In this document: positions 1-64,000 of the stretch, piece by piece | How positions within the stretch are numbered: the stretch's first letter is position 1 | Layout of the letters: each line of letters begins with the position of its first letter | Origin: a virus | Length of the DNA stretch: 64,000 nt | Strand: one strand, 5' to 3' | IMG/VR virus record: IMGVR_UViG_3300025645_000053 | Coordinates: 1-64,000 of that record | Position numbers and translations under genes: made by a program | Notes under the pieces: generated by a model | Told to the model about the DNA's origin: nothing | The model's input: the letters and a program-made list of their open reading frames with translations, nothing else | Databases searched by the model: none

Positions 1-2
1 CC

Positions 3-167
3 TACGATGACGAGGGTACGGGATTAACAGCAGCAGAGCTTGATCTCATGGTTGATGCGCTGCTCGCACCAGAGCCACCACCAACAGACGCAGAGGTATG
101 GATAAGTAAAGCACAGGCTTCTTATCTATACGACACTAGGTTTAAACCAGATGATGGTGGGGTATAA
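3..167 (+). CDS. 3' end of a hypothetical protein (truncated by window edge)
   Basis: Open frame YDDEGTGL...KPDDGGV ends at TAA 165-167; no recognisable motif. Confidence 0.45.
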   Translation, partial: YDDEGTGLTAAELDLMVDALLAPEPPPTDAEVWISKAQASYLYDTRFKPDDGGV

Positions 168-219
168 TGACATAGCGTAGCAGTCATGAATATAAGTAAG
201 TTCTTAAGTTAGTAAACTA

Positions 220-227
220 TATAAATA
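220..227 (+). promoter_or_regulatory. T4-type late promoter TATAAATA
   Basis: Exact gp55 consensus upstream of the prohead core genes. Confidence 0.75.
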
Positions 228-249
228 TAATTTTAAACGGGGTAAAATC

Positions 250-420
250 ATGGAATCAAGAAATCTAATTGACGCAATAATCAGTGGTGATAAAGCTGCA
301 GCAAAAGCCGAGTTTAGCGATATTATGCAAGGTAAAATGTTTGACGCTGTAGACACGTTAAAAACTAGTGTAGCCCAACAAATGTTTAATAAGGCGAATA
401 TTGCAGATGAAAACGTATAA
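250..420 (+). CDS. 67: Prohead core protein gp67-like (56 aa, missed by ORF track)
   Basis: MESRNLIDAIISGDKAAAKAEFSDIMQGKMFDAVD...; size and position upstream of gp21. Confidence 0.6.
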   Translation: MESRNLIDAIISGDKAAAKAEFSDIMQGKMFDAVDTLKTSVAQQMFNKANIADENV

Positions 421-613
421 AGATTTAAAAAAGCTATTTACAGAAGAAAAGCTCGTTAAGTGGTTTAAAGTTTTAAAAAACAGCGAAGCAAAAATCGCTA
501 AAGACGGGAATATGTTTGTTGCGTATATCGACAACGAAGTATTAGACGAATTCAAAAGTCAGAAAGATGCCGAAAAGGGTATTGCTGATTTTATCAAATT
601 AATAGGAAAATAA
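407..613 (+). CDS. Small prohead core protein (gp68-like position)
   Basis: Starts MKTYKDLKKLFTE (capsid-targeting-like); lies between gp67 and gp21. Confidence 0.5.
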   Translation: MKTYKDLKKLFTEEKLVKWFKVLKNSEAKIAKDGNMFVAYIDNEVLDEFKSQKDAEKGIADFIKLIGK

Positions 614-695
614 CATGGCAGCAGCCATTAAACCAATCGGCTTGACTGGCCGAAGCATTGCTAACGGCGTTAGCTCAAACAAAGGTTAATTCAAA

Positions 696-1337
696 ATGAA
701 GTTAATAACCGAACATAATGATCAGCAGCTTGAGTATATTACTGAAGGCGCTGGAGGTAAAAAAGATACTTATATTAAAGGTATCTTTATGCAGTCTGAA
801 AAACAAAACCGTAATGGGCGGATTTATCCAAAGGTCATTATGGAAAAGGCGGTTGCCCAATACGACGAAAAGTATATCAAAACTAAACGTTCGGTTGGTG
901 AATTAAACCATCCCGATGGACCGACTATCAATCTTGATAAAGTCTCGCATATTATTACTGAGCTATCATGGCAAGGTGATGACGTAATAGGTAAAGCAAA
1001 ATTGCTCAACACTCCTATGGGTTTAATTGCAAAGGGATTAATTGAAGGCGGCGTTCAGTTAGGTGTATCTTCACGTGGCATGGGTTCGTTAGTTTCAAAA
1101 AATGGAAAGAACTATGTTGGTGAAGATTTCGTATTAGGTACAGTTGATATTGTACAAGATCCATCGGCTGATAATGCGTATGTAAATGGTATTATGGAAG
1201 GTGCTTCTTGGATATACGACGCCGCAAAAAGTTCGTGGGTCAAACAAGAAATGATAGAAGATCTTGTTAGAGGAGCCAAGAAAGGAAAGATTAATGAAGA
1301 ATTGCTAGTTAAGCAATTCAAGGATTTACTGTTTTAA
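696..1337 (+). CDS. 21: Prohead protease gp21
   Basis: MKLITE, NRNGRIYP, GELNHP and GVSSRGMGS motifs. Confidence 0.96.
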   Translation: MKLITEHNDQQLEYITEGAGGKKDTYIKGIFMQSEKQNRNGRIYPKVIMEKAVAQYDEKYIKTKRSVGELNHPDGPTINLDKVSHIITELSWQGDDVIGKAKLLNTPMGLIAKGLIEGGVQLGVSSRGMGSLVSKNGKNYVGEDFVLGTVDIVQDPSADNAYVNGIMEGASWIYDAAKSSWVKQEMIEDLVRGAKKGKINEELLVKQFKDLLF

Positions 1338-1355
1338 AAGTCGGTTTAAGATTTT

Positions 1356-1363
1356 TATAAATA
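1356..1363 (+). promoter_or_regulatory. Late promoter TATAAATA
   Basis: Consensus upstream of gp22. Confidence 0.75.
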
Positions 1364-1473
1364 GTATTAAAGTGGATTAAACACCACTGTGTATTTTATG
1401 GGTATTATGATTTAATGGGACTGAGATTATCAATTAAAACTGGATTTCCTCTCAAACTTTAACTTACTGGAGT

Positions 1474-2454
1474 ATGAATATGAAACATGATCAAGAAAAT
1501 ATACTCCAAGATGAACTCGTTGAAGATGTTGAAGCTCTTGACGAGGAACTTTTGGAAGATGACGCTCTTGAAGAAGCGCTAAAAATGGATGACGACGAAG
1601 ACGAAGACGAAGATGAAGTCGAAGAAGGTAAAGAATTCGACACATCTGAAGACGACGGAATCGAAGGCAACAAAGCAGATAAAGATCCTAAGAAAACTTC
1701 TGTCAAAAAGGCCAAGCCGCCTATGAAAGAAGACAACTTCAAAGAAGACTTAAATGCATTAGTTGAGTCTGAAGCCACACTTAGCGAGAATTTCCGTAAT
1801 AAAGCAAGTCTAATTTTTGAATCTGCACTTCGCGCCAAGGTTGCCTCTAAGGTTAATCAATTGGAAGAAGAGTATAACGAAAAATTAGATGAAGCTGTTG
1901 AAACTGCCAAAGAAGGACTAGTTCAGAAAGTTGATAGCTATCTTGCCTATGTTGTAGAGTCTTGGGCTGTTGAAAACAAAATTGCTTTGGAATCTGGCGT
2001 ACGTGCCGATATTGCTGAAAGCTTTATGTCTAACCTTAAGAATGTGTTTGAAGCCCATTATGTTTCGGTGCCTGAAGGCAAAGAAGATTTGGTCGATACG
2101 CTTTCTGCTGAAGTTGAAAAACTTAAAGAAGACTATAATGCTGAAGTCGATAAGAATATGGCGTTACAGGAAAGCACTAACGAATTGTCCCGTGTAGGTA
2201 TTATTGCTGAAGCTGCTACTGATTTATCAGTTGCTCAAGCTGATAAGTTGAGTTCTTTGCTTGAAGGCGAAGATTTCGACAATGTTAAAGCTTTCACCAA
2301 AAAGGTAGAAACTTTAAAGCAATCTTATTTCAAGAAAGATAGCGTAATTTCAGAAGATGTTAATACTCCTGACGAAACTTTGAAAGAAGAAACCGTTGAA
2401 GTATCTGGCACAATGGCTACGTACCTTTCTGCACTAAAAAAATTAAATCAATAA
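1474..2454 (+). CDS. 22: Prohead core scaffold gp22
   Basis: Acidic coiled coil with KVDSYLAYVVESW and C-terminal MATYLSAL; lies between gp21 and gp23. Confidence 0.92.
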   Translation: MNMKHDQENILQDELVEDVEALDEELLEDDALEEALKMDDDEDEDEDEVEEGKEFDTSEDDGIEGNKADKDPKKTSVKKAKPPMKEDNFKEDLNALVESEATLSENFRNKASLIFESALRAKVASKVNQLEEEYNEKLDEAVETAKEGLVQKVDSYLAYVVESWAVENKIALESGVRADIAESFMSNLKNVFEAHYVSVPEGKEDLVDTLSAEVEKLKEDYNAEVDKNMALQESTNELSRVGIIAEAATDLSVAQADKLSSLLEGEDFDNVKAFTKKVETLKQSYFKKDSVISEDVNTPDETLKEETVEVSGTMATYLSALKKLNQ

Positions 2455-2474
2455 TAACTAGGAGATAAACAAAT

Positions 2475-3800
2475 ATGTTTAATTCAGAAAACCTTATGGA
2501 AAAATGGGCACCTGTCCTTGATAACAAAGATGCTGGCGCCTTTCAAGATGCTCATCGTAAATCAGTAACAGCTGTAGTATTAGAAAACACCGAGAAAGCC
2601 CTTGCTGAAGAGCGTGGACAAAATCAAATGTTATCTGAAGCTGCTCCTTCTAACTCAGTAGCTGGCGGTGGCGTTGTAAATTGGGATCCAATCCTAATTT
2701 CATTAGTACGTCGTGCTATGCCTAACCTTATCGCATATGACCTATGTGGTGTTCAGCCTATGACTGGTCCTACTGGTTTGATCTTCGCGATGAAATCTAG
2801 ATACGGTGCCCAGGATGGTACTGAAGCGTTCGTTAACGAAGCCGATTCTGGTTTCTCTCAAGGAGCTGCTTTAGCTGCTGCACATGGTGCGGATTCGTCT
2901 TCTTTAGGCGGTACAGATACAACGCCAGCAGATACAGTGAACGATGCTTTTGACTTCGGTACTGGTTTGGCAATTGGTGCTGGTGAAGATTTCGGTGGTG
3001 ATGCAACATTCAACGAAATGTCATTCAGTATCGAGAAAGCAACTGTTACTGCTAAGACTCGTGCACTTAAAGCTGAATATACAATGGAACTTGCTCAAGA
3101 TCTTAAAGCCGTTCACGGCCTAGATGCTGAAAGCGAATTAGCTAATATCCTTTCTGGTGAAATCCTTGCTGAAATTAACCGTGAAGTTGTTCGTACAATT
3201 AACTCACGTGCTAAGCTTGGTTGTCAACAGGCTGATCTTGCTAATGCCGGCGATTTCGATCTTGATGTTGATGCTGATGGCCGTTGGTCTTTAGAGAAAT
3301 ATAAAGGTCTATTGGTTCAGATCCAACGTGAAGCTAATGTAATTGCTTTAGAAACACGTCGTGGAAAAGGTAACTTTATCTTAGTATCATCTGATGTTGC
3401 AGCTATTCTTTCTGCTTCAGGTATGCTTGATAATACTCCTGCTTTAGCCGCAAATGCTAACATCAGTTCTGATGTTACTGGTACAACTATGGTTGGTACT
3501 TTGTCTGGTGGAATCAAGGTTTATCTTGACCCCTATGCAACTGTCAACTTCGTAACTGTTGGTTTTAAAGGAACTAATCCTTATGATGCTGGTTTGTTCT
3601 ATGCACCATATGTTCCTTTAACTATGGTTCGTGCTGTTAACGAAGCTACCTTCCAGCCTAAAATTGGCTTTAAGACTCGTTACGGTATGGTTGCTAACCC
3701 ATATGTTGGTGGAACTCCCGGCGATAATGCTGGAGCAGTTCGTGCAAACCAGTACTACCGCATATTCAAAGTATCTAACATCCTTGGTGTTGCAGGTTAA
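2475..3800 (+). CDS. 23: Major capsid protein gp23
   Basis: LVRRAMPNLIAYD, GVQPMTGPTGLIFAM, ELAQDLKAVHGLDAE, FQPKIGFKTRYG. Confidence 0.98.
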   Translation: MFNSENLMEKWAPVLDNKDAGAFQDAHRKSVTAVVLENTEKALAEERGQNQMLSEAAPSNSVAGGGVVNWDPILISLVRRAMPNLIAYDLCGVQPMTGPTGLIFAMKSRYGAQDGTEAFVNEADSGFSQGAALAAAHGADSSSLGGTDTTPADTVNDAFDFGTGLAIGAGEDFGGDATFNEMSFSIEKATVTAKTRALKAEYTMELAQDLKAVHGLDAESELANILSGEILAEINREVVRTINSRAKLGCQQADLANAGDFDLDVDADGRWSLEKYKGLLVQIQREANVIALETRRGKGNFILVSSDVAAILSASGMLDNTPALAANANISSDVTGTTMVGTLSGGIKVYLDPYATVNFVTVGFKGTNPYDAGLFYAPYVPLTMVRAVNEATFQPKIGFKTRYGMVANPYVGGTPGDNAGAVRANQYYRIFKVSNILGVAG

Positions 3801-3840
3801 TTAAAAAATCCTAATATGCTACCTTAGGACAAAGTGAATT

Positions 3841-3868
3841 GGGGATCTTAATTGATCCCCTTTTTTTT
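3841..3868 (+). terminator. Rho-independent terminator after gp23
   Basis: GGGGATC-ttaatt-GATCCCC followed by T8. Confidence 0.9.
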
Positions 3869-3871
3869 GCT

Positions 3872-3879
3872 TATAAATA
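3872..3879 (+). promoter_or_regulatory. Late promoter TATAAATA
   Basis: Consensus upstream of the gp3-like gene. Confidence 0.75.
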
Positions 3880-3909
3880 ATTGGTATGTTTAACACGATG
3901 GGGTAAATC

Positions 3910-4419
3910 ATGCCATACGAAACTGATATAGATTTAAACGGCGCCAATGGACGTAATGACCAAGATAATTTCCTTGCTCCAAACGGCTTCCGATTAGTAG
4001 TCGATAATACAGTATATGCTGATGTTCAATATAAAGTACAGCAAGTAAGTATACCTTCTATTAATGTCGATGCTACGCCAAGTCCATATGGCGGTGGCAC
4101 ATCATATACAATTGGTGATCGTGCTAATTACGAACCACTTGAATTGACTTTTTTAGTAGACGAAAACTTAAAAAATTATAAAGAAATACACAATTGGATT
4201 ATGGGCGCGTTAACTAATCCAGATGCTGCAGTAGACGGCAAATTCAAAGATATTACATTAATGATCTTGTCATCACACAATAACGTAATTCAAGAAATAC
4301 AATTTATTGGAGCGTTTCCAACAGGACTTTCTACATTGCAGTTTGACTCGTCAGCTAGCGATATTGAATACTTAACAGCTAACGTAACATTCCAATACCA
4401 ATATTATAAATTAAAATAG
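3910..4419 (+). CDS. 3: Tail completion/terminator protein gp3-like (tube fold)
   Basis: NFLAPNGF, FLVDENLKNYKEIHNW, AFPTGLS; gp23-gp3-uvsY synteny of marine T4-like phages. Confidence 0.8.
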   Translation: MPYETDIDLNGANGRNDQDNFLAPNGFRLVVDNTVYADVQYKVQQVSIPSINVDATPSPYGGGTSYTIGDRANYEPLELTFLVDENLKNYKEIHNWIMGALTNPDAAVDGKFKDITLMILSSHNNVIQEIQFIGAFPTGLSTLQFDSSASDIEYLTANVTFQYQYYKLK

Positions 4420-4432
4420 AGATTAAATTATT

Positions 4433-4879
4433 ATGATACCATTGACTACCATTCTTAAAATGTGGGAAAAGGACTGTGTAATTGACGAAGTGAATTTAGA
4501 TAACGCTTCTTTAGACGGTGCAAAACTGCATGCAAAATATTTAGAACTCCATTCAGTTTATAAACTGCAGGCACGACGTAAAGACATGGAGTTTAAAGTA
4601 CTTCTTAAAAACAAGTACCTATGGTTTGCCGGTAAATTAACAAGAGATGAAATTGATGAACTTGGTTGGGGATACGATCCCTTAAATGGATTAAAAGTTC
4701 TCAAAGGCGATATGGATAAATTCCTTGAGGCTGATAGAGACATTCAAGAAATGCAAGCTCAAATTGAATACAATAAAGTAGTAACAGAGACTCTTGACGA
4801 AATTATTGGTAATATCCGATGGAGAAGCTCTACAATAAAAAATGCAATCGAGTGGAGAAAATTCACTAGCGGAGTATAA
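4433..4879 (+). CDS. uvsY: Recombination mediator UvsY
   Basis: LHAKYL and IKNAIEWRKF; precedes uvsW. Confidence 0.88.
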   Translation: MIPLTTILKMWEKDCVIDEVNLDNASLDGAKLHAKYLELHSVYKLQARRKDMEFKVLLKNKYLWFAGKLTRDEIDELGWGYDPLNGLKVLKGDMDKFLEADRDIQEMQAQIEYNKVVTETLDEIIGNIRWRSSTIKNAIEWRKFTSGV

Positions 4880-4884
4880 GGATC

Positions 4885-6387
4885 ATGACCGAAGTTGTTC
4901 AAGTTAGGCTTAAAGATTATTCGCAGTTGCTAATTGAAACTGATCATAGCACTGGTGCCGAGTTGACCGACTTCTTCTCGTTTTTTGCTGAAGGTTATAA
5001 GTTCCATCCTGCATATCGTAACAAACAATGGGATGGACTCCTGCGCCTTTATAACCATCGTGATAAACAATTACCAATTGGGTTATATGCGTACTTACAG
5101 AATTTTTGTGAGGCCCGTGGATACATTCTAGAGGTTTTAGATAACCAACTGTATGGATTACCAATAGCCGATAACAAAGTCCCACCATCGCTTGATTACC
5201 TTAACAGTCATACTTTTACTAGCCGCGGTAAACCTATCGAACATCGTGACTATCAGCTAAGGGCAATAACCACAGCCATTACAGAGCATCGGACATTATT
5301 ATTGTCTCCAACGGCATCTGGAAAATCGCTCATCATATATTCCATTATGTTATATTACATGGAGAATTATGATAAAGATATTCTAATAATCGTCCCTACT
5401 ACGTCATTAGTGAACCAAATGTACGGTGATTTTGCTGATTATAGTGAGTTTGACCAAGCGTTTTCTGCTGAAGACAGTTGTCATATGATTTACTCAGGTA
5501 AAGAGAAAAACACAGGGAAGCGCGCGGTCATCTCAACTTGGCAATCAATATATAAATTAGGTAGTGCGTGGTTCAAAAAGTTTGGTATGATAATCGGTGA
5601 TGAAGCACATACGTTTAAAGCAAAGTCTTTAGTATCAATAATGGGGAAGTCAACCGAAGCACAATTCAGAATTGGAACGACTGGCACAATTGATAATATA
5701 GCAGTAAATAAACTGGTCCTAGAAGGTTCGTTCGGTCCTGTCTATAGAGTGACATCAACAAAGGCGCTAATGGACGAAGGTTCACTTGCGGCTCTTGACA
5801 TAAAAATACTAGCACTTAAATATCCTGACGTTGAAAGCAAGATAGTTTCAAAACTCAAATATCCTCAGGAAATGGACTATATCGTTACCCATGAGAAACG
5901 AAATAACTTTATAGCAAATTTAGCAATAGCACAAACAGGTAACACCTTAATATTATTTCAGTTTGTTGGTAAACACGGCAAGCCATTACATGAACTGATA
6001 AATACAAAGGTAGGCGACGATCGTGAAGTCTTTTATGTATCAGGTGAAACTGATGCAAATTTACGAGAAGACGTTCGACGAATTACTGAAACAAAATCAA
6101 ATGCAATATTGGTATGCTCACTCGGAACTTTTAGTACTGGAGTGAATATAAGAAACCTACACAATATTATATTTGCATCACCGAGTAAGGCACAAATAAA
6201 GATCTTACAATCAATAGGAAGAGGATTAAGAAAAAGCGATAATGGTCAGGATACCAAGTTATTTGATATTGCCGATGATTTCCATTGGAAAAGTAAAAAG
6301 AATTATACATTAAGACACGCTGCTGAACGTGTAAAGATTTACGCATCCGAGAAGTTTAATTTTAAAATTCACGAGGTAAAGATGTAA
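4885..6387 (+). CDS. uvsW: SF2 helicase UvsW
   Basis: SPTASGKS, DEAH, QSIGRGLR. Confidence 0.96.
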   Translation: MTEVVQVRLKDYSQLLIETDHSTGAELTDFFSFFAEGYKFHPAYRNKQWDGLLRLYNHRDKQLPIGLYAYLQNFCEARGYILEVLDNQLYGLPIADNKVPPSLDYLNSHTFTSRGKPIEHRDYQLRAITTAITEHRTLLLSPTASGKSLIIYSIMLYYMENYDKDILIIVPTTSLVNQMYGDFADYSEFDQAFSAEDSCHMIYSGKEKNTGKRAVISTWQSIYKLGSAWFKKFGMIIGDEAHTFKAKSLVSIMGKSTEAQFRIGTTGTIDNIAVNKLVLEGSFGPVYRVTSTKALMDEGSLAALDIKILALKYPDVESKIVSKLKYPQEMDYIVTHEKRNNFIANLAIAQTGNTLILFQFVGKHGKPLHELINTKVGDDREVFYVSGETDANLREDVRRITETKSNAILVCSLGTFSTGVNIRNLHNIIFASPSKAQIKILQSIGRGLRKSDNGQDTKLFDIADDFHWKSKKNYTLRHAAERVKIYASEKFNFKIHEVKM

Positions 6388-6746
6388 TGAATGATCTAGT
6401 AAAAGAAGCTGCTGCAGGATTAGATGTAAAACAATTTAAATTAATGAACGGTGAAACTGTGTTAGGTATCGTTAAAGAAGAGACTCGTACAACATTAATA
6501 ATCGAATCTCCGATTGAGCTTTTGGAATCTTATGAAGATGATACTTACAGATATGGTTTTAAACACTGGTTTGAATTTAGTGTTAATGATGAAGCCACAC
6601 TTTTTAAATCTAGTTTAGTTGCGTTGAGTGATATAAATAACAATATTAAAGAATCATATCTAAAGGTTATTATCAGTAATGGTACAGATGAAATATCTAA
6701 TGAATCAATATCTGATAATAATACTAGTAATATGACTTGTCATTAA
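6387..6746 (+). CDS. Conserved T4-like hypothetical protein (Sm-like barrel likely)
   Basis: FKLMNGETVLG N-terminal motif; typical position between uvsW and gp55. Confidence 0.6.
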   Translation: MNDLVKEAAAGLDVKQFKLMNGETVLGIVKEETRTTLIIESPIELLESYEDDTYRYGFKHWFEFSVNDEATLFKSSLVALSDINNNIKESYLKVIISNGTDEISNESISDNNTSNMTCH

Positions 6747-6826
6747 TATTGTATTCTATCCCTGTCCAGTAACAACTGTTTATCTATACTAGTTTTTACA
6801 AGGTATCAAATAATACAGTAAATTAA

Positions 6827-6895
6827 TATCTGTATATCTACTCACTCCCCGATTGACTAATCTATTATAACAAGAAACAGGACATCTGTCAATAG
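6827..6895 (-). promoter_or_regulatory. Antisense sigma70-type promoter with conserved leader (copy 1)
   Basis: Minus-strand TTGACA (6892-6887)-17-TATAAT (6869-6864); near-identical copy at 55887-55955. Confidence 0.75.
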
Positions 6896-6983
6896 GAAAC
6901 ACAAAATAAATACATAAAAATTTCTATTGACATGAGGCTCAATTTAGTTTATAATAGTTTACTATACCAATGGAGAAATAAGC

Positions 6984-7565
6984 ATGACAAAAATCAAACC
7001 TAAAGATAAGCCACACTACGTGAACAATAGGGATTTTTCTGAAGCTGTATATGACCACGTTTTAGCGTTAAACGAAGCAAAAGCAAACGAAACTCCCCGT
7101 CCTCAAGTCTCAACGTATATTGGAAAGTGTTTTCTACGTATATGCGAAGGATTAGCCCATCGTTCTAACTTTATACATTATCCTTTTCGAGATGAAATGG
7201 TTATGGATGCGGTTGAGAATTGCCTTAAAGCAATTAATAACTATGATATATCAAAAGTTACAAGAACAGGCAAACCTAATGCCTTTTCATACTTTACTCA
7301 GATATCATGGTTTGCATTCTTAAGACGTATTGCAAAGGAAAAGCGACAGCTTGATATAAAAACTCGATTGGTCGAAAGATCTGGATATGACGAGTTCTTT
7401 GATGGTGACGACGATGCAAACGGCGCATCAGGCGCAGTTGATAGGCTACGTTCTAATTTTACTCACGTACAAACAGGTGACAATGTTAAACCGGCAGCAG
7501 AAGCTGAACTAGTAAAACCTAAAAAACCAGTTGGTCTTGAACACTTTATTGGCGGTGATGATTAA
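6984..7565 (+). CDS. 55: Late-transcription sigma factor gp55
   Basis: HYVNN, NAFSYFTQI, AFLRRIAKEK. Confidence 0.95.
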   Translation: MTKIKPKDKPHYVNNRDFSEAVYDHVLALNEAKANETPRPQVSTYIGKCFLRICEGLAHRSNFIHYPFRDEMVMDAVENCLKAINNYDISKVTRTGKPNAFSYFTQISWFAFLRRIAKEKRQLDIKTRLVERSGYDEFFDGDDDANGASGAVDRLRSNFTHVQTGDNVKPAAEAELVKPKKPVGLEHFIGGDD

Positions 7566-8623
7566 TGAAAATTGCAATCATTTCTGATACACATGCAGGT
7601 TGTAGAAATTCTTCTGACATTTTTATAAACTACCAACGACGGTTTTATGAGGAAATATTCTTTCCATATCTAAAAGAACATAACATTGCCGAGCTTATAC
7701 ATCTTGGTGACTACTATGATAACCGCAAAATCGTCAACATAAAAGCTATTGATGCCAATCGCAACATGTTTCTTCAACCAATGAAAGATGCCGGTATTAA
7801 TATGCGTATCATTCCAGGGAATCATGACATATACTTTAAGTCGACAAATGAAGTATGTTCTCTAAATGAATTAATGTGGGGATACGATAACATTGAAATA
7901 GTTTCTAAACCAGCTGAAGTCGATTATGACGGCTGTAAGATTGCTTTAGTTCCTTGGATCAATAATAACAATTATGCTGAGTTTATGTCTTTCATCAAAA
8001 AGACTAAGGCTTCTATATTAGGCGGTCACCTAGAGCTAAATGGTTTTGAAATGATGAAAGGAATAACTAATAACCACGGAATGGAAACTGAAGCATTTGA
8101 ACGCTTTGAGCAGGTATATAGCGGTCACTTTCATACAAAGTCAACTCGAGGCAATATTACATACCTTGGGTCTCAAATGGAATTTACCTGGGCTGATGTC
8201 GATGATCCTAAGTTCTTTCATATATTTGATACTGAAACCCGTACAATAGAAGCAATTCGCAATCCTATAACGATACATCAGAAAATTTATTATAACGATG
8301 AAAACGAATCATATGAAGACTTCCCATTTGAAGAACTTAAAGATAAGTTTGTAAAGGTTATTGTTGTTAAGAAGACTGACCCTGCATTGTTTAATGGATT
8401 CGTTGATAAAGTTCAAGATTCAGGTATTTACGAATTGAAAATAGCCGAAACCTTCGACCAATTTGCGGGTTCAAGTGTTGGAGACGATAACATATCAATT
8501 GAAGACACTACAACCTTACTTGACTCATATGTTGAGTCGGTTGAAACTGACCTTGATAAGAATAAAATCAAAGGCATAATGCGAAAGCTGTATGCTGAAG
8601 CAAGCAACCTGGAAATATCATAA
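7565..8623 (+). CDS. 47: Recombination endonuclease gp47 (Mre11/SbcD-like)
   Basis: SDTH, HLGD, GNHD, SGHFH metallophosphoesterase motifs. Confidence 0.95.
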   Translation: MKIAIISDTHAGCRNSSDIFINYQRRFYEEIFFPYLKEHNIAELIHLGDYYDNRKIVNIKAIDANRNMFLQPMKDAGINMRIIPGNHDIYFKSTNEVCSLNELMWGYDNIEIVSKPAEVDYDGCKIALVPWINNNNYAEFMSFIKKTKASILGGHLELNGFEMMKGITNNHGMETEAFERFEQVYSGHFHTKSTRGNITYLGSQMEFTWADVDDPKFFHIFDTETRTIEAIRNPITIHQKIYYNDENESYEDFPFEELKDKFVKVIVVKKTDPALFNGFVDKVQDSGIYELKIAETFDQFAGSSVGDDNISIEDTTTLLDSYVESVETDLDKNKIKGIMRKLYAEASNLEIS

Positions 8624-10344
8624 TGAGTGTAGCCTTTAAAACAATAAAATGGAAAAACTTTTTATCAACTGGTGATAAGTTTACTGAAATTCAACTTGAC
8701 CGTTCTCCGACTACTTTAATTGTCGGCAAGAACGGTGCTGGTAAGTCCACGATGCTTGATGCTTTATCGTTTGCGCTGTTTGGCCGGCCGCATCGATCAA
8801 TCAATAAACCTCAACTTGTAAATTCTGTAAACGAAAAGCAATGTGAAGTACACGTTGAATTTACTATAGGTATACATCAATTTAAAATCATTCGTGGTAT
8901 TAAGCCTAACATATTTGAAATTTATCAAGATGGCGTGATGATTAATCAAAATAGTGCAGTTCGTGATTATCAGCATTATCTTGAGCAAAACGTACTAAAG
9001 CTTAATCATAAATCTTTCCATCAAATTGTAGTCTTGGGATCTTCATCTTTTATTCCTTTCATGCAATTGCCTGCTCATCACAGACGAGATATTATTGAGG
9101 ATCTTCTTGATATTAATATCTTTTCTAAAATGAACGGCATTCTTAAAGAGTCTATGGGTAAACTTCGAGAGTCTTTATCTGATTTTAATAATCAAATCGA
9201 TACTATAAAAGACAAGATTGAACTTCAAAGAAAGTATGTTACTGATATTTCGCTTTTGAATGAAGAACATCTTGAATATAAACGAAGTATAATTGTTACG
9301 TCTAAATCAGAATTAGATATGATAACCGGTGAGAACTACAGTTTGCAAAATTACATTAGTGAACATAGCGCGGCAACATCTGCAAAACACTTGACTATTG
9401 AAAAGATTAGCAAAAAGCTAGGTAAGTATGAATCGACATTTAAGACTGAAATTCGCGGAGTAGTAAAAGAAGCAAAGTTTTATGACGAACATGAAAATTG
9501 TCCGACATGTTCCCAGGACATTGACGAACAGTTTAGAGCTGAACGTAAAGCAAAAGCGACTTCACGCGCTAAAGATCTTAAAGATGGTATTAATAAACTT
9601 ACTATTGAAATTACTGAAACTGATATGGCATTGGCTGAGTCGCAAATTGCTTTAAACGATATTACAGCAAAAAGCAATAGCATTATTGCTAATGACAAGT
9701 TGATTAAAAAAATAAATAAGTCAATTGACACAATTCAGGTCGAAATTGATGACATTTCTAAAACTAATAATGATGTTAATAACGAAAAGTCAAAGCTTCA
9801 GGAAATGATTGAATTGAAAGTAGAGCTTCTTAATAAAAAGATTGAAGTTGTTGAAGACCAGCGTTATTCAACAGTTGCACAAGAAATGTTAAAAGACACT
9901 GGTATTAAAACTAAAATTATTAAACAGTATTTACCTGTTATGAATAACTTAATCAATCAATATCTCCAAACAATGGATTTCTTTGTATCTTTCAATCTTG
10001 ATGAAAACTTTAATGAAACTATTAAGTCTCGCCATCGTGATCAGTTCAAATATAGCTCTTTCAGCGAAGGTGAAAAGGCAAGGATAGATCTTGCATTACT
10101 GTTTACATGGAGGCAGATTTCTACCATGAAAAACTCTTCATTAACTAATTTGTTGATACTTGACGAATCATTTGATTCTTCTATGGACGGCGAAGGTATT
10201 GGTCATCTTACAAAGATACTTCAAAGCACGTGTGCCGATACTAATGTGTTCGTTATCAGTCACCGCGAATCTTTAGAAGATAGCTCTTTGTTCAAATCAA
10301 AGATTGAATTCGTCAAAGAGGGCAACTTTAGTTCAGTCGCGTAA
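8623..10344 (+). CDS. 46: Recombination ATPase gp46 (Rad50/SbcC-like)
   Basis: GKNGAGKS, CPTC zinc hook, FSEGE signature, LILDE. Confidence 0.96.
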   Translation: MSVAFKTIKWKNFLSTGDKFTEIQLDRSPTTLIVGKNGAGKSTMLDALSFALFGRPHRSINKPQLVNSVNEKQCEVHVEFTIGIHQFKIIRGIKPNIFEIYQDGVMINQNSAVRDYQHYLEQNVLKLNHKSFHQIVVLGSSSFIPFMQLPAHHRRDIIEDLLDINIFSKMNGILKESMGKLRESLSDFNNQIDTIKDKIELQRKYVTDISLLNEEHLEYKRSIIVTSKSELDMITGENYSLQNYISEHSAATSAKHLTIEKISKKLGKYESTFKTEIRGVVKEAKFYDEHENCPTCSQDIDEQFRAERKAKATSRAKDLKDGINKLTIEITETDMALAESQIALNDITAKSNSIIANDKLIKKINKSIDTIQVEIDDISKTNNDVNNEKSKLQEMIELKVELLNKKIEVVEDQRYSTVAQEMLKDTGIKTKIIKQYLPVMNNLINQYLQTMDFFVSFNLDENFNETIKSRHRDQFKYSSFSEGEKARIDLALLFTWRQISTMKNSSLTNLLILDESFDSSMDGEGIGHLTKILQSTCADTNVFVISHRESLEDSSLFKSKIEFVKEGNFSSVA

Positions 10345-10374
10345 AGTCTCTCCTTATAACCTAATGATCTATTA

Positions 10375-10460
10375 TATTCTTTTTAATTATTATACATTTC
10401 TAATTAAAATGGATATAATAGTACCATAAATTGATAACAACTATAACAACTATTTGGAAA
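10375..10460 (+). repeat. Early promoter cassette (TATACA-17-TATAAT + AGTACCATAAATTGATAA)
   Basis: Same downstream block at about 27159, 30113 and 43160. Confidence 0.75.
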
Positions 10461-10466
10461 AAGAAG

Positions 10467-10754
10467 ATGAATATACACATTGAATTAGTTAAGAAATGGT
10501 TGGCTGATCCAGAATCAGTTAGTCAAGAAGAATTAAAAGCTAATGCTGATAATACTGCTGCTGCTTATGCTGCTGCTGCTTATGCTGCTGATGCTGCTGA
10601 GGCTGCTGATGCTTATGCTGCTAGTGCTGCTGATGCTGCTGCTGCTTATGCTGCTTATGCTGCTGATGCTGCTGCTGATGCTGCTGAGGCTGCTGATGCT
10701 TATGCTGCTACTTATTGGGTAAAACGCTATGAAAAATTAAAGGAGAAAGCGTGA
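10467..10754 (+). CDS. Ala-rich low-complexity early protein
   Basis: MNIHIELVKKWLAD... followed by (GCT)n-encoded Ala/Tyr/Asp repeats. Confidence 0.75.
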   Translation: MNIHIELVKKWLADPESVSQEELKANADNTAAAYAAAAYAADAAEAADAYAASAADAAAAYAAYAADAAADAAEAADAYAATYWVKRYEKLKEKA

Positions 10755-11017
10755 TGAATTTATACAAAATAAGCCAGTCAGTAAACAATGACTACGACAC
10801 TTATGACTCAGCAATCGTAGCAGCACCAGATGCGGAAAAAGCCCGTGTAATGCATCCTAACGGTGTTAAATCAGACCGATTGGATAGGAAAACACCTATA
10901 AGCTTTAGTATGGGAGACTGGGTCGTTTACCCAAGCGACGTAACAGTAGAACTCATTGGAGTAGCTTCAGAAAAAACACAACGCTCAGTTATATGCGCTT
11001 CATTTAATGCAGGGTAA
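10751..11017 (+). CDS. Hypothetical protein
   Basis: ORF with SD and GTGA overlap. Confidence 0.7.
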   Translation: MMNLYKISQSVNNDYDTYDSAIVAAPDAEKARVMHPNGVKSDRLDRKTPISFSMGDWVVYPSDVTVELIGVASEKTQRSVICASFNAG

Positions 11018-11026
11018 GGAGCAAGA

Positions 11027-11443
11027 GTGATGAGCCTAGAACAATACAAAGATGCAAACAGAAAGGAATTGTGGGAAATATTGCAGATTCAAGTAGAACA
11101 GATTGCAGAGCTTGAGAAAGAGCGTGATGAATGCCATGCAATGGTTGTTTACATGGGTGCAATCATGGATGAGTCGGAAGGTGTTGCTGGGTATCACTTA
11201 AATGGCGATATTGCCAAGTGGGACGATTTATTTACAGTACCTTTATATGAAAATGCACTACAAGCACACAGCCTAGAGCAGCAAGCTAAGGGATTAGAGG
11301 ACTATGTAAGTAAAACTATGGACAATAGTTATATATTACATTTAGACCCCGAAGATATTCACCATTGTATTCTCATCGACCTAAATGCAACAGCCTTGCG
11401 TTTACTTGAGAAAGCCAAAGCACTAAAGGAGCAAGGCGAATGA
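11027..11443 (+). CDS. Hypothetical protein
   Basis: ORF with AAGGAG SD. Confidence 0.7.
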   Translation: MMSLEQYKDANRKELWEILQIQVEQIAELEKERDECHAMVVYMGAIMDESEGVAGYHLNGDIAKWDDLFTVPLYENALQAHSLEQQAKGLEDYVSKTMDNSYILHLDPEDIHHCILIDLNATALRLLEKAKALKEQGE

Positions 11444-11718
11444 CTGATACATTCATAACTGAATATTATTTCTGGATAGCAATACCCGCACAAATTCTAG
11501 GTTTTATACTAGTGTATGCTACAGCAAGACATTTGCATGACTATCTAAACCAGCAGGCCACAGCAATGATGTTCGCATGGCTATGGCCTCTTAGTTTTAT
11601 GTTAGTAATAGTCTGCATTACGGTATTTATAGCATATGCAGTACTTACTGGAATAGCATTAGTTGTTACTTGGTTAGCTGATAAAACAATTGGTAAATTA
11701 ATGAAGGAGCAAGAGTAA
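11440..11718 (+). CDS. Small membrane protein
   Basis: Two to three hydrophobic segments; ATGA overlap. Confidence 0.7.
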   Translation: MTDTFITEYYFWIAIPAQILGFILVYATARHLHDYLNQQATAMMFAWLWPLSFMLVIVCITVFIAYAVLTGIALVVTWLADKTIGKLMKEQE

Positions 11719-11744
11719 TGAACAAACACATTAAATTAGTTATA

Positions 11745-11833
11745 TAGATATTCTTTTTTATTCTATAAAAACTATATACATTAGTGCCAATTCTTGTTAT
11801 AATAGTACCATAAATTGAGTTAAGGAATAAAAT
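11745..11833 (+). repeat. Early promoter cassette (hybrid of the two cassette classes)
   Basis: TATACA 11775, TATAAT 11798, then AGTACCATAAATTGAGTTAAGGAAT. Confidence 0.75.
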
Positions 11834-14056
11834 TTGAAATCACATAAATCACTACTTGCAAAGCTACTCGCGAACGAAGACGTTAATGTCGAAGTTGCTG
11901 CAGCTGCAACCGCTTCTTTTAATCCTGTTACACGCACCATCCGAATCCCTGCTTGGAAAGATATTTCAAATGATACTCATGATTTGCTTTTAGGTCACGA
12001 AGTAGGTCACGCATTATATACGCCAACTGAAGGTTGGCATGACGCAGTTCATAATTATGACTTTCCAAAAGCATACGCAAATATCGTTGAAGATATTCGT
12101 ATTGAGAAAAGCATTCAATCAAGATATCCTGGCTTACGCAATAATTTTATTGGCGGTTACAAAGAATTGCTTGAACGCGACTTCTTCGGAATCAATGGTA
12201 CTGACATAAACGCTATGTCTTTCATGAATCGCTTGAACGTTAAATCAAAATGCCGCGACCTTGTCGATGTAAAATTCTCTAAAGAAGAAATGCTTTACGT
12301 TAAAAAGGTTTATGCTTGTAACGACTTCGATGAAGTAATTGATGTTTGTGTTGAATTGCACGAATGGTTAAAAGCCAAAAACGAAAAAGCTAAAGAGCCT
12401 GAAGCACAACCTGAGCCTGAAGCTGAAGAAACTTGTGAAACTCCGGCTGAAGAAGGTGATACTGACCAGGTTGAAGAAGAAACAACTGAAGGCAGTGACA
12501 CCGACGAAGAAGAGGAAACCGAAGAAGAGGCAAAAGCAGGAGTAGACGACGAAGAATCTGAAGCCGATGCTGATGCCGAATCTGAGGAAACCGAAGAAAC
12601 TGATAATACGACTGAAGAGCAAGGTGACGAAGAAACTGATTCTGACGAGTTAGGCGACGATGATGAAGAGCCTCTTGATGAAGATTTTGATTACACTGAC
12701 GCCGAAACTGATAATACTTTCCGTGAAAACGAAGAATCGTTAGGTACTGATGATAAAAATGAAATACCAACAGTTGTTAATATTCCGGTTTATTCTGAAT
12801 TGAAAAAACATATCGTATCATGGGAAAGAGCTCGCGAACTTCGTGCAATAAAATTTGAAAAGTTAAAAAATACAAAAACTTATACAAAACCTGGTCATTA
12901 TAACTGGTCAAACAATTGTGAAAAACGATTCGTTGGAGATTATTACGATGCTGAATTTAACATCGCACTTAAATCTGCAAACGAAAATGCTGAAGCTTTG
13001 GTTAAAGAATTCGAGCGTAAAAAATCAGCTTGGCAGTCGCAACGTTCTCAAGAATCAAGAAAAGGCTCTTTGAATATGTCAAAACTTCATAACTATAAAT
13101 TCTCTGATGATATCTTTATGTCGAATATTAACATGCCTAATTACAAATCTCATGGTTTGGTTTCGCTAATTGACTTCTCAGGCTCAATGCATGGCAATAT
13201 GATTACTACAATCACTCAAGCTTATGTCCTTGCTGCATTCGCTAAAAGAGTTAATATTCCATTTAATATCTGCAGCTTTACCTCATCGCGTTCAGCCTCT
13301 GAATGCTTTGATAGAGCTCGAGAAAAACAGCCTGAAAATGATTTAGATATGAAAGATATTTTAATGGTTGAGCAATTTACTGACCAAATGAATAAAGCGG
13401 CTATTGTCGATACTTTCAAAACATTATGGAAAACCTATCAAGAATCTTATTATACAATTGCTGCACCTTGTGACACTTTAGGTGGTACTCCACTTGACGG
13501 TTCAATTGCTGCGATGGTATCAGTCATTGATAACTTCAAAACTAAAAATCGACTTCAGAAGGTTTCGTTTATTACAATCAACGATGGTGATACTTCTCCA
13601 AGCATTGCTCATGGCCTGTGGGGCGGCGCTAAATCACGTCTTTATTACAAAAATAAATTCATTGCTGAACTTGATTGGAGATCTTACAAAAAGAATTCAA
13701 GCAATGGAATAATTGATAACCTAACAAATTGCATTAAAGATCTTGGAGTTACTACGGTTGGTTTTTACATTACAAGAAACATTAGACAAGAATATTATTC
13801 AACTAATCTTGCAGCTTGTCCAAAGGCCAGAAAAACCTTTAATGAAAGCGGCATCGTAAAAGAGCTTGATAAAGACACTGAATATGACGCTTATTACTTC
13901 ATGAAAGCCTTACCTAAATTAGATGATGGTGATGATTTTAGTAATATCAATGAAAATTCTAAAAAAGCTGATTTGAATAAAGCTTTAAAAAGCATGGGTA
14001 AAAACCGAATCTTTACTCGAGTTTTTGCAAAAACATTAGCTGAGGCAATAGCATAA
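11834..14056 (+). CDS. CobT-like protein: HExxH metallopeptidase domain, acidic linker, vWA domain
   Basis: HEVGH, NIVEDIRIE, long D/E tract, MIDAS DFSGSM, GGTPL, INDGD. Confidence 0.88.
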   Translation: MKSHKSLLAKLLANEDVNVEVAAAATASFNPVTRTIRIPAWKDISNDTHDLLLGHEVGHALYTPTEGWHDAVHNYDFPKAYANIVEDIRIEKSIQSRYPGLRNNFIGGYKELLERDFFGINGTDINAMSFMNRLNVKSKCRDLVDVKFSKEEMLYVKKVYACNDFDEVIDVCVELHEWLKAKNEKAKEPEAQPEPEAEETCETPAEEGDTDQVEEETTEGSDTDEEEETEEEAKAGVDDEESEADADAESEETEETDNTTEEQGDEETDSDELGDDDEEPLDEDFDYTDAETDNTFRENEESLGTDDKNEIPTVVNIPVYSELKKHIVSWERARELRAIKFEKLKNTKTYTKPGHYNWSNNCEKRFVGDYYDAEFNIALKSANENAEALVKEFERKKSAWQSQRSQESRKGSLNMSKLHNYKFSDDIFMSNINMPNYKSHGLVSLIDFSGSMHGNMITTITQAYVLAAFAKRVNIPFNICSFTSSRSASECFDRAREKQPENDLDMKDILMVEQFTDQMNKAAIVDTFKTLWKTYQESYYTIAAPCDTLGGTPLDGSIAAMVSVIDNFKTKNRLQKVSFITINDGDTSPSIAHGLWGGAKSRLYYKNKFIAELDWRSYKKNSSNGIIDNLTNCIKDLGVTTVGFYITRNIRQEYYSTNLAACPKARKTFNESGIVKELDKDTEYDAYYFMKALPKLDDGDDFSNINENSKKADLNKALKSMGKNRIFTRVFAKTLAEAIA

Positions 14057-14280
14057 TGGATATCGTGATTATAGTTTCTGGAATTTACTTCATGGGTTGT
14101 CTGATAATGGTTTTTTGTGAACCGATACTAAACAAAAATGAAGAGGCAGATTATCCGGGCATGGTAATACTGTGGCCGATTGCGGTAGCGGCAATTATAG
14201 CAGTATTACCATATGTCGCGCTACAGATACTCATCATTACGCCAGTTTCAAAGGCCGGTAAAAGATTCTTTGGAGAATAA
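14056..14280 (+). CDS. Small membrane protein
   Basis: Two hydrophobic segments. Confidence 0.6.
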   Translation: MDIVIIVSGIYFMGCLIMVFCEPILNKNEEADYPGMVILWPIAVAAIIAVLPYVALQILIITPVSKAGKRFFGE

Positions 14281-14378
14281 GGCTATTCCTTTTTGTTCTA
14301 AAAATAACGCAATAAACTATATACATTTGTTCTAGATTTGATATAATAGATCTATAAATTGAACTGAGGAATAAAAAC

Positions 14379-14555
14379 ATGAGATTAGCAATTGAACAAA
14401 TTATGAAAGCCGCCAAGTGTACCGAAGCGCAAGCAAACACTATCGAGAATTACATCGATGATAATTGGCTTATTGATTGGTCAGAAGATTCTTTACGCAA
14501 AATCAACAAAACTGCTCGTGAAGCGGTTATAGCCTTAGAACTAAATGTTCTATAA
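14379..14555 (+). CDS. Small early hypothetical protein (58 aa, missed by ORF track)
   Basis: MRLAIEQIMKAAKC...ELNVL; own promoter cassette and GAGGA SD. Confidence 0.65.
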   Translation: MRLAIEQIMKAAKCTEAQANTIENYIDDNWLIDWSEDSLRKINKTAREAVIALELNVL

Positions 14556-14620
14556 AAACTATATACATTACCGAATAAAATTGATATAATAGATCTACAA
14601 ATTGAGTTAAGGAATAAATT
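14545..14620 (+). repeat. Early promoter cassette (TATACA-17-TATAAT + AGATCTACAAATTGAGTTAAGGAAT)
   Basis: Identical 25-nt block at about 14591, 27450, 42790, 43671 and 63791. Confidence 0.8.
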
Positions 14621-15769
14621 ATGAATACCGAATGTTTTGATGTTATCACCGCCCGTCTTACCGCCCTTCCTGAAAAAACTTACAAGAAAGCCGATATTGT
14701 CGCTGCTTGTTCCGATGTTGAAAACCGCCATGTACAGCGGTTCATTTACCGTGCAATGGTTCGAGTTAAAACTGGAGTTTACGCTTTACCTAACGACGGT
14801 GTCTCTGCACCCGTTAAAACCACTCCTGTCAATCCAATTGCTCAAGCTGTTGTAGAAGCAACTCAGCCTCAACTACAGACCTATATTGATGATTCCGTAT
14901 ATATCCCAAAGGCCGATAGCTTATATGTCCCTTGGGGCAACTCGAAGTCAGTTTCTGATGTTGTAAAAGCAGGTATATTCTTTCCAGTGTATATAAGCGG
15001 TATGTCAGGCAACGGCAAAACGATGATGGTTGAGCAAGCTTGTGCAAAACATAAACGACAATATATACGTGTACAGATTACACCAGAAACTGACGAAGAC
15101 GATCTTATCGGAGGTTTCCGTTTAATCAATGGAGATACCGTATTCGCAGAAGGTCCTGTTATCAAAGCAATGCGTAAAGGTGCAGTTCTTCTTATTGATG
15201 AAATTGACCGTGGAACTAATAAGATCATGTGTTTACAAGGTATCATGGAAGGTAAACCTATTCTTATTAAGAAAACTGGTGAAACTGTAGTACCTGCCGA
15301 AGGATTTCAAATAATTGCTTCAGCAAACTCAAAAGGTCGCGGTTCTGAAGATGGCCGATATGCTTCTTCAATCATCGATGATGCTTTTCTTGAGCGGTTT
15401 GTTGTTACAATGGAACAGCCTTATCCTTCTGAAGCAACTGAACGTAAGATACTTAAACTTCATGGAGATTTATATGGAGTTGACGATACCGAATTTTTTG
15501 AGAAACTTGTTATGTGGGCTCAAGCAATTCGTAAGACATTCTTTGAGACAGACGGCGCAGGTATTGGTGATCTTATTACTACTCGCCGCTTGACACATAT
15601 CGTTAAAGCAGTAACAGTTTTTAAAGACCGAAAGAAAGCTGTTGAACTTTGTGTAAACCGTTTTGATGCCGATATTCGTGATGCATTCATTGACCTTTAT
15701 GGTAAAATCGATGCTGGCGAAGATTTGCAAAACGAAGACAGTGGCGAAGATACTCATTTATCTTTTTAG
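14621..15769 (+). CDS. cobS: CobS/MoxR-like AAA+ ATPase
   Basis: GMSGNGKT, ETDEDDLIGG, LLIDEID, AFLERF. Confidence 0.9.
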   Translation: MNTECFDVITARLTALPEKTYKKADIVAACSDVENRHVQRFIYRAMVRVKTGVYALPNDGVSAPVKTTPVNPIAQAVVEATQPQLQTYIDDSVYIPKADSLYVPWGNSKSVSDVVKAGIFFPVYISGMSGNGKTMMVEQACAKHKRQYIRVQITPETDEDDLIGGFRLINGDTVFAEGPVIKAMRKGAVLLIDEIDRGTNKIMCLQGIMEGKPILIKKTGETVVPAEGFQIIASANSKGRGSEDGRYASSIIDDAFLERFVVTMEQPYPSEATERKILKLHGDLYGVDDTEFFEKLVMWAQAIRKTFFETDGAGIGDLITTRRLTHIVKAVTVFKDRKKAVELCVNRFDADIRDAFIDLYGKIDAGEDLQNEDSGEDTHLSF

Positions 15770-15837
15770 AAAAAACTATTGACACGCGAGTTATTATTTG
15801 ATATAATAGCTCTATTAATTAAACAAAAGGAAAAACT

Positions 15838-16518
15838 ATGAAATTATCTAATGAAACTATGTCTTTGCTTAAAAACTTTGCACTGATTAACTCTAACATT
15901 GTGATTGGTGCAGGTTCTAAACTTAAGACTATTAACGAAGCAAAAAACGTGATGGGATATGCTGACATTGCCGAAACCTTTCCTGTAGAGTTTGGCATTT
16001 ATGATTTAGGTGAATTCCTAAATGTTTACAATATGTTTGATGATCCTGAATTAGAGTTTGATGAAAAACTTCAGTCAGTTGTTATCAGTCAAGGTAAACG
16101 TCTTGTTCGCTATCGTTTCTCAAATACTGAAATTCTTACATCTGTTACTAAAGAAGTTAAAATGCCTAAAGCTGACTTGGCGTTCCACTTATCTTCTGAT
16201 GATCTTGCTGCTATTCGCAAAGCAACATCGGTATTAGGTGTCTCTGATGTTGTTATTACAAATAACGGTGAAGATTCGTTACTTGTTACTACAACTGATG
16301 TTAAGGATTCTAGTTCAAACCGCTTCGCTATTGAAATTCCATGTGAAGGTTTATCTGATACTGAATTTAATCTTATATTCAATGTATCAAACTTCAAAAT
16401 GGTTCAAGGCGATTACGATATTGAAGTTTCATCTAAACTAATTTCAAAATTCACTAACACTGCAGCTAATGTTAATTACTTTATCGCTCTTGAGAAGAGC
16501 TCAACTTATGGAGAATAA
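15838..16518 (+). CDS. 45: Sliding clamp gp45
   Basis: MKLSNET..LKNFA.IN, FGIYDLGEFL, YFIALE. Confidence 0.95.
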   Translation: MKLSNETMSLLKNFALINSNIVIGAGSKLKTINEAKNVMGYADIAETFPVEFGIYDLGEFLNVYNMFDDPELEFDEKLQSVVISQGKRLVRYRFSNTEILTSVTKEVKMPKADLAFHLSSDDLAAIRKATSVLGVSDVVITNNGEDSLLVTTTDVKDSSSNRFAIEIPCEGLSDTEFNLIFNVSNFKMVQGDYDIEVSSKLISKFTNTAANVNYFIALEKSSTYGE

Positions 16519-16519
16519 T

Positions 16520-16795
16520 ATGTCAAACGAAATCGAAGATGTGGAATTACAGGATCTTGATGTTATAGTAGATCTTGAAGAAACTGAAGAAACTAAGTCA
16601 TTCATTGATGTTAACGATTTAGTTGACTGTGTAAAGGTTATCGACTTATGTTCTAAACGTGGTGCCTTTGAAGGAACTGAGTTACAATTGGTTGGTACGC
16701 TACGACAGAAATTAGTTGACTTCGTCAATGCAGTTTCACCACCAGAAACTGATGATGATGCTGATTCTACTGAAGCTAACGAACCGTCGGAATAA
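16520..16795 (+). CDS. Conserved acidic hypothetical protein
   Basis: IDLCSKRGAFEGTELQLVG motif; GGAG SD before ATG 16520. Confidence 0.7.
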   Translation: MSNEIEDVELQDLDVIVDLEETEETKSFIDVNDLVDCVKVIDLCSKRGAFEGTELQLVGTLRQKLVDFVNAVSPPETDDDADSTEANEPSE

Positions 16796-16910
16796 CTTGA
16801 TACAAACGGAATAGCCTTCGGGCTATTTTGTGAATAACTTGATATAAACTGGGTAGTCTTAGGCTATTCGGTGAATATCTTAATACAAAGGTTGAACTTT
16901 TGTGAATAAA
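16790..16910 (+). repeat. Tandem hairpin repeat (three units) upstream of the dsbA-like gene
   Basis: GAATA(A/T)CTT(G/A)ATA linker at 16790, 16832 and 16873, each followed by an AC...GT-closed hairpin. Confidence 0.7.
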
Positions 16911-16958
16911 GAAACTAATAATTTACGTGAATATATTAAATTTAAGGAAATGATTGAA

Positions 16959-17207
16959 ATGATGTTATCCAACCCTAAAGATAAAGAAAGATTGAAAGCT
17001 GGTGTAAAAGAATTGTCTGACTCTATGACTCGTGTTGAGGCCGAGCGTGATCTTCAAAAAGATATCGTTGAGGCAGTATTTGACGAGATCGGTGTTGACA
17101 AAAAAATCATTAAGAAGTTTGCTTCGATGTATCATAAACAAAACTTTACCCAAGTTCAAAGCGAGTTTGAAGAAGTTACTGGTTTATACGAAGACATCTT
17201 TGGTTAA
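16959..17207 (+). CDS. dsbA: dsDNA-binding protein DsbA-like
   Basis: ELSDSMTRVEAERD, MYHKQNF, LYEDIF. Confidence 0.75.
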   Translation: MMLSNPKDKERLKAGVKELSDSMTRVEAERDLQKDIVEAVFDEIGVDKKIIKKFASMYHKQNFTQVQSEFEEVTGLYEDIFG

Positions 17208-17293
17208 TTTCTGCAGCGGCTTCGGCCGCTACTATTTACATTGTATGATTAATGTGATATAATAGTTTTTTATAGTTTATGGAGTAAATGTGA

Positions 17294-18232
17294 ATGAGTG
17301 TAGAATTCCTTTGGTGTGAGAAATATCGCCCAAAAACAATTGAAGACTGTATATTACCAGAGTCTTTAAAGAAAACCTTTACTGAAATCGCCGAAGGTGG
17401 TGAATTACCTAATATGATGTTCAGTGGTACTGCAGGCGTTGGTAAGACAACTGTCGCTCGCGCATTATGTACTCAGTTGGATCTTGATCACATTGTGATT
17501 AACGGATCAGAAGAAGGCAACATCGATACTTTACGAGGCAAGATAAAACAGTTTGCTTCAACAGTGTCATTAAGTGGCGGTTATAAAGTTGTTATTCTCG
17601 ACGAAGCCGACTATATGAACCCACAGTCAACCCAACCTGCACTTCGTGGTTTCATTGAAGAATTCTCGAAGAACTGCAGATTTATTCTTACATGTAACTT
17701 CAAGAACCGTATTATTGAACCACTGCATTCTCGATGTTCAGTTTACGAATTTCAAATACAACCTAAGGAACGTCCTAAGATTGCGATGGCTTTCTTTAAA
17801 CGGTTGCAAACAGTTCTTAAAGCAGAAAACGTTGAGTTTGAACCTGCTTCATTAGTAAAGCTGATTGAAAAGCATTTCCCAGATTGGCGTAGAGTTTTAA
17901 ACGAATGTCAAAGATATAGCATCTCTGGTAAAATTGATGCTGGTGTTCTAACTAATGTTAGTAACGAAAACATCAAAGCTTTGATGGGTTATCTTAAGGA
18001 TAAAGACTTCAAGACAATGCGTAAGTGGGTTGTTGATAACATTGATGTTGAAGCACAAACTATCTTCAGAATGGTTTATGATAACATGGAAGATAACGTT
18101 AAGGCCAGTTCTATACCTCAGCTTGTTTTAATCATCGCCGATTACCAACATAAAAACGCGTTTGTTTGCGACTCAGAAATAAATCTTGTAGCAATGTTTA
18201 CCGAAATAATGTCTGCAGTTGAGTTTAAATAA
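17294..18232 (+). CDS. 44: Clamp loader large subunit gp44
   Basis: WCEKYRP, GTAGVGKT, ILDEAD, LHSRC. Confidence 0.96.
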   Translation: MSVEFLWCEKYRPKTIEDCILPESLKKTFTEIAEGGELPNMMFSGTAGVGKTTVARALCTQLDLDHIVINGSEEGNIDTLRGKIKQFASTVSLSGGYKVVILDEADYMNPQSTQPALRGFIEEFSKNCRFILTCNFKNRIIEPLHSRCSVYEFQIQPKERPKIAMAFFKRLQTVLKAENVEFEPASLVKLIEKHFPDWRRVLNECQRYSISGKIDAGVLTNVSNENIKALMGYLKDKDFKTMRKWVVDNIDVEAQTIFRMVYDNMEDNVKASSIPQLVLIIADYQHKNAFVCDSEINLVAMFTEIMSAVEFK

Positions 18233-18294
18233 CTATTGACATGCCGTGTGAACTGTTATATAATAGTTCTATAAATTTGATTGAGAGAAACTAA

Positions 18295-18888
18295 ATGCCT
18301 AAAAATGTAATTTATGATTATGAAACACTGGGAACCGACACGCGTAATGCGCCGATCCTTTCGCTTGCTATCATGAACTACGATCCTGATAGATTTATGT
18401 CTGAAAACCCATATACCTTTAAAGAACTTTGTAGTCGGGCTGCTGAATATAAATTCGATATCATGGAGCAAGTCAAATCGTTTGGTAAAGTTATCAATAA
18501 AGAAACTCTTGATTGGTGGAAGAAACAGCCTAAAGAATTGCGTGATGCTCAGCTAACACCAACACCCGACGATTTGTCTATCACTGAGCTGAATGCCTGC
18601 TTCAAGAATCATTGCCACCAAGCTGATGCAATATTTACCCGCGGCAATACTTTTGATCCTATGATCACTACATTTACTTTGGCTGACCAAGGTTTAGGCG
18701 AACCATATAATTGGGCAAAGGTTCGTGATACTCGTAGTTTCATTGAAGGACTATCTTATACCTCAGGTTTGAATAACAAGTTTATTCCTGAAGGTCTTGA
18801 AGATGTTTTTGTTGCTCACGATCCTATACACGACATCGCAATTGATGTAATGCGTATGCAAAGTGTTATAAGAGAAGTATTCTTATAA
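18295..18888 (+). CDS. dexA: 3'-5' exonuclease DexA-like
   Basis: DYETLG, RGNTFD, RDTRS, AHDPIHD. Confidence 0.85.
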   Translation: MPKNVIYDYETLGTDTRNAPILSLAIMNYDPDRFMSENPYTFKELCSRAAEYKFDIMEQVKSFGKVINKETLDWWKKQPKELRDAQLTPTPDDLSITELNACFKNHCHQADAIFTRGNTFDPMITTFTLADQGLGEPYNWAKVRDTRSFIEGLSYTSGLNNKFIPEGLEDVFVAHDPIHDIAIDVMRMQSVIREVFL

Positions 18889-18915
18889 ATAATATCTTTA
18901 GCCAAGGTATTAACT

Positions 18916-19701
18916 ATGTTGTTAAACTATATTACATTCATAACAGCAATAGTAATTGCACTTGTTGCAGCTTACTTCTCAATAGCAGGTTTGTCCGCTA
19001 TCTTTGCAGGAGCTGCAATATCAGTTATAATAATGGCCAGTGTTTTAGAGCTTGGCAAATTAGTTGCAGCAACATGGTTGCATCTTGAGTGGAAATGTGT
19101 TACAATAGGTATTAAGATATACTTATTAGTTGCGGTGGTAGTTCTTATGTTAATTACAAGTATCGGTATCTTCGGTTATTTGTCAAAAGCATATCTTGAA
19201 CAAACCTCCGGTAATGCTGGTGTTGCGATTGAAGTGTCTCGTCTTGAGAAAACAATCGGATCAGAACAAAAGCGTTTAGATTCGGTTGATTCTCAGTTAG
19301 GCGCACTTGATGCAGCATTGGATAAGTATATCGAACTTGGGTATGTTACAAAAGGACTTCAAGCTCGTACAGCACAAAGCGAGCAACGTGTGCAGTTGGA
19401 TTCGTTGAGAACAATGTCAATGGACAAACTGTTTAAACTAAATAATGAATTGTATGAATATACATTAGAAGATGCAAAGTTTGAAGCTGAACTTGGTCCC
19501 ATTAAATATATCGCAGAAATGCTTTATGGTAATGATGCTGAAGACAAGTATGGCAGCGCAGTTCGTCTAATGATATTTATGCTTATATTTGTGTTTGATC
19601 CGCTTGCTGTTATTCTTTTGATTATCTCGGCTGGAAGACTGAGCAAGTCTAAAGAAGCGCCAAGCATCGTTTCGTCGGATCAGATCTTAAACTTGGAGTA
19701 A
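18916..19701 (+). CDS. Membrane protein with coiled coil; late promoter at 18884
   Basis: Three N-terminal TM segments, LELGKLV, GIFGYLSKA, FVFDPLAV. Confidence 0.75.
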   Translation: MLLNYITFITAIVIALVAAYFSIAGLSAIFAGAAISVIIMASVLELGKLVAATWLHLEWKCVTIGIKIYLLVAVVVLMLITSIGIFGYLSKAYLEQTSGNAGVAIEVSRLEKTIGSEQKRLDSVDSQLGALDAALDKYIELGYVTKGLQARTAQSEQRVQLDSLRTMSMDKLFKLNNELYEYTLEDAKFEAELGPIKYIAEMLYGNDAEDKYGSAVRLMIFMLIFVFDPLAVILLIISAGRLSKSKEAPSIVSSDQILNLE

Positions 19702-20084
19702 TGATGAATCCTTTTGATTATGTAAATTCCATTACGTTAAGCAAACGTAATATTATGGTAACACCAGAGGATGAGAAAGGTTATGCAGCCTTTCTTATCA
19801 ACCGTGGCCTTTCGCAGTTCCAAGATACTATCTTTTATGCAAATGAAATGAATCGGTATCACAAATTGGACAATAAACTGCAGTATCAGTTTCTTATTAA
19901 CATTGTACGGAAACGGAAACGTTTCTCTAAATGGGCCAAGGCTGACACAGCTGATGCTGATATAATTGAAGCAATTAAGATTGTATACAATTATAGTAAT
20001 GATAAGGCTAGACAAGTTGTCGGACTTTTATCAAAAGATCAAAAGTCCGCGCTGCTCGAAAAAATACATAAGGGTGGAACTTAA
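19701..20084 (+). CDS. 62: Clamp loader small subunit gp62
   Basis: NPFDYVNSI, FYANEMN, RKRKRFSKWAK, YNYSNDKA. Confidence 0.92.
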   Translation: MMNPFDYVNSITLSKRNIMVTPEDEKGYAAFLINRGLSQFQDTIFYANEMNRYHKLDNKLQYQFLINIVRKRKRFSKWAKADTADADIIEAIKIVYNYSNDKARQVVGLLSKDQKSALLEKIHKGGT

Positions 20085-20617
20085 CGGTGCTTACACTTTG
20101 CTCCGTGATAGCGCGCGTATGTTGCAAGTTGAACACTTTCGCCGCAATGTTCACAATTGATTCTAGGACGGTTCAGCGCGGCTTGAGATTGCAGCTTTTT
20201 AGTTTCGTCTGTAGTGATAGCCCCTAATCTTGATCCGTCCTTATTAGCATACAGTTCTTTCATGGATTTTTTGAATTTGTTAGATCTTTCATCAGTCCAT
20301 TTAGGAAGAGTCATGCCTTTAGTTGGCGTCGGATTTGTTTTCATTCTAGCAGCGACACGTTTTTTAACATGTTCTTTAGTTTGCTTCTTTCCAGTTAAAG
20401 CTGCAGAAACGGCTAGTCTTCTAGCTTCTTCGCCGCTTATTTGGCCTGAAAGAGCTTTATACGCAATTAGGTCTTGCAAACGATTATGCTTTTCGTATAG
20501 AGCAAGGTGGGCAAGAGCGTGTTGTTCTACAGTCAGTTTTATTAAATTTGACTGATCGTCGCTACCGCCAGCATGGCGCGGGATGATGTGATGTTTGTGA
20601 TATATAGTATTAGGCAT
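20081..20617 (-). mobile_element. Free-standing HNH homing endonuclease (Mob-like, NUMOD3-type tail)
   Basis: HHIIPRHAGGSDDQSNLIKLTVEQHALAH; C-terminal CEHC...YHGAKC; minus-strand TATAAATA at 20692-20685. Confidence 0.9.
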
Positions 20618-20715
20618 GTAGCTGCTCCTTACAGTTATTGTGTTTAGGGACAGAGGTTATTGGCGTAACCTCTTGTTCTGATATTATTTATAATAATATG
20701 AATTTCGGATAATGT

Positions 20716-20907
20716 ATAAATATTGTCAGGAAGCGGAAACGTTTCTCTAAATGGGCTAAGCAAGACAAGACCAATTTAGAAATGATTGAAGTGATTAAGA
20801 CGTATTACGGGTATTCAAACGACAAAGCCCGTCAAGTACTATCTCTTCTTAACAATGAACAGTTGAATGAACTACAGCGGAAGGTTGACCATGGTGGAAC
20901 AAAATAA
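20716..20907 (+). pseudogene. Displaced duplicate 3' half of gp62
   Basis: INIVRKRKRFSKWAKQDKTNLEMIEVIKTYYGYSNDKARQV...HGGTK*; 23-nt identity with 19914-19936; overlaps regA start. Confidence 0.9.
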
Positions 20908-21307
20908 ACAAGTAGAGTGGACTCCAAACACAATGTTGGAAATTACACTAAATGAACCCGACGACTTTTTAAAAGTACGCGAAACATTAACACGAATTGG
21001 TGTTGCATCGCAACTTGATAAAAGATTATATCAGTCTTGTCACATATTACATAAACAAGGAAGATACTTCATTGTACACTTTAAAGAATTATTCATTCTT
21101 GATGGCAAAGCATCAAACTTATTTGAGAATGATATTCAACGACGCAACACGATCACAATGCTGTTATCAGATTGGGGATTAATTAATGTTGTAAATCCTG
21201 ATGAGGCAAAAGACACTGCTCATCTAAGACAAATAAAAATCATCTCTTTTAAAGAAAAGGATGAATGGGATTTACAGCCAAAATACAATATTGGAACAAA
21301 ATCCTAA
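20891..21307 (+). CDS. regA: Translational repressor RegA
   Basis: DDFLKVRETLTRIG, LYQSCHILHKQGRYFIVHFKELF. Confidence 0.97.
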   Translation: MVEQNKQVEWTPNTMLEITLNEPDDFLKVRETLTRIGVASQLDKRLYQSCHILHKQGRYFIVHFKELFILDGKASNLFENDIQRRNTITMLLSDWGLINVVNPDEAKDTAHLRQIKIISFKEKDEWDLQPKYNIGTKS

Positions 21308-21312
21308 TACTG

Positions 21313-21445
21313 TATAAATAAAAAGATTGGGGTTACTATAAGGTTTTATGGTAACCCGCAATAACCGCGATGCATCTTTGATGGTCGCACCTTAATAAAA
21401 CGGATGCCGAAAGGATCCACGCACCTTGCTAATTAGGAGGCAAAC
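21313..21445 (+). promoter_or_regulatory. Late promoter and structured hsp20 leader with ROSE-like SD hairpin
   Basis: TATAAATA 21313; three hairpins; CCTTGCT-aatt-AGGAGG pairs the SD. Confidence 0.65.
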
Positions 21446-21901
21446 ATGTCGAACTACGATAAGTATGATTACAGCACACAAAACCCTTTAGAAAAAATCT
21501 TTTACGATTCAGGATTCCCTTCCAATCTTTTTGATACTTTGCTATCAAAAGTAGGTAATACCACAACTTCATTCCCACCTTATGACATTATAAGCGAAAT
21601 AAATGAAGAAGACAAATCGTATCGCGTGATTATTTCTATGGCGTTAGCTGGCTTCGATAAAGATGAAATTAATATCGAGCAAAAGTCGAATATCTTAACA
21701 ATTTCTTCTGAAGGTAAATCGAAGAAGAAAGACGTAAAATACATTCAGAAAGGTATTTCTAAAAGAGCCTTTGAAAATAAATTTAAGCTATCACAATACG
21801 CTGTAATTGCTAATGCAACTATGGAAAATGGTATGCTTGAAGTATTAATTGACTTTGAAATTCCTGAAGAACTGAAAGCAAACAAAATTCAAATTAAATA
21901 A
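21446..21901 (+). CDS. hsp20: Small heat-shock protein Hsp20
   Basis: FPPYDI, ALAGF, KGISKRAF, ENGML, IPEE alpha-crystallin motifs. Confidence 0.92.
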   Translation: MSNYDKYDYSTQNPLEKIFYDSGFPSNLFDTLLSKVGNTTTSFPPYDIISEINEEDKSYRVIISMALAGFDKDEINIEQKSNILTISSEGKSKKKDVKYIQKGISKRAFENKFKLSQYAVIANATMENGMLEVLIDFEIPEELKANKIQIK

Positions 21902-21916
21902 ATTATAGGAGTTATT

Positions 21917-22207
21917 ATGTCAGATAATGTACATGTTTTAAGATTGATCACAGGTGAAGAATTAATTGCAGTAGTTGAGTCCTTTGATGGTACTGTCTAT
22001 AAGATTAATAATGTTGCGGTATTAATACCTACACAAGATAACTCTTTAGGACTAGCTCCCTTTATGGCTTACTGTGAAGATGGTCCCCTTGAATTGCGAG
22101 GGTCAGACGTCATGTTTACACGTACACCAGTCGAAGGTTTGGCAAAACAACACGGTAATATGTTCGGTAAAATAGTAACTCCTTCTAAGAAAATTATATT
22201 GGGTTAA
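21917..22207 (+). CDS. Conserved hypothetical protein (Sm-like)
   Basis: VLRLITGEELIA; C-terminal IVTPSKKIIL. Confidence 0.7.
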   Translation: MSDNVHVLRLITGEELIAVVESFDGTVYKINNVAVLIPTQDNSLGLAPFMAYCEDGPLELRGSDVMFTRTPVEGLAKQHGNMFGKIVTPSKKIILG

Positions 22208-22214
22208 ATTTAAG

Positions 22215-22250
22215 AAAGGGTATCATTTCTATTGACATGATACCCTTTTT
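22215..22250 (+). terminator. Terminator hairpin overlapping the -35 of the gp43A promoter
   Basis: AAAGGGTATCAT...ATGATACCCTTTTT with TTGACA inside and TATAAT downstream. Confidence 0.7.
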
Positions 22251-22290
22251 GTTATATAATAGTATTTGATTTTTACAATGGAGTACCACC

Positions 22291-23286
22291 TTGACTGAAT
22301 TCTATACCTCCGTCGCCCGCTACGGCAATTCGCTTTTATATCGTGGATACAAAGGCAAGCATAAAGTACGCGAAAAGATAAAGTTCAAACCTACCTTATA
22401 CCTCAAAGATAACGAAAGTGAAACAAAAGCACTTGATGGCGTTTCAGTTTCTCCAATGCAATACTCTTCAATGCGCGATGCAAAAGAATTTATTGAGCAA
22501 TACAAAGATGTGCCTAACTTTGAAATATACGGCAATCGTAATTACATAGTTCAATACATTCAAGAAAAGTTCCCTGGTAATATTGCGTTTGATATGGACA
22601 ATGTTAATGTTGCGGCTATTGACATTGAAGTTGTTGCTGATGAGTTTCCACATGCCGAACAGGCACTATATCCTATTGTTTCAATTGCAATGATGTCTAC
22701 TCAAGATAGCATGCGACGTGTATGGGGATTACCTAACTATAAAAATACTCGTGATGATGTAATTTATTATCACTGTAAGAACGAAGCCGAACTGTTAATG
22801 AAGTTCATAACACATTGGTCAAATCCTGAATATACTCCAGATATCGTTACAGGCTGGAATACTCGATTCTTTGATACACCTTATATTATCAATCGACTTG
22901 CTAAAACTTTAGGTATTGAATTTGCCAAAAAGTATTCTCCATGGGGTTTGATAAATGAACGCATGGTTACGGTTAACGGTCAAAAGCAACAGAGCTACGA
23001 AGTAACAGGATTGCCTGAACTTGATTACATGGAGTTATTTAAGAAGTTTACTATTAATACATTAGGCGCTCAAGAATCATATAAACTTGATCATATTGCA
23101 AACGTTGTGCTTGGCGATCGGAAATTGTCATACGAAGAAAACACACAGATGTATGCTTTACTACGCGACGCCGAAGGCTGTAACCCTGACGAGAAACTGA
23201 CCAAGCTAGAAGACATGGACGAGTTACAACGCACGTGTCTTCTTCGTGATCGTGTACGCGCCTTACGCTTGTCTCGAGGGGTTTAG
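22291..23286 (+). CDS. 43: DNA polymerase gp43 subunit A (N-terminal domain, Exo I/II)
   Basis: DIE (Exo I), GWNTRFFD (Exo II), ESYKLDHIA; ends in a non-homologous helical tail. Confidence 0.93.
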   Translation: MTEFYTSVARYGNSLLYRGYKGKHKVREKIKFKPTLYLKDNESETKALDGVSVSPMQYSSMRDAKEFIEQYKDVPNFEIYGNRNYIVQYIQEKFPGNIAFDMDNVNVAAIDIEVVADEFPHAEQALYPIVSIAMMSTQDSMRRVWGLPNYKNTRDDVIYYHCKNEAELLMKFITHWSNPEYTPDIVTGWNTRFFDTPYIINRLAKTLGIEFAKKYSPWGLINERMVTVNGQKQQSYEVTGLPELDYMELFKKFTINTLGAQESYKLDHIANVVLGDRKLSYEENTQMYALLRDAEGCNPDEKLTKLEDMDELQRTCLLRDRVRALRLSRGV

Positions 23287-23976
23287 TTTGCAATTATCAT
23301 CATGCCAGCGCTTTAAGTTAGAATATGTGGTTACTACATTACAGTGTTGACATTTTCGAGTTTTATGATTTATTTTCCCACGGGCGATTTCATCACTAAA
23401 TTGGCCAAGGCTGTCGATATAAATGCCCCACCCTTTTGCCGACATCTTGACTGCGCCTTTATACGCTCTTATAAGCGAATTAATATCGTGTTGGCTAATC
23501 ACGTCGGCATGCTTGGTATGGAAGTCCATACGGGTCCCTTTAAAGACGGTTGTACTGTTTTTAAACGTGTATGTGTGATCGTCATAGTTGGGATTAGCCT
23601 TTCCGCTAGAGCGTATAGAACACGCTTCTATAAACCGGCGTTTATGCGCTTCATAAATAGTTGATGAGAATTTTAGACCTAGCCGTTGGGTATATCCAAA
23701 GTGAAAAAACGTATGAAGCGCGAATGTCATTTTACATGTGTCTTTGCCAATAGTGAATTTAGTTAATAGCAAATGGGCGATATAATGCTCTCTAAATGTA
23801 TATGGGAGCATTATTGTTCCACCAAAACTGTGGGGTAGCACATGATGATTTTCATGCTCAGCCGACGTATAAGTACGTTGTTCACTGACTATTTTATTTG
23901 CTAATGCTAAATACGCCCGATAATACTTGTTGCATTTAAAGTTATTATAATTTAAAAATTCGTTTACCATTGACAT
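23263..23976 (-). mobile_element. Free-standing HNH homing endonuclease between gp43A and gp43B
   Basis: HENHHVLPHSFGG, FREHYIAHLLL, C-terminal CQHC...RWHDDNC. Confidence 0.88.
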
Positions 23977-24025
23977 TACATCTCTATTAGTTTATAATAC
24001 TATATATAACATTAAGGATCTTACT

Positions 24026-24715
24026 ATGAACATTGATTATTTACTTAGCTCTAATCTAGATAATTTATCTGACGATGAATTGATTGCCTTAGATGCTGAG
24101 CTTACGGCAGAAGCTAATCTGCTCGCCGGATACAAAGGAATTGATTATAATATAGTCGATATTGAGTTAATTCTTCGCATGGATGATAAACTTCAATTGA
24201 TTGGTCTGGCTGCGACGATGGCTTATAGCGCTGGTGTTAATTACGGTGATACATTAGGCACAACTGCTATTTGGGATGCTATCATCTATCGTGATTTGTG
24301 TTCTCGTAACATGGCTGTACCACCTAACAAGCATAAGTTCAAAGATGCGTTTGAAGGCGGCTGGGTTAAAGCTCCTAAGGTTGGTCTACATAATTGGGTA
24401 GTATCATTCGATTTGGCATCGCTTTATCCCCACTTAATAATGCAAGCAAACATATCTCCAGAAACCTTAGTTGAAGGCGATCGTATAGACGGTCTTACAG
24501 TTAATAACTTGTTGGAACGTAAAAGCTTTGAGGTACCAGACGGTCGAGCGTTATGTCCTAATGGAGTTATGTTTGATACCGAAAAGCAAGGTGTCATTCC
24601 TGCGCTAATCAAAACCAAGTATGCCGCTCGTAAACGTATCAAAAAAGAAATGCTTTCAGCGCAACAAGAATTGGTTAACGTCGAGGAGGAAATGAAACGT
24701 CGAGGTATCACTTAA
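24026..24715 (+). CDS. 43: DNA polymerase gp43 subunit B (Exo III, palm motif A, first fingers helix)
   Basis: DYNIVD (Exo III), SFDLASLYP (motif A), NISPET; own TTGACA/TATAAT promoter and SD. Confidence 0.93.
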   Translation: MNIDYLLSSNLDNLSDDELIALDAELTAEANLLAGYKGIDYNIVDIELILRMDDKLQLIGLAATMAYSAGVNYGDTLGTTAIWDAIIYRDLCSRNMAVPPNKHKFKDAFEGGWVKAPKVGLHNWVVSFDLASLYPHLIMQANISPETLVEGDRIDGLTVNNLLERKSFEVPDGRALCPNGVMFDTEKQGVIPALIKTKYAARKRIKKEMLSAQQELVNVEEEMKRRGIT

Positions 24716-24870
24716 TGATACTTCACTTTGACTCATTGTCTAATAGCGATTTCACGGAGTATTTACGCAAAGCAAACGCTTTACATCGGCTTGGTCACTT
24801 TCGACATTTAACACCGCGTGAGTTAGCAAAACATATTTATGATACTGAAATGAAAAATAAATGCGAATAA
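24715..24870 (+). CDS. Small hypothetical protein (51 aa) inside the gp43 locus
   Basis: MILHFDSLSNSDF...KNKCE; TAATG overlap with the gp43B stop. Confidence 0.5.
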   Translation: MILHFDSLSNSDFTEYLRKANALHRLGHFRHLTPRELAKHIYDTEMKNKCE

Positions 24871-24967
24871 CTGCAGTATTAAGAATGTGATATGTATAAA
24901 TAATAATGAACAGAGTGGTATTGGTAGTACCACTCCATCCTCAGACATAACCAACAGGAAATTACTC

Positions 24968-25711
24968 ATGTCCATTACTATTTATCAACACCAGTTAGAC
25001 ACTCATTTAGAAACTGTAATATCATCATTAAAAGCAGGCGAGTCATTACTTCAGCTATGCAAGAAATACAGCATAAACTATCATGCCTTTCGTAAAGTGA
25101 TAAAGCGTGATTATCCAACGTTGTTGTCAATGAAAAAGTCAAAACAAATGCGTGAAAGAATGTCTGCTTCAACTCGGAAGTTCTCACCTGACGAAGAGCA
25201 ACATATAATTGAACGCTACATGGCCGGCGAAAGCGCATATCAGATTCTTAAAGACTATGATGTTGTAGTCAATGTTATATACAGCATTCTAAAAAGAAAC
25301 AACATTCCTAAGAATAACCAGTCCAGTTATTGGACTGATGAAATGCGAGAAAAGCAACGGCAGTTGTGCTATGATGGTATTGTTGGCATACATGCTCAAG
25401 GTGATGGTGCATATCGTTTCACTAAACCTGAGAGAGACTTTGCTAAATGGTGTGAAGATAACACCATTGCATACGAAAGACAATTCCAAATAACAAAAGG
25501 CACTCACCGTTATGATTTCATTATAAGCGATACTAATATCTTAGTAGAAATTGATGGTGAATATTGGCATAGCACACCAGAACAAACCGCAAAGGACCGT
25601 TCGTTTGAGGAATATGCAATTGACAACGGTTACGCCGTTATTCGCTTTACTGATAAAGAAATGCGTAAAACAAAAAATAATTGTTTACAAGCACTTAAAA
25701 GTTTGATATAA
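24968..25711 (+). mobile_element. Free-standing Vsr/DUF559-type homing endonuclease with N-terminal HTH repeats
   Basis: TKPE, YDF, VEIDGEYWH, GYAVIRF; late promoter TATAAATA at 24895. Confidence 0.85.
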
Positions 25712-25739
25712 TAGAACATTACAATATGAGGAATACACT

Positions 25740-27092
25740 ATGGATTTAAAAACACTAAGCGACGATGAGCTGCGAGCTTTACATTATGAATACAGTAAAA
25801 AGTATTCAACGCTTGACAACCAACAAATGAGTATCAAAATCCTAAACTTATTGGGCCTCTAATCAGGAATGATTAGATGAGAATCGGGTGAACTCAGGGA
25901 AGGCTTTAATATGCTAATCCTGAGCCAAGACCTTTATTATGTAAAGGTAAGGTGCAACGACTATCCGAAAGGAGTAGAGATCAAGTGGTCTCGAAGCGCC
26001 CGACAGCCAGACCGGCTGATGATATAGTCTGATCTTATACGAAAGTATAAGCTGGGTTCGTCCCGGGATATGATTAACGCTCGTATCCGAACATCATGAA
26101 TGAACAGTTTGTATGGTGCGATGGGTTCAGCTTACTTCAGATATTTTGATTTGCGAATGGCTGAAGGCATTACATTGTATGGTCAGTTATCAATTCGTTG
26201 GGCTGAGAAATCGTTTAACAACTTCATTAATAAAATCATGGGTACTACCAAATGTGATTATGTTATTGCTGCTGATACTGATTCTAATTATTTAGATTTT
26301 GGCCCACTTGTCGAAAAACTCGGATTAGCAAAAACTAATGATACTAAAGGTATTGTTGATATTATCGACAAAATGTGCAGCGATCAGTTTGAACCAATGA
26401 TTGCTAAATGTTATGACGATCTTGCTAAATACATGCATGCCTATCAGAACAAAATGGTTATGGAACGTGAAGTAATTGCTGATCTTGGTATATGGACTGC
26501 AAAGAAACGTTATATACTAAATGTACATAACTCTGAAGGTGTATCATTTAAAGAACCTAAACTAAAGATCATGGGTATCGAAGCAATTAAATCTTCAACA
26601 CCAGCAATATGTCGTGATGCTTTAAAGAATATCTTCAAGGTTATAATGACTGGTTCTGAGCTTAAAACCCGTAAGGCTATTACTGACTTTCAAGAGTTCT
26701 TTCATGCTCAGCCGCCTGAAGCAGTATCGTTTCCACGTGGAGTTTCTGATATTGTTAAATGGCGCGATGGTGACGGATATAAGTCAAGATGTCCTATACA
26801 TGTACGCGGCGCTATAATGTATAATGTTGGTATTGAGCAGAAGAAACTTAAAAAGTATACTGCAGTTCGTAATGGCGACAAAGTTAAGTTCTGTTACCTT
26901 AAGTTGCCTAATCCCATCAAGGAAAATGTTATTTCGTTTCCTGATTATTTACCGCCTGAGTTAAATTTGAATGCGTATGTTGATTATGATAAGCAATTCA
27001 GTAAAACCTTTATAGATCCAATTGAACCTGTACTTAAGGCTATCGGTTGGTCAGTTGAAGAGCAGTCGAGTTTGGAGGATTTCTTCGGTTAA
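25740..27092 (+). CDS. 43: DNA polymerase gp43 subunit C; spliced join(25740..25843,26099..27092), 365 aa
   Basis: Splicing restores QMSIKIL-MNSLYG (motif B); ADTDS motif C, KKRY, C-terminal clamp-binding SLEDFF. Confidence 0.92.
25844..26098 (+). mobile_element. ORF-less group I intron (255 nt, IA-like with P7.1/P7.2)
   Basis: P1 CCU|AA/UUGGG with U-G at the splice site; P3 UCGGGUG/CGCCCGA; P4 CUCAGG/CCUGAG; P7 GACUA/UAGUC; P9 GAAA hairpin; terminal G 26098. Confidence 0.93.
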
Positions 27093-27196
27093 GGTATATC
27101 CATATATCAAACAGTTCTATAAAAAACTATATACATTAGTCGAACTGTTTGATATAATAGTACCATAAATTGATAACAACCTAACGGAAATACATT

Positions 27197-27415
27197 ATGA
27201 CTATACTTGCTAAAGCTCAAAGCCCAAAAATCGAAATAAACCTAGACGGTCCTGACGGCAATGCTTATTGTCTATTAAGCTGCGCTAGATACTTATGTCA
27301 GAAATACGCTCTTGACTATGATGCAATACACGCTGAATTAACTGCTGGCGACTACGAAGATCTTATTCAAACTTTCGATAAACATTTTGGTAATTATGTG
27401 AATTTATATAGATAA
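27197..27415 (+). CDS. Early hypothetical protein
   Basis: INLDGPDGNAY...GDYEDL..FDKHFG; behind a promoter cassette. Confidence 0.75.
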   Translation: MTILAKAQSPKIEINLDGPDGNAYCLLSCARYLCQKYALDYDAIHAELTAGDYEDLIQTFDKHFGNYVNLYR

Positions 27416-27485
27416 AGTTGTTGACAAGTCAAACCAAAATTGATATAATAGATCTACAAATTGAGTTAAGGAATAAAAATACATT

Positions 27486-27905
27486 ATGGCATTTATCACT
27501 ACTATCGTTACCGAAGATCTTATCGAAAAAACCAAAACATACATCACTGATGTCGTTAACCCACTAGTTGCTTTAGGCAATCATGAAGAAGCAGTTGTAA
27601 CAAAATCATTCTTCGGATTGTTTACTACCACTAAAATGATATCACCATATGCTGAAGACGTAGAGTTTATCATTGAAGATAACGATCTTATTGGCATATT
27701 GTCTTACACTGATCTTGATGAATCTTATACTGTGTATTTTCGAAGCGATGCGCTTGAATTAATCAGAACTATTGCTTCATTTCAAGGCAAAGGTACAATC
27801 GGTTTAAGCGATAAAGAATTCGCGACTTTCAATAGATTCAAGAATACTGACGTTGATTTGTTAGTTCTTGAAGTACAAAACCTTAAGGATTCAATAAATG
27901 CTTAA
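27486..27905 (+). CDS. Early hypothetical protein
   Basis: ORF behind a promoter cassette. Confidence 0.7.
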   Translation: MAFITTIVTEDLIEKTKTYITDVVNPLVALGNHEEAVVTKSFFGLFTTTKMISPYAEDVEFIIEDNDLIGILSYTDLDESYTVYFRSDALELIRTIASFQGKGTIGLSDKEFATFNRFKNTDVDLLVLEVQNLKDSINA

Positions 27906-29223
27906 TCTTGATAATGTAGTTAAAACCATAAAGGCTCTTGAGTCGACAACAAAGCGTCTTGAAAAAGAAGCGATATTGACAAAGGTTTTGTCTTCGACTG
28001 AGCCTTGGGCTGAAGTATTCATTGACGGTTTTAAAGCTGCGCTTGATACATATACGACATATGGTGTCAAAAAGCTGCCTTATGGTAAAGACGGTAAAAG
28101 TTGCGAAAGCACTTATTCTCGGTTTTGTGCTGTTGCTCGCAATCTGAAAAATCGTGAATTGACTGGTCATAATGCACTTGACGCGCTTGATGTATTTGCT
28201 AATACTCAATGCTCAGAATATCATTGGGTCGGTTTCTTTAGACGGATTCTTTCACGTGACATGCGCTGCGGAGTCAATGTATCGACATGGAATAACGTTG
28301 CAAAGAAAGCTAATAAAGATGCTATGATTCCAGTATTTAGTTGTCAACTTGCAAAGGACGGCGCTAAAGAAAAAGCTATCACTGGTACTAAACTTGTTGA
28401 AGTAAAACTTGATGGTGTACGTGTTATCACTATTGTTCGCCCGGATAGAACAGAAATGTATAGTCGGAACGGAAAACGTCTTGATAACTTTGTTAAGGTT
28501 CGCGAATGGTTTGAAGCAAAGGTTGCTCCACATATTGCTGAAGCAATGGTATTTGATGGCGAAATTATGTCAAGTTCATTCAATGATTTAATGACTCAAG
28601 TACGTCGTAAGTCTGATGTTCAAACTGATGATGCAGTTCTTCATGTATTCGATTGTTTACCGCTTGAAGACTTCAAAACTGGTTTTTATCCCAGGAGTAA
28701 TATTGTTCGTAAAGAAACACTGACCACTTATGCTGATTTCTTTAACGATAGAATTATTCGTGCTTGCTCTCATAAAGTTGTCGACTTCGATACTGAAGAA
28801 GGACTTGCATCATTCAAACAATTGAATAAAGAAGCGATTGATGGCGGATACGAAGGTCTAATGTTAAAAGATCCTCAATCTCCATATACATGCAAACGTA
28901 ATAAAGATTGGTTGAAGATTAAACCATTCATTGAAGTTACGCTTAAAGTTATTGCAATCGAAGAAGGTACTGGAAAGTACGTTGGTTCAACAGGAGCATT
29001 GGTTTGTGAAGGAGTTGACGATGGCGTAGCGATTACTGTAAACGTTGGTTCAGGATTAACTGATGAAATGCGTAAAGACATATGGGCTGACCAATCAAAA
29101 GTCATTGGTCAACTTGTCGAAATAAAAGCAGACGCTGTGTCTCAAAACAGTAATGGAACAAATAGTTTACGGTTCCCACGGTTTAAAACCTTCCGTGGAT
29201 TTGACATTAACGAGAAACTTTGA
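27898..29223 (+). CDS. 30: ATP-dependent DNA ligase gp30
   Basis: KLDGVR, FDGE, YEGLMLK, WLKIK, SLRFPRF. Confidence 0.95.
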   Translation: MLNLDNVVKTIKALESTTKRLEKEAILTKVLSSTEPWAEVFIDGFKAALDTYTTYGVKKLPYGKDGKSCESTYSRFCAVARNLKNRELTGHNALDALDVFANTQCSEYHWVGFFRRILSRDMRCGVNVSTWNNVAKKANKDAMIPVFSCQLAKDGAKEKAITGTKLVEVKLDGVRVITIVRPDRTEMYSRNGKRLDNFVKVREWFEAKVAPHIAEAMVFDGEIMSSSFNDLMTQVRRKSDVQTDDAVLHVFDCLPLEDFKTGFYPRSNIVRKETLTTYADFFNDRIIRACSHKVVDFDTEEGLASFKQLNKEAIDGGYEGLMLKDPQSPYTCKRNKDWLKIKPFIEVTLKVIAIEEGTGKYVGSTGALVCEGVDDGVAITVNVGSGLTDEMRKDIWADQSKVIGQLVEIKADAVSQNSNGTNSLRFPRFKTFRGFDINEKL

Positions 29224-29257
29224 TATAATAGATCTACAATAAACTGGAGAAGTAAAT

Positions 29258-29395
29258 ATGAGTGAAAGTAACAAGAAAGTAAGAAACTGGCAGGCAGATC
29301 CTCAGGCAGCATATGAGTATGTTTTCAATACTCACTTTTGGGGTGACCGTAATAACGCAGGCGACAATTACAAGCCTAAACCTAAAAAAGCTTAA
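29258..29395 (+). CDS. Small hypothetical protein (45 aa)
   Basis: GGAG SD, promoter upstream, MSESNKKVRNW... Confidence 0.55.
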   Translation: MSESNKKVRNWQADPQAAYEYVFNTHFWGDRNNAGDNYKPKPKKA

Positions 29396-29399
29396 GAGA

Positions 29400-29612
29400 G
29401 CCTCTCCTGCTACCGACTTTGTCTAAGGTAAAGCCAATCGCTATCTTCGGACGTGATGTTCCCTTAGTTGAGGTAAGCACACTGCGAGAAAATGCCACAG
29501 AGATTGGTCTGAATCTGTGGAGATGGCCGTTTAGGACTGAGATTGTAAGTCATATGTGTACAGTATGCTGATAATGAGGATAAGGGTTATAATGACCGTC
29601 TCCCTCAACTTT
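29400..29612 (+). ncRNA. Candidate structured non-coding RNA
   Basis: GC-richer ORF-free gap; GTTGAGG/CCTCAAC closing stem, CCACAGA/TCTGTGG hairpin, GATGGCCGTT/AATGACCGTC stem. Confidence 0.45.
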
Positions 29613-29634
29613 TAATTAATTATTGGAGTATTAA

Positions 29635-30054
29635 ATGAGTAAAGATTGGTGTAAAGACATTGCTGAAATGCACGAGAAATATAAAGTTCGCGGTTGGGTA
29701 GCAAACAATCCTGAGAAACTTAAAGAGTTTTTGGCGTTTCGTATCATGTTTTTAGAAGAAGAACTTAATGAAACATATGCCGCGCTTGAAGCAAAAGATG
29801 CTGAAGAGCTTGTAGACGGTTTGATTGATTTGTGTGTTGTCGCAATTGGTACGCTTGATGCGTTCGCTATCGACCCATACAAAGCTTGGGACAGAGTTCT
29901 TAAAGCCAATATGGCAAAAGAAGTTGGTCAGAAAGCTACGCGACCTAACGCACTTGGTCTTCCTGATTTGATAAAGCCGACAATGGAATCGCACGGTTAT
30001 GATTGGACTGCACCATCGCATGAAGGTAATCACGGTTTGTTCACTAAGATATAG
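29635..30054 (+). CDS. MazG/PRA-PH-like all-alpha NTP pyrophosphohydrolase (candidate dCTPase/dUTPase)
   Basis: EEELNE...ELVDGLID acidic metal-binding pattern. Confidence 0.8.
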   Translation: MSKDWCKDIAEMHEKYKVRGWVANNPEKLKEFLAFRIMFLEEELNETYAALEAKDAEELVDGLIDLCVVAIGTLDAFAIDPYKAWDRVLKANMAKEVGQKATRPNALGLPDLIKPTMESHGYDWTAPSHEGNHGLFTKI

Positions 30055-30153
30055 CCATATTCTTTTAAGTTCTAATAAACTTATTGACATGGAAGTCAAT
30101 ACTTGATATAATAGTACCATAAATTGATAACAACTATTTGGAAATATTATATT

Positions 30154-30435
30154 ATGACTACTCGCTCAAACGCTTATATCACCACTCTTGACCCAACTTC
30201 AACTGACGACATGGCAATACTTGCCAAAATCCGCGCACGTGTTACTGCCGCAAATAAAAGATCTTTAAAACAACAACGTGTTTGCGTTCGCGGCCGTAAG
30301 CCTATAACTAAAAAGACAATTACTAACTTCTGGACTGGCCACACAAGCACTGTTGGTTTTGACCACGGTGGCAATGTTGTTGGTGGCCTTGCCAATGCTT
30401 CTTCACTTGATGTTTACATTTACGCGCGTCGTTAA
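30154..30435 (+). CDS. Early hypothetical basic protein
   Basis: ORF behind a promoter cassette. Confidence 0.7.
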   Translation: MTTRSNAYITTLDPTSTDDMAILAKIRARVTAANKRSLKQQRVCVRGRKPITKKTITNFWTGHTSTVGFDHGGNVVGGLANASSLDVYIYARR

Positions 30436-30449
30436 TTGGAAATTATATT

Positions 30450-30905
30450 ATGAAAAATTTATTGAAAAATACTACATATTTGGGTTCTCTTTCTATAGAT
30501 GGCAAAAGGTTAAAGTTTTCACGTGCATTAAACATGGCACGCTGTAACGTTATTGCTATGGGCGACGTTGTCTATTTCATGTGTATTAAAAACAAAATCC
30601 ATAAAATAGGTATTGCTGGCGGTGAAACCGGCTGGGAAAGTCGGGTTAATATGTACAGTAAAGGTGAAACCGAAGGGGGTGATGCTACTAATCGCCGTAT
30701 ATTTAAAGAATTGCGCGAAATGTGCGAAACTAATATTGACATTTACGCAGTTTCCGCTCCTCGCCAAAAGATTGTATTGACATGTCCCATTAAAGGTGAT
30801 ATAATAGAACATTATGTACAAACTCATCGCGCAGTTGAACTCAGTTTAACTCAGCAGTATATCAAAAGCGGCGGGGAGTTAAGATTCTGCCGCCAACTCA
30901 ACTAA
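30450..30905 (+). CDS. GIY-YIG nuclease, endonuclease II (DenA)-like
   Basis: VVYFM...KIG...SRVNMY...DATN, conserved E; single-domain size. Confidence 0.6.
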   Translation: MKNLLKNTTYLGSLSIDGKRLKFSRALNMARCNVIAMGDVVYFMCIKNKIHKIGIAGGETGWESRVNMYSKGETEGGDATNRRIFKELREMCETNIDIYAVSAPRQKIVLTCPIKGDIIEHYVQTHRAVELSLTQQYIKSGGELRFCRQLN

Positions 30906-30915
30906 GGAAACCACT

Positions 30916-31383
30916 ATGACTGAAAGATCATCAGTAAAAGTATTACAAGAATGCATTGAATTGCAGACCGCAAAGTCTCGTGATTATCAAAACGCTAAAT
31001 CGACCGTTCGTCAAGCTGACTATTATCCGCATGGCGTAAATACCATTATGGATATTATTCATGCTAAAACCCTTCGTATACGTTCTGTTATCGAAGCAAT
31101 GGAAAATGATCCTGATTATAAACCTAACTTTGAGTCGATGGAAGATTCACTTAAAGACATGATTAACTATGCTTCGTTTGCAGTTGCTTATTCACGTGGT
31201 GAAGTTGACGGCCAGTCTACCGATCGCGATTTCTTAAACCGTCAACTTAATGCGCCTGTATCTGATTCTGAGCCGTCTACTCTTTTAAAACCATTTACTG
31301 ATGAAGATATAGACGCTATGAATATGTTTCCAACGCATTCTTATGAAATTTTAAAAAATAACTGTGAAGAGCAGATGATATGA
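30916..31383 (+). CDS. Nucleotide-modification-associated domain protein (Nmad1/DUF1599-like)
   Basis: KSRDY, KTLRI, ESMEDSLKDMINYA; coupled to the dCMP hydroxymethylase gene. Confidence 0.75.
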   Translation: MTERSSVKVLQECIELQTAKSRDYQNAKSTVRQADYYPHGVNTIMDIIHAKTLRIRSVIEAMENDPDYKPNFESMEDSLKDMINYASFAVAYSRGEVDGQSTDRDFLNRQLNAPVSDSEPSTLLKPFTDEDIDAMNMFPTHSYEILKNNCEEQMI

Positions 31384-32126
31384 ATATAGATGACATACGC
31401 GACCATTTCGTTGATGAACTTGAATGGCACCAAGAAACAATTGATCGTGGTGGTAATAAGACGCTTGAAATGGTTGGTGCAAGTTTTATTGCTGACGATC
31501 CATGTATCTTCGGTACGCCTAATACTGAATACATTGACGCTGAGATCCGTTGGTATTTAACACAATCAACTAATGTTGGTACGCTTGCAAATATTTATGG
31601 CAAAACACCAGTTGCTTGGCAGGCAACCGCAAATCTTTATGGTGAAATAAACTCTAACTATGGCCATCTAATATTTGCTGAAAAGTTCCATAACCAATTC
31701 AAACAATGCTTAAATGAGTTAAAGGGTAATCCGTTTTCGCGTCGTGCTATCATGGTTTATAACCGTCCGTCTATTTGGATTGAATATAACGAAAACTCTA
31801 AAAACGATTTCATATGTACTAATGCGGTATCATATTACATTCGTGATAATATGTTACAAGCTGTAGTTCAAATGAGAAGTAATGATTGTTGGGCAGGTTA
31901 TAGAAATGACTATGCGTGGCAAATGTACGTAATGGAATTGCTTAAAGACAATTATAATGAGTCAACTAATTCAGATATTAAAATAGGCAACCTTCATTGG
32001 CAAGTACAAAATTTGCACGTCTATGAGAGAAACTTTTACTTAGTTGATCATTATAGTAAAACTGGTGAACACCATATATCAAAATCTGATTACATATCAA
32101 CGTATCCTAAAAGTGAGTATATCTAA
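31380..32126 (+). CDS. 42: dCMP hydroxymethylase (gp42-like, thymidylate synthase fold)
   Basis: INSNYG, DFICTN (catalytic Cys), MRSND, GYRNDYAW (Asp typical of dCMP specificity), LHVYERNF. Confidence 0.9.
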   Translation: MNIDDIRDHFVDELEWHQETIDRGGNKTLEMVGASFIADDPCIFGTPNTEYIDAEIRWYLTQSTNVGTLANIYGKTPVAWQATANLYGEINSNYGHLIFAEKFHNQFKQCLNELKGNPFSRRAIMVYNRPSIWIEYNENSKNDFICTNAVSYYIRDNMLQAVVQMRSNDCWAGYRNDYAWQMYVMELLKDNYNESTNSDIKIGNLHWQVQNLHVYERNFYLVDHYSKTGEHHISKSDYISTYPKSEYI

Positions 32127-32569
32127 TGAGCAGTCTTTGGAACGAACGGTTTCTAGCGTTAGCACGTGAAGTAAGCACTTGGTCCAAAGACCCATCAACT
32201 AAAATCGGAGCGGTTGCAGTACGTGACCGCCAGATTCTTTCGGTGGGTTATAACGGGTTCCCACGTGGAGTTGAAGACACTGCCGAACGTTTAAACAACC
32301 GTGAAACAAAATACAAATATGTAGTTCATGCAGAACAGAACCTTATATACAATGCTGTTAATAATGGCGTCAGTTTAAAGAATTCTGCTTTATATGTTTG
32401 GGGACTACCCGTTTGTAGCGAATGTGCAAAGGGAGTTATTCAAGCAGGTTTCTCAAAAGTTTATTGGGCAACCGATTCTAATAAAACTATTGACAAACGA
32501 TGGGAAGTATTATATAATAGTACTGTTGAAATGTTTAATGAAGTTGGAATAGAAGTATATGCCTTATAA
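32126..32569 (+). CDS. cd: dCMP deaminase
   Basis: SKDPSTKIGA, GYNGFPRG, HAEQN, CSEC. Confidence 0.93.
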   Translation: MSSLWNERFLALAREVSTWSKDPSTKIGAVAVRDRQILSVGYNGFPRGVEDTAERLNNRETKYKYVVHAEQNLIYNAVNNGVSLKNSALYVWGLPVCSECAKGVIQAGFSKVYWATDSNKTIDKRWEVLYNSTVEMFNEVGIEVYAL

Positions 32570-32909
32570 TGGAAACACTCTTGTAGTTGATTTTGATGAT
32601 ACGCTTTGCATACATCCACATGATGACAAGTCTAACATCGCTTGCGGTAAACCAAATTACGATCTTATAAGTGAAATTAATAGGCTCTTCGATAAGGGCT
32701 TTGACATATTCATATATACTGCACGCGGTCACTTCAGCGCCGACAATCGAGCTGACGCTGAACATAAATACCGTAATGTTATTGAAGTATGGCTAATGGA
32801 ACATTCTGTTAGTTACACAAAGCTTTCGTTTGATAAGCCTTATGCAGTTTATTACATTGATGATAAAGCAATAAGGCCAGATGAACTATACTTATTGGAG
32901 AAGTTATGA
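32559..32909 (+). CDS. Capless HAD-family phosphatase
   Basis: DFDDT, YTARG, KP, YIDDKA. Confidence 0.88.
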   Translation: MPYNGNTLVVDFDDTLCIHPHDDKSNIACGKPNYDLISEINRLFDKGFDIFIYTARGHFSADNRADAEHKYRNVIEVWLMEHSVSYTKLSFDKPYAVYYIDDKAIRPDELYLLEKL

Positions 32910-34432
32910 TTGGCATAATACCTGCTGCAGGTCGCGGCGTAAGATTCAAAGAACTTGGTAAACAATACAGTAAAACCATTTTACCGTATAAAGAAGTACC
33001 TATCCTCATTCATCAAATTAAATGGCTAGAGGATTCTGGCTGTAACGATATTAGAGTTGTAGTAAACCATCAAGAAGAAACTGTACACGATATGTTGGCG
33101 ATGTATGGAAAGACTCAAGTTAAAGTTGTACGTCAACAAGAACACAATGGTTTATCAGGTGCTATCTTTGCGGCTTTAAAACCAGAAGATAACGATTCGG
33201 TATTGATTGTCCTTGGTGATATTGTTGTTAAGTCGGATGCGTCTAAATATTTCAATGAAAACTTTGTGTCTGTCATTGAAGTAGAAGACTATGCTAGATG
33301 GTGTATGGTTCAAACATCAGCGAATAAGATTTCTACATTTATTGATAAACCTACGGAACGGCCTGATACCAATCTTGCTTTAAGCGGTGTATATCATATT
33401 CTCGATTCGGTTAACTTATATGAGTTATTACGTGAGCAATTGCAACATGAAGAAACTAAGATCGCAGGCGAATTTCAGTTAAGTGGTGTTTTACAATCAA
33501 TTGCTGATTGGGATCATATGATAACTGTGTCACTTGGGCATATTGACTTTGGGACTCTTGAAGAATACTTAAGTAATCGTTCAGTTAAAAACTCAAGATC
33601 TTTTAATAATTTGTACGTCGATGATGTAACGGTTCGAAAGTCGTCTGAAACACATGGACAGAAATTAATAGAAGAATTCAATTGGTATAATAACTTGCCC
33701 ATGGGACTTACATTAAACACGCCAAGAATGCTGTCACACGAGTTCTTTGATCCGCATCAATGCGTATGTTACGTAATGGAAAAGATATTGGCACCAACGT
33801 TCCGCGAAATATATTTGTTTCTTGATACTTCAACCGAAACTTGGAGAACAATCTTCAATTCATCGTTTAGGCTATTGAACAAGATGGAGTCATATGGACA
33901 ACCTAACAACTTTATGGACACGGTTGTTAAAAAGACGGTTTCACGGGTAAACGATATTAATCTTGCAATTAATCACGACATAATAAACAAATTCATTATA
34001 ACATTAGAAGACGCTGTTGCTAAACATGAGCATGTACCAACATTAATGCACGGCGACTTTTGCTTTAGCAATCTGATGTACGATTTCAATTCTGACCGTG
34101 TTACTATGATAGATCCAAGAGGTCAGCTATTTGGCGATCATTATTACGAAGTAGCTAAGTTGATGCATTCAGCGGTATATAATTATGATATCATTGATTC
34201 TGAACTCTATGTTAAAAACGGTAATGATGTTCGTTTGTATTCAAAGGGTAAAGAAGAGGTTGCGGCTGAGTTCATGCGCATTCTAAAGAATAATTACAGC
34301 GATGAAGATATTCGTTACATTAAGATTATTGTTGCCAGTTTGTTCTTAAGCATGATACCTTTACATTCGCACAGTAAAACTAACCAAGAACAATATTATA
34401 AAATATTTAAAGATATCTATTTACATTTATAG
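32906..34432 (+). CDS. Sugar nucleotidyltransferase fused to an APH/choline-kinase-fold kinase
   Basis: GIIPAAGRGVRF...K, LGD, DFGT; C-terminal HGDFCFSN, IDPRG. Confidence 0.88.
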   Translation: MIGIIPAAGRGVRFKELGKQYSKTILPYKEVPILIHQIKWLEDSGCNDIRVVVNHQEETVHDMLAMYGKTQVKVVRQQEHNGLSGAIFAALKPEDNDSVLIVLGDIVVKSDASKYFNENFVSVIEVEDYARWCMVQTSANKISTFIDKPTERPDTNLALSGVYHILDSVNLYELLREQLQHEETKIAGEFQLSGVLQSIADWDHMITVSLGHIDFGTLEEYLSNRSVKNSRSFNNLYVDDVTVRKSSETHGQKLIEEFNWYNNLPMGLTLNTPRMLSHEFFDPHQCVCYVMEKILAPTFREIYLFLDTSTETWRTIFNSSFRLLNKMESYGQPNNFMDTVVKKTVSRVNDINLAINHDIINKFIITLEDAVAKHEHVPTLMHGDFCFSNLMYDFNSDRVTMIDPRGQLFGDHYYEVAKLMHSAVYNYDIIDSELYVKNGNDVRLYSKGKEEVAAEFMRILKNNYSDEDIRYIKIIVASLFLSMIPLHSHSKTNQEQYYKIFKDIYLHL

Positions 34433-34477
34433 TAAAATTTGATATAATAGCTATCTAATCAACTAAGGGGGAACATT

Positions 34478-35722
34478 ATGGGTCGCACGTACGTGATCGG
34501 GAAGATCGGCAAGTCTATAAAATTTAAGCCTAGCACGTGGGGTGCTATCGGCGGAGATAATGAAGCACCCACACTATATCTTAAGTTAGCTGAACTTAAT
34601 CCTGATGATACTTTTATCATGATAGGCAAAAGCGATCTTTATAAGATGCGTGGCTTGCCCACAAATCTTCATGATGCCTGGGCACATTACACGAAAGGTG
34701 AATCTGATGCCATAGCGTTTATAACTAATCATCTGAAGAATACTAAGGTTGATGCTGGAATTATGGTAGCTGGTCCAACTGGCGACGTAAACTTTCAAGA
34801 AAGGATATACACTCTATCTTCGATTAAAGCAGGTAAACCACAACTAGCCAAAACTCTGTTTATGCACGAGAATTACAGCGGTCCTATTTATGATTATCTT
34901 AATGATAGCATGATACCTTGGATAATGATTAACAATGATCCGCGGTATTTAAAGCTTGGCCGAGATATGTTTAATATGCCAAAAGAAATACTTTCACAAT
35001 ACGATTCAGCTAAATTGTATCGTCACATATCTTCATATGAAGACCAAACTCTGTTAGTCGATCATCGAGTACAATATAAGTATGCTGGTGTAGAAAAAGT
35101 CTTTCTTATTAATAAAGAATTGGTTAATATCGAAAAGACTAAGAAGTTTATGGTAGTTCTTAATGAAGGAAGTAATGGTGTTAGTTCGCGCTATAACAAG
35201 TTAAAAGAATATGTACTTGACCACGTTGAGGACGTTGATATTTATGGCAAATGGGATGAAGACACTGTAAAAGGCGATAAGCGCTTTAAAGGGTCGATTA
35301 AGTTTGAGGAACTGCAGCAGATGTTACCTGAGGTCAAATATTCCTTTATGATATCTATTCGAGACGGTTGGGTTACAATGAAAGTTTGGGAATTGATTAG
35401 CAATGGTATTATACCGTTCTTGCATCCAAATTATGACGACCAACACCATATTGCAGTACCCGAGTTTTTGAGACTTAGTAAACCTGAAGAGTTACACGAG
35501 CGCATTGAGCAACTTGAAAACGACCCTGTCTTATATAATAAGATATTACAGGAATGCCAATATCTTATTACACCAGATGATACAAGCGGCAAAGTATTAT
35601 GCGATAAGATTACTAGTACAATAAATAACTATCGAAGCTCTACTACAGGAACCAAATCTTATGATGAAGTTCTTCAAGAAATAGCCGATGATAGTAATGA
35701 TTTAACGCACTTCTTTGGATGA
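34478..35722 (+). CDS. GT-B glycosyltransferase (DNA beta-glucosyltransferase-like)
   Basis: NDPR, IYGKW, TMKVWE..GIIPF; locus context. Confidence 0.75.
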   Translation: MGRTYVIGKIGKSIKFKPSTWGAIGGDNEAPTLYLKLAELNPDDTFIMIGKSDLYKMRGLPTNLHDAWAHYTKGESDAIAFITNHLKNTKVDAGIMVAGPTGDVNFQERIYTLSSIKAGKPQLAKTLFMHENYSGPIYDYLNDSMIPWIMINNDPRYLKLGRDMFNMPKEILSQYDSAKLYRHISSYEDQTLLVDHRVQYKYAGVEKVFLINKELVNIEKTKKFMVVLNEGSNGVSSRYNKLKEYVLDHVEDVDIYGKWDEDTVKGDKRFKGSIKFEELQQMLPEVKYSFMISIRDGWVTMKVWELISNGIIPFLHPNYDDQHHIAVPEFLRLSKPEELHERIEQLENDPVLYNKILQECQYLITPDDTSGKVLCDKITSTINNYRSSTTGTKSYDEVLQEIADDSNDLTHFFG

Positions 35723-36954
35723 TTAATAAAATGAAAAATGATTATAGTTGGGCCCCTCACATACCGCTTATTGGCGGCCTCCCACTTGGCGCAGAAGCAG
35801 CACTAGGTAAAGCACCTAAATTTGTATCAAGTCTTGATGGGTTTTGGGCTAATGATAGTCTTTATATGAACCATCAGAACGAAACGCTGTCTCGTGGAAT
35901 AGACTACCGACCTTTAGACCCAGGCGAACGCAGTTTTGTTGAAAAGGTTAACATTGTTGTATCAACACCACCATGCGCAGGTTTATCACAATTGAATACT
36001 GGTAAAGCTAACTCTGCAGCAAAAGGTGCTGATGCCGAAAAGAATCAGTTTATGTACATCGCGGCTGAACAGGCAATGAAGTGTTATGATGCCGATGTAA
36101 TCGTTGGCGAGAATGCTCCTGCGCTATATACAAATAAAGGAAAGCCAGTTGCGGATAAGCTTTTACAAATTGCACGTGATAATGGGTATTCTTTCTCATT
36201 GTATAAAACAACTACCTCTTTACATGGTATTCCTCAGAATCGCGACCGTACGTTCTACACATTTTGGAAAGGCGATAAAGCACCAATTCAATCATGGTTT
36301 AACGAATCACGTAAAAACTTCCCTGATTACTTGAAAGAAGTAACCAATGAAATGTCTCACCAAAGCGACATTATCAATGATAAAATCGGTACTGGCGAAT
36401 CGTATTATAACTTCATTCAGTATAAGAACCCTGGCGAAAATCCTCGTGATATTGTGATTGCGAATAATTGCTCAACTGCATTCAATTATGTTAGGCGCGG
36501 TGGCTTCTTACAGGAAGCGATTGACTACTTTGAAGCGATTGATGATACAAAAGGCTTGCATTTAGCAACACATGCTAAAATGAAATTCTCTAAAGGCTTA
36601 GGCATTTGGGATGGTTCAACTCACGTATTCAATGAATGTATGAATGCATGTATCAGTCGTAACATGAATGATACAATTCATCCAGTGCATGACCGTTCAA
36701 TGACTATTCGCGAAGCATTACATATGATGGGCTTTCCGCATAACTTCAGTCTCCCTGGTGGAAAACGTAGTGTACCGTTTATTGCTCAAAACGTTCCGGT
36801 ATGTACTGCAGCGTCAATGGTCGGTGAAGCAGTTAAGTTTTTAAATGGCGAATTGGAATTATCTGATAGTGATTTTGTTAAACAAAACAATCATCATCAA
36901 CGAATAGATGCAGGCAATATTGCAACAAACACATTAGAACAATTCATTGCGTAA
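35719..36954 (+). CDS. Atypical C5-cytosine methyltransferase-fold protein
   Basis: PPC (IV), ENA (VI), QNRDR (VIII), TIRE..GFP (IX); divergent motif I (PLIGG) and motif X (AQNVP). Confidence 0.85.
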   Translation: MINKMKNDYSWAPHIPLIGGLPLGAEAALGKAPKFVSSLDGFWANDSLYMNHQNETLSRGIDYRPLDPGERSFVEKVNIVVSTPPCAGLSQLNTGKANSAAKGADAEKNQFMYIAAEQAMKCYDADVIVGENAPALYTNKGKPVADKLLQIARDNGYSFSLYKTTTSLHGIPQNRDRTFYTFWKGDKAPIQSWFNESRKNFPDYLKEVTNEMSHQSDIINDKIGTGESYYNFIQYKNPGENPRDIVIANNCSTAFNYVRRGGFLQEAIDYFEAIDDTKGLHLATHAKMKFSKGLGIWDGSTHVFNECMNACISRNMNDTIHPVHDRSMTIREALHMMGFPHNFSLPGGKRSVPFIAQNVPVCTAASMVGEAVKFLNGELELSDSDFVKQNNHHQRIDAGNIATNTLEQFIA

Positions 36955-37010
36955 ACCATTGACATCAATACAGAACTGTGATATAATTAATTGAATTGGA
37001 GTAATACACT

Positions 37011-37952
37011 ATGAAAATATCTTTAACTATATTTCAGTCTCTGTACGATAACAAAACTCATCGGCAGTTCACGGTTAGCGATTGGCCCGACTTCGTTGAG
37101 TTTTTATATACGCTATCTAAAAAACCGATAAAGTCAAAAACCGACGCAACACTGATTTCGCCTGCGGTATACAAGGAAGACCGTACTCGAAGTAATGATG
37201 CTGTTACGTGTTGGGGTGGTTGGGCAGCAATGGACGTTGACGCTCATGACTTTACAAATGAAGAACTTCAGGAAACGCTAAAAGCAAAATATGGTCAGTA
37301 CTCATATGTATGTTATAGTACAGCAAGTTCATCAATTAAAACCCCTAAGTTCCGCTTAGTATTCAAACTCGACAAAAGAATAGAAAGTCAAAAGATTCGC
37401 CAGCTTTGGTATGCACTTAATACTGAAATTGGTGAACTAGGCGATCGTCAAACAAAAGACTTAAGCCGCATGTATTATATTCCAGCAACATATGATAATG
37501 CAAATAACTTTATCTTTCATAATGACGGTAACACTATTCCTACTGAAGAAATAATCAATAAACATCCGCTACCATCACGCAAAACTGGTAAATCGTTTTT
37601 TGATAGAATGCCTGAGTCAATGCAAAAGATGTTTATTGAACATCGTAAAACTCAGCTGAGTAATACATCGTATAGGTGGAATAACTATTCGGATTGTCCG
37701 TTTCTATCAAAAAGAATGCTTGACTCATACCGAGCTACTACCTATCAAAAAGATTCAGGAAGATACATAAAAATGTACGAAGTTATGGTGCATGTCGCAT
37801 CAAATGCAATAAAGAAAGAATACCCAATAACTGGAGGAGAGATAGTAGATTTGTGTAAACAAATTGATATGGAAACTGGTAACCGCTATGCAAAACGTGC
37901 ATGGGATACCGAAGCAAACCGAGCAATTGAATATGCATATAGAAATAATTGA
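37011..37952 (+). CDS. Primase-polymerase-like (AEP) protein
   Basis: AMDVD, YSTASS, KFRLVF, DLSRMYYIP. Confidence 0.65.
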   Translation: MKISLTIFQSLYDNKTHRQFTVSDWPDFVEFLYTLSKKPIKSKTDATLISPAVYKEDRTRSNDAVTCWGGWAAMDVDAHDFTNEELQETLKAKYGQYSYVCYSTASSSIKTPKFRLVFKLDKRIESQKIRQLWYALNTEIGELGDRQTKDLSRMYYIPATYDNANNFIFHNDGNTIPTEEIINKHPLPSRKTGKSFFDRMPESMQKMFIEHRKTQLSNTSYRWNNYSDCPFLSKRMLDSYRATTYQKDSGRYIKMYEVMVHVASNAIKKEYPITGGEIVDLCKQIDMETGNRYAKRAWDTEANRAIEYAYRNN

Positions 37953-38012
37953 TTGACATTCATGTGTGTTTTTGATATAATAGATCTAAATTAATAAAAG
38001 AGGTTTTACTTT

Positions 38013-39065
38013 ATGAGTCTGATGGCAAAATTAAAAAAGAGTAGTCGAATCAAAGAAACTGAGATTCTTTCAGAGTCAAAACTATTCAATGAAATGGAAA
38101 TGACACCAACCGATGTTCCTATGATGAACGTTGCGTTAGCAGGTGGCCTTGAGGGCGGTATATCGCCAGGGTTAACGGTTTTTGCAGGACCAAGCAAACA
38201 CTTTAAGACAAGTTTCTCATTAAAGATTGCGGCTGCATATCTTGCTGAGCATAAAGACTCGGTAATGATGTTTTATGACTCAGAGTTTGGCTCACCGCAA
38301 TCGTACTTCGAATCGTTTGGCATTGACTTAGATCGAGTTTTACATGTCCCTATCACTGATGTTGAAGAACTTAAATTCGATTTAATACATCAACTTGAAA
38401 ACATTGAAAAGAAAGACAAAGTTATTATCGTAATTGATTCTATCGGTAACCTTGCATCTAAGAAAGAATTGCAAGATGCTAAAGACGCTAAATCAGTTGC
38501 TGATATGTCGCGTGCAAAAGCACTTAAAGGCTTATTCCGTATGGCAACTCCGTATCTTACAATGCGTAATATTCCAATGCTAGCTATTAACCATACTTAT
38601 CAGGAAATGGGTTTGTTTCCAAAGGCTATTGTTAGTGGTGGTACTGGTATTTACTATAGCGCATCAACTATTTGGATACTAGGTCGCCGTCAACAAAAAA
38701 CCGGTACTGAAGTAACAGGCTATGAATTCGTCATTAACGTTGAGAAGTCTCGTTATGTTAAAGAGAAGTCAAAGATACCAATTACCGTTACTTGGGAAGG
38801 CGGCATTGAAACTTACTCAGGATTGATTGACGTAGCAATGGCTGGTAACTTTGTACAGAAACCTAAGAACGGTTGGTATGCAATTGTTGATCGTGAAACT
38901 GGTGAACTAGGTCCAAACAAACGTCTTAAAGATACTATGAACGCCGAGTTTTGGGATCCATTATTATCATTAACGGCCTTCCAAGAATTTATACGTGGAG
39001 TATATAAAATTGGTTATAAGTCTACTTTAACTGAAGAGTTCTTAGGTAATACAGTTCAAGAATAA
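38013..39065 (+). CDS. uvsX: RecA-like recombinase UvsX
   Basis: AGPSKHFKT, YDSEFG, IDSIGNLAS. Confidence 0.97.
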   Translation: MSLMAKLKKSSRIKETEILSESKLFNEMEMTPTDVPMMNVALAGGLEGGISPGLTVFAGPSKHFKTSFSLKIAAAYLAEHKDSVMMFYDSEFGSPQSYFESFGIDLDRVLHVPITDVEELKFDLIHQLENIEKKDKVIIVIDSIGNLASKKELQDAKDAKSVADMSRAKALKGLFRMATPYLTMRNIPMLAINHTYQEMGLFPKAIVSGGTGIYYSASTIWILGRRQQKTGTEVTGYEFVINVEKSRYVKEKSKIPITVTWEGGIETYSGLIDVAMAGNFVQKPKNGWYAIVDRETGELGPNKRLKDTMNAEFWDPLLSLTAFQEFIRGVYKIGYKSTLTEEFLGNTVQE

Positions 39066-39135
39066 AACTAAAATAACTATTGACATCGACAGGGAAGTCG
39101 GATATAATAGTATATTACGAATTGGGGATACGCTA

Positions 39136-39378
39136 ATGGCATATAGCAGTTTAGGATCATACAAGAATCATCATTACACTATTGATGATCCTATATCTTT
39201 ACGTAGGGAAGTGCGTGAGCACGATACTAATAAATTAGTAGCATTTGTATCAAAGGAAATAGTTGACGCGATGCAAGACGATATTACGTTAAAATTGGAG
39301 ATTATTAGAAGTGCTGGCATGTTAACGATTAACCCGTGGTCTTTTGAACCATACACCACAAAAATTGAGGATTTATAA
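39136..39378 (+). CDS. Hypothetical protein
   Basis: ORF with its own TTGACA/TATAAT promoter. Confidence 0.6.
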   Translation: MAYSSLGSYKNHHYTIDDPISLRREVREHDTNKLVAFVSKEIVDAMQDDITLKLEIIRSAGMLTINPWSFEPYTTKIEDL

Positions 39379-39653
39379 TGTACAAGTTTATTGATAGCGA
39401 CCAATATGATACAATGCCAATACAGATAACTGAAGGAGATTTTGCTGATACAGTTTTTCGTTATCATAGTCTAGAAATTACTGAAGAAGAGGACGGCCTG
39501 AATATCAGTTACAAATTCGATATAATCGAAGGCAGTGAAGAACTCCGCGAAGATGTAAAATTCCATGAGCTGATGAGTGCAACTTTGAATACGATAGTTG
39601 AAGCAAGCGCCAAAGAAGCCATTGAAGCTAAGGAACTTGTTGATGGAAACTGA
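39378..39653 (+). CDS. Acidic hypothetical protein in the gp40 position
   Basis: uvsX-40-41 synteny; weak sequence support. Confidence 0.5.
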   Translation: MYKFIDSDQYDTMPIQITEGDFADTVFRYHSLEITEEEDGLNISYKFDIIEGSEELREDVKFHELMSATLNTIVEASAKEAIEAKELVDGN

Positions 39654-41031
39654 GTTAGAGTCGATGATCCTAAAGAGCCTTATAACTAACGAAGGTTTTA
39701 CAAGAAGAGTAATCCCGTTTTTAAAGAAAGAATACTTTGAAGGACGCCATGCCAATATCTTCAATAACATTATTGATTTTGTTGCAAAGTATAATAAGTT
39801 GCCTAACATTGAAGCGCTAAGCGTTGAGCTGCAGTCTGGTGATATATCAGATGGTCAGTATGAAGAATCCGCAATGGCTTTAAATGACCTTAAGAACGTT
39901 GATGAAAAGGTTGATGAAACTTGGTTACTCGACTCAACTGAAAAGTGGTGCCAAGACCGTTCTATTTACCTAGCAATTATGGAATCTATATCAGTTATTG
40001 ACGGCAAACACAAAACTTTATCAAAGAATAGTTTACCTGAGTTATTACAAGATGCTTTAGCAGTTTCCTTTGATACCAACATTGGTCATAGTTATCTTGC
40101 TGATTCCGACTCTCGGTTTGAGTTCTATCACAGGAAAGAAGCACGTTTGCCGTTTGATTTAGAAATGATGAATCGTATTACAAAGGGTGGGTTACCTCCA
40201 AAAACATTGAACTGTATCATGGCATCGTCAGGTGGTGGTAAGTCACTAATGATGACGCATATTGCGGCTGCGGCTATGATGCAAGGCAAAAACGTTCTGT
40301 ATATTACAATGGAAATGAGTGAAGAAAGTATAGCACAACGTGTTGATGCAAACATGCTTAATATTTCACTTGATGACTTACTTTTGATGCCTAAGAATCT
40401 ATACACTGATCGTATGGCAAAACTGAATAAAAAAACTAATGGCGAGTTAATCATAAAGGAATATCCAACAAGTTCTGTTCACTGTGGACATTTCCGAGCA
40501 TTACTTAATGAATTAAAAGTTAAGAAGAAGTTCGTCCCACAACTCGTAGTTGTTGATTATATTAATATCTGTACAAGTTCAAGATTGAAAGGTGGTGGTA
40601 TGGATAACTCATACATGTTAATAAAATCAATAGCTGAAGAATTGCGTGGACTTGCTGTTGAAAATAACTTTCCGATTATAACCGCAACGCAAACAAACAG
40701 AGCAGGCTTCGGTGATACTGATGTTGATATGAATAACGTTTCAGAATCATTTGGTTTACCGGCAACATGTGATATGTTACTTGCATTGATTACAACACCA
40801 GAACTTGATGAATTAAACCAAATAATGGTAAAACAATTAAAAAATCGTTATGGTGACATTAGCACATATACTCGTTTCATGCTTGGTATTGAACGCGCTA
40901 AAATGCGTTTATACGATGCCGAAGATGACGCTAGTGATGGACTTGTAACAAGCAATTCTGCACCAGTTGCTTCAACTTCACCATTCTCAAAGAAAGAAAA
41001 ACCACAAGGCTTCCAAGGATTTAAAGTATAA
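39643..41031 (+). CDS. 41: Replicative helicase gp41 (DnaB family)
   Basis: GGGKS, ITMEM, IKEYPT, VDYINI, IAEELRGLAVE, QLKNRY. Confidence 0.96.
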   Translation: METELESMILKSLITNEGFTRRVIPFLKKEYFEGRHANIFNNIIDFVAKYNKLPNIEALSVELQSGDISDGQYEESAMALNDLKNVDEKVDETWLLDSTEKWCQDRSIYLAIMESISVIDGKHKTLSKNSLPELLQDALAVSFDTNIGHSYLADSDSRFEFYHRKEARLPFDLEMMNRITKGGLPPKTLNCIMASSGGGKSLMMTHIAAAAMMQGKNVLYITMEMSEESIAQRVDANMLNISLDDLLLMPKNLYTDRMAKLNKKTNGELIIKEYPTSSVHCGHFRALLNELKVKKKFVPQLVVVDYINICTSSRLKGGGMDNSYMLIKSIAEELRGLAVENNFPIITATQTNRAGFGDTDVDMNNVSESFGLPATCDMLLALITTPELDELNQIMVKQLKNRYGDISTYTRFMLGIERAKMRLYDAEDDASDGLVTSNSAPVASTSPFSKKEKPQGFQGFKV

Positions 41032-41525
41032 TGATAAGAGTAATATTTGCAGTAGAAACTCACATGGGGTATTCTAATAAGGGCACGATGCCTGATTGGA
41101 AAAGTACAGCTGACTTTAAGCATTTCAAAGAAAGCACTGAAGGTCAGATAGTAGTCATGGGGTCGAAGACATGGGAAGATCCTATGATGAAAAGACCTTT
41201 ACCTAACCGCATTAATTGTGTTGTTTCTACACGTGACGATTTGATTAATGCTGATAAAATAAATCATTTAATAAGCAGCCAAGATCTTGTAAGTCAAATG
41301 CGATTACTTGAAAAAACGTATCCAAACAAAGATATCGTAATCATCGGTGGGTGGAATATTATTAGTCAATGTTTACCTGTTATCGAGAAAGTTACTTTAA
41401 CTGTAATGTATGAAAAATACGAGACTGATAAGAGACTTCCTTTGGGTTGGTTAATAGGATACGGTCTAGGTAAAACGTTTAAACTGTCGGATGGCAAAGG
41501 AAAAGTGGTTGAGTATATAAAATGA
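41031..41525 (+). CDS. frd: Dihydrofolate reductase
   Basis: DFKHFK, VVMGSKTW, RPLPNR, IIGG. Confidence 0.9.
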   Translation: MIRVIFAVETHMGYSNKGTMPDWKSTADFKHFKESTEGQIVVMGSKTWEDPMMKRPLPNRINCVVSTRDDLINADKINHLISSQDLVSQMRLLEKTYPNKDIVIIGGWNIISQCLPVIEKVTLTVMYEKYETDKRLPLGWLIGYGLGKTFKLSDGKGKVVEYIK

Positions 41526-42514
41526 GAGATTATGATAAAGTACTCAGAAACATATTAGAAAATGGCCAACCAACCGATGATCGTACCGGTGTTGGCACGT
41601 TTGCTACATTCGGCGAAAGAATGGAGTTTGACTTAAACGAAGGGTTTCCTGCTATAACAACAAAACGTTTGGCATGGAAGTCAGTCGTAAGTGAGTTACT
41701 TTGGTTCCTTGAAGGATCAGATGATGAACGCCGACTCGCTGAAATCCTGTATGATAAGCCTCGAGCAGAACTAGTTGATAAGAAAACTATCTGGACTGAT
41801 AATGCCGATAATCAAGGTAAAAACTTAGGATACATTAATAGCAATAATGCTAAAGGTCTTGGTCCAGTTTATGGCGTTCAATGGACAAGTTGGTATAACG
41901 GCGCAACTGACGAGCACCATAACCAAATAATTGAGTTGATTGATGGTATTAAGAATGATCCATATTCAAGAAGACATATACTAAATGCTTGGAACGTCTC
42001 AAATATACCAAAAGCAGATGATTTTATGACAAATGAGCCATTGACGAAAGAAGCGTTCTTAGAAAAATTAAAAAATAATAAAGAATTTAATTTGAAATAT
42101 GGGAAAAGACTAAAACCCGGACGAAACCCTATGGCATTACCGCCTTGTCATGTTATGGCTCAGTTCCATGTTCAGAATGGTAAGCTAAGTTGTCAGATGT
42201 ACCAACGGTCGGCTGATATGTTTTTAGGTATTCCTTTTAATATTGCAAGTTACGCTTTATTAACTCATATGATTGCTAGTATTACTGGATATGAAGTAGG
42301 TAAACTGATTATAATAATCGGCGATGCTCATATCTATAAGAACCATGTTGAACAAGTTAAAGAACAATTGTCACGTGAGCATTATCCGTTACCTACACTT
42401 ACAATGCCTGCTTTAGGTCCAACTGAAGTTAGCATTTCACGAACTAAAACCGTTGATTACATTCTTGAGAATTATAATCACCATCCAACTATTAAAGCGG
42501 AGATGGCCGTATGA
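41522..42514 (+). CDS. td: Thymidylate synthase (with a ~39-aa insertion)
   Basis: DRTGVGT, LGPVYG, ALPPCH, YQRSADMFLGIPFN, HIYKNH. Confidence 0.96.
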   Translation: MRDYDKVLRNILENGQPTDDRTGVGTFATFGERMEFDLNEGFPAITTKRLAWKSVVSELLWFLEGSDDERRLAEILYDKPRAELVDKKTIWTDNADNQGKNLGYINSNNAKGLGPVYGVQWTSWYNGATDEHHNQIIELIDGIKNDPYSRRHILNAWNVSNIPKADDFMTNEPLTKEAFLEKLKNNKEFNLKYGKRLKPGRNPMALPPCHVMAQFHVQNGKLSCQMYQRSADMFLGIPFNIASYALLTHMIASITGYEVGKLIIIIGDAHIYKNHVEQVKEQLSREHYPLPTLTMPALGPTEVSISRTKTVDYILENYNHHPTIKAEMAV

Positions 42515-42714
42515 TCGAATATGGAGTGTATCTAATATTTCTTGTAATAGCTTTAGCATTTACATATAGAAGTGCTAGCAATAAAGCATACAGTTATGGG
42601 TTTATTAGAGGCAGTACTGTTGCCAGCCAACGTTTAATTGGTTTGTTAATTGAGCATGATAAAATAACTGAAGATGAAGTACTGGCTTTTTTGAAATTAA
42701 TACGAAATAAATAA
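42511..42714 (+). CDS. Small membrane-anchored protein
   Basis: N-terminal TM segment. Confidence 0.6.
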   Translation: MIEYGVYLIFLVIALAFTYRSASNKAYSYGFIRGSTVASQRLIGLLIEHDKITEDEVLAFLKLIRNK

Positions 42715-42823
42715 ATGAATATGGATATTCTTTTAAGTTCTAAAAATAATGAAATAAACTATATACATTATCTGTAAATTTGATATAATAGATCTACAAA
42801 TTGAGTTAAGGAATAAAAACATT

Positions 42824-43072
42824 ATGAAAGATTTAAGAACTGTACTAGACCTAATATGCGAACTTGCTGACAACGATGCCGCTGCTGCTTATCAAATACC
42901 TAACGCATCGTTCGATGACGTTTACTTTGAAATCCCTTTTGAAAAATTTGAAATGCTATCAGGCTTATCGCTTGAAGCTGCTCAAGACTTAGAATTTAAC
43001 GAAGAATACCAAGGTTGGGTTGCTTACGACAAATGCCTAGACGCGGTTGTTCTTGGCGGCGCTGAATGTTAA
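42824..43072 (+). CDS. Early acidic hypothetical protein
   Basis: Behind promoter cassette 42722-42820. Confidence 0.7.
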   Translation: MKDLRTVLDLICELADNDAAAAYQIPNASFDDVYFEIPFEKFEMLSGLSLEAAQDLEFNEEYQGWVAYDKCLDAVVLGGAEC

Positions 43073-43198
43073 AAGGTTTTGAATTAGTAGGAACGGAATA
43101 TGGATATTCTTTTTTGTTCTAACAAAGTTATTGACATGGACGTCAATAGTTGATATAATAGTACCATAAATTGATAAACAAACTAAAGGTAATAAAAC

Positions 43199-43396
43199 AT
43201 GACAAACCAAACCACCGATCGTCGCAATGAAAAACTTAGTGCTAATTCAAAATTTGCAATCACCACCCCTGAAGGCAAACGCTTTCACGTTTCAACAAAT
43301 GAAGGGTTGAACGCTATGCTTGAAAGCGGTTTCGTTCCACAAGATTCACTTATTCAAATTGCGTCTTCAACTAACAATTCAAACGTTACAAAGTAA
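43199..43396 (+). CDS. Early hypothetical protein
   Basis: Behind promoter cassette 43101-43190. Confidence 0.65.
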   Translation: MTNQTTDRRNEKLSANSKFAITTPEGKRFHVSTNEGLNAMLESGFVPQDSLIQIASSTNNSNVTK

Positions 43397-43408
43397 AGGA
43401 ATTAAATT

Positions 43409-43636
43409 ATGAAAGACAGAGATGCTATTCAGTTTTTACTAGGCGCAGCGTTTGGCGCTGTTGTTGTAACTTTAGTAATGGCTAACATTAACGCTGACGC
43501 CGTCAAAGCTGCAGAAATTCAAGAAAGGCTAGCCAATATATGCTTTATGACTGGTTCTACTCCCAAAGAATATGACAGCTCAGGCGAGTTAATTTGTGAA
43601 AACGGCGCATCATTTAATTATAGCGATTTTGAATAA
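43409..43636 (+). CDS. Small membrane-anchored protein
   Basis: N-terminal TM segment and a Cys pair. Confidence 0.65.
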   Translation: MKDRDAIQFLLGAAFGAVVVTLVMANINADAVKAAEIQERLANICFMTGSTPKEYDSSGELICENGASFNYSDFE

Positions 43637-43701
43637 AGTTGTTGACATCGTGCGCAATACTTGTTATAATAGATCTACAAATTGAGTTAAGGAATTAAAT
43701 T

Positions 43702-44037
43702 ATGAATAACATTGATACTGCTTTAGAAGAACTTGTATTGGCTATGAAAGCCGATTACGACTTAATGCTTGCTACGTCTGAATATACTGCTTCACGTGAC
43801 CAGCTTGTTGTTAACATTGTTAAAGCTCGCAATTATGCTAAAGTGGTGGTTGTGACCGACCGTGGTTATGAATCTGCGGCTGGCTTCGTAGCTTTAAAAG
43901 ATAACCCTAAAAAAGGTTTATTGTTTGGTGATTTGCTAAAGTCTTCTTCATGGGATGCTCCAGCAACAAACTTTGCTCGAGGTAACTTGTTTCAAGCCGG
44001 TTGGCAAAACTGCGTAAGATGGGTGGGTATAGGATAA
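43702..44037 (+). CDS. Early hypothetical protein
   Basis: GDLLKSSSWDAPA..ARGN motif seen in phage early proteins. Confidence 0.7.
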   Translation: MNNIDTALEELVLAMKADYDLMLATSEYTASRDQLVVNIVKARNYAKVVVVTDRGYESAAGFVALKDNPKKGLLFGDLLKSSSWDAPATNFARGNLFQAGWQNCVRWVGIG

Positions 44038-44181
44038 TGGCTGAACGATACGAAGCTGATCGCCATGATACTTAATGGTAATGTTTAAACTTATATAGAT
44101 ATTCCTTTTTGTTCTATAAAAACTATATACATTGTGCTTGTTTATTGATATAATAGCTACTCAATTAATAAGGAAGCACAT

Positions 44182-44604
44182 ATGTCTAAATACGTTAAAA
44201 ACACAATCATCGCTAATACTGATTTCTCTAATACTGACTTATCAAATTCTACATACTTAAATTGCTCATTCGTTAACTGCAATTTCACAAATGCTATCCT
44301 TGACAATTCTTCTTTTGAAAACTCATCGTTCATTAATACTAATTTTATAAATGCCTCAATTAAAAACTGCAATTTCACAAATGCTAATTTAGCCGGCCTC
44401 TATTTATCTGAATGCCTAAATACTACAAATTGTAATTTCACAAACGCTAATTTAGCTGCAACCGTTTTTGCATTCTTGCTTGATCTTGCTGACTGTAATT
44501 TCACAAATGCTAATCTTACCAATACCGACTTTCAACAAATTCCATTAAATAAAAACATATTTGATAATACTGCATCATTTGATAAATATCAAACAGCGGC
44601 CTAG
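44182..44604 (+). CDS. Pentapeptide-repeat protein
   Basis: Four CNFTNA(N/I)L units plus regular 5-residue periodicity. Confidence 0.9.
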   Translation: MSKYVKNTIIANTDFSNTDLSNSTYLNCSFVNCNFTNAILDNSSFENSSFINTNFINASIKNCNFTNANLAGLYLSECLNTTNCNFTNANLAATVFAFLLDLADCNFTNANLTNTDFQQIPLNKNIFDNTASFDKYQTAA

Positions 44605-44617
44605 CCGTTTGATTTTA

Positions 44618-44625
44618 TATAAATA
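44618..44625 (+). promoter_or_regulatory. Late promoter TATAAATA
   Basis: Consensus after a terminator-like hairpin; heads the 44.6-55.9 kb cluster. Confidence 0.75.
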
Positions 44626-44657
44626 CATTATTACAAATTTAAAAGGCGAAGTTGTTA

Positions 44658-46034
44658 ATGGCTTACAATTTTAGACCAAAGAATGTTAATGAGATTCTTT
44701 CAAAAAATAAAAAGAATGGCTTCGTTGCTGCGAAAATATACGAAGCCATTCTCAAAAAATACGATGCGATAATCGTGCTCGACCCAAGTTCGACGTTTAA
44801 TTTAATAAAAATACCTCGAGGAGTTGGCGACAGCACTACAATAACCGCAGTTAAACAATTCCTAAAAACTGAAAAAATTGACATTGGTGACTTAAAACTA
44901 GAATTTGGCGATGGCTCAGGTCGTGCTACTGGTACTGATGCAATCACAACAGCTAAACAAGAAAACGTAACCCGTCTTTATTGTCAAACATATATGAATA
45001 CTAACGGTAAATTTCCGTCTAACGCCGAAACTAAAGAAATATACTCTGATGTAAATGATGAATGGTTTCGCACATTTGAAGCTCAAGCAATATCAATTTG
45101 TAAATGGCTTGGCTCGAATGGTTATATCTTCTCAAGAGATGAAGGTATTATGCCTTATCTTGAAAATGTTGCAAAGAAATGCGGAGTCACTACTAAAGAT
45201 TCTTGGAATCCTGCTGATATATATGCGGTTAAGAAAAACTCACAAGATACAATTCTTAAGGATTTTGCTGCAATAGGTGAACGCAAAATGGATAAAGCTG
45301 CAAAGCTTGATGCGCTTAATTCTTATATGCGTTCAAAAATAGCGACTAAAGAACTAGTCGGCATTTCTCTTAAGAAGCTATTAAAAGGTAAGGTTAAAAC
45401 AGTTGAACTCACCAATGCTAAAAGGAAAGAACCGCTTAGTGATATTGAGATACTTCCATCAAGTATCAAACTCAACTTAGATATTAGTGCTAAGAACGAA
45501 TTTGTCACAGGTGATTTCTCAATGAAAATTAAAGCAGAAGGTAAAATTGTTGCGGTGCAAGTCCGTGCTTTTGCTGGCGGACCACGTGAATCTACTCAAA
45601 TGGATATGGGTGGTGTAGGTGCTGCAGCAAAGCTTGGTAAAGTTTCAGCTAACGAAGCAATAGAGCCATTTATTAGAAAACACGGACTCCAAAGACGTAT
45701 GGGTACGCATTTACCAAAAGTCGGCAAATGGACTGAGAAGGATATAGTTAAATATATTGCCGAACAAAAAAGTTTAAAGTCAGTTAAAATTGGCGGAGTA
45801 TCAATCGACTGGGGTAAGAGTGATTGGGGTACAGTTTTGCGTGACGCAATAGAATATGAAAAAGACATATCAAGAACAGCTTCACAGTTAAGCGCTAAAT
45901 TGCAATGCTTCCAATGGGTTACGATATTCGACACGATTCAACGTAAAGGAAAGCTTCAAGAGTTTTTATCAGTGCTTTACTTTGGTGCAAAGAAACAATA
46001 CGATACGGCTGGACCGTTTTTAAAGGTAGCATAA
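44658..46034 (+). CDS. Putative PD-(D/E)xK-fold nuclease-like protein
   Basis: TAKQE, DSWNPADIY, LVGISLKK. Confidence 0.55.
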   Translation: MAYNFRPKNVNEILSKNKKNGFVAAKIYEAILKKYDAIIVLDPSSTFNLIKIPRGVGDSTTITAVKQFLKTEKIDIGDLKLEFGDGSGRATGTDAITTAKQENVTRLYCQTYMNTNGKFPSNAETKEIYSDVNDEWFRTFEAQAISICKWLGSNGYIFSRDEGIMPYLENVAKKCGVTTKDSWNPADIYAVKKNSQDTILKDFAAIGERKMDKAAKLDALNSYMRSKIATKELVGISLKKLLKGKVKTVELTNAKRKEPLSDIEILPSSIKLNLDISAKNEFVTGDFSMKIKAEGKIVAVQVRAFAGGPRESTQMDMGGVGAAAKLGKVSANEAIEPFIRKHGLQRRMGTHLPKVGKWTEKDIVKYIAEQKSLKSVKIGGVSIDWGKSDWGTVLRDAIEYEKDISRTASQLSAKLQCFQWVTIFDTIQRKGKLQEFLSVLYFGAKKQYDTAGPFLKVA

Positions 46035-46930
46035 TGAAATCATTTAAGCGATATTTGACCGAGATAAAAGCCACTCAAAGGGTCGGGATTCAACATCTTG
46101 ACAAATTAACACCCACCAAGTTTCTCCAATTAATGAAAGTCTTTAAAGATGATTTCAATGGTGTGTTGCCTAGTAAGCAATTGCAGGTAACAGAGAAACT
46201 TGATGGTTCTTCAATACGTTTAGGAATGAATGGCAATAACGAATTCTTTATCGAGTCATCATATTCAGGTCCAGTGTATAAAGCCGGTGACTATACTGAT
46301 TATGTAATTTCAAGAGGGTATGAAGCTAATGAAGTTTCAAAGAACTTTGAGAATTTACTTGATGTATTGAAAAAGAATTCTAAGCTGCAAGCAGTATTAA
46401 AGAAACATAACAATGGCGACGGCATCAAAATTATCGGTGAAATGTTTTATAATCCAATGGGTAAAGAAGTATCGAAAGATAAGATACGATTCATCTATAT
46501 TGATTATGATAAGTCTAAGTTAGCTGAATTGTTAACGGTCGTGCCTTTTAGCATCGAAGGCGATGTTGATAAGAAAGCGTTAATTGATGATTTAGTAAAG
46601 ATTTCAAATAGTAAGATTAGATTTGACAAAATAAAGTCAATGAATATTCCTGACATCGATTTGAACTTTGGTGTTGGTTCAATTGCCGAACTATTAAAGA
46701 ATTATGATAAAGCACTTGCAATATTACAATCAAGAAAGCATGCTGACCGTGAAGAGAAGGCTATCATAAAAGGTTTAATTGAAAAGGCACAAAGCGATGT
46801 CAGAACAACCATTTTACAATATATAAACAAAGGTAAGTATGGCGAAGAGTTCGAGGGAATCGTACTTGATATTCTTGGCAGTAAGTTAAAAGTAACTAGC
46901 GACGTATTCAGAAAAAGGTTTAAGAAATGA
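46034..46930 (+). CDS. ATP-dependent ligase-superfamily nucleotidyltransferase with capsid-targeting N-terminus
   Basis: MKSFKRYLTE; TEKLDGS (I), IIGE (III), FEGIVL (IV), LKV (V); no OB domain. Confidence 0.75.
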   Translation: MKSFKRYLTEIKATQRVGIQHLDKLTPTKFLQLMKVFKDDFNGVLPSKQLQVTEKLDGSSIRLGMNGNNEFFIESSYSGPVYKAGDYTDYVISRGYEANEVSKNFENLLDVLKKNSKLQAVLKKHNNGDGIKIIGEMFYNPMGKEVSKDKIRFIYIDYDKSKLAELLTVVPFSIEGDVDKKALIDDLVKISNSKIRFDKIKSMNIPDIDLNFGVGSIAELLKNYDKALAILQSRKHADREEKAIIKGLIEKAQSDVRTTILQYINKGKYGEEFEGIVLDILGSKLKVTSDVFRKRFKK

Positions 46931-47820
46931 TATCATTTAAAAAGTTTATAGCAGAAGGCGGCAATGCCGTTAAGGGTGTTACACGTATCAATCAAGAAAA
47001 CGTTGCTGGCACAATGAATAACATTTATAAAGAGATACTGCCAAAGTTAAAGTTAACGCAGAAGCAAACTGCAAGTTTAGGCTCAACTGGTAAAAAGAAA
47101 GCAGGTGGCTCAAGCGGTGATGTTGATTTAGCGTTAGACCTTGGAGCTATCGTTAAAAGCGATAAAGCAGTTAACACTCTTGATGATGTCTTTGATAAGA
47201 TAGTTAATGTAGCAAAATCATCTGGGTATGACTTCCGTGATATGAGGTCTATGGGATTAGTTTCTATATCATTCCCTATTAAAAACGACGACGGTAAACA
47301 AGAAGGAGAAACTGTTCAACTAGACTTGATGCCAACTGAGAATTTAGACTATTCTTCGTGGGCATATTATTCTCCAGCTGAATGGGAAAGCCAATGGAAA
47401 GGTTTATACCGAAACGAATTATTATATGCAATTGCTAGATTCATGGATTACAAGACCGCAGAGAAAGCAATGGATAAAGAAGGTAAGGAAGTCGATGCTT
47501 CATGGGAACGTAATTTCTTTGACTTATCGAAAGGTTTGCTTCGCGGTAAACAATCAAGGATGGGTAAAAAGGGATTAGTCAAGAGTTCTAAAACTTTAGA
47601 GAAGTGGCTATTAACAATGGATAAGGAAGAAATTGTTACTATGTTGTTCGGCCCTAAGTATAAGTCAACCATGATACTTACTTGGGAAGACGCGTTTAAA
47701 GCTGTCACTGACCCTCGGTTTGTTTACAAAAAGTCCGTTAAAAACATACTGCAAATGACTAAAGACGGCATAATTAAAAAAGGATATACCGTTCCACCAG
47801 AGTTAGATGCTATAGTATAA
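46927..47820 (+). CDS. Pol-beta-superfamily nucleotidyltransferase with capsid-targeting N-terminus
   Basis: MISFKKFIAE; LGSTG...GDVDL, VQLDLM. Confidence 0.8.
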   Translation: MISFKKFIAEGGNAVKGVTRINQENVAGTMNNIYKEILPKLKLTQKQTASLGSTGKKKAGGSSGDVDLALDLGAIVKSDKAVNTLDDVFDKIVNVAKSSGYDFRDMRSMGLVSISFPIKNDDGKQEGETVQLDLMPTENLDYSSWAYYSPAEWESQWKGLYRNELLYAIARFMDYKTAEKAMDKEGKEVDASWERNFFDLSKGLLRGKQSRMGKKGLVKSSKTLEKWLLTMDKEEIVTMLFGPKYKSTMILTWEDAFKAVTDPRFVYKKSVKNILQMTKDGIIKKGYTVPPELDAIV

Positions 47821-47889
47821 ACCCAATGTTAAGTTCCTATCTATTATAAATAAATCATCAGAAACTTATAATAGATGGGACATTGCCTA

Positions 47890-48465
47890 ATGAAAACCTT
47901 TAAAGAAACGTTGGTCGAAAAGAAAGTAACTATAGACGTTGATCATACCGGCGAAGATATTAAAACCGCTGAAAGAAAATACAAGATTAAAATTAAGCAT
48001 GATGGAGAAACTCAAGCTTATATCACTGGCGAGAAGAAAGACGTATTAAGGTTTCTTAAAGGTCCAGAATACAGTATGGACACAAGCGATATTAAAGAAT
48101 TTTTTCCAGAGTTATATGAATCGTTGGACGAAGCGTTGGATTTAAAACAACGCATGAAAGCAAAGCAAACCTTCCGTAAGAACAAAGCAAAGATCGCTAT
48201 TGGCAAAAAACGCGCCGAAAAGAAGATCGCATCTCCAGAAAAATTAAAAGCTCGTGCCCGTAAAGGCGCGCGTAAAGCAGTTGAGAAAATGATTTTAAAG
48301 AACAAGTCCAAAGAAGACTTGTCATTTTCTCAACGTCAAGCACTCGAAAAACGTGTTGATGCTAAAAAAGGCGCTATCGACCGTATAGCGAAAAAGATCC
48401 TGCCGGCTGTAAAGAAAGCTGAATTAGAAAAGAAACGTGGCGGGACAAAGAAAGATGAGAAATAA
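47890..48465 (+). CDS. Basic virion/core protein with capsid-targeting N-terminus
   Basis: MKTFKETLVE; K/R-rich helical C-terminal half; late promoter at 47845. Confidence 0.7.
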   Translation: MKTFKETLVEKKVTIDVDHTGEDIKTAERKYKIKIKHDGETQAYITGEKKDVLRFLKGPEYSMDTSDIKEFFPELYESLDEALDLKQRMKAKQTFRKNKAKIAIGKKRAEKKIASPEKLKARARKGARKAVEKMILKNKSKEDLSFSQRQALEKRVDAKKGAIDRIAKKILPAVKKAELEKKRGGTKKDEK

Positions 48466-58186: not shown

Positions 58187-58906
58187 ATGTTTATAGTTTA
58201 CGAGCATAAGAACACTTTAAATAATAAAAAATATATCGGATACACGTCAAAGACAATGAACGAAAGATTACACAAACATTACATTAACGCGATTTCAGGA
58301 ATGGATAATCATTTCTATAAAGCGATACGTAAATATGGTTTGGAAGTCTTTGAGTCGAAAATATTAGAAACTGTTGCAACACAACTTGAAGCAACTAATT
58401 TAGAAGTTAAACATATCGAACTTAACAATAGTTTTAAGGAAGGTTATAACATGACAAAAGGTGGGGACGGTGGTTATGTTGTTCCAGCCGAAAAACGTGA
58501 TGATTGGATCAAAAAACTAACAGCATCCTCGACCAAAGAAAACAATGGTATGTGGAGTGGAATATCAGATGAAACCATATTATCATATGCTAGAGAGTTC
58601 TTTTTAAGCGAGGGTCATTCTAGTGGAATGCAATCGTTTATTAATTATGGCGTAAAGAAATATTCCATACCAAAATCATATTCAAAAAATAGGTTCGGCG
58701 GCAAGACATTAAAACAGGCATATTGTGAAAAGTACAATGTTAACCCAACTGAACTAAAATATGTCAAATCTGCTGCTCACCGCGAAAAATTAAAAAACGC
58801 GAATATTGGTAAAAACTGGTATTCAAATGACAATTTAAAAACATCATACCAAGCGAACTCACTCCCGGGAAACGATTGGTATAAAGGAAGAAATTATGGG
58901 TATTAA
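58187..58906 (+). mobile_element. Free-standing GIY-YIG homing endonuclease between the nrdA halves
   Basis: IVYEH...KYIGYT, ERLHKH, GYNMTKGG; late promoter at 58142 inside an inverted repeat. Confidence 0.92.
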
Positions 58907-58997
58907 AATAAGAACACTTGATTACACTGAAAACGTGTATGACATTACCGTTCCTGAAACTAGTAACTTTTTTGCTAATGGTATACTAATACACAAT
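58896..58997 (+). mobile_element. Split intein C fragment (34 aa)
   Basis: VYDITV..NFFANGILIHN followed by Cys+1. Confidence 0.93.
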
Positions 58998-59987
58998 TGC
59001 GCAGAAATTGATTTGCCGACAAAACCTCTTGATGATATTAATGATGAATCCGGTGAAATAGCATTGTGTACGTTATCAGCAATTAATTGGGGTAACATTA
59101 GTGATCCTTCTGAGTTCGAAGAGATATGTGACTTGTCAGTTCGGGCTTTAGATTCATTACTTGATTATCAAGATTATCCAGTTAAAGCAGCATACATTGC
59201 AACTATGGGTCGTCGTCCACTTGGTGTTGGTATTAATAACTTAGCGTATTGGCTTGCTAAAAACGGTTATACTTATCAAGGCATTACTGAAGAAGGATTG
59301 TCACATTTACATGAATGGCTTGAAGCATGGTCTTACTATTTGATTAAATCTTCTATCAATCTTGCTAAAGAAAAAGGGGCGTGTGAATGGTCACGTGAAA
59401 CTAAGTATTCACAAGGTTTATTTCCAATTGACACTTATAAGAAAGATGTTGATTCATTAGTTGGTAATAACTTAAAAATGGATTGGGCTGCATTACGTAA
59501 TGAAGTTAATGAACATGGGATTCGTAATAGTACTCTTATGGCTATCATGCCTTCTGAAACTTCATCTCAAGTAATTAACTCGACGAACGGTATTGAAGCG
59601 CCAAGAGCCTTAGTTTCAATCAAACAATCAAAAGATGGTATATTGGCACAAGTTGTTCCTGAGATCCGTAAGTTAAAGAATAAATACGATTTATTATGGG
59701 ATCAGAAATCACCTGAAGGTTATTTAAAAATATGTGCGGTCATTCAGAAGTTTGTTGACCAAGGCATAAGTGTTAATACATCGTATAACCCTAAGCACTA
59801 CGAAGATGGCAAAATGCCTTTAAAAACTCTGATTCGTGACTTATTAACTTTTTATAAATATGGAGGCAAACAGCTATATTATTTTAATACTTATGATGGT
59901 GCTGGCGAATTAACATACGAAGAAGCCAATGATAATCCTGTCAGTGAAGAATTGGATGAAGATGATTGCCCGAGTTGCAAATTGTGA
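58896..59987 (+). CDS. nrdA: Split-intein C fragment fused to RNR large subunit C-half
   Basis: HN|CAEI junction; LCTLSA, MPSETSS, NGIE, C-terminal CPSC. Confidence 0.95.
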   Translation: MGIKIRTLDYTENVYDITVPETSNFFANGILIHNCAEIDLPTKPLDDINDESGEIALCTLSAINWGNISDPSEFEEICDLSVRALDSLLDYQDYPVKAAYIATMGRRPLGVGINNLAYWLAKNGYTYQGITEEGLSHLHEWLEAWSYYLIKSSINLAKEKGACEWSRETKYSQGLFPIDTYKKDVDSLVGNNLKMDWAALRNEVNEHGIRNSTLMAIMPSETSSQVINSTNGIEAPRALVSIKQSKDGILAQVVPEIRKLKNKYDLLWDQKSPEGYLKICAVIQKFVDQGISVNTSYNPKHYEDGKMPLKTLIRDLLTFYKYGGKQLYYFNTYDGAGELTYEEANDNPVSEELDEDDCPSCKL

Positions 59988-60433
59988 AAAAAGCAATGTA
60001 CGTATCAAGAAAGGTATTAAACAGCGAAGATATTATAGCTTGGGCGGAGGCCCAGGCGTTTCCGCAAATAGTATCAGCAAAAGACATGCATGTCACTTTA
60101 GCATTTTCAAGAGAACCGGTTGATTTCAATGAAGTCGTTAATAGAAACGACAAGATAACAATCAATGGCGGAGAACGTGAAGTAAAACATTTAGGCCCAG
60201 ACGCCGCAGTTATAAAATTCTCATCAAAAGTATTATCTAAAAGATGGAAAGAGTTATGTAATATAGGTTGTTCGTGGGACTATGATGGTTACCAACCGCA
60301 TATAACAATCACGTACGATGGTTCAAAAATAAATGTTAAAGACATGACTCCATACAAAGGCCCAATTATTTTGGGTCCAGAAATAGTTTCCGAATTAGAT
60401 GCGGAATGGATAGATAAGGTAAAAGAAAAATAA
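59984..60433 (+). CDS. 2H phosphoesterase, Acb1 (anti-CBASS)-like
   Basis: Two HxT motifs: MHVTLAFS and YQPHITITY; size about 150 aa. Confidence 0.75.
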   Translation: MKKAMYVSRKVLNSEDIIAWAEAQAFPQIVSAKDMHVTLAFSREPVDFNEVVNRNDKITINGGEREVKHLGPDAAVIKFSSKVLSKRWKELCNIGCSWDYDGYQPHITITYDGSKINVKDMTPYKGPIILGPEIVSELDAEWIDKVKEK

Positions 60434-61527
60434 TGTTTAAATCTTTTGATGTAAATACAAATGATAGTATCACCAAGAATATGTTCTTTGACGAGCCGGT
60501 CGCAATTGCACGATACGATATACAAAAGTATCGCACACTTGAGTCCTTTACAGAATCACAATTAGGATTCTTTTGGATGCCTGAAGAAATCGACGTATCG
60601 AAAGATGCTAAAGACTTTAAAGCATTATCCAACCATGAGCAGCATATCTTTACTAGTAACTTAAAACGACAAATTGTATTAGACTCAGTTCAAGGCAGAT
60701 GTCCTTCAGCAGTGTTTGGCCCTTTGGCATCTTTACCTGAATTAGAAAATTGGATAACTACTTGGGTATTCAGCGAACAAATTCATAGCCGTTCATACAC
60801 ACATATTATACGTAACATATATTCTAATCCGTCTGAGGTATTTGATGGTATTACTGATATAAAGGAAATCACTGATTGTGCTGAGTCAATTTCAAGGCAC
60901 TATGATAATCTTGCACGCCATAACGAACAGGCTGCGGTTGATAGTTCATTGTTTGGAACGTATGAACATAAGAAGCTATTATGGTTAGCACTACAGGCAA
61001 CCAATTCTCTTGAAGGTTTACGTTTCTATGTTTCGTTTGCGTGTTCATGGGCATTTGCTGAAACCAAAAAGTCAATGGAAGGTAACGCTAAAATCATAAA
61101 GTTGATTTGTCGAGATGAGAATCTTCACCTTGCTTCAACGGTATTCATGATTAAGAGTTTGCCGCGTGAAGATGAAGACTTCGCAAAGATTCGCGATGAG
61201 TGTCATGACCAATGTGTTGAGATATACGAACAGACTGCAGAACAAGAAAAAGAATGGGCAAAGTACCTTTTTAAAGATGGTTCAATGGTTGGTCTTAACG
61301 AGTCAATGTTATGCGCTTATATAGAATGGTTAGCACATCGCCGAATGAAATCCGTAGGTCTAACTACTAAATACCCTGGTGGATCTGATCCTTTGCCTTG
61401 GACTAAAAAATGGATAGCAGGTGGTAATGTACAAGTTGCACCTCAAGAAACTGAAATATCTAGTTATACCACTGGCGGTATAAGTAAAGATGTTAACGAA
61501 GAAGAATTTACGGGATTTCAACTATGA
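60433..61527 (+). CDS. nrdB: Class Ia RNR small subunit
   Basis: FFWMPEE, EQIHSRSY, EGLRFYVSF, RDENLH, VAPQETE. Confidence 0.97.
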   Translation: MFKSFDVNTNDSITKNMFFDEPVAIARYDIQKYRTLESFTESQLGFFWMPEEIDVSKDAKDFKALSNHEQHIFTSNLKRQIVLDSVQGRCPSAVFGPLASLPELENWITTWVFSEQIHSRSYTHIIRNIYSNPSEVFDGITDIKEITDCAESISRHYDNLARHNEQAAVDSSLFGTYEHKKLLWLALQATNSLEGLRFYVSFACSWAFAETKKSMEGNAKIIKLICRDENLHLASTVFMIKSLPREDEDFAKIRDECHDQCVEIYEQTAEQEKEWAKYLFKDGSMVGLNESMLCAYIEWLAHRRMKSVGLTTKYPGGSDPLPWTKKWIAGGNVQVAPQETEISSYTTGGISKDVNEEEFTGFQL

Positions 61528-61757
61528 AAAAAGACAATGTAGTATGGTCAAAACCTAATTGTACTTTTTGCGTAAAAGCAAAAGATTTATTAGATCAGAA
61601 CAATATTGAATATAGCGAGAATGAAATCGGCAATGGTTTTACGAAAGAACAATTACTTGAAGTTGTTCCGACTGCTCGCTCAGTGCCACAGATATTCCTT
61701 GATGGGAAACATGTCGGCGGGTTTGATAGTCTCGAATCAATTTTAAAAGGGGAATAA
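61524..61757 (+). CDS. nrdC: Glutaredoxin
   Basis: CTFC, SVPQIF, VGGF. Confidence 0.92.
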   Translation: MKKDNVVWSKPNCTFCVKAKDLLDQNNIEYSENEIGNGFTKEQLLEVVPTARSVPQIFLDGKHVGGFDSLESILKGE

Positions 61758-61758
61758 G

Positions 61759-61893
61759 ATGACACAACATGAATGTAGTAATTGTGCGGCAAGTTTCACA
61801 CTTGAAGCAACGGATCAGGAAACAGCTGAGTTAAATATATCGTACTGCCCATATTGTGGTACTGAAATAATTGAGGAACTTGACTTCTCTTAA
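61759..61893 (+). CDS. Small zinc-ribbon protein (44 aa)
   Basis: CSNC...CPYCG. Confidence 0.7.
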   Translation: MTQHECSNCAASFTLEATDQETAELNISYCPYCGTEIIEELDFS

Positions 61894-61929
61894 TAAATAT
61901 TCCATTAGAACTCAATAATGGAATAGAAT

Positions 61930-62364
61930 ATGTGGTATTATAAAGGCGAGGAGTTTACGAGCGAAGACATTGGTGATTACATTGGCATGGTATATTGCAT
62001 AACTGATTTATCAAACGGTATGAAATATATTGGAAAGAAAGGCTTGATGTCAGTTCGTAGGCTACCTCCTTTAAAAGGGCAAAAGCGTAAACGTAAAAAG
62101 ATCGTAGAGACTGATTGGAAAAAGTATTATGGTTCGTCAGAGCAAGTTAAGCTGTTAGTTGAAGAAAAAGGTCCAGAGAACTTTAAAAGAGAAATTCTAT
62201 ATCTCTGTACAATGAAAGGTGAAATGACTTACCTAGAAGCTAAGGAGCAATTTGCCCGTGATGTATTACTAAAGCCTGACGAGTACTACAATAAATTTAT
62301 AGGAACACGCATACACGCAAAACATGTTGCAATATTAATGAATAAAGTTGTTGACATCAACTAA
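61930..62364 (+). CDS. Single-domain GIY-YIG nuclease
   Basis: GMVYCI...KYIGKK, YYGSS, FKREIL, YYN. Confidence 0.85.
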   Translation: MWYYKGEEFTSEDIGDYIGMVYCITDLSNGMKYIGKKGLMSVRRLPPLKGQKRKRKKIVETDWKKYYGSSEQVKLLVEEKGPENFKREILYLCTMKGEMTYLEAKEQFARDVLLKPDEYYNKFIGTRIHAKHVAILMNKVVDIN

Positions 62365-62414
62365 TAAATGTTATATAATAGTTCTATAAATTAATAATGA
62401 GATAAGGAACGAGA

Positions 62415-63275
62415 ATGATAATAGTTGATTTTAACGGTTTGGTAATTCCGGCGCTAACTGCGCAAAAAGGTGCTGACCTTGGTGATGAAGATTTTGTTCG
62501 TCATGTCATATTAAACTCTTTACGCATGTACAATAAAAAGTATCGAGAAAAGTACGGCCAAATGGTTATTGCTTGTGATGCAGGCGACGTATGGCGTAAA
62601 GATTACTTCCCCGAATACAAATGGTCACGTAAAGCTAATCGTGATAAAGATAGTAAAATAGATTGGAAAGCGGTATTTGGTATTGTCACTAAGATACGCG
62701 AAGAAATCGTTGCTAACTTTCATTATAAAGTTGTATTGGTTCCTCGTACTGAAGCAGATGATATCATTGGCGTATTAGTTGAAACCACTCAAGAGTTTGG
62801 TAATTGCGAAGAAGTTATGATCGTATCATCTGATAAGGATTTTGCTCAACTTCAAAAGTATTCTAATGTACATCAGTTTTCACCGATTACTAAAAAGGTA
62901 ATTAAAGAGCCTCATCCTAAAACGTTTTTGTTTGAGCATTGCTTTAAAGGTGATAGTTCAGATGGTGTACCAAACATATTATCAGCTGATGATTGCTTTA
63001 AAGAAGGCGTTCGACAAACAGCTTTGTCTGCAAAGCGTAAAGCTGTGTTCCATGCAAATATAGATAAACTGGAATCGGTTATGACTGAAAGCGAATATAA
63101 AAACTTCATTCGTAATAAAAAGATGATTGACTTGGGTGACTTACCTGAAGAAATTGTTGAGTCGATTCTAAACGTATACGCAAATGTTAAGACTTCATCA
63201 AAATTAAAAATAATGAATTATCTTATTAAAAACCGTTGCCGCAATTTACTTGAATGTGTAGGAGATTTCCACTAA
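62415..63275 (+). CDS. rnh: RNase H / 5'-3' exonuclease
   Basis: IVDFN, EADDIIG, SSDKDFAQL, GDSSDGVPN. Confidence 0.95.
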   Translation: MIIVDFNGLVIPALTAQKGADLGDEDFVRHVILNSLRMYNKKYREKYGQMVIACDAGDVWRKDYFPEYKWSRKANRDKDSKIDWKAVFGIVTKIREEIVANFHYKVVLVPRTEADDIIGVLVETTQEFGNCEEVMIVSSDKDFAQLQKYSNVHQFSPITKKVIKEPHPKTFLFEHCFKGDSSDGVPNILSADDCFKEGVRQTALSAKRKAVFHANIDKLESVMTESEYKNFIRNKKMIDLGDLPEEIVESILNVYANVKTSSKLKIMNYLIKNRCRNLLECVGDFH

Positions 63276-63727
63276 TGACTGATAAGTTAGATATTAAATA
63301 TGTTTATAGCGTGCTTGGCGCTGTTCAGCACGCAAAAAGCAAAAAAGAAAAGGTAGAGTTATTACAAAAGTATAACTCACAAGGTTTACGAGATGTACTT
63401 TATTGTCAATATTCAAATACCATAGAGTTTGCATTACCTGAAGGTTCACCACCTTATACACCATACGACGTTATTAAAAATATACCAAAGCAACTTAGTA
63501 AAATTGGCCCTAAGATAATGAAGTTTTTAATTAAGAATGGGCCTGGTGACAAATGGTTGCCGGTAAAACGTGAACGCAAGTTCTTAGACTTGATTGAAAC
63601 TATTCATCCTAGAGATGCTGAAATCGTCATTGCTGCTAAAGATAAAAAACTTAAGGAAATGTTTCCAACTATTACAAAGAATGTGGTTTTGACGGCTTTC
63701 CCAAACTTATTGGGAAACGTGCCCTAA
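63275..63727 (+). CDS. Conserved T4-like hypothetical protein
   Basis: LPEGSPPY, KRERKF..LIE.IHP.DAE. Confidence 0.75.
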   Translation: MTDKLDIKYVYSVLGAVQHAKSKKEKVELLQKYNSQGLRDVLYCQYSNTIEFALPEGSPPYTPYDVIKNIPKQLSKIGPKIMKFLIKNGPGDKWLPVKRERKFLDLIETIHPRDAEIVIAAKDKKLKEMFPTITKNVVLTAFPNLLGNVP

Positions 63728-63820
63728 TAACTAAAGGTTATACTATATTACAAAAGGTTATTGTACATCTGACAGGTATATTGATATAATAGATCTACAA
63801 ATTGAGTTAAGGAATATATT

Positions 63821-64000
63821 ATGAATTTGTTTGTTTTATCCGATTGTCCGTTCGAGGCTGCAAAGTCTCATTGTGATGTGCACGTTAATAAAATGATCAT
63901 CGAGACTGCGCAAATGCTATCTACTGCGCACCGTCTCCTTGATGGTAAAATGTTTATTGAGTTAAGTAAAGGTGGTAGCCGTTTAAAGAAATGGGACCAC
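63821..64000 (+). CDS. Pyrimidine-dimer DNA glycosylase (DenV-family)-like, 5' part
   Basis: MNLFVL...HCDVHVNKMIIETAQMLSTAH; runs off the window. Confidence 0.7.
   Translation, partial: MNLFVLSDCPFEAAKSHCDVHVNKMIIETAQMLSTAHRLLDGKMFIELSKGGSRLKKWDH

Follow-up and report, generated by a model that had tools for sequence, protein, structure and literature searches.

The replicative family B DNA polymerase gp43 of an uncultured marine T4-like phage is encoded by three separate genes, A, B and C, located in the window (the whole stretch of 64,000 nt of IMG/VR record IMGVR_UViG_3300025645_000053 that was analysed). Judging from the sequence, we put at roughly 0.7 the probability that the three polypeptides assemble non-covalently into a gp43-type replicase and that the A/B break was made by a mobile cassette. 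The coordinates of the genes, motifs and signals are given in Table 1.

The exonuclease motifs of T4 gp43-type family B polymerases (DxE, Nx2-3FD and Yx3D) are all found across A and B, and the polymerase motifs (DxxSLYP, KxxxNSxYG, DTDS and KKRY) and clamp-binding peptide are all found across B and C, which is 365 aa long once its exons are joined. Pfam identifies A by PF03104 (75.8 bits) and B by PF00136 (61.8 bits), and both can be aligned to T4 gp43 as well as to that of RB69. In the alignment to RB69 gp43 that an earlier note on this DNA had proposed, the pieces fall on successive segments of that protein: HMMER comparison with PDB places A on RB69 residues 1-306, residues 37-219 of B on 319-499, and exon 2 of C on 563-901 (E 6e-58). 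The same note had described gp43 as three cistrons with every catalytic motif intact, each cistron with its own -35/-10 promoter and SD, and with a free-standing endonuclease in each gap; these claims are borne out by the ORFs and motifs, by near-perfect sigma-70 promoter matches (11-12/12) with all three SDs 7-8 nt upstream of the start codons, and by endonuclease genes of PHROG 655 HNH type (minus strand) in the A/B gap and DUF559/Vsr-like type (plus strand) in the B/C gap. Its claim that neither break bears an intron or intein signature also stands: there is no Rfam match at either, and the tails are too short and have no Cys1 and no HN.

Table 1. Features of the split gp43 region (window coordinates)
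Feature	Coordinates	Strand	Description
Promoter of A	22232-22260	+	TTGACA-17-TATAAT, 12/12; sigma-70-type, early-like
SD of A	22280-22283	+	GGAG
gp43 piece A	22291-23286	+	331 aa, TTG start; N-terminal domain and Exo I/II
Exo I	22621-22629	+	DIE, in A
Exo II	22858-22875	+	NTRFFD, in A
A tail	23170-23283	+	AEGCNPDEK...LRDRVRALRLSRGV; 38 aa, basic; no counterpart in unsplit homologs
Mob-like HNH-family free-standing endonuclease gene	23263-23976	-	237 aa; antisense to polymerase
Promoter of B	23970-23998	+	TTGACA-17-TATAAT, 12/12; part of A/B cassette
SD of B	24013-24017	+	AAGGA
gp43 piece B	24026-24715	+	229 aa; head, Exo III, motif A, first fingers helix
B head	24026-24133	+	MNIDYLLSSNLDNLSDDELIALDAELTAEANLLAGY; about 33-36 aa, acidic; no counterpart in unsplit homologs
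Exo III	24146-24160	+	YNIVD, in B
Motif A	24410-24430	+	DLASLYP, in B
51-aa ORF	24715-24870	+	ATG overlaps B stop (TAATG); no Pfam or PHROG match
HTH + DUF559/Vsr-like (PD-(D/E)xK) free-standing endonuclease gene	24968-25711	+	B/C gap
Promoter of C	25684-25712	+	TTTACA-17-TATAAT with TG, 11/12
SD of C	25727-25731	+	GAGGA
gp43 piece C, exon 1	25740-25843	+	34 codons + 2 nt; head MDLKTLSDDELRAL..., Lys of motif B (KIL)
ORF-less group I intron	25844-26098	+	255 nt, inside motif B of C
gp43 piece C, exon 2	26099-27092	+	NSLYG of motif B, motif C DTDS, KKRY, thumb, C-terminal clamp-binding LEDFFG
Motif B	26103-26117	+	C exon 2; KIL/MNSLYG complete only after splicing
Motif C	26274-26285	+	DTDS, C exon 2
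KKRY	26502-26513	+	C exon 2

The B/C break lies at the fingers tip, at the same site as the 43A/43B junction of Aeromonas phage 25 when both junctions are aligned, in agreement with the known fingers-tip split to which it had been assigned. The endonuclease gene in its gap probably starts at ATG 24968 after AGGAA, the longest ORF beginning at GTG 24887, and its product belongs to the Vsr-like family by a PF04480 match of 30.5 bits (cut-off 20.6), with an N-terminal DNA-binding region indicated by a weak HTH_23 match and by PHROG 1303 (DNA-binding). The intron within C matches Rfam RF00028 at 98.1 bits (gathering score 50, E 4e-25) over 25825-26051 and model positions 1-253 of 253, and this is the sole RNA family match in 21500-28000. 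In its P1 helix, CCU/AA pairs with UUGGG, placing a U.G pair at the 5′ splice site, and the omega-G is G26098; ligation of U25843 to the nucleotide after G26098 creates a cta (Leu) codon and the sequence ...QQMSIKIL/MNSLYG, restoring the frame and motif B as in unsplit homologs. The intron is predicted to be self-splicing.

The A/B break is situated approximately 8 codons upstream of Exo III and is occupied by a cassette that consists, in plus-strand order, of the A tail and its stop codon, the antisense HNH gene, the promoter, SD and start codon of B, and the B head. The tail is kept in 13 A-type protein clusters and the head in about 20 clusters. Over their final 20 residues, 14 A-type tails have a mean net charge of +3.9 (13/14 positive), while the heads have a mean net charge of -4.3 (20/21 negative), and AlphaFold2 predicts helices at residues 311-328 of A and 16-36 of B. 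An N-terminal head motif, D-L-S-x-L-S-D-D-E-L-x-x-L, is found in the fragments downstream of the A/B and B/C breaks alike. By sequence comparison, the tail and head are extensions of the kind known from phage Aeh1, absent from unsplit homologs and located beside an HNH gene. That these conserved tails travel with the endonuclease gene is a key feature that the earlier note overlooked. Split-intein halves are roughly 100 and 35-40 aa in size, with Cys or Ser as the first residue and a terminal HN plus nucleophile (Cys, Ser or Thr). A split intein at the A/B break was considered and rejected: the 38-aa tail has a variable first residue with no conserved Cys or Ser, and the head of about 33 aa has no terminal HN and is predicted to be helical, not beta.

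The HNH gene shares 24 nt with the end of A, and its start codon is inside the -35 hexamer of the B promoter. Its product matches PHROG 655 over residues 12-231 (E 1.6e-18), its relatives in T4-like phages are annotated as homing endonucleases, and two other IMG/VR contigs, L005 (88% identity) and L008 (52%), have an ortholog at the same site, likewise antisense to the polymerase. The core retains HH(V/I)LP..GG and a distal H..AH, and the C-terminal region bears a CxxC...H...C zinc motif. The endonuclease of the window may nevertheless be inactive, because its core is missing both the middle Asn and a segment of 4 residues (as are the cores of L005 and L008) and no Pfam match was obtained, including to Pfam HNH. 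The counterpart in contig L189 has a canonical core.

The A/B break, which the earlier note did not recognise from described phages, is indeed absent from the 50,697 GenBank phage records, and no description of it was found in the searchable literature. The search for other exonuclease-domain splits that the note had called for located it in four IMG/VR contigs (L005, L008, L167 and L189) and about 25 protein clusters, and five further three-piece forms are among the carriers. The break is not a one-off but is recurrent in uncultured marine T4-like phages, and a mobile element has probably spread it. On a polymerase tree of 111 tips, the 14 A-type sequences are scattered, requiring 10 parsimony changes, and there are several split/unsplit sister pairs with support of 0.93-1.00. 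L189 is split at the same codon position with an antisense HNH gene, while its close relatives L198 and L200, with 76-77% amino acid identity, are unsplit. L167 retains the tail and head with a TAAATG junction and no endonuclease gene; therefore, the split form is stable alone.

Nucleotide identity between the window and L005 is 85-100% across 22990-24130, an interval comprising the cassette and the adjacent 180 nt or so of the A core, and drops to 55-75% in distant flanks; the segment 23951-24010, which spans the B promoter, is 100% identical. For this pair, dS is 0.19-0.49 within the cassette, compared with 1.4-2.8 for the cores on either side of it, although constraint from overlapping features could account for part of the lowered dS. 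Given this low dS, the scattered distribution on the tree, and the presence or absence of the cassette among close relatives, it appears to be mobile. If the split were instead ancient and vertically inherited, the cassette would not be mobile or no longer so, the endonuclease would be domesticated or decaying, and the patchiness would have arisen as recombination with unsplit alleles repeatedly removed the split. Such a history would suit the degenerate HNH core of the window, L005 and L008, the persistence of the split in L167 without any endonuclease gene, and the similar divergence from L008 of the endonuclease (52% identity) and the polymerase cores (41-51%), but this last similarity fits long co-descent and transfer alike. 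An ancient split is nonetheless unlikely, considering that dS in the cassette is 3-10 times below that of the flanks with the identity gradient centred on the cassette, that 10 state changes are required on the tree, that L189 has a different, canonical HNH gene at the same site and unsplit relatives at 76-77% identity, and that the endonuclease ORF has been maintained (omega 0.125, window vs L005).

Should no proofreading enzyme be reassembled, the gene could simply be broken, A could be a remnant beside an exonuclease-deficient B+C, or the arrangement could be an artefact of metagenomic assembly. The record is a fragment that was assembled from a metagenome and covers about 43% of the genome, which leaves some room for such explanations. 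They are very improbable: the same A protein is found in independent assemblies (cluster P0001, 99% identity, 3 other contigs) and the arrangement in the four other IMG/VR contigs, and no second family B polymerase was found in the 77.9 kb searched, about 43% of the genome, although an intact one may lie in the remainder. Across split forms, there is no variation in the residues of the three exonuclease motifs (D111, E113, N190 and D195 in A-type proteins, Y41 and D45 in B/BC-type proteins), nor in D129...P135 of the latter. Comparison with L005 gives omega of 0.07 for the A core and 0.06-0.07 for the cores overall, with 0.19 for the A tail and 0.16 for the B head. Because the catalytic residues are invariant and the core omega is this low, the pieces are therefore considered to be under selection as a proofreading enzyme. 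Least credible of all is that A and B are rejoined into a fused protein by an unrecognised intron, trans-splicing or ribosomal bypassing, for which there are a predicted self-splicing intron 1.8 kb downstream and the bypassing precedent of T4 gene 60, but against which stand the lack of any RNA family match in the A/B gap at E<=1, the filling of this 740-nt gap with an antisense ORF under purifying selection, the conservation of tail and head as protein (omega below 0.2), the possession by B of its own 12/12 promoter, SD and ATG, and the L167 junction, where there is nothing to remove and yet tail and head are kept.

Under the preferred reading, that of a three-polypeptide replicase with a cassette-made A/B break, the endonuclease would act in co-infected cells, cutting unsplit gp43 close to the conserved sequence that encodes Exo III; repair would then copy the whole cassette and convert an intact gene, in a single step, into two genes that work together. 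A and B would be held together by their oppositely charged extensions, the tail and the head, and with A supplying Exo I/II and B supplying Exo III, one composite proofreading site would be formed. Indirectly, a need for the extensions would fit their conserved charge complementarity, their omega below 0.2 and their persistence in L167, which has no endonuclease gene. A tentative extension, for which the odds are somewhat below even, is that the A/B element is a mobile gene-splitting module complete in itself (endonuclease, stop codon, promoter, SD, start codon and charge-complementary docking helices) that homes upstream of Exo III to give a working two-subunit enzyme in one step, the head motif being a portable peptide that reached the exonuclease-domain site from the junction at the fingers tip.

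The B/C break with its sense-strand Vsr-like gene and ORF-less intron is a second instance of the arrangement in Aeromonas phage 25 (record NC_008208), whose split gp43 with a free-standing HEG and a group I intron was described by Petrov, Ratnayaka & Karam (2010, J Mol Biol 395:457), as summarised in PMC2988022, which also states that gp43A and gp43B purify together and have activity. Both arrangements have a fingers-tip split and an endonuclease gene between the cistrons, and in both the downstream cistron has its motif B interrupted by an ORF-less intron. The endonuclease of phage 25 is GIY-YIG/seg-like, in contrast to the HTH and DUF559/Vsr-like protein of the window; the intron of the window is 8 codons upstream of that of phage 25 (before MNSLYG rather than after NSLYGAL); and the exonuclease domain of phage 25 has no break. 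Family B polymerases in separate genes, assembled or trans-spliced, are also known as PolB1/PolB2 of Methanothermobacter, the split-intein PolB of Nanoarchaeum, and the split DNAP of group B magroviruses (PMC5434244), but those breaks give two pieces, fall in the polymerase catalytic domain with none between Exo II and Exo III, and contain no endonuclease cassette. The fractured genes of marine metagenomes, in which split inteins flank a free-standing endonuclease gene (Dassa et al. 2009, PMC2677866), resemble the present case in that replication enzymes of marine phages are broken with a GIY-YIG or Vsr-like endonuclease gene in the gap, and the relevant passages of that paper also mention broken genes without inteins and do not name gp43 among the enzymes; unlike the fractured genes, the A/B break has no intein.

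The best mechanistic analogue of the A/B cassette appears to be the split NrdA of phage Aeh1, in which a Mob-type HNH gene likewise splits an essential enzyme in its catalytic region, leaving unique tails with no RNA or protein splicing. According to the passages of Crona et al. (2011, PMC3045599) on NrdA-a and NrdA-b, the tails arose upon insertion of mobE and are essential for activity, serving dimerisation of the heterodimers and not a/b binding itself; by analogy, the role of the gp43 tails may differ from simple docking. The Aeh1 enzyme is an RNR, whereas here it is a polymerase and the endonuclease gene is antisense. Unlike the Aeh1 case, the same tail/head cassette recurs among numerous diverged phages, and this suggests that it spread as a unit.

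Open reading frame coordinates, HMMER comparison with solved structures, alignment and motif placement bear out the proposal of an earlier note that the DNA polymerase gp43 is encoded in three cistrons (A, B and C) that retain all catalytic motifs. A carries Exo I and II, B carries Exo III with motif A, and C carries motifs B and C as well as KKRY and the clamp peptide. No native gp43 segment is missing from the three pieces in a three-way alignment with Syn33 and C48C1, and their correspondence to RB69 gp43 is given in the table. Each piece has its own promoter and Shine-Dalgarno sequence as proposed (TTGACA-17-TATAAT matched at 12/12 positions for A, 12/12 for B and 11/12 for C); shuffled sequence of the region contained about 22 sites, all weaker than the cistron promoters. 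Each gap also holds the predicted free-standing endonuclease gene, an HNH gene of PHROG 655 in A/B and a DUF559/Vsr-like gene in B/C. The source IMG/VR record belongs to a marine T4-like myovirus and is estimated to be about 43% complete; no second polymerase was found in its 77.9 kb. The closest deposited phages are Kyanoviridae-like (C48C1 with 47.6% identity, Methylophilales phage Melnitz and cyanophages) and all encode gp43 in one piece (about 825-843 aa), with the hsp20-gp43 context conserved. The analysis confirms the observation and supports the interpretation offered in the earlier note.

Features of the gp43 region and its vicinity (coordinates of the window)
Feature	Position	Strand	Description
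Second free-standing HNH gene	20081-20617	-	178 aa; PHROG 655
gp43 piece A	22291-23286	+	331 aa; RB69 gp43 1-306 (HMMER vs solved structures)
gp43 piece B	24026-24715	+	229 aa; residues 37-219 = RB69 319-499 (HMMER vs solved structures)
ORF in B/C gap	24715-24870	+	51 aa; ATG overlaps B stop (TAATG); no Pfam/PHROG match
gp43 piece C	25740-25843 joined to 26099-27092	+	exon 2 = RB69 563-901 (HMMER)
Group I intron model match (Rfam)	25825-26051		98 bits

In alignment, unsplit relatives read ...KLSYEEHGNLHTLYKEDYQKFIDYN(I/V)KDVEL at the A/B break, and the unsplit contig L198 reads ...FYTKGWQKFVEYNIKDVEL around this site. Piece A retains ...KLSYEENTQMYALLRD followed by 38 additional residues (the tail), and piece B begins with about 33 additional residues (the head) before ...GYKGIDYNIVDIEL, which places the break about 8 codons before Exo III with about 70 residues added. 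The gap is occupied by a 237-aa orf on the minus strand, assigned to the homing endonuclease family PHROG 655 (an HNH protein resembling T4 Mob, with a zinc motif near its C-terminus). This orf shares 24 nt with the end of A and has its start codon within the -35 hexamer of the B promoter; its HNH core lacks the middle Asn. The second HNH gene of the window has the canonical core GGSDDQSNL and the same C-terminal CxxC...H...C motif, and is 19% identical to the endonuclease of the A/B cassette (tail, antisense HNH gene, B promoter and start, and head). The statement that this break is undescribed stands within the sources covered: no gp43 break in the exonuclease domain was found described in the searchable full-text literature, which did not include Petrov 2010, and none of 50,697 GenBank phage records contains an A-type tail.

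The separate pieces appear to be maintained by selection. Comparison of the window with its close relative L005 gives omega values of 0.07 (A core) and 0.06 (B core); the residues of Exo I and II do not vary among 14 A-type proteins, nor do those of Exo III and motif A among 19 B-type or BC-type proteins (BC denoting B and C fused). Selection on proofreading residues that lie in separate polypeptides implies that A, B and C would come together as a working enzyme. The additions at the break are also under purifying selection (omega 0.19 for the tail, 0.16 for the head), are predicted by AlphaFold2 to form helices (A 311-328, pLDDT ~70; B 16-36, pLDDT ~76), and carry opposite mean charges across the family (tails +3.9, heads -4.3). 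Both fragments have tails like those published for Aeh1 NrdA, and by this analogy the tail and head may serve in docking. They are not split-intein halves, being too short and helical, with neither a conserved Cys1 nor HN plus nucleophile; no intron RNA matches at either break, so that intron and intein motifs are absent from both, as had been claimed. Nor is the head a copy of the native pre-Exo III segment, the alignments being extension artefacts with few identities.

The search for other genomes with the exonuclease-domain split, proposed in the earlier note, found four IMG/VR contigs. L005 encodes A, an antisense HNH ortholog (88% identity) and a fused BC; L008 shares this layout at only about 41-52% identity to the window; in L189, a cyanophage-like gp43 is interrupted at the window's codon position and accompanied by a canonical HNH gene in antisense orientation; and L167 has kept the tail and head while the endonuclease gene is absent. 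In L167 (1100-1260) the A stop abuts the BC start (TAAATG), which suggests translational coupling of the two. Neither the endonuclease alignment nor a fingers-split (~495-aa) profile, when scanned against IMG/VR, revealed further split loci. Among the best 120 matches of a word-based search of proteins of 182-580 aa, at least 13 clusters are A-type (331-346 aa, 39-84% identical), sharing the tail end ...D(D/E)(L/F)(Q/E)K.C.LRDK(I/L)R.E...RG(I/L)x; the A-type protein P0020 comes from an NCBI/Logan contig of 166 kb. No B heads were found by a region-restricted word search. A profile of the head, searched against 1.84 billion representatives, identified BC-type proteins of 571-634 aa (P0250, P0256, P0261, P0262, P0277, P0315, P0231, P0210) and B-type proteins (230-254 aa) terminating at the fingers tip (P0251, P0260, P0274, P0280, P0290), the latter representing additional three-piece polymerases. 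Judging from these sequences, the A/B break is widespread in uncultured marine phages and repeatedly co-occurs with the fingers-tip break, so that the polymerase is in three pieces. Two head-bearing BC-type proteins (P0271, P0309) end in an intein-like ...VTEDHS(V/L)I(V/I)..., and some cassette-bearing polymerases may also have a palm-domain intein. Fragmentations of gp43 at other positions, in L176 (834-3350; 621 aa and 217 aa abutting at Syn33 position 614/616) and L012 (1764-4274; 76, 495 and 250 aa), may be frameshifts or more split sites.

The cassette looks mobile. Between the window and L005, dS is lower within the cassette (tail, 0.19-0.23; endonuclease gene, 0.49; head, 0.34) than in the flanking cores (1.39 and 2.77), and the B promoter stretch is identical. 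Nucleotide identity is 85-100% over 22990-24130 and falls on both sides to 55-75%, the pattern left by endonuclease-driven gene conversion with co-conversion of the flanks. In an N-terminal domain tree of 111 tips, the 14 A-type sequences require 10 state changes and several are sister to unsplit forms with support of 0.93-1.00; the split L189 shares 76-77% protein identity with its unsplit relatives L198 and L200. Two observations speak against mobility: between the window and L008 the endonuclease has diverged as much as the polymerase, and the HNH core of the cassette endonuclease is deviant. Long vertical descent with occasional exchange is a fair, though less probable, alternative.

An HMM built from 21 B heads matches fingers-split C-type proteins at their very N-termini (P0234, E 7e-6; exon 1 of the window's C, 1.4e-4; P0220, P0165 and P0243, 3e-4 to 0.03), with reversed decoys at 0.8 or higher, whereas an HMM of the A tails does not match fingers-split tails (best E 5); therefore, a genuine motif is common to the heads but not to the tails. 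The shared tail ending of RG plus a hydrophobic residue is without statistical support, and the idea of the same peptide pair at both breaks is only half supported. At the fused fingers tip of L005, the B tail and C head are largely native sequence, relative to which the window junction has about 8-9 extra residues (MDLKTLSD). It is possible that the Exo site received a head-coding 5′ end from the fingers-tip junction.

The B/C gap contains the 51-aa orf, which may represent a remnant or act as a small partner to the endonuclease downstream, and a gene encoding an HTH plus DUF559/Vsr-like endonuclease. The group I intron in C is the sole Rfam match in 21500-28000 at E<=1. From reading of the sequence, U25843 is the final base of the 5′ exon, and CCU|AA pairs with UUGGG in P1; the last intron base is G26098, and the intron is 255 nt and ORF-less. 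Exon ligation yields ...QQMSIKIL-MNSLYGAMG, and the motif B lysine is lost if the intron is unspliced. Megablast of the region against GenBank phages returned two short intron-core matches and nothing else. The intron core (25882-26035) has 80-86% identity over about 100 nt to an Acinetobacter phage gene (hypothetical protein) and likewise to a gene of an oyster-associated phage contig (primase/helicase). Introns of this kind are probably present in other phage replication genes. Since L005 has a fused BC and no intron, the B/C break and the intron are the younger or more labile features of this lineage. Among proteins P0141-P0246, about 20 database clusters (329-337 aa) begin M(A/S)(I/V)K(I/L)(L/M)(L/M)NSLYG and four (325-332 aa) begin at MNSLYG; in marine phage gp43, motif B and the positions immediately before it, the window's intron site included, thus seem to be common places for breaks or introns.

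In marine virome annotation, gp43 fragments with lengths near 330, 230 and 365 aa, or near 580 aa, should be regarded as subunits rather than pseudogenes. The natural split points and short candidate docking peptides could also be of use in split-polymerase engineering.

The B/C half is known biology, another instance of a published arrangement (PMC2988022). The annotation of Aeromonas phage 25 (NC_008208) lists 43A, a homing endonuclease gene and 43B interrupted by a group IA2 intron, and alignment of both junctions shows an identical fingers-tip break, as the earlier note had anticipated. However, the intron of phage 25 is positioned after NSLYGAL, 8 codons downstream relative to that of the window, and the phage 25 endonuclease, classed as GIY-YIG/seg-like in the literature, does not resemble that of the window's B/C gap. 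The A/B half adds a variant to a known class, genes fragmented by an endonuclease whose pieces bear tails derived from the element; its position, within the proofreading fold of a replicase, is new and unexpected. A replicative family B polymerase is ordinarily one chain with a continuous proofreading fold; in the window phage, the exonuclease active site would be assembled from two polypeptides and the polymerase active site likewise, an arrangement whose recurrence in many uncultured marine phages indicates that it works. To our knowledge, the Aeh1 idea that a mobile element offsets its own insertion damage by supplying interaction tails has hitherto been based on one laboratory case; the A/B break would extend it to a widespread natural system with many tail and head variants for testing.

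Follow-up and report, generated by a model that had tools for sequence, protein, structure and literature searches.

Peptides at two endonuclease-occupied breaks of a T4-type phage DNA polymerase gene: probable free arms of interrupted helical hairpins

The closest described system is NrdA of Aeh1, which is split into NrdA-a and NrdA-b by the HNH endonuclease gene mobE, and in which the tails of the fragments are essential for activity (Crona et al., NAR 2011, PMC3045599). Its authors proposed that the endonuclease gene had brought the tails in, and expected other fragmented genes to have similar ones (PMC3045599). Fingertip splits of gp43 have been reported for the T4-related phages 25, 31, 44RR, 65 and 133 (Petrov 2006, 2010, as cited in PMC3061061 and PMC2988022); according to PMC2988022, citing Petrov 2010, 43A and 43B of phage 25 purify together and have polymerase activity. 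A fingertip split engineered in Pfu PolB is tolerated, the enzyme reassembling from separate fragments (PMC3061061). Fractured replication genes, accompanied by split inteins and endonucleases of the Vsr-like type, have been described in marine phage-like sequences as well (Dassa et al., NAR 2009, PMC2677866). Both the assembly of fragments through endonuclease-borne basic and acidic tails, as in Aeh1 NrdA, and the splitting of gp43 at the fingertip are already known.

Here we compare with these systems a gp43 locus in the window, the whole stretch of viral DNA analysed (64,000 nucleotides, positions 1 to 64,000 of IMG/VR record IMGVR_UViG_3300025645_000053). On the basis of the ORF list and of Pfam and PHROG searches, the gp43 of this phage consists of three ORFs (A, B and C) and two endonuclease genes, arranged as follows.

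22291..23286, + strand: gp43 piece A, 331 aa, N-terminal domain with Exo I and II
23161..23283, + strand: tail of A, residues 291-331, an acidic stretch followed by a basic helix ending in ELQRTCLLRDRVRALRLSRGV
23263..23976, - strand: Mob-like HNH homing endonuclease gene, 237 aa, at A/B
24014..24018, + strand: Shine-Dalgarno sequence AAGGA, 7 nt 5' of the ATG of B (direct reading)
24026..24715, + strand: gp43 piece B, 229 aa, Exo III, start of the palm and first fingers helix
24026..24133, + strand: head of B, residues 1-36, acidic, with L14-S15-D-D-E18-L19
24683..24712, + strand: EEEMKRRGIT, C-terminus of B, where the first fingers helix ends, with Gly227
24715..24870, + strand: 51-aa ORF whose ATG shares one base with the TAA of B
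24968..25711, + strand: Vsr-like (DUF559) homing endonuclease gene with an HTH region, at B/C
25728..25732, + strand: Shine-Dalgarno sequence GAGGA, 7 nt 5' of the ATG of C (direct reading)
25740..25843, + strand: gp43 piece C exon 1, head MDLKTLSDDELRAL followed by the native second fingers helix
25844..26098, + strand: ORF-less group I intron within piece C, directly 5' of motif B
26099..27092, + strand: gp43 piece C exon 2, motif B, palm and thumb (PHROG 262)

The three pieces together represent a T4-type family B polymerase (phmmer E 1e-27 to 1e-36 against RB69 and T4 gp43 chains), whose best matches among phages are cyanomyovirus genes that carry a DNA polymerase annotation; the model of a related unsplit polymerase, P0095, superimposes on RB69 gp43 with a TM of about 0.82. 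Piece A matches Pfam DNA_pol_B_exo1 (E 4.6e-21), and its residues 1-290 correspond to PHROG 262 positions 6-302, the alignment reaching T4 gp43 residue 302 and RB69 gp43 residue 306. Piece B matches Pfam DNA_pol_B (E 7e-17), with residues 37-222 corresponding to PHROG 262 positions 309-496 and residues 37-219 aligning with RB69 319-499. Exon 2 of piece C covers PHROG 262 positions 520-852 (E 1.7e-133). The 51-aa ORF that follows B had no match in Pfam and PHROG searches. The intron was recognized as Rfam RF00028 (98.1 bits, E 3.5e-25, match at 25825-26051), and its probable splice sites were chosen as those that restore K-I-L-M-N-S-L-Y-G. An Rfam search of 21900-27400 (E up to 1) yielded this match as the sole intron, and RNA splicing across the two breaks was rejected, since the A/B endonuclease gene is antisense and B and C each possess their own strong Shine-Dalgarno sequence and ATG.

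The endonucleases at the two breaks belong to unrelated families, as judged from Pfam and PHROG. The A/B gene, whose 3' end covers the final 24 nt of A on the other strand, matches the PHROG 655 homing endonucleases (E 1.6e-18), and by tblastn it is at most 30% identical to genes annotated as Mob-like HNH (RB16 and others). This gp43 site is occupied in 7 loci, with endonucleases 37-88% identical to that of the window (L002, 88%; L005, 51%; L085, 43%; L086, 40%; L087, 38%; L088, 37%). The B/C gene matches Pfam DUF559 (E 3.5e-7); its start at 24968 was picked by alignment with the starts of its relatives, and TATAAATA is located 5' of it at 24895-24902. Homologues with 27-50% identity occupy gp43 fingertip splits in L085 and L164-L172. 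Elsewhere in the window, a related endonuclease gene (20081-20617) lies beside a duplicated C-terminus of gp62.

A preliminary description of this DNA had placed four peptides at the ends of A, B and C that face the breaks, and their locations and coordinates were confirmed. At A/B these are the tail of A, which ends in RVRALRLSRGV (23251-23283), and the head of B. The extensions had been said to have no counterpart in unsplit gp43; residues 291-331 of A and 1-36 of B indeed find no match in the PHROG 262 polymerase profile or in RB69 and T4 gp43, but a few unsplit polymerases (P0095, P0192) carry tail and head as one contiguous insertion, and these fused forms keep the module without an internal endonuclease gene. 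Homologous A tails are found in L002, L005, L086, L087 and L088, with D300, M309 and C316 invariant, and L11, L19, L22 and A30 are invariant in the B heads of the cassettes. In the P0095 model (pLDDT 87; 77-92 locally) a helix at 321-338, the segment homologous to the A tail, is followed by a 3-residue turn containing Asn and by a helix at 342-381 that runs into Exo III. On this model, the A/B break appears to cut a helical-hairpin module of about 75 residues at a predicted tight turn, directly before Exo III. The proposed contrast of a basic and an acidic end is clear at this break, where the last 20 residues of the A tail have a net charge of +5 (pI 12) and the B head one of -8 (pI 4.1). Also in line with the earlier reading, in L005 a block of 1009 nt comprising tail, endonuclease gene and head stands where the unsplit L069 has 63 nt, the two loci being 88.8% identical in DNA upstream and 98.8% downstream of the block site. 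The unsplit forms of P0095 and, at the fingertip, of L002 could be either ancestral or the product of endonuclease loss.

The B/C break is predicted to fall at the fingertip, in the turn that joins the two fingers helices. L002, a close relative, is unsplit at this position (EEKIKKEGSTAELEAL) and reads EEKIKKEG-S-TAELEAL; its model (AlphaFold2, pLDDT 89.6) shows a helix at 190-226, a turn at G227-S228-T229 and a helix at 230-264. Gly227 is the first non-helical residue in that model and is preceded by basic residues, and [KR]-[KR]-G occurs near the end of 11 of the 15 fingertip-split upstream pieces. Exon 1 of C matches unsplit fingertips from about residue 14 onwards (hhalign score 56), while its first 13 or so residues gave no match to unsplit fingertips in the profile comparison. 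The fingertip helices are largely native, B/C adding few residues relative to L002, and the charge contrast is weak here (net 0 for the B end, -2 for the C head).

The heads of the two downstream pieces are near-identical, as had been noted: residues 10-22 of B (24053-24091, NLDNLSDDELIAL) and residues 2-14 of C (25743-25781, DLKTLSDDELRAL) share 9 of 13 residues. When the B head is compared with about 124 crude ORFs from the 77.9-kb record of this phage, the C head ranks first (BLOSUM62 13-mer score 38; the next are 26 among N-termini and 30 anywhere). The relaxed motif h-[ST]-[DEN]-x-E-h has 10 matches in the 23,740 residues of this record, but within the first 20 residues of an ORF only in the two heads. 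At the DNA level 23 of the 39 bases are alike (counted by eye) and the Ser codons are TCT and AGC, respectively; the heads are thus no recent DNA duplication. The head families, built from many metagenomic relatives, are also alike: hhalign gives a score of 29.5 (probability 89%, P 2.2e-6), while 100 column shuffles reach at most 13.4. In the B head, L14-S15-D-D-E18-L19 fits a helix N-cap with hydrophobic staple and capping box; all 7 cassettes have S, T or D at position 15 and E or D at position 18, and in the L002 model (AlphaFold2, DSSP) the long head helix starts at residue 16, with Ser15 as N-cap. The likeness extends beyond the capping box, as [ND]-L-x-x-L precedes the Ser and 23 profile columns align. 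The shared element was not found in the profile comparison with the unsplit relatives tested. A native capped helix (LSYEE…) gave no score against the heads, so that generic helix capping alone may under-explain the likeness. Four of the seven ORFs with an LSDDEL-type motif, among 535 ORFs, are gp43 downstream pieces. Nearly all A/B heads carry the motif, and there are dozens of 50%-identity clusters with an N-terminal head; heads similar to that of C occur in L085, L164, L165, L172 and L177. The same selection acting on a newly made N-terminal helix is the most likely source of the likeness; a common origin of the two heads is possible.

We consider it reasonably probable that two free-standing homing endonuclease genes broke gp43, each at a hairpin turn, and that the matching peptides at the breaks are reinforced arm ends left free by the cuts. 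The upstream arm would end in basic residues, at the fingertip also in Gly, and the downstream arm would begin with a short leader followed by the strong, autonomous helix start L-S-D-D-E-L. The pieces would be translated separately, each from its own ribosome-binding site. From the 3-residue turns in the models of the relatives P0095 and L002, rather than from models of the window's own pieces, the two arms may be expected to pack antiparallel like the uncut hairpin. The A/B arms could be helped by their opposite charge and by the native interface of the exonuclease domain, and a working polymerase would be restored without RNA or protein splicing.

The preliminary description had instead seen at both breaks one specific, portable docking pair, copied from the fingertip to the exonuclease junction and reused as a code. 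The family-level likeness of the heads, the absence of their shared part from the unsplit relatives tested, the concentration of the motif on gp43 downstream pieces and the shared insertion of tail and head with the endonuclease gene in L005 are all in line with such a pair, which we nevertheless regard as rather unlikely. Its upstream partners do not resemble each other as families: the profiles of the A tail and of the fingertip ends score no better than noise (probability 5.7%), 2 of 7 tails at A/B have the Arg-Gly end, namely those of this phage and its close relative L002, and a basic end is all that the upstream ends have in common. Copying of the head is seen neither in the DNA, given the divergent bases and Ser codons, nor in the profiles, where A/B heads compared with unsplit fingertips score 4.5 and show no likeness. 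The two endonucleases are unrelated, and like heads within one enzyme would invite mispairing, so that specificity must lie elsewhere. The motif, although strongly enriched among the downstream pieces of gp43, was not seen on any other split gene beside these endonuclease families, and it is absent from the NrdA-b head peptide in PMC3045599. As a whole, the earlier reading is partly supported.

Other origins of the extensions were weighed against the reading as free hairpin arms. That they are functionless leftovers of insertion, kept for start and stop context or for the overlap with the endonuclease gene, appears improbable. The last 24 nt of A do overlap that gene, and N-termini with A-rich codons are a common feature of start sites, but some 75 residues are conserved, seven of them invariantly, among cassettes whose polymerases are only 30-50% identical, the helix is amphipathic, the hairpin is confidently modelled, and the module persists in fused forms that have no endonuclease gene inside. 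It is distinctly improbable that the B head arose by target duplication on insertion, as a diverged copy of the native pre-Exo III helix (LSYEE…YQKF): tblastn placed B residues 8-36 on the native segment in many unsplit relatives, the head profile reached that of P0133, an aromatic residue is kept about 4-5 positions before I-D-Y-N, and the gp62 duplication in the same window offers a parallel; yet heads and native segments do not match as profiles (score 6.3, P 0.63), piece A retains a native-like LSYEE helix of its own, and the P0095 model shows the head as a distinct helix that seems to pair with the tail through the tight turn. Split-intein remnants, as in fractured genes with the same endonuclease families, are hardly credible. 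UvsX-like genes of L098 and L100 do have HNH relatives between their split-intein halves, an arrangement described by Dassa et al. (PMC2677866), but the Pfam search gave no Hint or intein domain, the head is predicted to be helical and the tail homologue in P0095 largely so, 41 and 36 residues are too short, and the head does not end in His-Asn followed by a nucleophile; a Hint fold was rejected on these grounds.

The tail and head pair at the cuts, read as arms of interrupted hairpins, appears by analogy to be a variation on an already described means by which a gene withstands fragmentation. That tails brought by an endonuclease could rescue a broken gene non-covalently and without splicing is an idea published for Aeh1 NrdA (PMC3045599). 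Like NrdA, gp43 is an essential replication-related gene broken without splicing by a free-standing Mob-type HNH endonuclease gene, and it is contiguous in relatives (L069 as opposed to L005; L002 at the fingertip as opposed to the window). The basic C-terminal tail upstream and the acidic N-terminal tail downstream are also shared, clearly so at A/B. In contrast to NrdA, the gene is another one and the tails are unrelated in sequence (NrdA-b head peptide MIEHERIYEVYE). Similar to the fingertip-split gp43 genes, as far as the accessible reports describe them, a T4-like PolB is encoded by two cistrons with the break in the turn that connects the fingers helices. According to the same sources, an endonuclease gene also lies in between in phage 25, GIY-YIG there and Vsr-like here. 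The accessible portion of the literature on split gp43 makes no mention of the recurring E-x-[KR]-[KR]-R-G end and L-S-D-x-E-L head, and the second break, in the exonuclease domain, and the group I intron set the present locus apart. The Pfu PolB split is artificial, with neither added end sequences nor a mobile element. The cases of Dassa et al. share the endonuclease families between replication-gene halves, and PMC2677866 notes an intein-less example too; in the absence of an intein here, any reunion would be non-covalent. Whereas the NrdA tails serve the dimerisation of heterodimers and not the contact between a and b (PMC3045599), the gp43 tails, known here from sequences and models, are read as putative hairpin arms of a conserved and widespread family.

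The window covers the first 64 kb of a 77.9-kb IMG/VR virus record with a completeness estimate of about 43%, and the source virus is a distant T4-like phage. Among phages, its polymerase comes closest to cyanomyovirus genes with a DNA polymerase annotation, at less than 50% identity, and in GenBank phages megablast matched the locus only twice, over short stretches of about 2% of the query each. The gene for the family B polymerase (gp43) is spread over three ORFs, referred to as pieces A, B and C, with one endonuclease gene at each of the two breaks (A/B and B/C).

Features of the three-piece polymerase locus
22291-23286, gp43 piece A, 331 aa, matching PHROG 262 positions 6-302
23263-23976, opposite strand, HNH endonuclease gene between A and B, 237 aa, PHROG 655
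24014-24018, Shine-Dalgarno sequence of B, AAGGA, strong, 7 nt before the ATG
24026-24715, gp43 piece B, 229 aa, residues 37-222 matching PHROG 262 positions 309-496
24715-24870, 51-aa ORF between B and C, without family match, its ATG overlapping the stop of B (TAATG)
24968-25711, Vsr-like (DUF559) endonuclease gene between B and C
25728-25732, Shine-Dalgarno sequence of C, GAGGA, strong, 7 nt before the ATG
25740-25843, gp43 piece C, exon 1
26099-27092, gp43 piece C, exon 2, matching PHROG 262 positions 520-852

The three pieces would be translated separately, and the 51-aa ORF may be translationally coupled to B. The 3' part of the HNH endonuclease gene and the end of A have 24 nt in common, and the endonuclease is at most 30% identical to Mob-like endonucleases annotated in RB16 and others. 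Piece C is interrupted by a group I intron without an ORF (Rfam RF00028, 98 bits, E 3.5e-25), whose splice sites are probably those that restore K-I-L-M-N-S-L-Y-G. The idea of introns at the two breaks themselves was rejected, as Rfam detected one at neither A/B nor B/C, and so was an origin of the flanking peptides as split-intein remnants; neither break has an intein. The sequence TATAAATA, the T4 late-promoter consensus, lies at 24895-24902, immediately upstream of the Vsr-like endonuclease gene; since the window holds 14 copies where about 10 are expected by chance, this copy proves nothing alone.

The A/B break falls within the exonuclease domain. The alignment of piece A extends to residue 302 of T4 gp43 and residue 306 of RB69 gp43, and that of B begins at RB69 residue 319, which places Exo I and Exo II on A and Exo III (I-D-Y-N-I-V-D) on B. 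The preliminary description had picked out four peptides at the ends of A, B and C, and their positions and sequences are all as claimed; here we call the C-terminal extension of A the tail and the N-terminal peptides of B and C the heads. A HMMER profile of seven heads, run against 1.84 billion representative proteins, gave 611 matches at E up to 0.001, among them longer proteins with the B head, which a word-based search had not recovered. Among the best 150 of these matches, 83 show Exo III no more than 75 residues from the start, and many of the 83 are truncated gene calls of unsplit genes. Inspection identified true heads in about 45 of the best 150 clusters, which for the purposes of annotation look like true split pieces and not like truncated calls; these proteins have approximately 570-600 residues (B fused to C) or 230-250 residues (three-piece forms).

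A few unsplit proteins hold the tail and head internally, as one module. The 911-aa protein P0095 reads …LSYEDAGNLFLLLLTSDGVSYPDKPTDELPEFQRCCKIRDELKRKLEENATEDLEQQYAAAQEKADHECYRIGLEYN…, and its model (pLDDT 87, and 77-92 in the module; TM of the whole model to RB69 gp43 about 0.82) has a helix at 321-338, a three-residue turn, and a helix at 342-381 that runs straight into Exo III. Tail and head thus resemble the two arms of a helical hairpin that has been inserted here and whose tip is the site of the endonuclease gene. In P0214, a polymerase nearer to T4 proper, a contiguous insertion of about 100 residues, ending …EELYAIVSDWHSEVSHQRYIDYN, occupies the same position before Exo III, and the site may be a general insertion hotspot.

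Tail, HNH endonuclease gene and head (together, the cassette) are arranged in the same way in six related loci, L002, L005, L085, L086, L087 and L088, in which the endonucleases are 37-88% identical to that of the window and the polymerases down to approximately 30-50%. A search with the single endonuclease sequence recovered only L002 and one fragment, and an alignment query was needed for the rest. In L087, the endonuclease and polymerase genes have the same orientation. When L005 is compared to the unsplit locus L069, DNA identity is 88.8% upstream and 98.8% downstream of the A/B site, which measures 1009 nt in L005 versus 63 nt in L069. Across the cassettes D300, M309 and C316 of the tail and L11, L19, L22 and A30 of the head are invariant, and throughout this small sample head position 15 is occupied by S, T or D and position 18 by E or D. 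As the long head helix starts at residue 16 in an AlphaFold2 model of the L002 piece (pLDDT 89.6), L14-S15-D-D-E18-L19 reads as a hydrophobic staple and capping box, both established helix-capping elements. In the window, the charge is +5 (pI 12) over the final 20 residues of the A tail and -8 (pI 4.1) over the B head.

The B/C break lies in the fingers, where B residue 219 aligns to RB69 499. L002, a close relative that is 77% identical in B and has the same A/B split, has an unsplit and intron-less fingertip that reads …EEKIKKEG-S-TAELEALRYQCDKRYSTLDNQQ…, so that EEEMKRRG and SDDELRAL of the window are contiguous sequence in L002; relative to it, the only extras in the window are I-T and M-D-L-K-T-L. 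The L002 model has helices at 190-226 and 230-264 joined by the turn G227-S228-T229, to which the B/C break maps, and both breaks coincide with predicted hairpin turns in models of relatives. Relatives of the Vsr-like endonuclease occupy fingertip splits in the loci L085 and L164-L172. Upstream pieces of fingertip splits end in EMIKRGIS, ELRKRGVN, ELKRRGAKA, EMKRRGLK or EIRRRGDEKSK, with [KR]-[KR]-G near the end in 11 of 15, and the P0006 protein from a 196-kb contig ends in EMKRRGIE. The downstream pieces begin with MLEDYTKLSDSEL, MMNLKNLSNEEL, MELSEYTDDEL, MSEDLTQLSMEAL or MKNLKNMSDAEL. The L085 polymerase is in three pieces, as in the window, and its C piece is broken again (L085 1-930, IMGVR_UViG_2651869530_000001; head ORF 810-926, next ORF 2-700). 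Rfam found no intron in the gap of about 110 nt, and this second break may be a frameshift or sequencing error.

The B and C heads, described beforehand as near-identical, have 9 of 13 residues in common. In the phage's own record, no other sequence matches the B head nearly as well as the C head does (score 38; next N-terminus 26; best anywhere 30), and a relaxed motif within the first 20 residues occurs only in these two proteins. The strict motif was found in the first 30 residues of 7 of 535 ORFs of endonuclease-associated loci, four of which are gp43 downstream pieces. As families, A/B heads and C heads are also alike by hhalign (probability 89%, P 2.2e-6, score 29.5, 23 columns), with a maximum of 13.4 in 100 column-shuffled controls. 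The proposal that the same pair of peptides stands at both breaks holds in this respect for the downstream ends, but not for the upstream ends: the comparison of the A tail with the fingertip-end profile is at noise level (probability 5.7%, score 14.8), and at A/B the Arg-Gly end thought to be shared is restricted to the window and L002.

Several origins of the likeness can be weighed. A recent DNA duplication of the head was rejected, as only 23 of 39 bases are identical, with serine codons TCT versus AGC. The suggestion that the head was copied from the native fingertip does not stand either, since A/B heads score only 4.5 against unsplit fingertips; an origin by duplication of the capped helix that natively precedes Exo III was likewise rejected (score 6.3). 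In C heads, the similarity to unsplit tips begins only at about residue 14, and the unsplit forms tested thus lack the first 13 or so residues. The peptides at the junctions are conserved, and the unsplit relatives are without the head element. Selection of the same kind on a new free N-terminal helix accounts best for the likeness, and exchange between cassettes is a possible source.

For assembly, we propose that the hairpin arms would pack antiparallel, as the three-residue turn suggests, that opposite charge would assist at A/B, and that native domain interfaces would provide specificity. The presence of two like heads in one enzyme argues against the shared motif as a specificity code. 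A bolder and rather doubtful reading is that homing endonuclease genes of two unrelated families bring along flanking sequence that codes for extensions of the hairpin arms, the remedy thus arriving with the cut, and that the shared downstream [ND]-L-x-x-L-S-D-x-E-L is a transferable, self-sufficient assembly tag, exchanged between cassettes or found twice by selection. If so, this element could serve as a natural non-covalent ligation tag.

Other mobile elements are present in the window and its relatives. A 127-aa ORF (19701-20084), which we take to be gene 62-like, is followed by a second PHROG 655 HNH endonuclease gene on the minus strand (20081-20617). The C-terminus of the 127-aa protein (…YSNDKARQV…GGT) recurs in a 41-aa ORF (20782-20907) that extends over the start of a regA-like gene; this looks like a target duplication left by insertion. 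Several head-bearing pieces (P0075, P0081, P0091, P0093, P0152, P0133) enter intein-like sequence directly after a D-T-D-S motif, and in P0133 an intein appears to lie in the exonuclease domain. Head-bearing polymerases seem to gather many kinds of mobile element. HNH endonuclease relatives also lie between the halves of RecA/UvsX-like genes in L098 (1561-3767) and L100 (1481-3785); by eye, each of these seems to bear one half of a split intein (…VVTHN then T/S…), and the layout is the 'fractured gene' arrangement (Dassa, 2009).

Splits of gp43 at the fingertip are known (Petrov, 2006, 2010; summarised in PMC3061061 and PMC2988022), and Vsr-like endonucleases and fractured genes have been described (PMC2677866). 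The papers searched gave no description of an exonuclease-domain split with a conserved module, of natural fused and split versions, or of a head element common to two gp43 sites. If the arms zip together, a structural rule would follow for the positions at which an essential gene can be broken by selfish endonuclease genes with the phage surviving: the cut is at the tip of a helical hairpin, and the cut ends are reinforced. The basic and acidic tails of Aeh1 NrdA-a/NrdA-b arose with mobE and are essential for activity, and such tails were predicted elsewhere (Crona et al., PMC3045599). Beyond Aeh1 NrdA, the tails described here form a large conserved family that is widespread in metagenomes, natural fused and split versions can be compared, and the break crosses the proofreading active site, so that Exo III is on a different chain from Exo I and Exo II.

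Follow-up and report, generated by a model that had tools for sequence, protein, structure and literature searches.

A C5-cytosine-methyltransferase-fold protein with a rebuilt methyl-donor pocket, encoded beside predicted hydroxymethylcytosine and glycosylation genes in viral genomes

Here, we analyzed a window of 64,000 nucleotides (the whole stretch of DNA under study, positions 1 to 64,000 of the IMG/VR record IMGVR_UViG_3300025645_000053) and found that it encodes a C5-cytosine-methyltransferase-fold protein (MT) of an essentially virus-only clade, in which the catalytic residues of the fold are preserved and the residues that normally contact the methyl donor have been replaced across the family. 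The gene is located in a predicted cassette for 5-hydroxymethylcytosine (hmC) and sugar addition, directly behind a DNA beta-glycosyltransferase homologue (GT). Rather than plain methylation, we favour an action of MT on cytosines of nascent phage DNA that carry a C5 substituent, and we put this reading forward tentatively as a whole.

By profile as well as by fold, MT is a member of the PF00145 C5-MTase family with a TRD insert. The PF00145 DNA_methylase profile matches residues 18–352 with 67.8 bits (Pfam profile, cut-off 22), phrog_116 (DNA methyltransferase) is matched with an E-value of 7.9e-23, and the source pipelines label proteins of this family as site-specific DNA-cytosine methylases. 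The AF2 model (pLDDT 91.6) has M.HaeIII, DNMT1 and M.HhaI as its nearest folds (Foldseek; probability 1.00, TM to target 0.63–0.71). Dnmt2 structures are also among the Foldseek matches, and CmoX (PDB 8YF3), a phage DNA cytosine C5-carboxymethyltransferase (PMC12783734), ranks 16th. A single-sequence phmmer search against the PDB returned no solved C5-MTase at E ≤ 0.01; the profile built from alignment A1 did reach solved C5-MTase structures, with CmoX in fourth place (E 1.9e-7). The clade descends from C5-cytosine DNA methyltransferases.

The family is large. A cut-off of E ≤ 1e-5 yields 1670 homologues and one of E ≤ 1e-30 yields 409 cluster representatives; the family fills about 400 clusters at 50% identity and is seen on hundreds of IMG/VR contigs. 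Its clusters in the Atlas are 94–100% viral, and the seven matches obtained from 185,579 species genomes all lie on marine MAG contigs. Among isolates, tblastn detected the gene in only six records, XG4 and the S-TIM5 group, and the cultured carriers are the Pseudoalteromonas phage vB_Psh_XG4 and the cyanophage S-TIM5. We found no publication on this clade, and the MetaGPA paper is silent on methyltransferases. Sixteen longer relatives carry extensions that resemble eukaryote-type zinc fingers (C2H2, CXXC) together with basic tails. None of the sixteen is a fusion with GT, and the extension of P0271 shows no resemblance to the GT profile (hhalign probability 0.3%). In a single protein (P0278), the clade domain is fused to the helical domain of 5-hmdU-DNA kinase (HMUDK_hel), a fusion which ties the clade to enzymes acting on 5-hydroxymethyl groups in DNA.

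Catalytic residues and donor pocket

Residue conservation was counted over 261 members of the family, with denominators of 241–261 depending on the position, and our statements on the pocket of MT rest throughout on motif alignment. The motif strings of MT read HIPLIGG (14–20), TPPCAGLS (83–90), GENAP (130–134), PQNRDRTF (172–179) and IAQNVPV (355–361); motif IX is present, and the motifs follow each other in the order known from C5-MTases. The initial annotation had described the catalytic and base-binding motifs (PPC, EN, QxRxR) as intact and the SAM-contacting motifs I and X (PLIGG, AQNVP) as deviant, and both descriptions hold for the family at large. Cys86 occurs in 254/254 aligned members, and Glu131, Arg175 and Arg177 are found without exception (Table 1). 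The neighboring Pro85 is present in 219 members, with V, I, L or F at this position in about 13%, and an invariant His169 (259/261) precedes motif VIII.

On the donor side, position 15 is occupied by I, V, Q, M or L and never by Phe, and Leu17 (245/248) replaces the first Gly, with G19 and G20 kept; the F-x-G-x-G of motif I, which provides adenine stacking and the Gly loop for SAM, is thus absent. The motif II acid that binds the ribose hydroxyls of SAM is gone as well. In its place stands Ser38 (228/252), aligned by HMMER with the Glu of AVEID in 3G7U, and the family profile continues with Phe42 (233/249), Asn45 (242) and Asp46 (226). Position 40, the next candidate, holds an acid (Asp or Glu) in just 106 of about 250 members. 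Motif X has lost its Gly-Asn, and the clade reads (A/T/C)QN instead. Here, the alignments match Gln357 (257/261) to the Asn of the ZMET2 GN and to CmoX Arg350, while an Arg is found at this place in 1/261 members. The corresponding position, Asn304 in HhaI and Arg350 in CmoX, adjoins the group delivered to C5, and in CmoX the Arg selects carboxy-SAM (PMC12783734), which provides a natural precedent for the earlier suggestion that a change in motif X can alter cofactor use. Asn93, Asn109 and a KNxWMY block are further newly invariant residues of the clade.

The mean frequency of the top residue is 0.58 in the N-terminal cofactor half compared to 0.61 in the catalytic core. Since the deviant residues are near-invariant and conservation in the cofactor half matches that in the core, the alignments argue for a pocket that was rebuilt, and against chance or decay; a pseudogene or decaying methylase is ruled out on these grounds. 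Variability in MT is highest in the TRD-like insert, as in ordinary methylases, and the insert is uninformative on sequence specificity. An adenine could still fit between Phe42 and the hydrophobic side chain at position 15, and position 60 is Asp or Asn in 162/241 members. An adenosine-containing donor (SAM or an analogue) could therefore be compatible with the sequence, which leaves room for a SAM-type donor.

Genomic setting and C-terminal tail

As far as sequence can show, the window derives from a marine T4-like phage that makes hmdCMP via a gp42-type pathway. The MT gene lies 3.6 kb downstream of a gp42 orthologue in which the base-specificity Asp is kept (RNDYAW aligned to RNDYAW of T4), with genes for a MazG-like protein and a dCMP deaminase nearby (Table 1). 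The window thus encodes both hallmarks of T4-type pre-replicative hmC synthesis, an Asp-type dCMP hydroxymethylase and a DNA hmC GT homologue, in line with the initial annotation, which had predicted a genome with C5 already substituted. Full replacement of C by hmC in the phage DNA is what we infer from these genes, in a record that is 43% complete.

The GT protein aligns over 256 residues (103–358) with T4 beta-glucosyltransferase 1BGT (phmmer, E 1.5e-7), matches phrog_7922 (1.6e-10) and ends in LTHFFG. Its stop codon and the start ATG of MT overlap as ATGA, the gene overlap that had already been pointed out. The upstream nucleotidyltransferase-kinase fusion has the architecture of Thanatos TH1_060 and RB69 ORF052_053c, which are presumed UDP-pentose suppliers (PMC12838424). 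In related loci, the Nmad1/DUF1599 gene repeatedly adjoins gp42, and the MazG-like gene is again found upstream of gp42. CmoA (TIGR00740) gave no match in the record itself, and none in five related ones, of which two have a completeness of 94% or more; a CmoA-coupled pathway was rejected because this partner was not found in the six records. TET (PF12851) gave no match in the same records either, the search of the five related ones having been run without a positive control on records that may be fragments.

Table 1 Features of the hmC and sugar cassette and of the MT protein, with positions in the window
Feature	Position	Strand	Basis
Family B DNA polymerase, C-terminal piece, ends SSLEDFFG	26100..27092	+	Translation; reference for tail motif
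MazG/PRA-PH-type NTP pyrophosphatase, candidate dCTPase	29635..30054	+	PF01503, 2.1e-8
Nmad1/DUF1599 protein	30916..31383	+	PF07659, 24.4 bits, just below cut-off 25
gp42-type dCMP hydroxymethylase	31380..32126	+	T4 dCH 1B49, E 6.9e-74, full length
dCMP deaminase	32126..32569	+	PF00383, 5.3e-18
Small HAD-like phosphatase	32559..32909	+	phrog_1238, 6.3e-21; conserved in cassette
Nucleotidyltransferase + APH-type kinase fusion (sugar activation)	32906..34432	+	PF12804/PF00483 + PF01636
DNA beta-glycosyltransferase homologue (GT, GT-B)	34478..35722	+	1BGT, phrog_7922
C5-cytosine-methyltransferase-fold protein (MT), PLIGG/QNVP virus-only clade	35719..36954	+	411 aa; PF00145, AF2, Foldseek
Altered motif I, I15-P-L-I-G-G20 (canonical F-x-G-x-G-G)	35761..35778	+	Aligned to S-G-V-G-G of 3G7U
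Rebuilt motif II region, Ser38 for ribose-binding Glu, then Phe42, Asn45, Asp46	35830..35856	+	Family profile
Motif IV, P84-P85-C86, catalytic cysteine	35968..35976	+	Aligns with PPC of ZMET2 and CmoX
Motif VI, E131-N-A-P	36109..36120	+	Glu131 261/261; Asn132 258/261
Motif VIII, P172-Q-N-R-D-R-T-F179	36232..36255	+	Arg175 and Arg177 261/261; Gln173 257/261
Altered motif X, A356-Q357-N-V-P360 (canonical G-N-S/A-V-P)	36784..36798	+	Motif alignment
MT C-terminal tail L-E-Q-F-I-A, like DNA polymerase tail	36934..36951	+	Tail scan

To describe the gene linkage across the clade, 151 dereplicated viral loci were collected with the subclade alignments A3 and A4, 129 of which were informative for GT. 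The GT gene is located upstream of MT in 83/129 of these loci and abuts it in 52. A TS-family gene is found within 10 kb of MT in 65 loci and is of the Asp (dCMP-specifying) type in all of them (65/65, Asn type 0). Of 14 records without such a nearby gene, seven carry an Asp-type TS elsewhere, among them the two records with a completeness of 94% or more. The overall frequency of gp42-like genes is only 1.9% of phage records (967/50,697). Co-occurrence of the clade with gp42 and GT, which the initial annotation had suggested as a check, was strongly positive, and frequent occurrence in phages without gp42, which it had named as the contrary outcome, was not seen in the locus survey. In S-TIM5, representing a distant branch, MT is paired with an Asp-type "ThyA" of a different TS lineage, and a partner of this type may make 5-methylcytosine (5mC) instead of hmC.

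About 900 enterobacterial hmC phages carry gp42 and have no MT, and Enterococcus phages possess the same pair of GT and nucleotidyltransferase-kinase without it. Since MT is absent from many hmC or GT phages, it is not needed for hmC glycosylation as such. One possible explanation for the GT-MT linkage could simply be the co-expression of fork-associated DNA-modifying enzymes.

A C-terminal tail of the LExFF type adds to this picture. Such endings occur in only 3/137 ORF segments of the window, namely the polymerase piece, GT and MT, by a pattern that was set after the three tails had been seen and that fits 10% of background ORF segments. Among homologues, 81/151 MT and 49/98 GT proteins have the tail, compared to 0/63 for gp42 and 0/40 for UvsX. 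Because MT, GT and the DNA polymerase have it in common, the tail may serve to tether them to the sliding clamp, and it points to DNA at the replication fork as the substrate of MT.

Proposed reaction and alternatives

The reading that we favour, if only tentatively, is that MT works on C5-substituted cytosine of nascent phage DNA. A clamp-binding tail would keep the enzyme at the fork, on newly replicated phage DNA, where its target base, flipped out of the helix, would be a cytosine already substituted at C5, either as hmC or as its sugar adduct. The conservation of the catalytic residues suggests that the nucleophile attacking C6 would be Cys86, while Glu131 and Arg175/Arg177 would keep the base in place. 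The former SAM pocket (Leu17, Ser38, Phe42, Asn45, Asp46, Gln357) may then take up the C5 side chain and/or a non-SAM co-substrate, and the product would be a further-processed hmC, not 5mC. One example of such a route could be exchange or editing at the 5-methylene through an exocyclic-methylene intermediate, which C5-methylases can form from hmC in vitro. A more specific version, which we regard as possible but doubtful, is a dedicated natural enzyme in which Cys86 attacks C6, the 5-CH2-O group departs and the exocyclic methylene is trapped by a co-substrate in the pocket, yielding an undescribed hypermodified cytosine that would be common in T4-like phages of the ocean. An enzyme of this kind would parallel, for cytosine, the kinase/aGPT-Pplase route that leads to hypermodified thymines.

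Among the alternatives, a patch or maintenance enzyme survives best, although we consider it rather unlikely. Such an enzyme would perform clamp-borne alkylation of stray unmodified cytosines with SAM or an analogue bound in an unusual manner, and the phage would benefit by leaving no bare C to C-specific nucleases or host restriction. This agrees with the catalytic set, which has everything needed to activate an unsubstituted cytosine at C5, and with the clamp-type tail, which recalls the clamp-tethered maintenance methylation by DNMT1-PCNA. Phe42 may be the counterpart of Phe48, which stacks on the adenine in CmoX, itself an example of a donor re-tuned at the motif X position with the SAM scaffold kept, and the pairing of MT with both hydroxymethylase-type and TS-like Asp-type enzymes would be accounted for. 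However, the classical SAM contacts (motif I Phe and Gly, motif II acid, motif X Asn) are replaced family-wide, whereas CmoX retains all of them except motif X. Moreover, the six records searched gave no CmoA-type donor synthase, and T-even phages do without MT.

A DNA-level cytosine hydroxymethylase or one-carbon transferase would draw on a non-SAM electrophile, such as a folate-bound methylene or a free aldehyde, and serve as a post-replicative backup of gp42. The strict pairing with dCMP-type TS homologues and the newly invariant polar residues of the pocket (Asn45, Asp46, Asn93, Asn109, Gln357) speak for such a function, as does the in vitro addition of aldehydes to C5 that C5-methylases can reportedly perform, according to the Klimasauskas laboratory. 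Yet MT has no sequence similarity to any folate-binding site, S-TIM5-type partners may yield 5mC in place of hmC, and we know of no natural precedent for such a function. We regard it as improbable.

A low probability is also assigned to an ordinary orphan anti-restriction C5-methyltransferase, whose motif deviations would represent lineage-specific SAM binding and whose linkage to hmC genes would reflect a common site in the early DNA-metabolism region of T4-like phages. The source annotation as site-specific DNA-cytosine methylase, the score above the Pfam threshold and the highly variable TRD-like insert, as in sequence-specific methylases, are what one would expect of such an enzyme. However, an hmC genome offers no C5-H for methylation, and the TS-family neighbors are without exception of the Asp type. 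In addition, the deviant residues are near-invariant over the 261 members and the about 400 clusters, and the single-sequence search reached no solved C5-MTase at the threshold used. Least probable of all is a substrate that is not phage DNA, such as host DNA or, as for Dnmt2, RNA, or a non-turnover protein that binds or reads hmC: the Dnmt2 structures among the Foldseek matches and the relatives that carry fused C2H2 and CXXC fingers of a eukaryote-like kind would fit, but the strictly conserved nucleophile and acid/base residues point to catalysis, and the polymerase-like tail and the coupling to GT point to nascent phage DNA.

If MT acts on C5-substituted cytosine or with a non-SAM donor, as in the favoured reading, this would be a new reaction type for a well-studied epigenetics fold and, if true, would imply that abundant marine viruses contain a DNA base not yet known. 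Enzymes of such kind become tools; the mapping of 5mC and 5hmC uses T4 beta-GT, TET, CmoX-type carboxymethylation and 5mC-selective deaminases. If MT is a plain methylase, hmC phages would leave cytosines to methylate, and SAM could be bound without the textbook motifs. The sequence signature of the clade is sharp (PLIGG, S38, F42, ND45-46, QNVP), and with two cultured carriers, the question of the reaction is directly answerable.

Comparison with known systems

With the C5-MTases of PF00145 (M.HaeIII, M.HhaI, DNMT1), MT shares the fold, the motif order, the catalytic Cys, the Glu of ENx, QxRxR and motif IX. Unlike these enzymes, it lacks the Phe and first Gly of motif I, has Ser for the Glu of motif II and (A/T/C)QN for the GN of motif X, and adds the invariant His169, Phe42, Asn45, Asp46 and KNxWMY block. 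It also differs from the C5-MTases of R-M systems in its setting, a predicted hmC genome.

CmoX is likewise a phage C5-MTase fold with an altered motif X residue, and in CmoX this residue redefines the group that is put on C5. The two are nevertheless distinct, CmoX combining SPPC with R350 and MT combining TPPC with Gln357. The SAM scaffold of CmoX consists of Phe25, Glu47, Phe48 and Asp69 (PMC12783734); CmoX keeps the Phe and Glu of this scaffold, whereas the MT clade is without both. The partners also differ, CmoA and an amide ligase for CmoX compared to gp42-type enzymes and GT for the MT clade.

The phage pathways that combine a C5-methyltransferase, 5mYOX/TET and GT (PMC8256090; bioRxiv 10.1101/2023.12.21.572611) likewise place a C5-MTase-family gene beside DNA GTs. 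There, the methyltransferase makes 5mC for oxidation by TET, whereas the hmC predicted here would be pre-replicative, coming from the gp42 orthologue, and the records searched gave no TET match. In the GT paper of these two studies, methyltransferases were found near ThyS-associated GT-B genes, as neighbors only. The glycosyl-hmC pathways of T4, RB69 and Thanatos resemble the present cassette in having gp42, dCMP deaminase, a beta-GT homologue and the nucleotidyltransferase-kinase fusion, but none of them has an MT-like gene.

Finally, C5-methylases acting on hmC without cofactor in vitro catalyze dehydroxymethylation and the condensation with thiols or selenols. To our knowledge, this is the only route by which the C5-MTase fold acts on C5-substituted cytosine, and we know of it only as test-tube side reactions of SAM-dependent enzymes, with no natural dedicated enzyme described. 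These reactions proceed by covalent Cys-C6 chemistry, which the conserved residues of MT would support.

Fold, base-handling residues and cofactor pocket of MT

The C5-cytosine-methyltransferase-fold protein (MT) matches Pfam PF00145 (C-5 cytosine-specific DNA methylase; 67.8 bits, cut-off 22, residues 18-352) as well as phrog_116. As a single sequence it gave no match at E<=0.01 among all PDB sequences; the profile of its family, the PLIGG/QNVP clade, matched PDB sequences chiefly over motifs IV-VIII and IX-X. MT is a divergent protein of this fold. The AlphaFold2 model, based on 34 homologues, has a mean pLDDT of 91.6 and a pTM of 0.89, and its sole disordered stretch is the catalytic loop (residues 92-97). 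Foldseek grouped this predicted structure with the C5-methyltransferases M.HaeIII, DNMT1, ZMET2, the prophage enzyme 3G7U, M.HhaI and the recently solved phage DNA cytosine C5-carboxymethyltransferase CmoX (8YF3), all at a probability of 1.00.

The family alignment comprises 261 relatives, drawn from the 120 proteins closest to MT and from 150 representatives of clusters at 50% identity; the representatives came from an exhaustive HMMER search (409 at E<=1e-30). The residues predicted to act chemically on the base vary little or not at all: Cys86 (254/254), Glu131 (261/261), Asn132 (258/261), Gln173 (257/261), Arg175 and Arg177 (261/261) and, in motif IX, Arg326 (258/261) and Glu332 (255/261). 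The Pro ahead of the motif IV Cys is missing in about 13% of the family. The alignment shows what would be everything needed to flip out a cytosine and join Cys86 to its C6.

Across this family, the residues that hold S-adenosylmethionine (SAM) in textbook enzymes are replaced by others that are no less fixed. In motif I, (I/V)-P-L-I-G-G, the Phe position holds I, V, Q, M or L, aromatic in none, and the first Gly has become Leu (Leu17 in MT) in 245 of 248 relatives. In motif X, Gly-Asn is changed to (A/T/C)-Gln-Asn, with Gln357 present in 257/261. The initial annotation had described intact catalytic and base-binding motifs alongside two deviating SAM-contacting motifs, and both descriptions extend to the family as a whole. 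Beyond this observation, the motif II acid is also lost: Ser38 (228/252) is aligned by HMMER to the motif II Glu of 3G7U, and the adjoining position 40 is acidic in less than half of the relatives.

Counted along the printed alignment, Gln357 corresponds to Arg350 of CmoX and to the Asn of GN in ZMET2. In CmoX, the residue at the HhaI Asn304 position abuts the group delivered to C5, and Arg350 binds the carboxyl of carboxy-SAM, with R350N abolishing activity (PMC12783734). Further invariant MT residues (Phe42, Asn45, Asp46, Asn93, Asn109, Met112, Tyr113 and His169) are predicted to lie around the pocket, and the mean top-residue frequency is 0.58 in the N-terminal "cofactor" half versus 0.61 in the catalytic core. 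The fixation of the deviant residues, together with an N-terminal half conserved like the core, argues for a pocket rebuilt under selection and rules out one that was merely lost.

Sixteen relatives are longer than MT; no fusion with a glycosyltransferase was found among them. One of them, P0278 (an ENA metagenome protein of 889 aa), contains a 5-hmdU-DNA-kinase helical domain (PF18723, 42.7 bits, residues 225-360) and a clade-typical MT domain (residues 548-840; IIPLVGG, VCPCAGLS, LAQNVPS); this single protein would tie the MT domain to enzymes acting on DNA 5-hydroxymethyl groups. Other fused relatives (P0271, P0279, P0211 and others, 750-1465 aa) combine the IIPLIGG/VCPCAGLS/AQNVP signature with C2H2-like zinc fingers, a CXXC finger or long Lys/Arg/Glu-rich tails. 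These fusions look eukaryotic, and eukaryotes, or viruses or transposons of theirs, may have acquired the clade.

Association with the 5-hydroxymethylcytosine pathway

An earlier prediction held that C5 of cytosine is already substituted in this genome, and the gene content supports it. The ORF of the gp42-type dCMP hydroxymethylase keeps the Asp of RNDYAW, indicating dCMP rather than dUMP specificity, and around it lie genes for a dCMP deaminase, a small HAD phosphatase, a nucleotidyltransferase fused to an APH-kinase and a MazG/PRA-PH pyrophosphatase. The nucleotidyltransferase-kinase fusion has the same architecture as Thanatos TH1_060 and RB69 ORF052_053c, which are presumed to provide activated pentose (PMC12838424). 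The overlap of MT with the gene of the beta-glycosyltransferase homologue (GT), noted before, takes the form of a shared ATGA. Neither a TET/JBP gene nor a gene for CmoA, the donor synthase of CmoX, was found in the 78-kb record (43% complete). From the gp42-type, deaminase, GT and sugar-activation genes, glycosylated 5-hydroxymethylcytosine (hmC), made pre-replicatively, is to be expected in this genome. Directly upstream of gp42, we also observed an Nmad1/DUF1599 protein; many related loci likewise contain one, together with MazG-like and gp42 genes.

Coordinates of features in the window and in related phage loci
Feature	Location	Strand	Evidence
DNA polymerase C-terminal piece	26100-27092		tail SSLEDFFG
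Nmad1/DUF1599 protein	30916-31383		24.4 bits, slightly below Pfam cut-off
dCMP hydroxymethylase (gp42-type)	31380-32126		whole-length alignment to T4 enzyme 1B49, E 6.9e-74
GT	34478-35722		overlaps MT; T4 DNA beta-glucosyltransferase 1BGT, E 1.5e-7, 256 residues; tail NDLTHFFG
MT	35719-36954	+	ORF, 411 residues; tail NTLEQFIA
NAD-dependent epimerase/dehydratase	L111 5109-6239		PF01370, 1.3e-42
S-TIM5 "ThyA"	L001 4676-5512 = JQ245707.2 140905-141741	-	classical thymidylate synthase lineage, E 8.5e-32 to bacterial enzyme
vB_Psh_XG4 MT	L002 5363-6580; PP712099.1		unannotated record

The co-occurrence of the clade with gp42 and GT genes, proposed earlier as a check, was analyzed in 230 IMG/VR loci, all metagenomic fragments, from three scans (the close clade and two subclades at ~36% identity). 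Adding the isolate genomes and the record of the window itself gave 233 loci, or 151 after dropping identical MT sequences. A beta-GT homologue is located at most 3.3 kb upstream of MT in 83 of the 129 loci having at least 1.5 kb upstream, and in 52 loci the end of GT lies no more than 60 nt from the MT reading frame. Where a thymidylate synthase (TS)-family gene lies within 10 kb of MT (65 loci), its specificity position is always Asp (65/65; Asn 0/65). A whole-record search of 14 records without such a nearby gene revealed an Asp-type homologue elsewhere in seven, including both that are at least 94% complete; the other seven are fragments, 15-65% complete.

Recurrent MT neighbours comprise dCMP deaminase, T4-type replication genes and sugar-nucleotide genes (NAD-dependent epimerase/dehydratase, kinases, nucleotidyl- and cytidylyl-transferases, HAD and a second GT), with the epimerase/dehydratase separating GT from MT in 44 dereplicated loci, for example L111. 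The kinase, nucleotidyltransferase and cytidylyltransferase genes differ from subclade to subclade. The variable sugar genes suggest that different marine phages put different sugars on hmC.

Among 50,697 isolate phage records, 967 (1.9%) carry a gp42-like gene. MT occurs in only six isolate records and is absent from about 900 enterobacterial hmC phages. Enterococcus phages likewise have GT and the nucleotidyltransferase-kinase pair and no MT. In phages 9183, TJE4 and Planchet (86-kb; matches H21-H28), a GT homologue (30% identity) adjoins a homologue of the nucleotidyltransferase-kinase fusion (30%), one copy being annotated as a dUTPase-related hypothetical protein. A scan of prokaryotes (one genome per species, 185,579 species) gave seven matches, all on marine MAG contigs, and the ESM Atlas neighbours of MT are 94-100% viral. 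Altogether, the loci show a strict association of MT with genomes predicted to pre-modify C5 and a tight coupling with the putative DNA hmC glycosyltransferase. In short, MT appears restricted to viruses that carry a TS homologue of the dCMP type, as an optional extra in hmC pathways.

Among cultured phages, the cyanophage S-TIM5 group, a distant branch at 32% identity, keeps the IIPLVGG and CQNVP signature, and S-TIM5 MT lies 3 kb from a gene annotated as ThyA. As this classical-lineage TS has Asp at the dUMP-specifying Asn position (GVPLDMF versus GVPFNIA), S-TIM5 may make C5-modified dCMP instead of, or besides, dTMP. The Pseudoalteromonas phage vB_Psh_XG4 contains the whole cassette in the order gp42-type gene, HAD, nucleotidyltransferase-kinase, GT, second GT and MT; motif IV of its MT reads Pro-Val-Cys, not Pro-Pro-Cys.

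C-terminal tails and possible function

Of the 137 segments between stop codons that span 80 residues or more in the window, only three end in L-x-x-F-(F/I)-x, namely the DNA polymerase piece, GT and MT. Across the loci this ending occurs in 81/151 MT and 49/98 GT homologues, in 1/50 dCMP deaminases and in none of the gp42 (0/63), UvsX (0/40) or nucleotidyltransferase-kinase (0/33) proteins, the pattern being a loose one that 10% of background segments match and that was written after the tails had been seen. T4-family polymerases bind the gp45 clamp via such a C-terminal tail. The common tail suggests sliding-clamp tethering of DNA-modifying enzymes, and by analogy with the polymerase we infer that MT and GT may both ride the clamp and act on nascent DNA. 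Such a tail favours phage DNA as the MT substrate over RNA or host DNA.

The explanation that we favour, tentatively, is that MT further processes hmC or sugar-hmC. The base flipped by MT would then be substituted at C5, and the residues around and including Gln357 could make room for this substituent and/or a non-SAM co-substrate. To our knowledge, the sole chemistry of the C5-methyltransferase fold on hmC consists of cofactor-free in vitro reactions via an exocyclic methylene intermediate, in which formaldehyde is lost or the hydroxyl is exchanged for a nucleophile; this favours processing of hmC or sugar-hmC. The main rival, which we consider rather unlikely, is a clamp-borne patch enzyme that would alkylate leftover unmodified cytosines, using SAM or an analogue bound in an unconventional manner. 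Phe42 may be the counterpart of CmoX Phe48, and two thirds of the family have Asp or Asn at position 60, so that the pocket may still take an adenosine-containing ligand. DNA-level hydroxymethylation by MT with a non-SAM one-carbon donor and an ordinary orphan methylase are lesser alternatives, as is a non-DNA or non-catalytic role, the polymerase-like tail speaking against action outside DNA.

Comparison with known systems

MT resembles the C5-methyltransferases at the base but fails three cofactor-defining features of that family. CmoX has Arg at the motif X position where MT has Gln, and pairs with CmoA, which was not found with the MT clade in the window's own record or in five related ones, two of them at least 94% complete; on both grounds, we rejected MT as a CmoX. 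Unlike in MT-TET-GT pathways, no TET was found in the window's own record (43% complete) or in five related ones, some perhaps fragments, and gp42 is the likely source of hmC; for these reasons MT is probably not the methylase of such a pathway. In their GT survey, Weigele, Saleh and colleagues named "methyltransferases" among the gene neighbours of ThyS-associated GT-B without comment, and our literature search found no publication on the PLIGG/QNVP clade. We regard this clade as a genuine, widespread and well-defined version of a famous enzyme fold that has so far gone unstudied; with two cultured phages available, the reaction can be tested directly.
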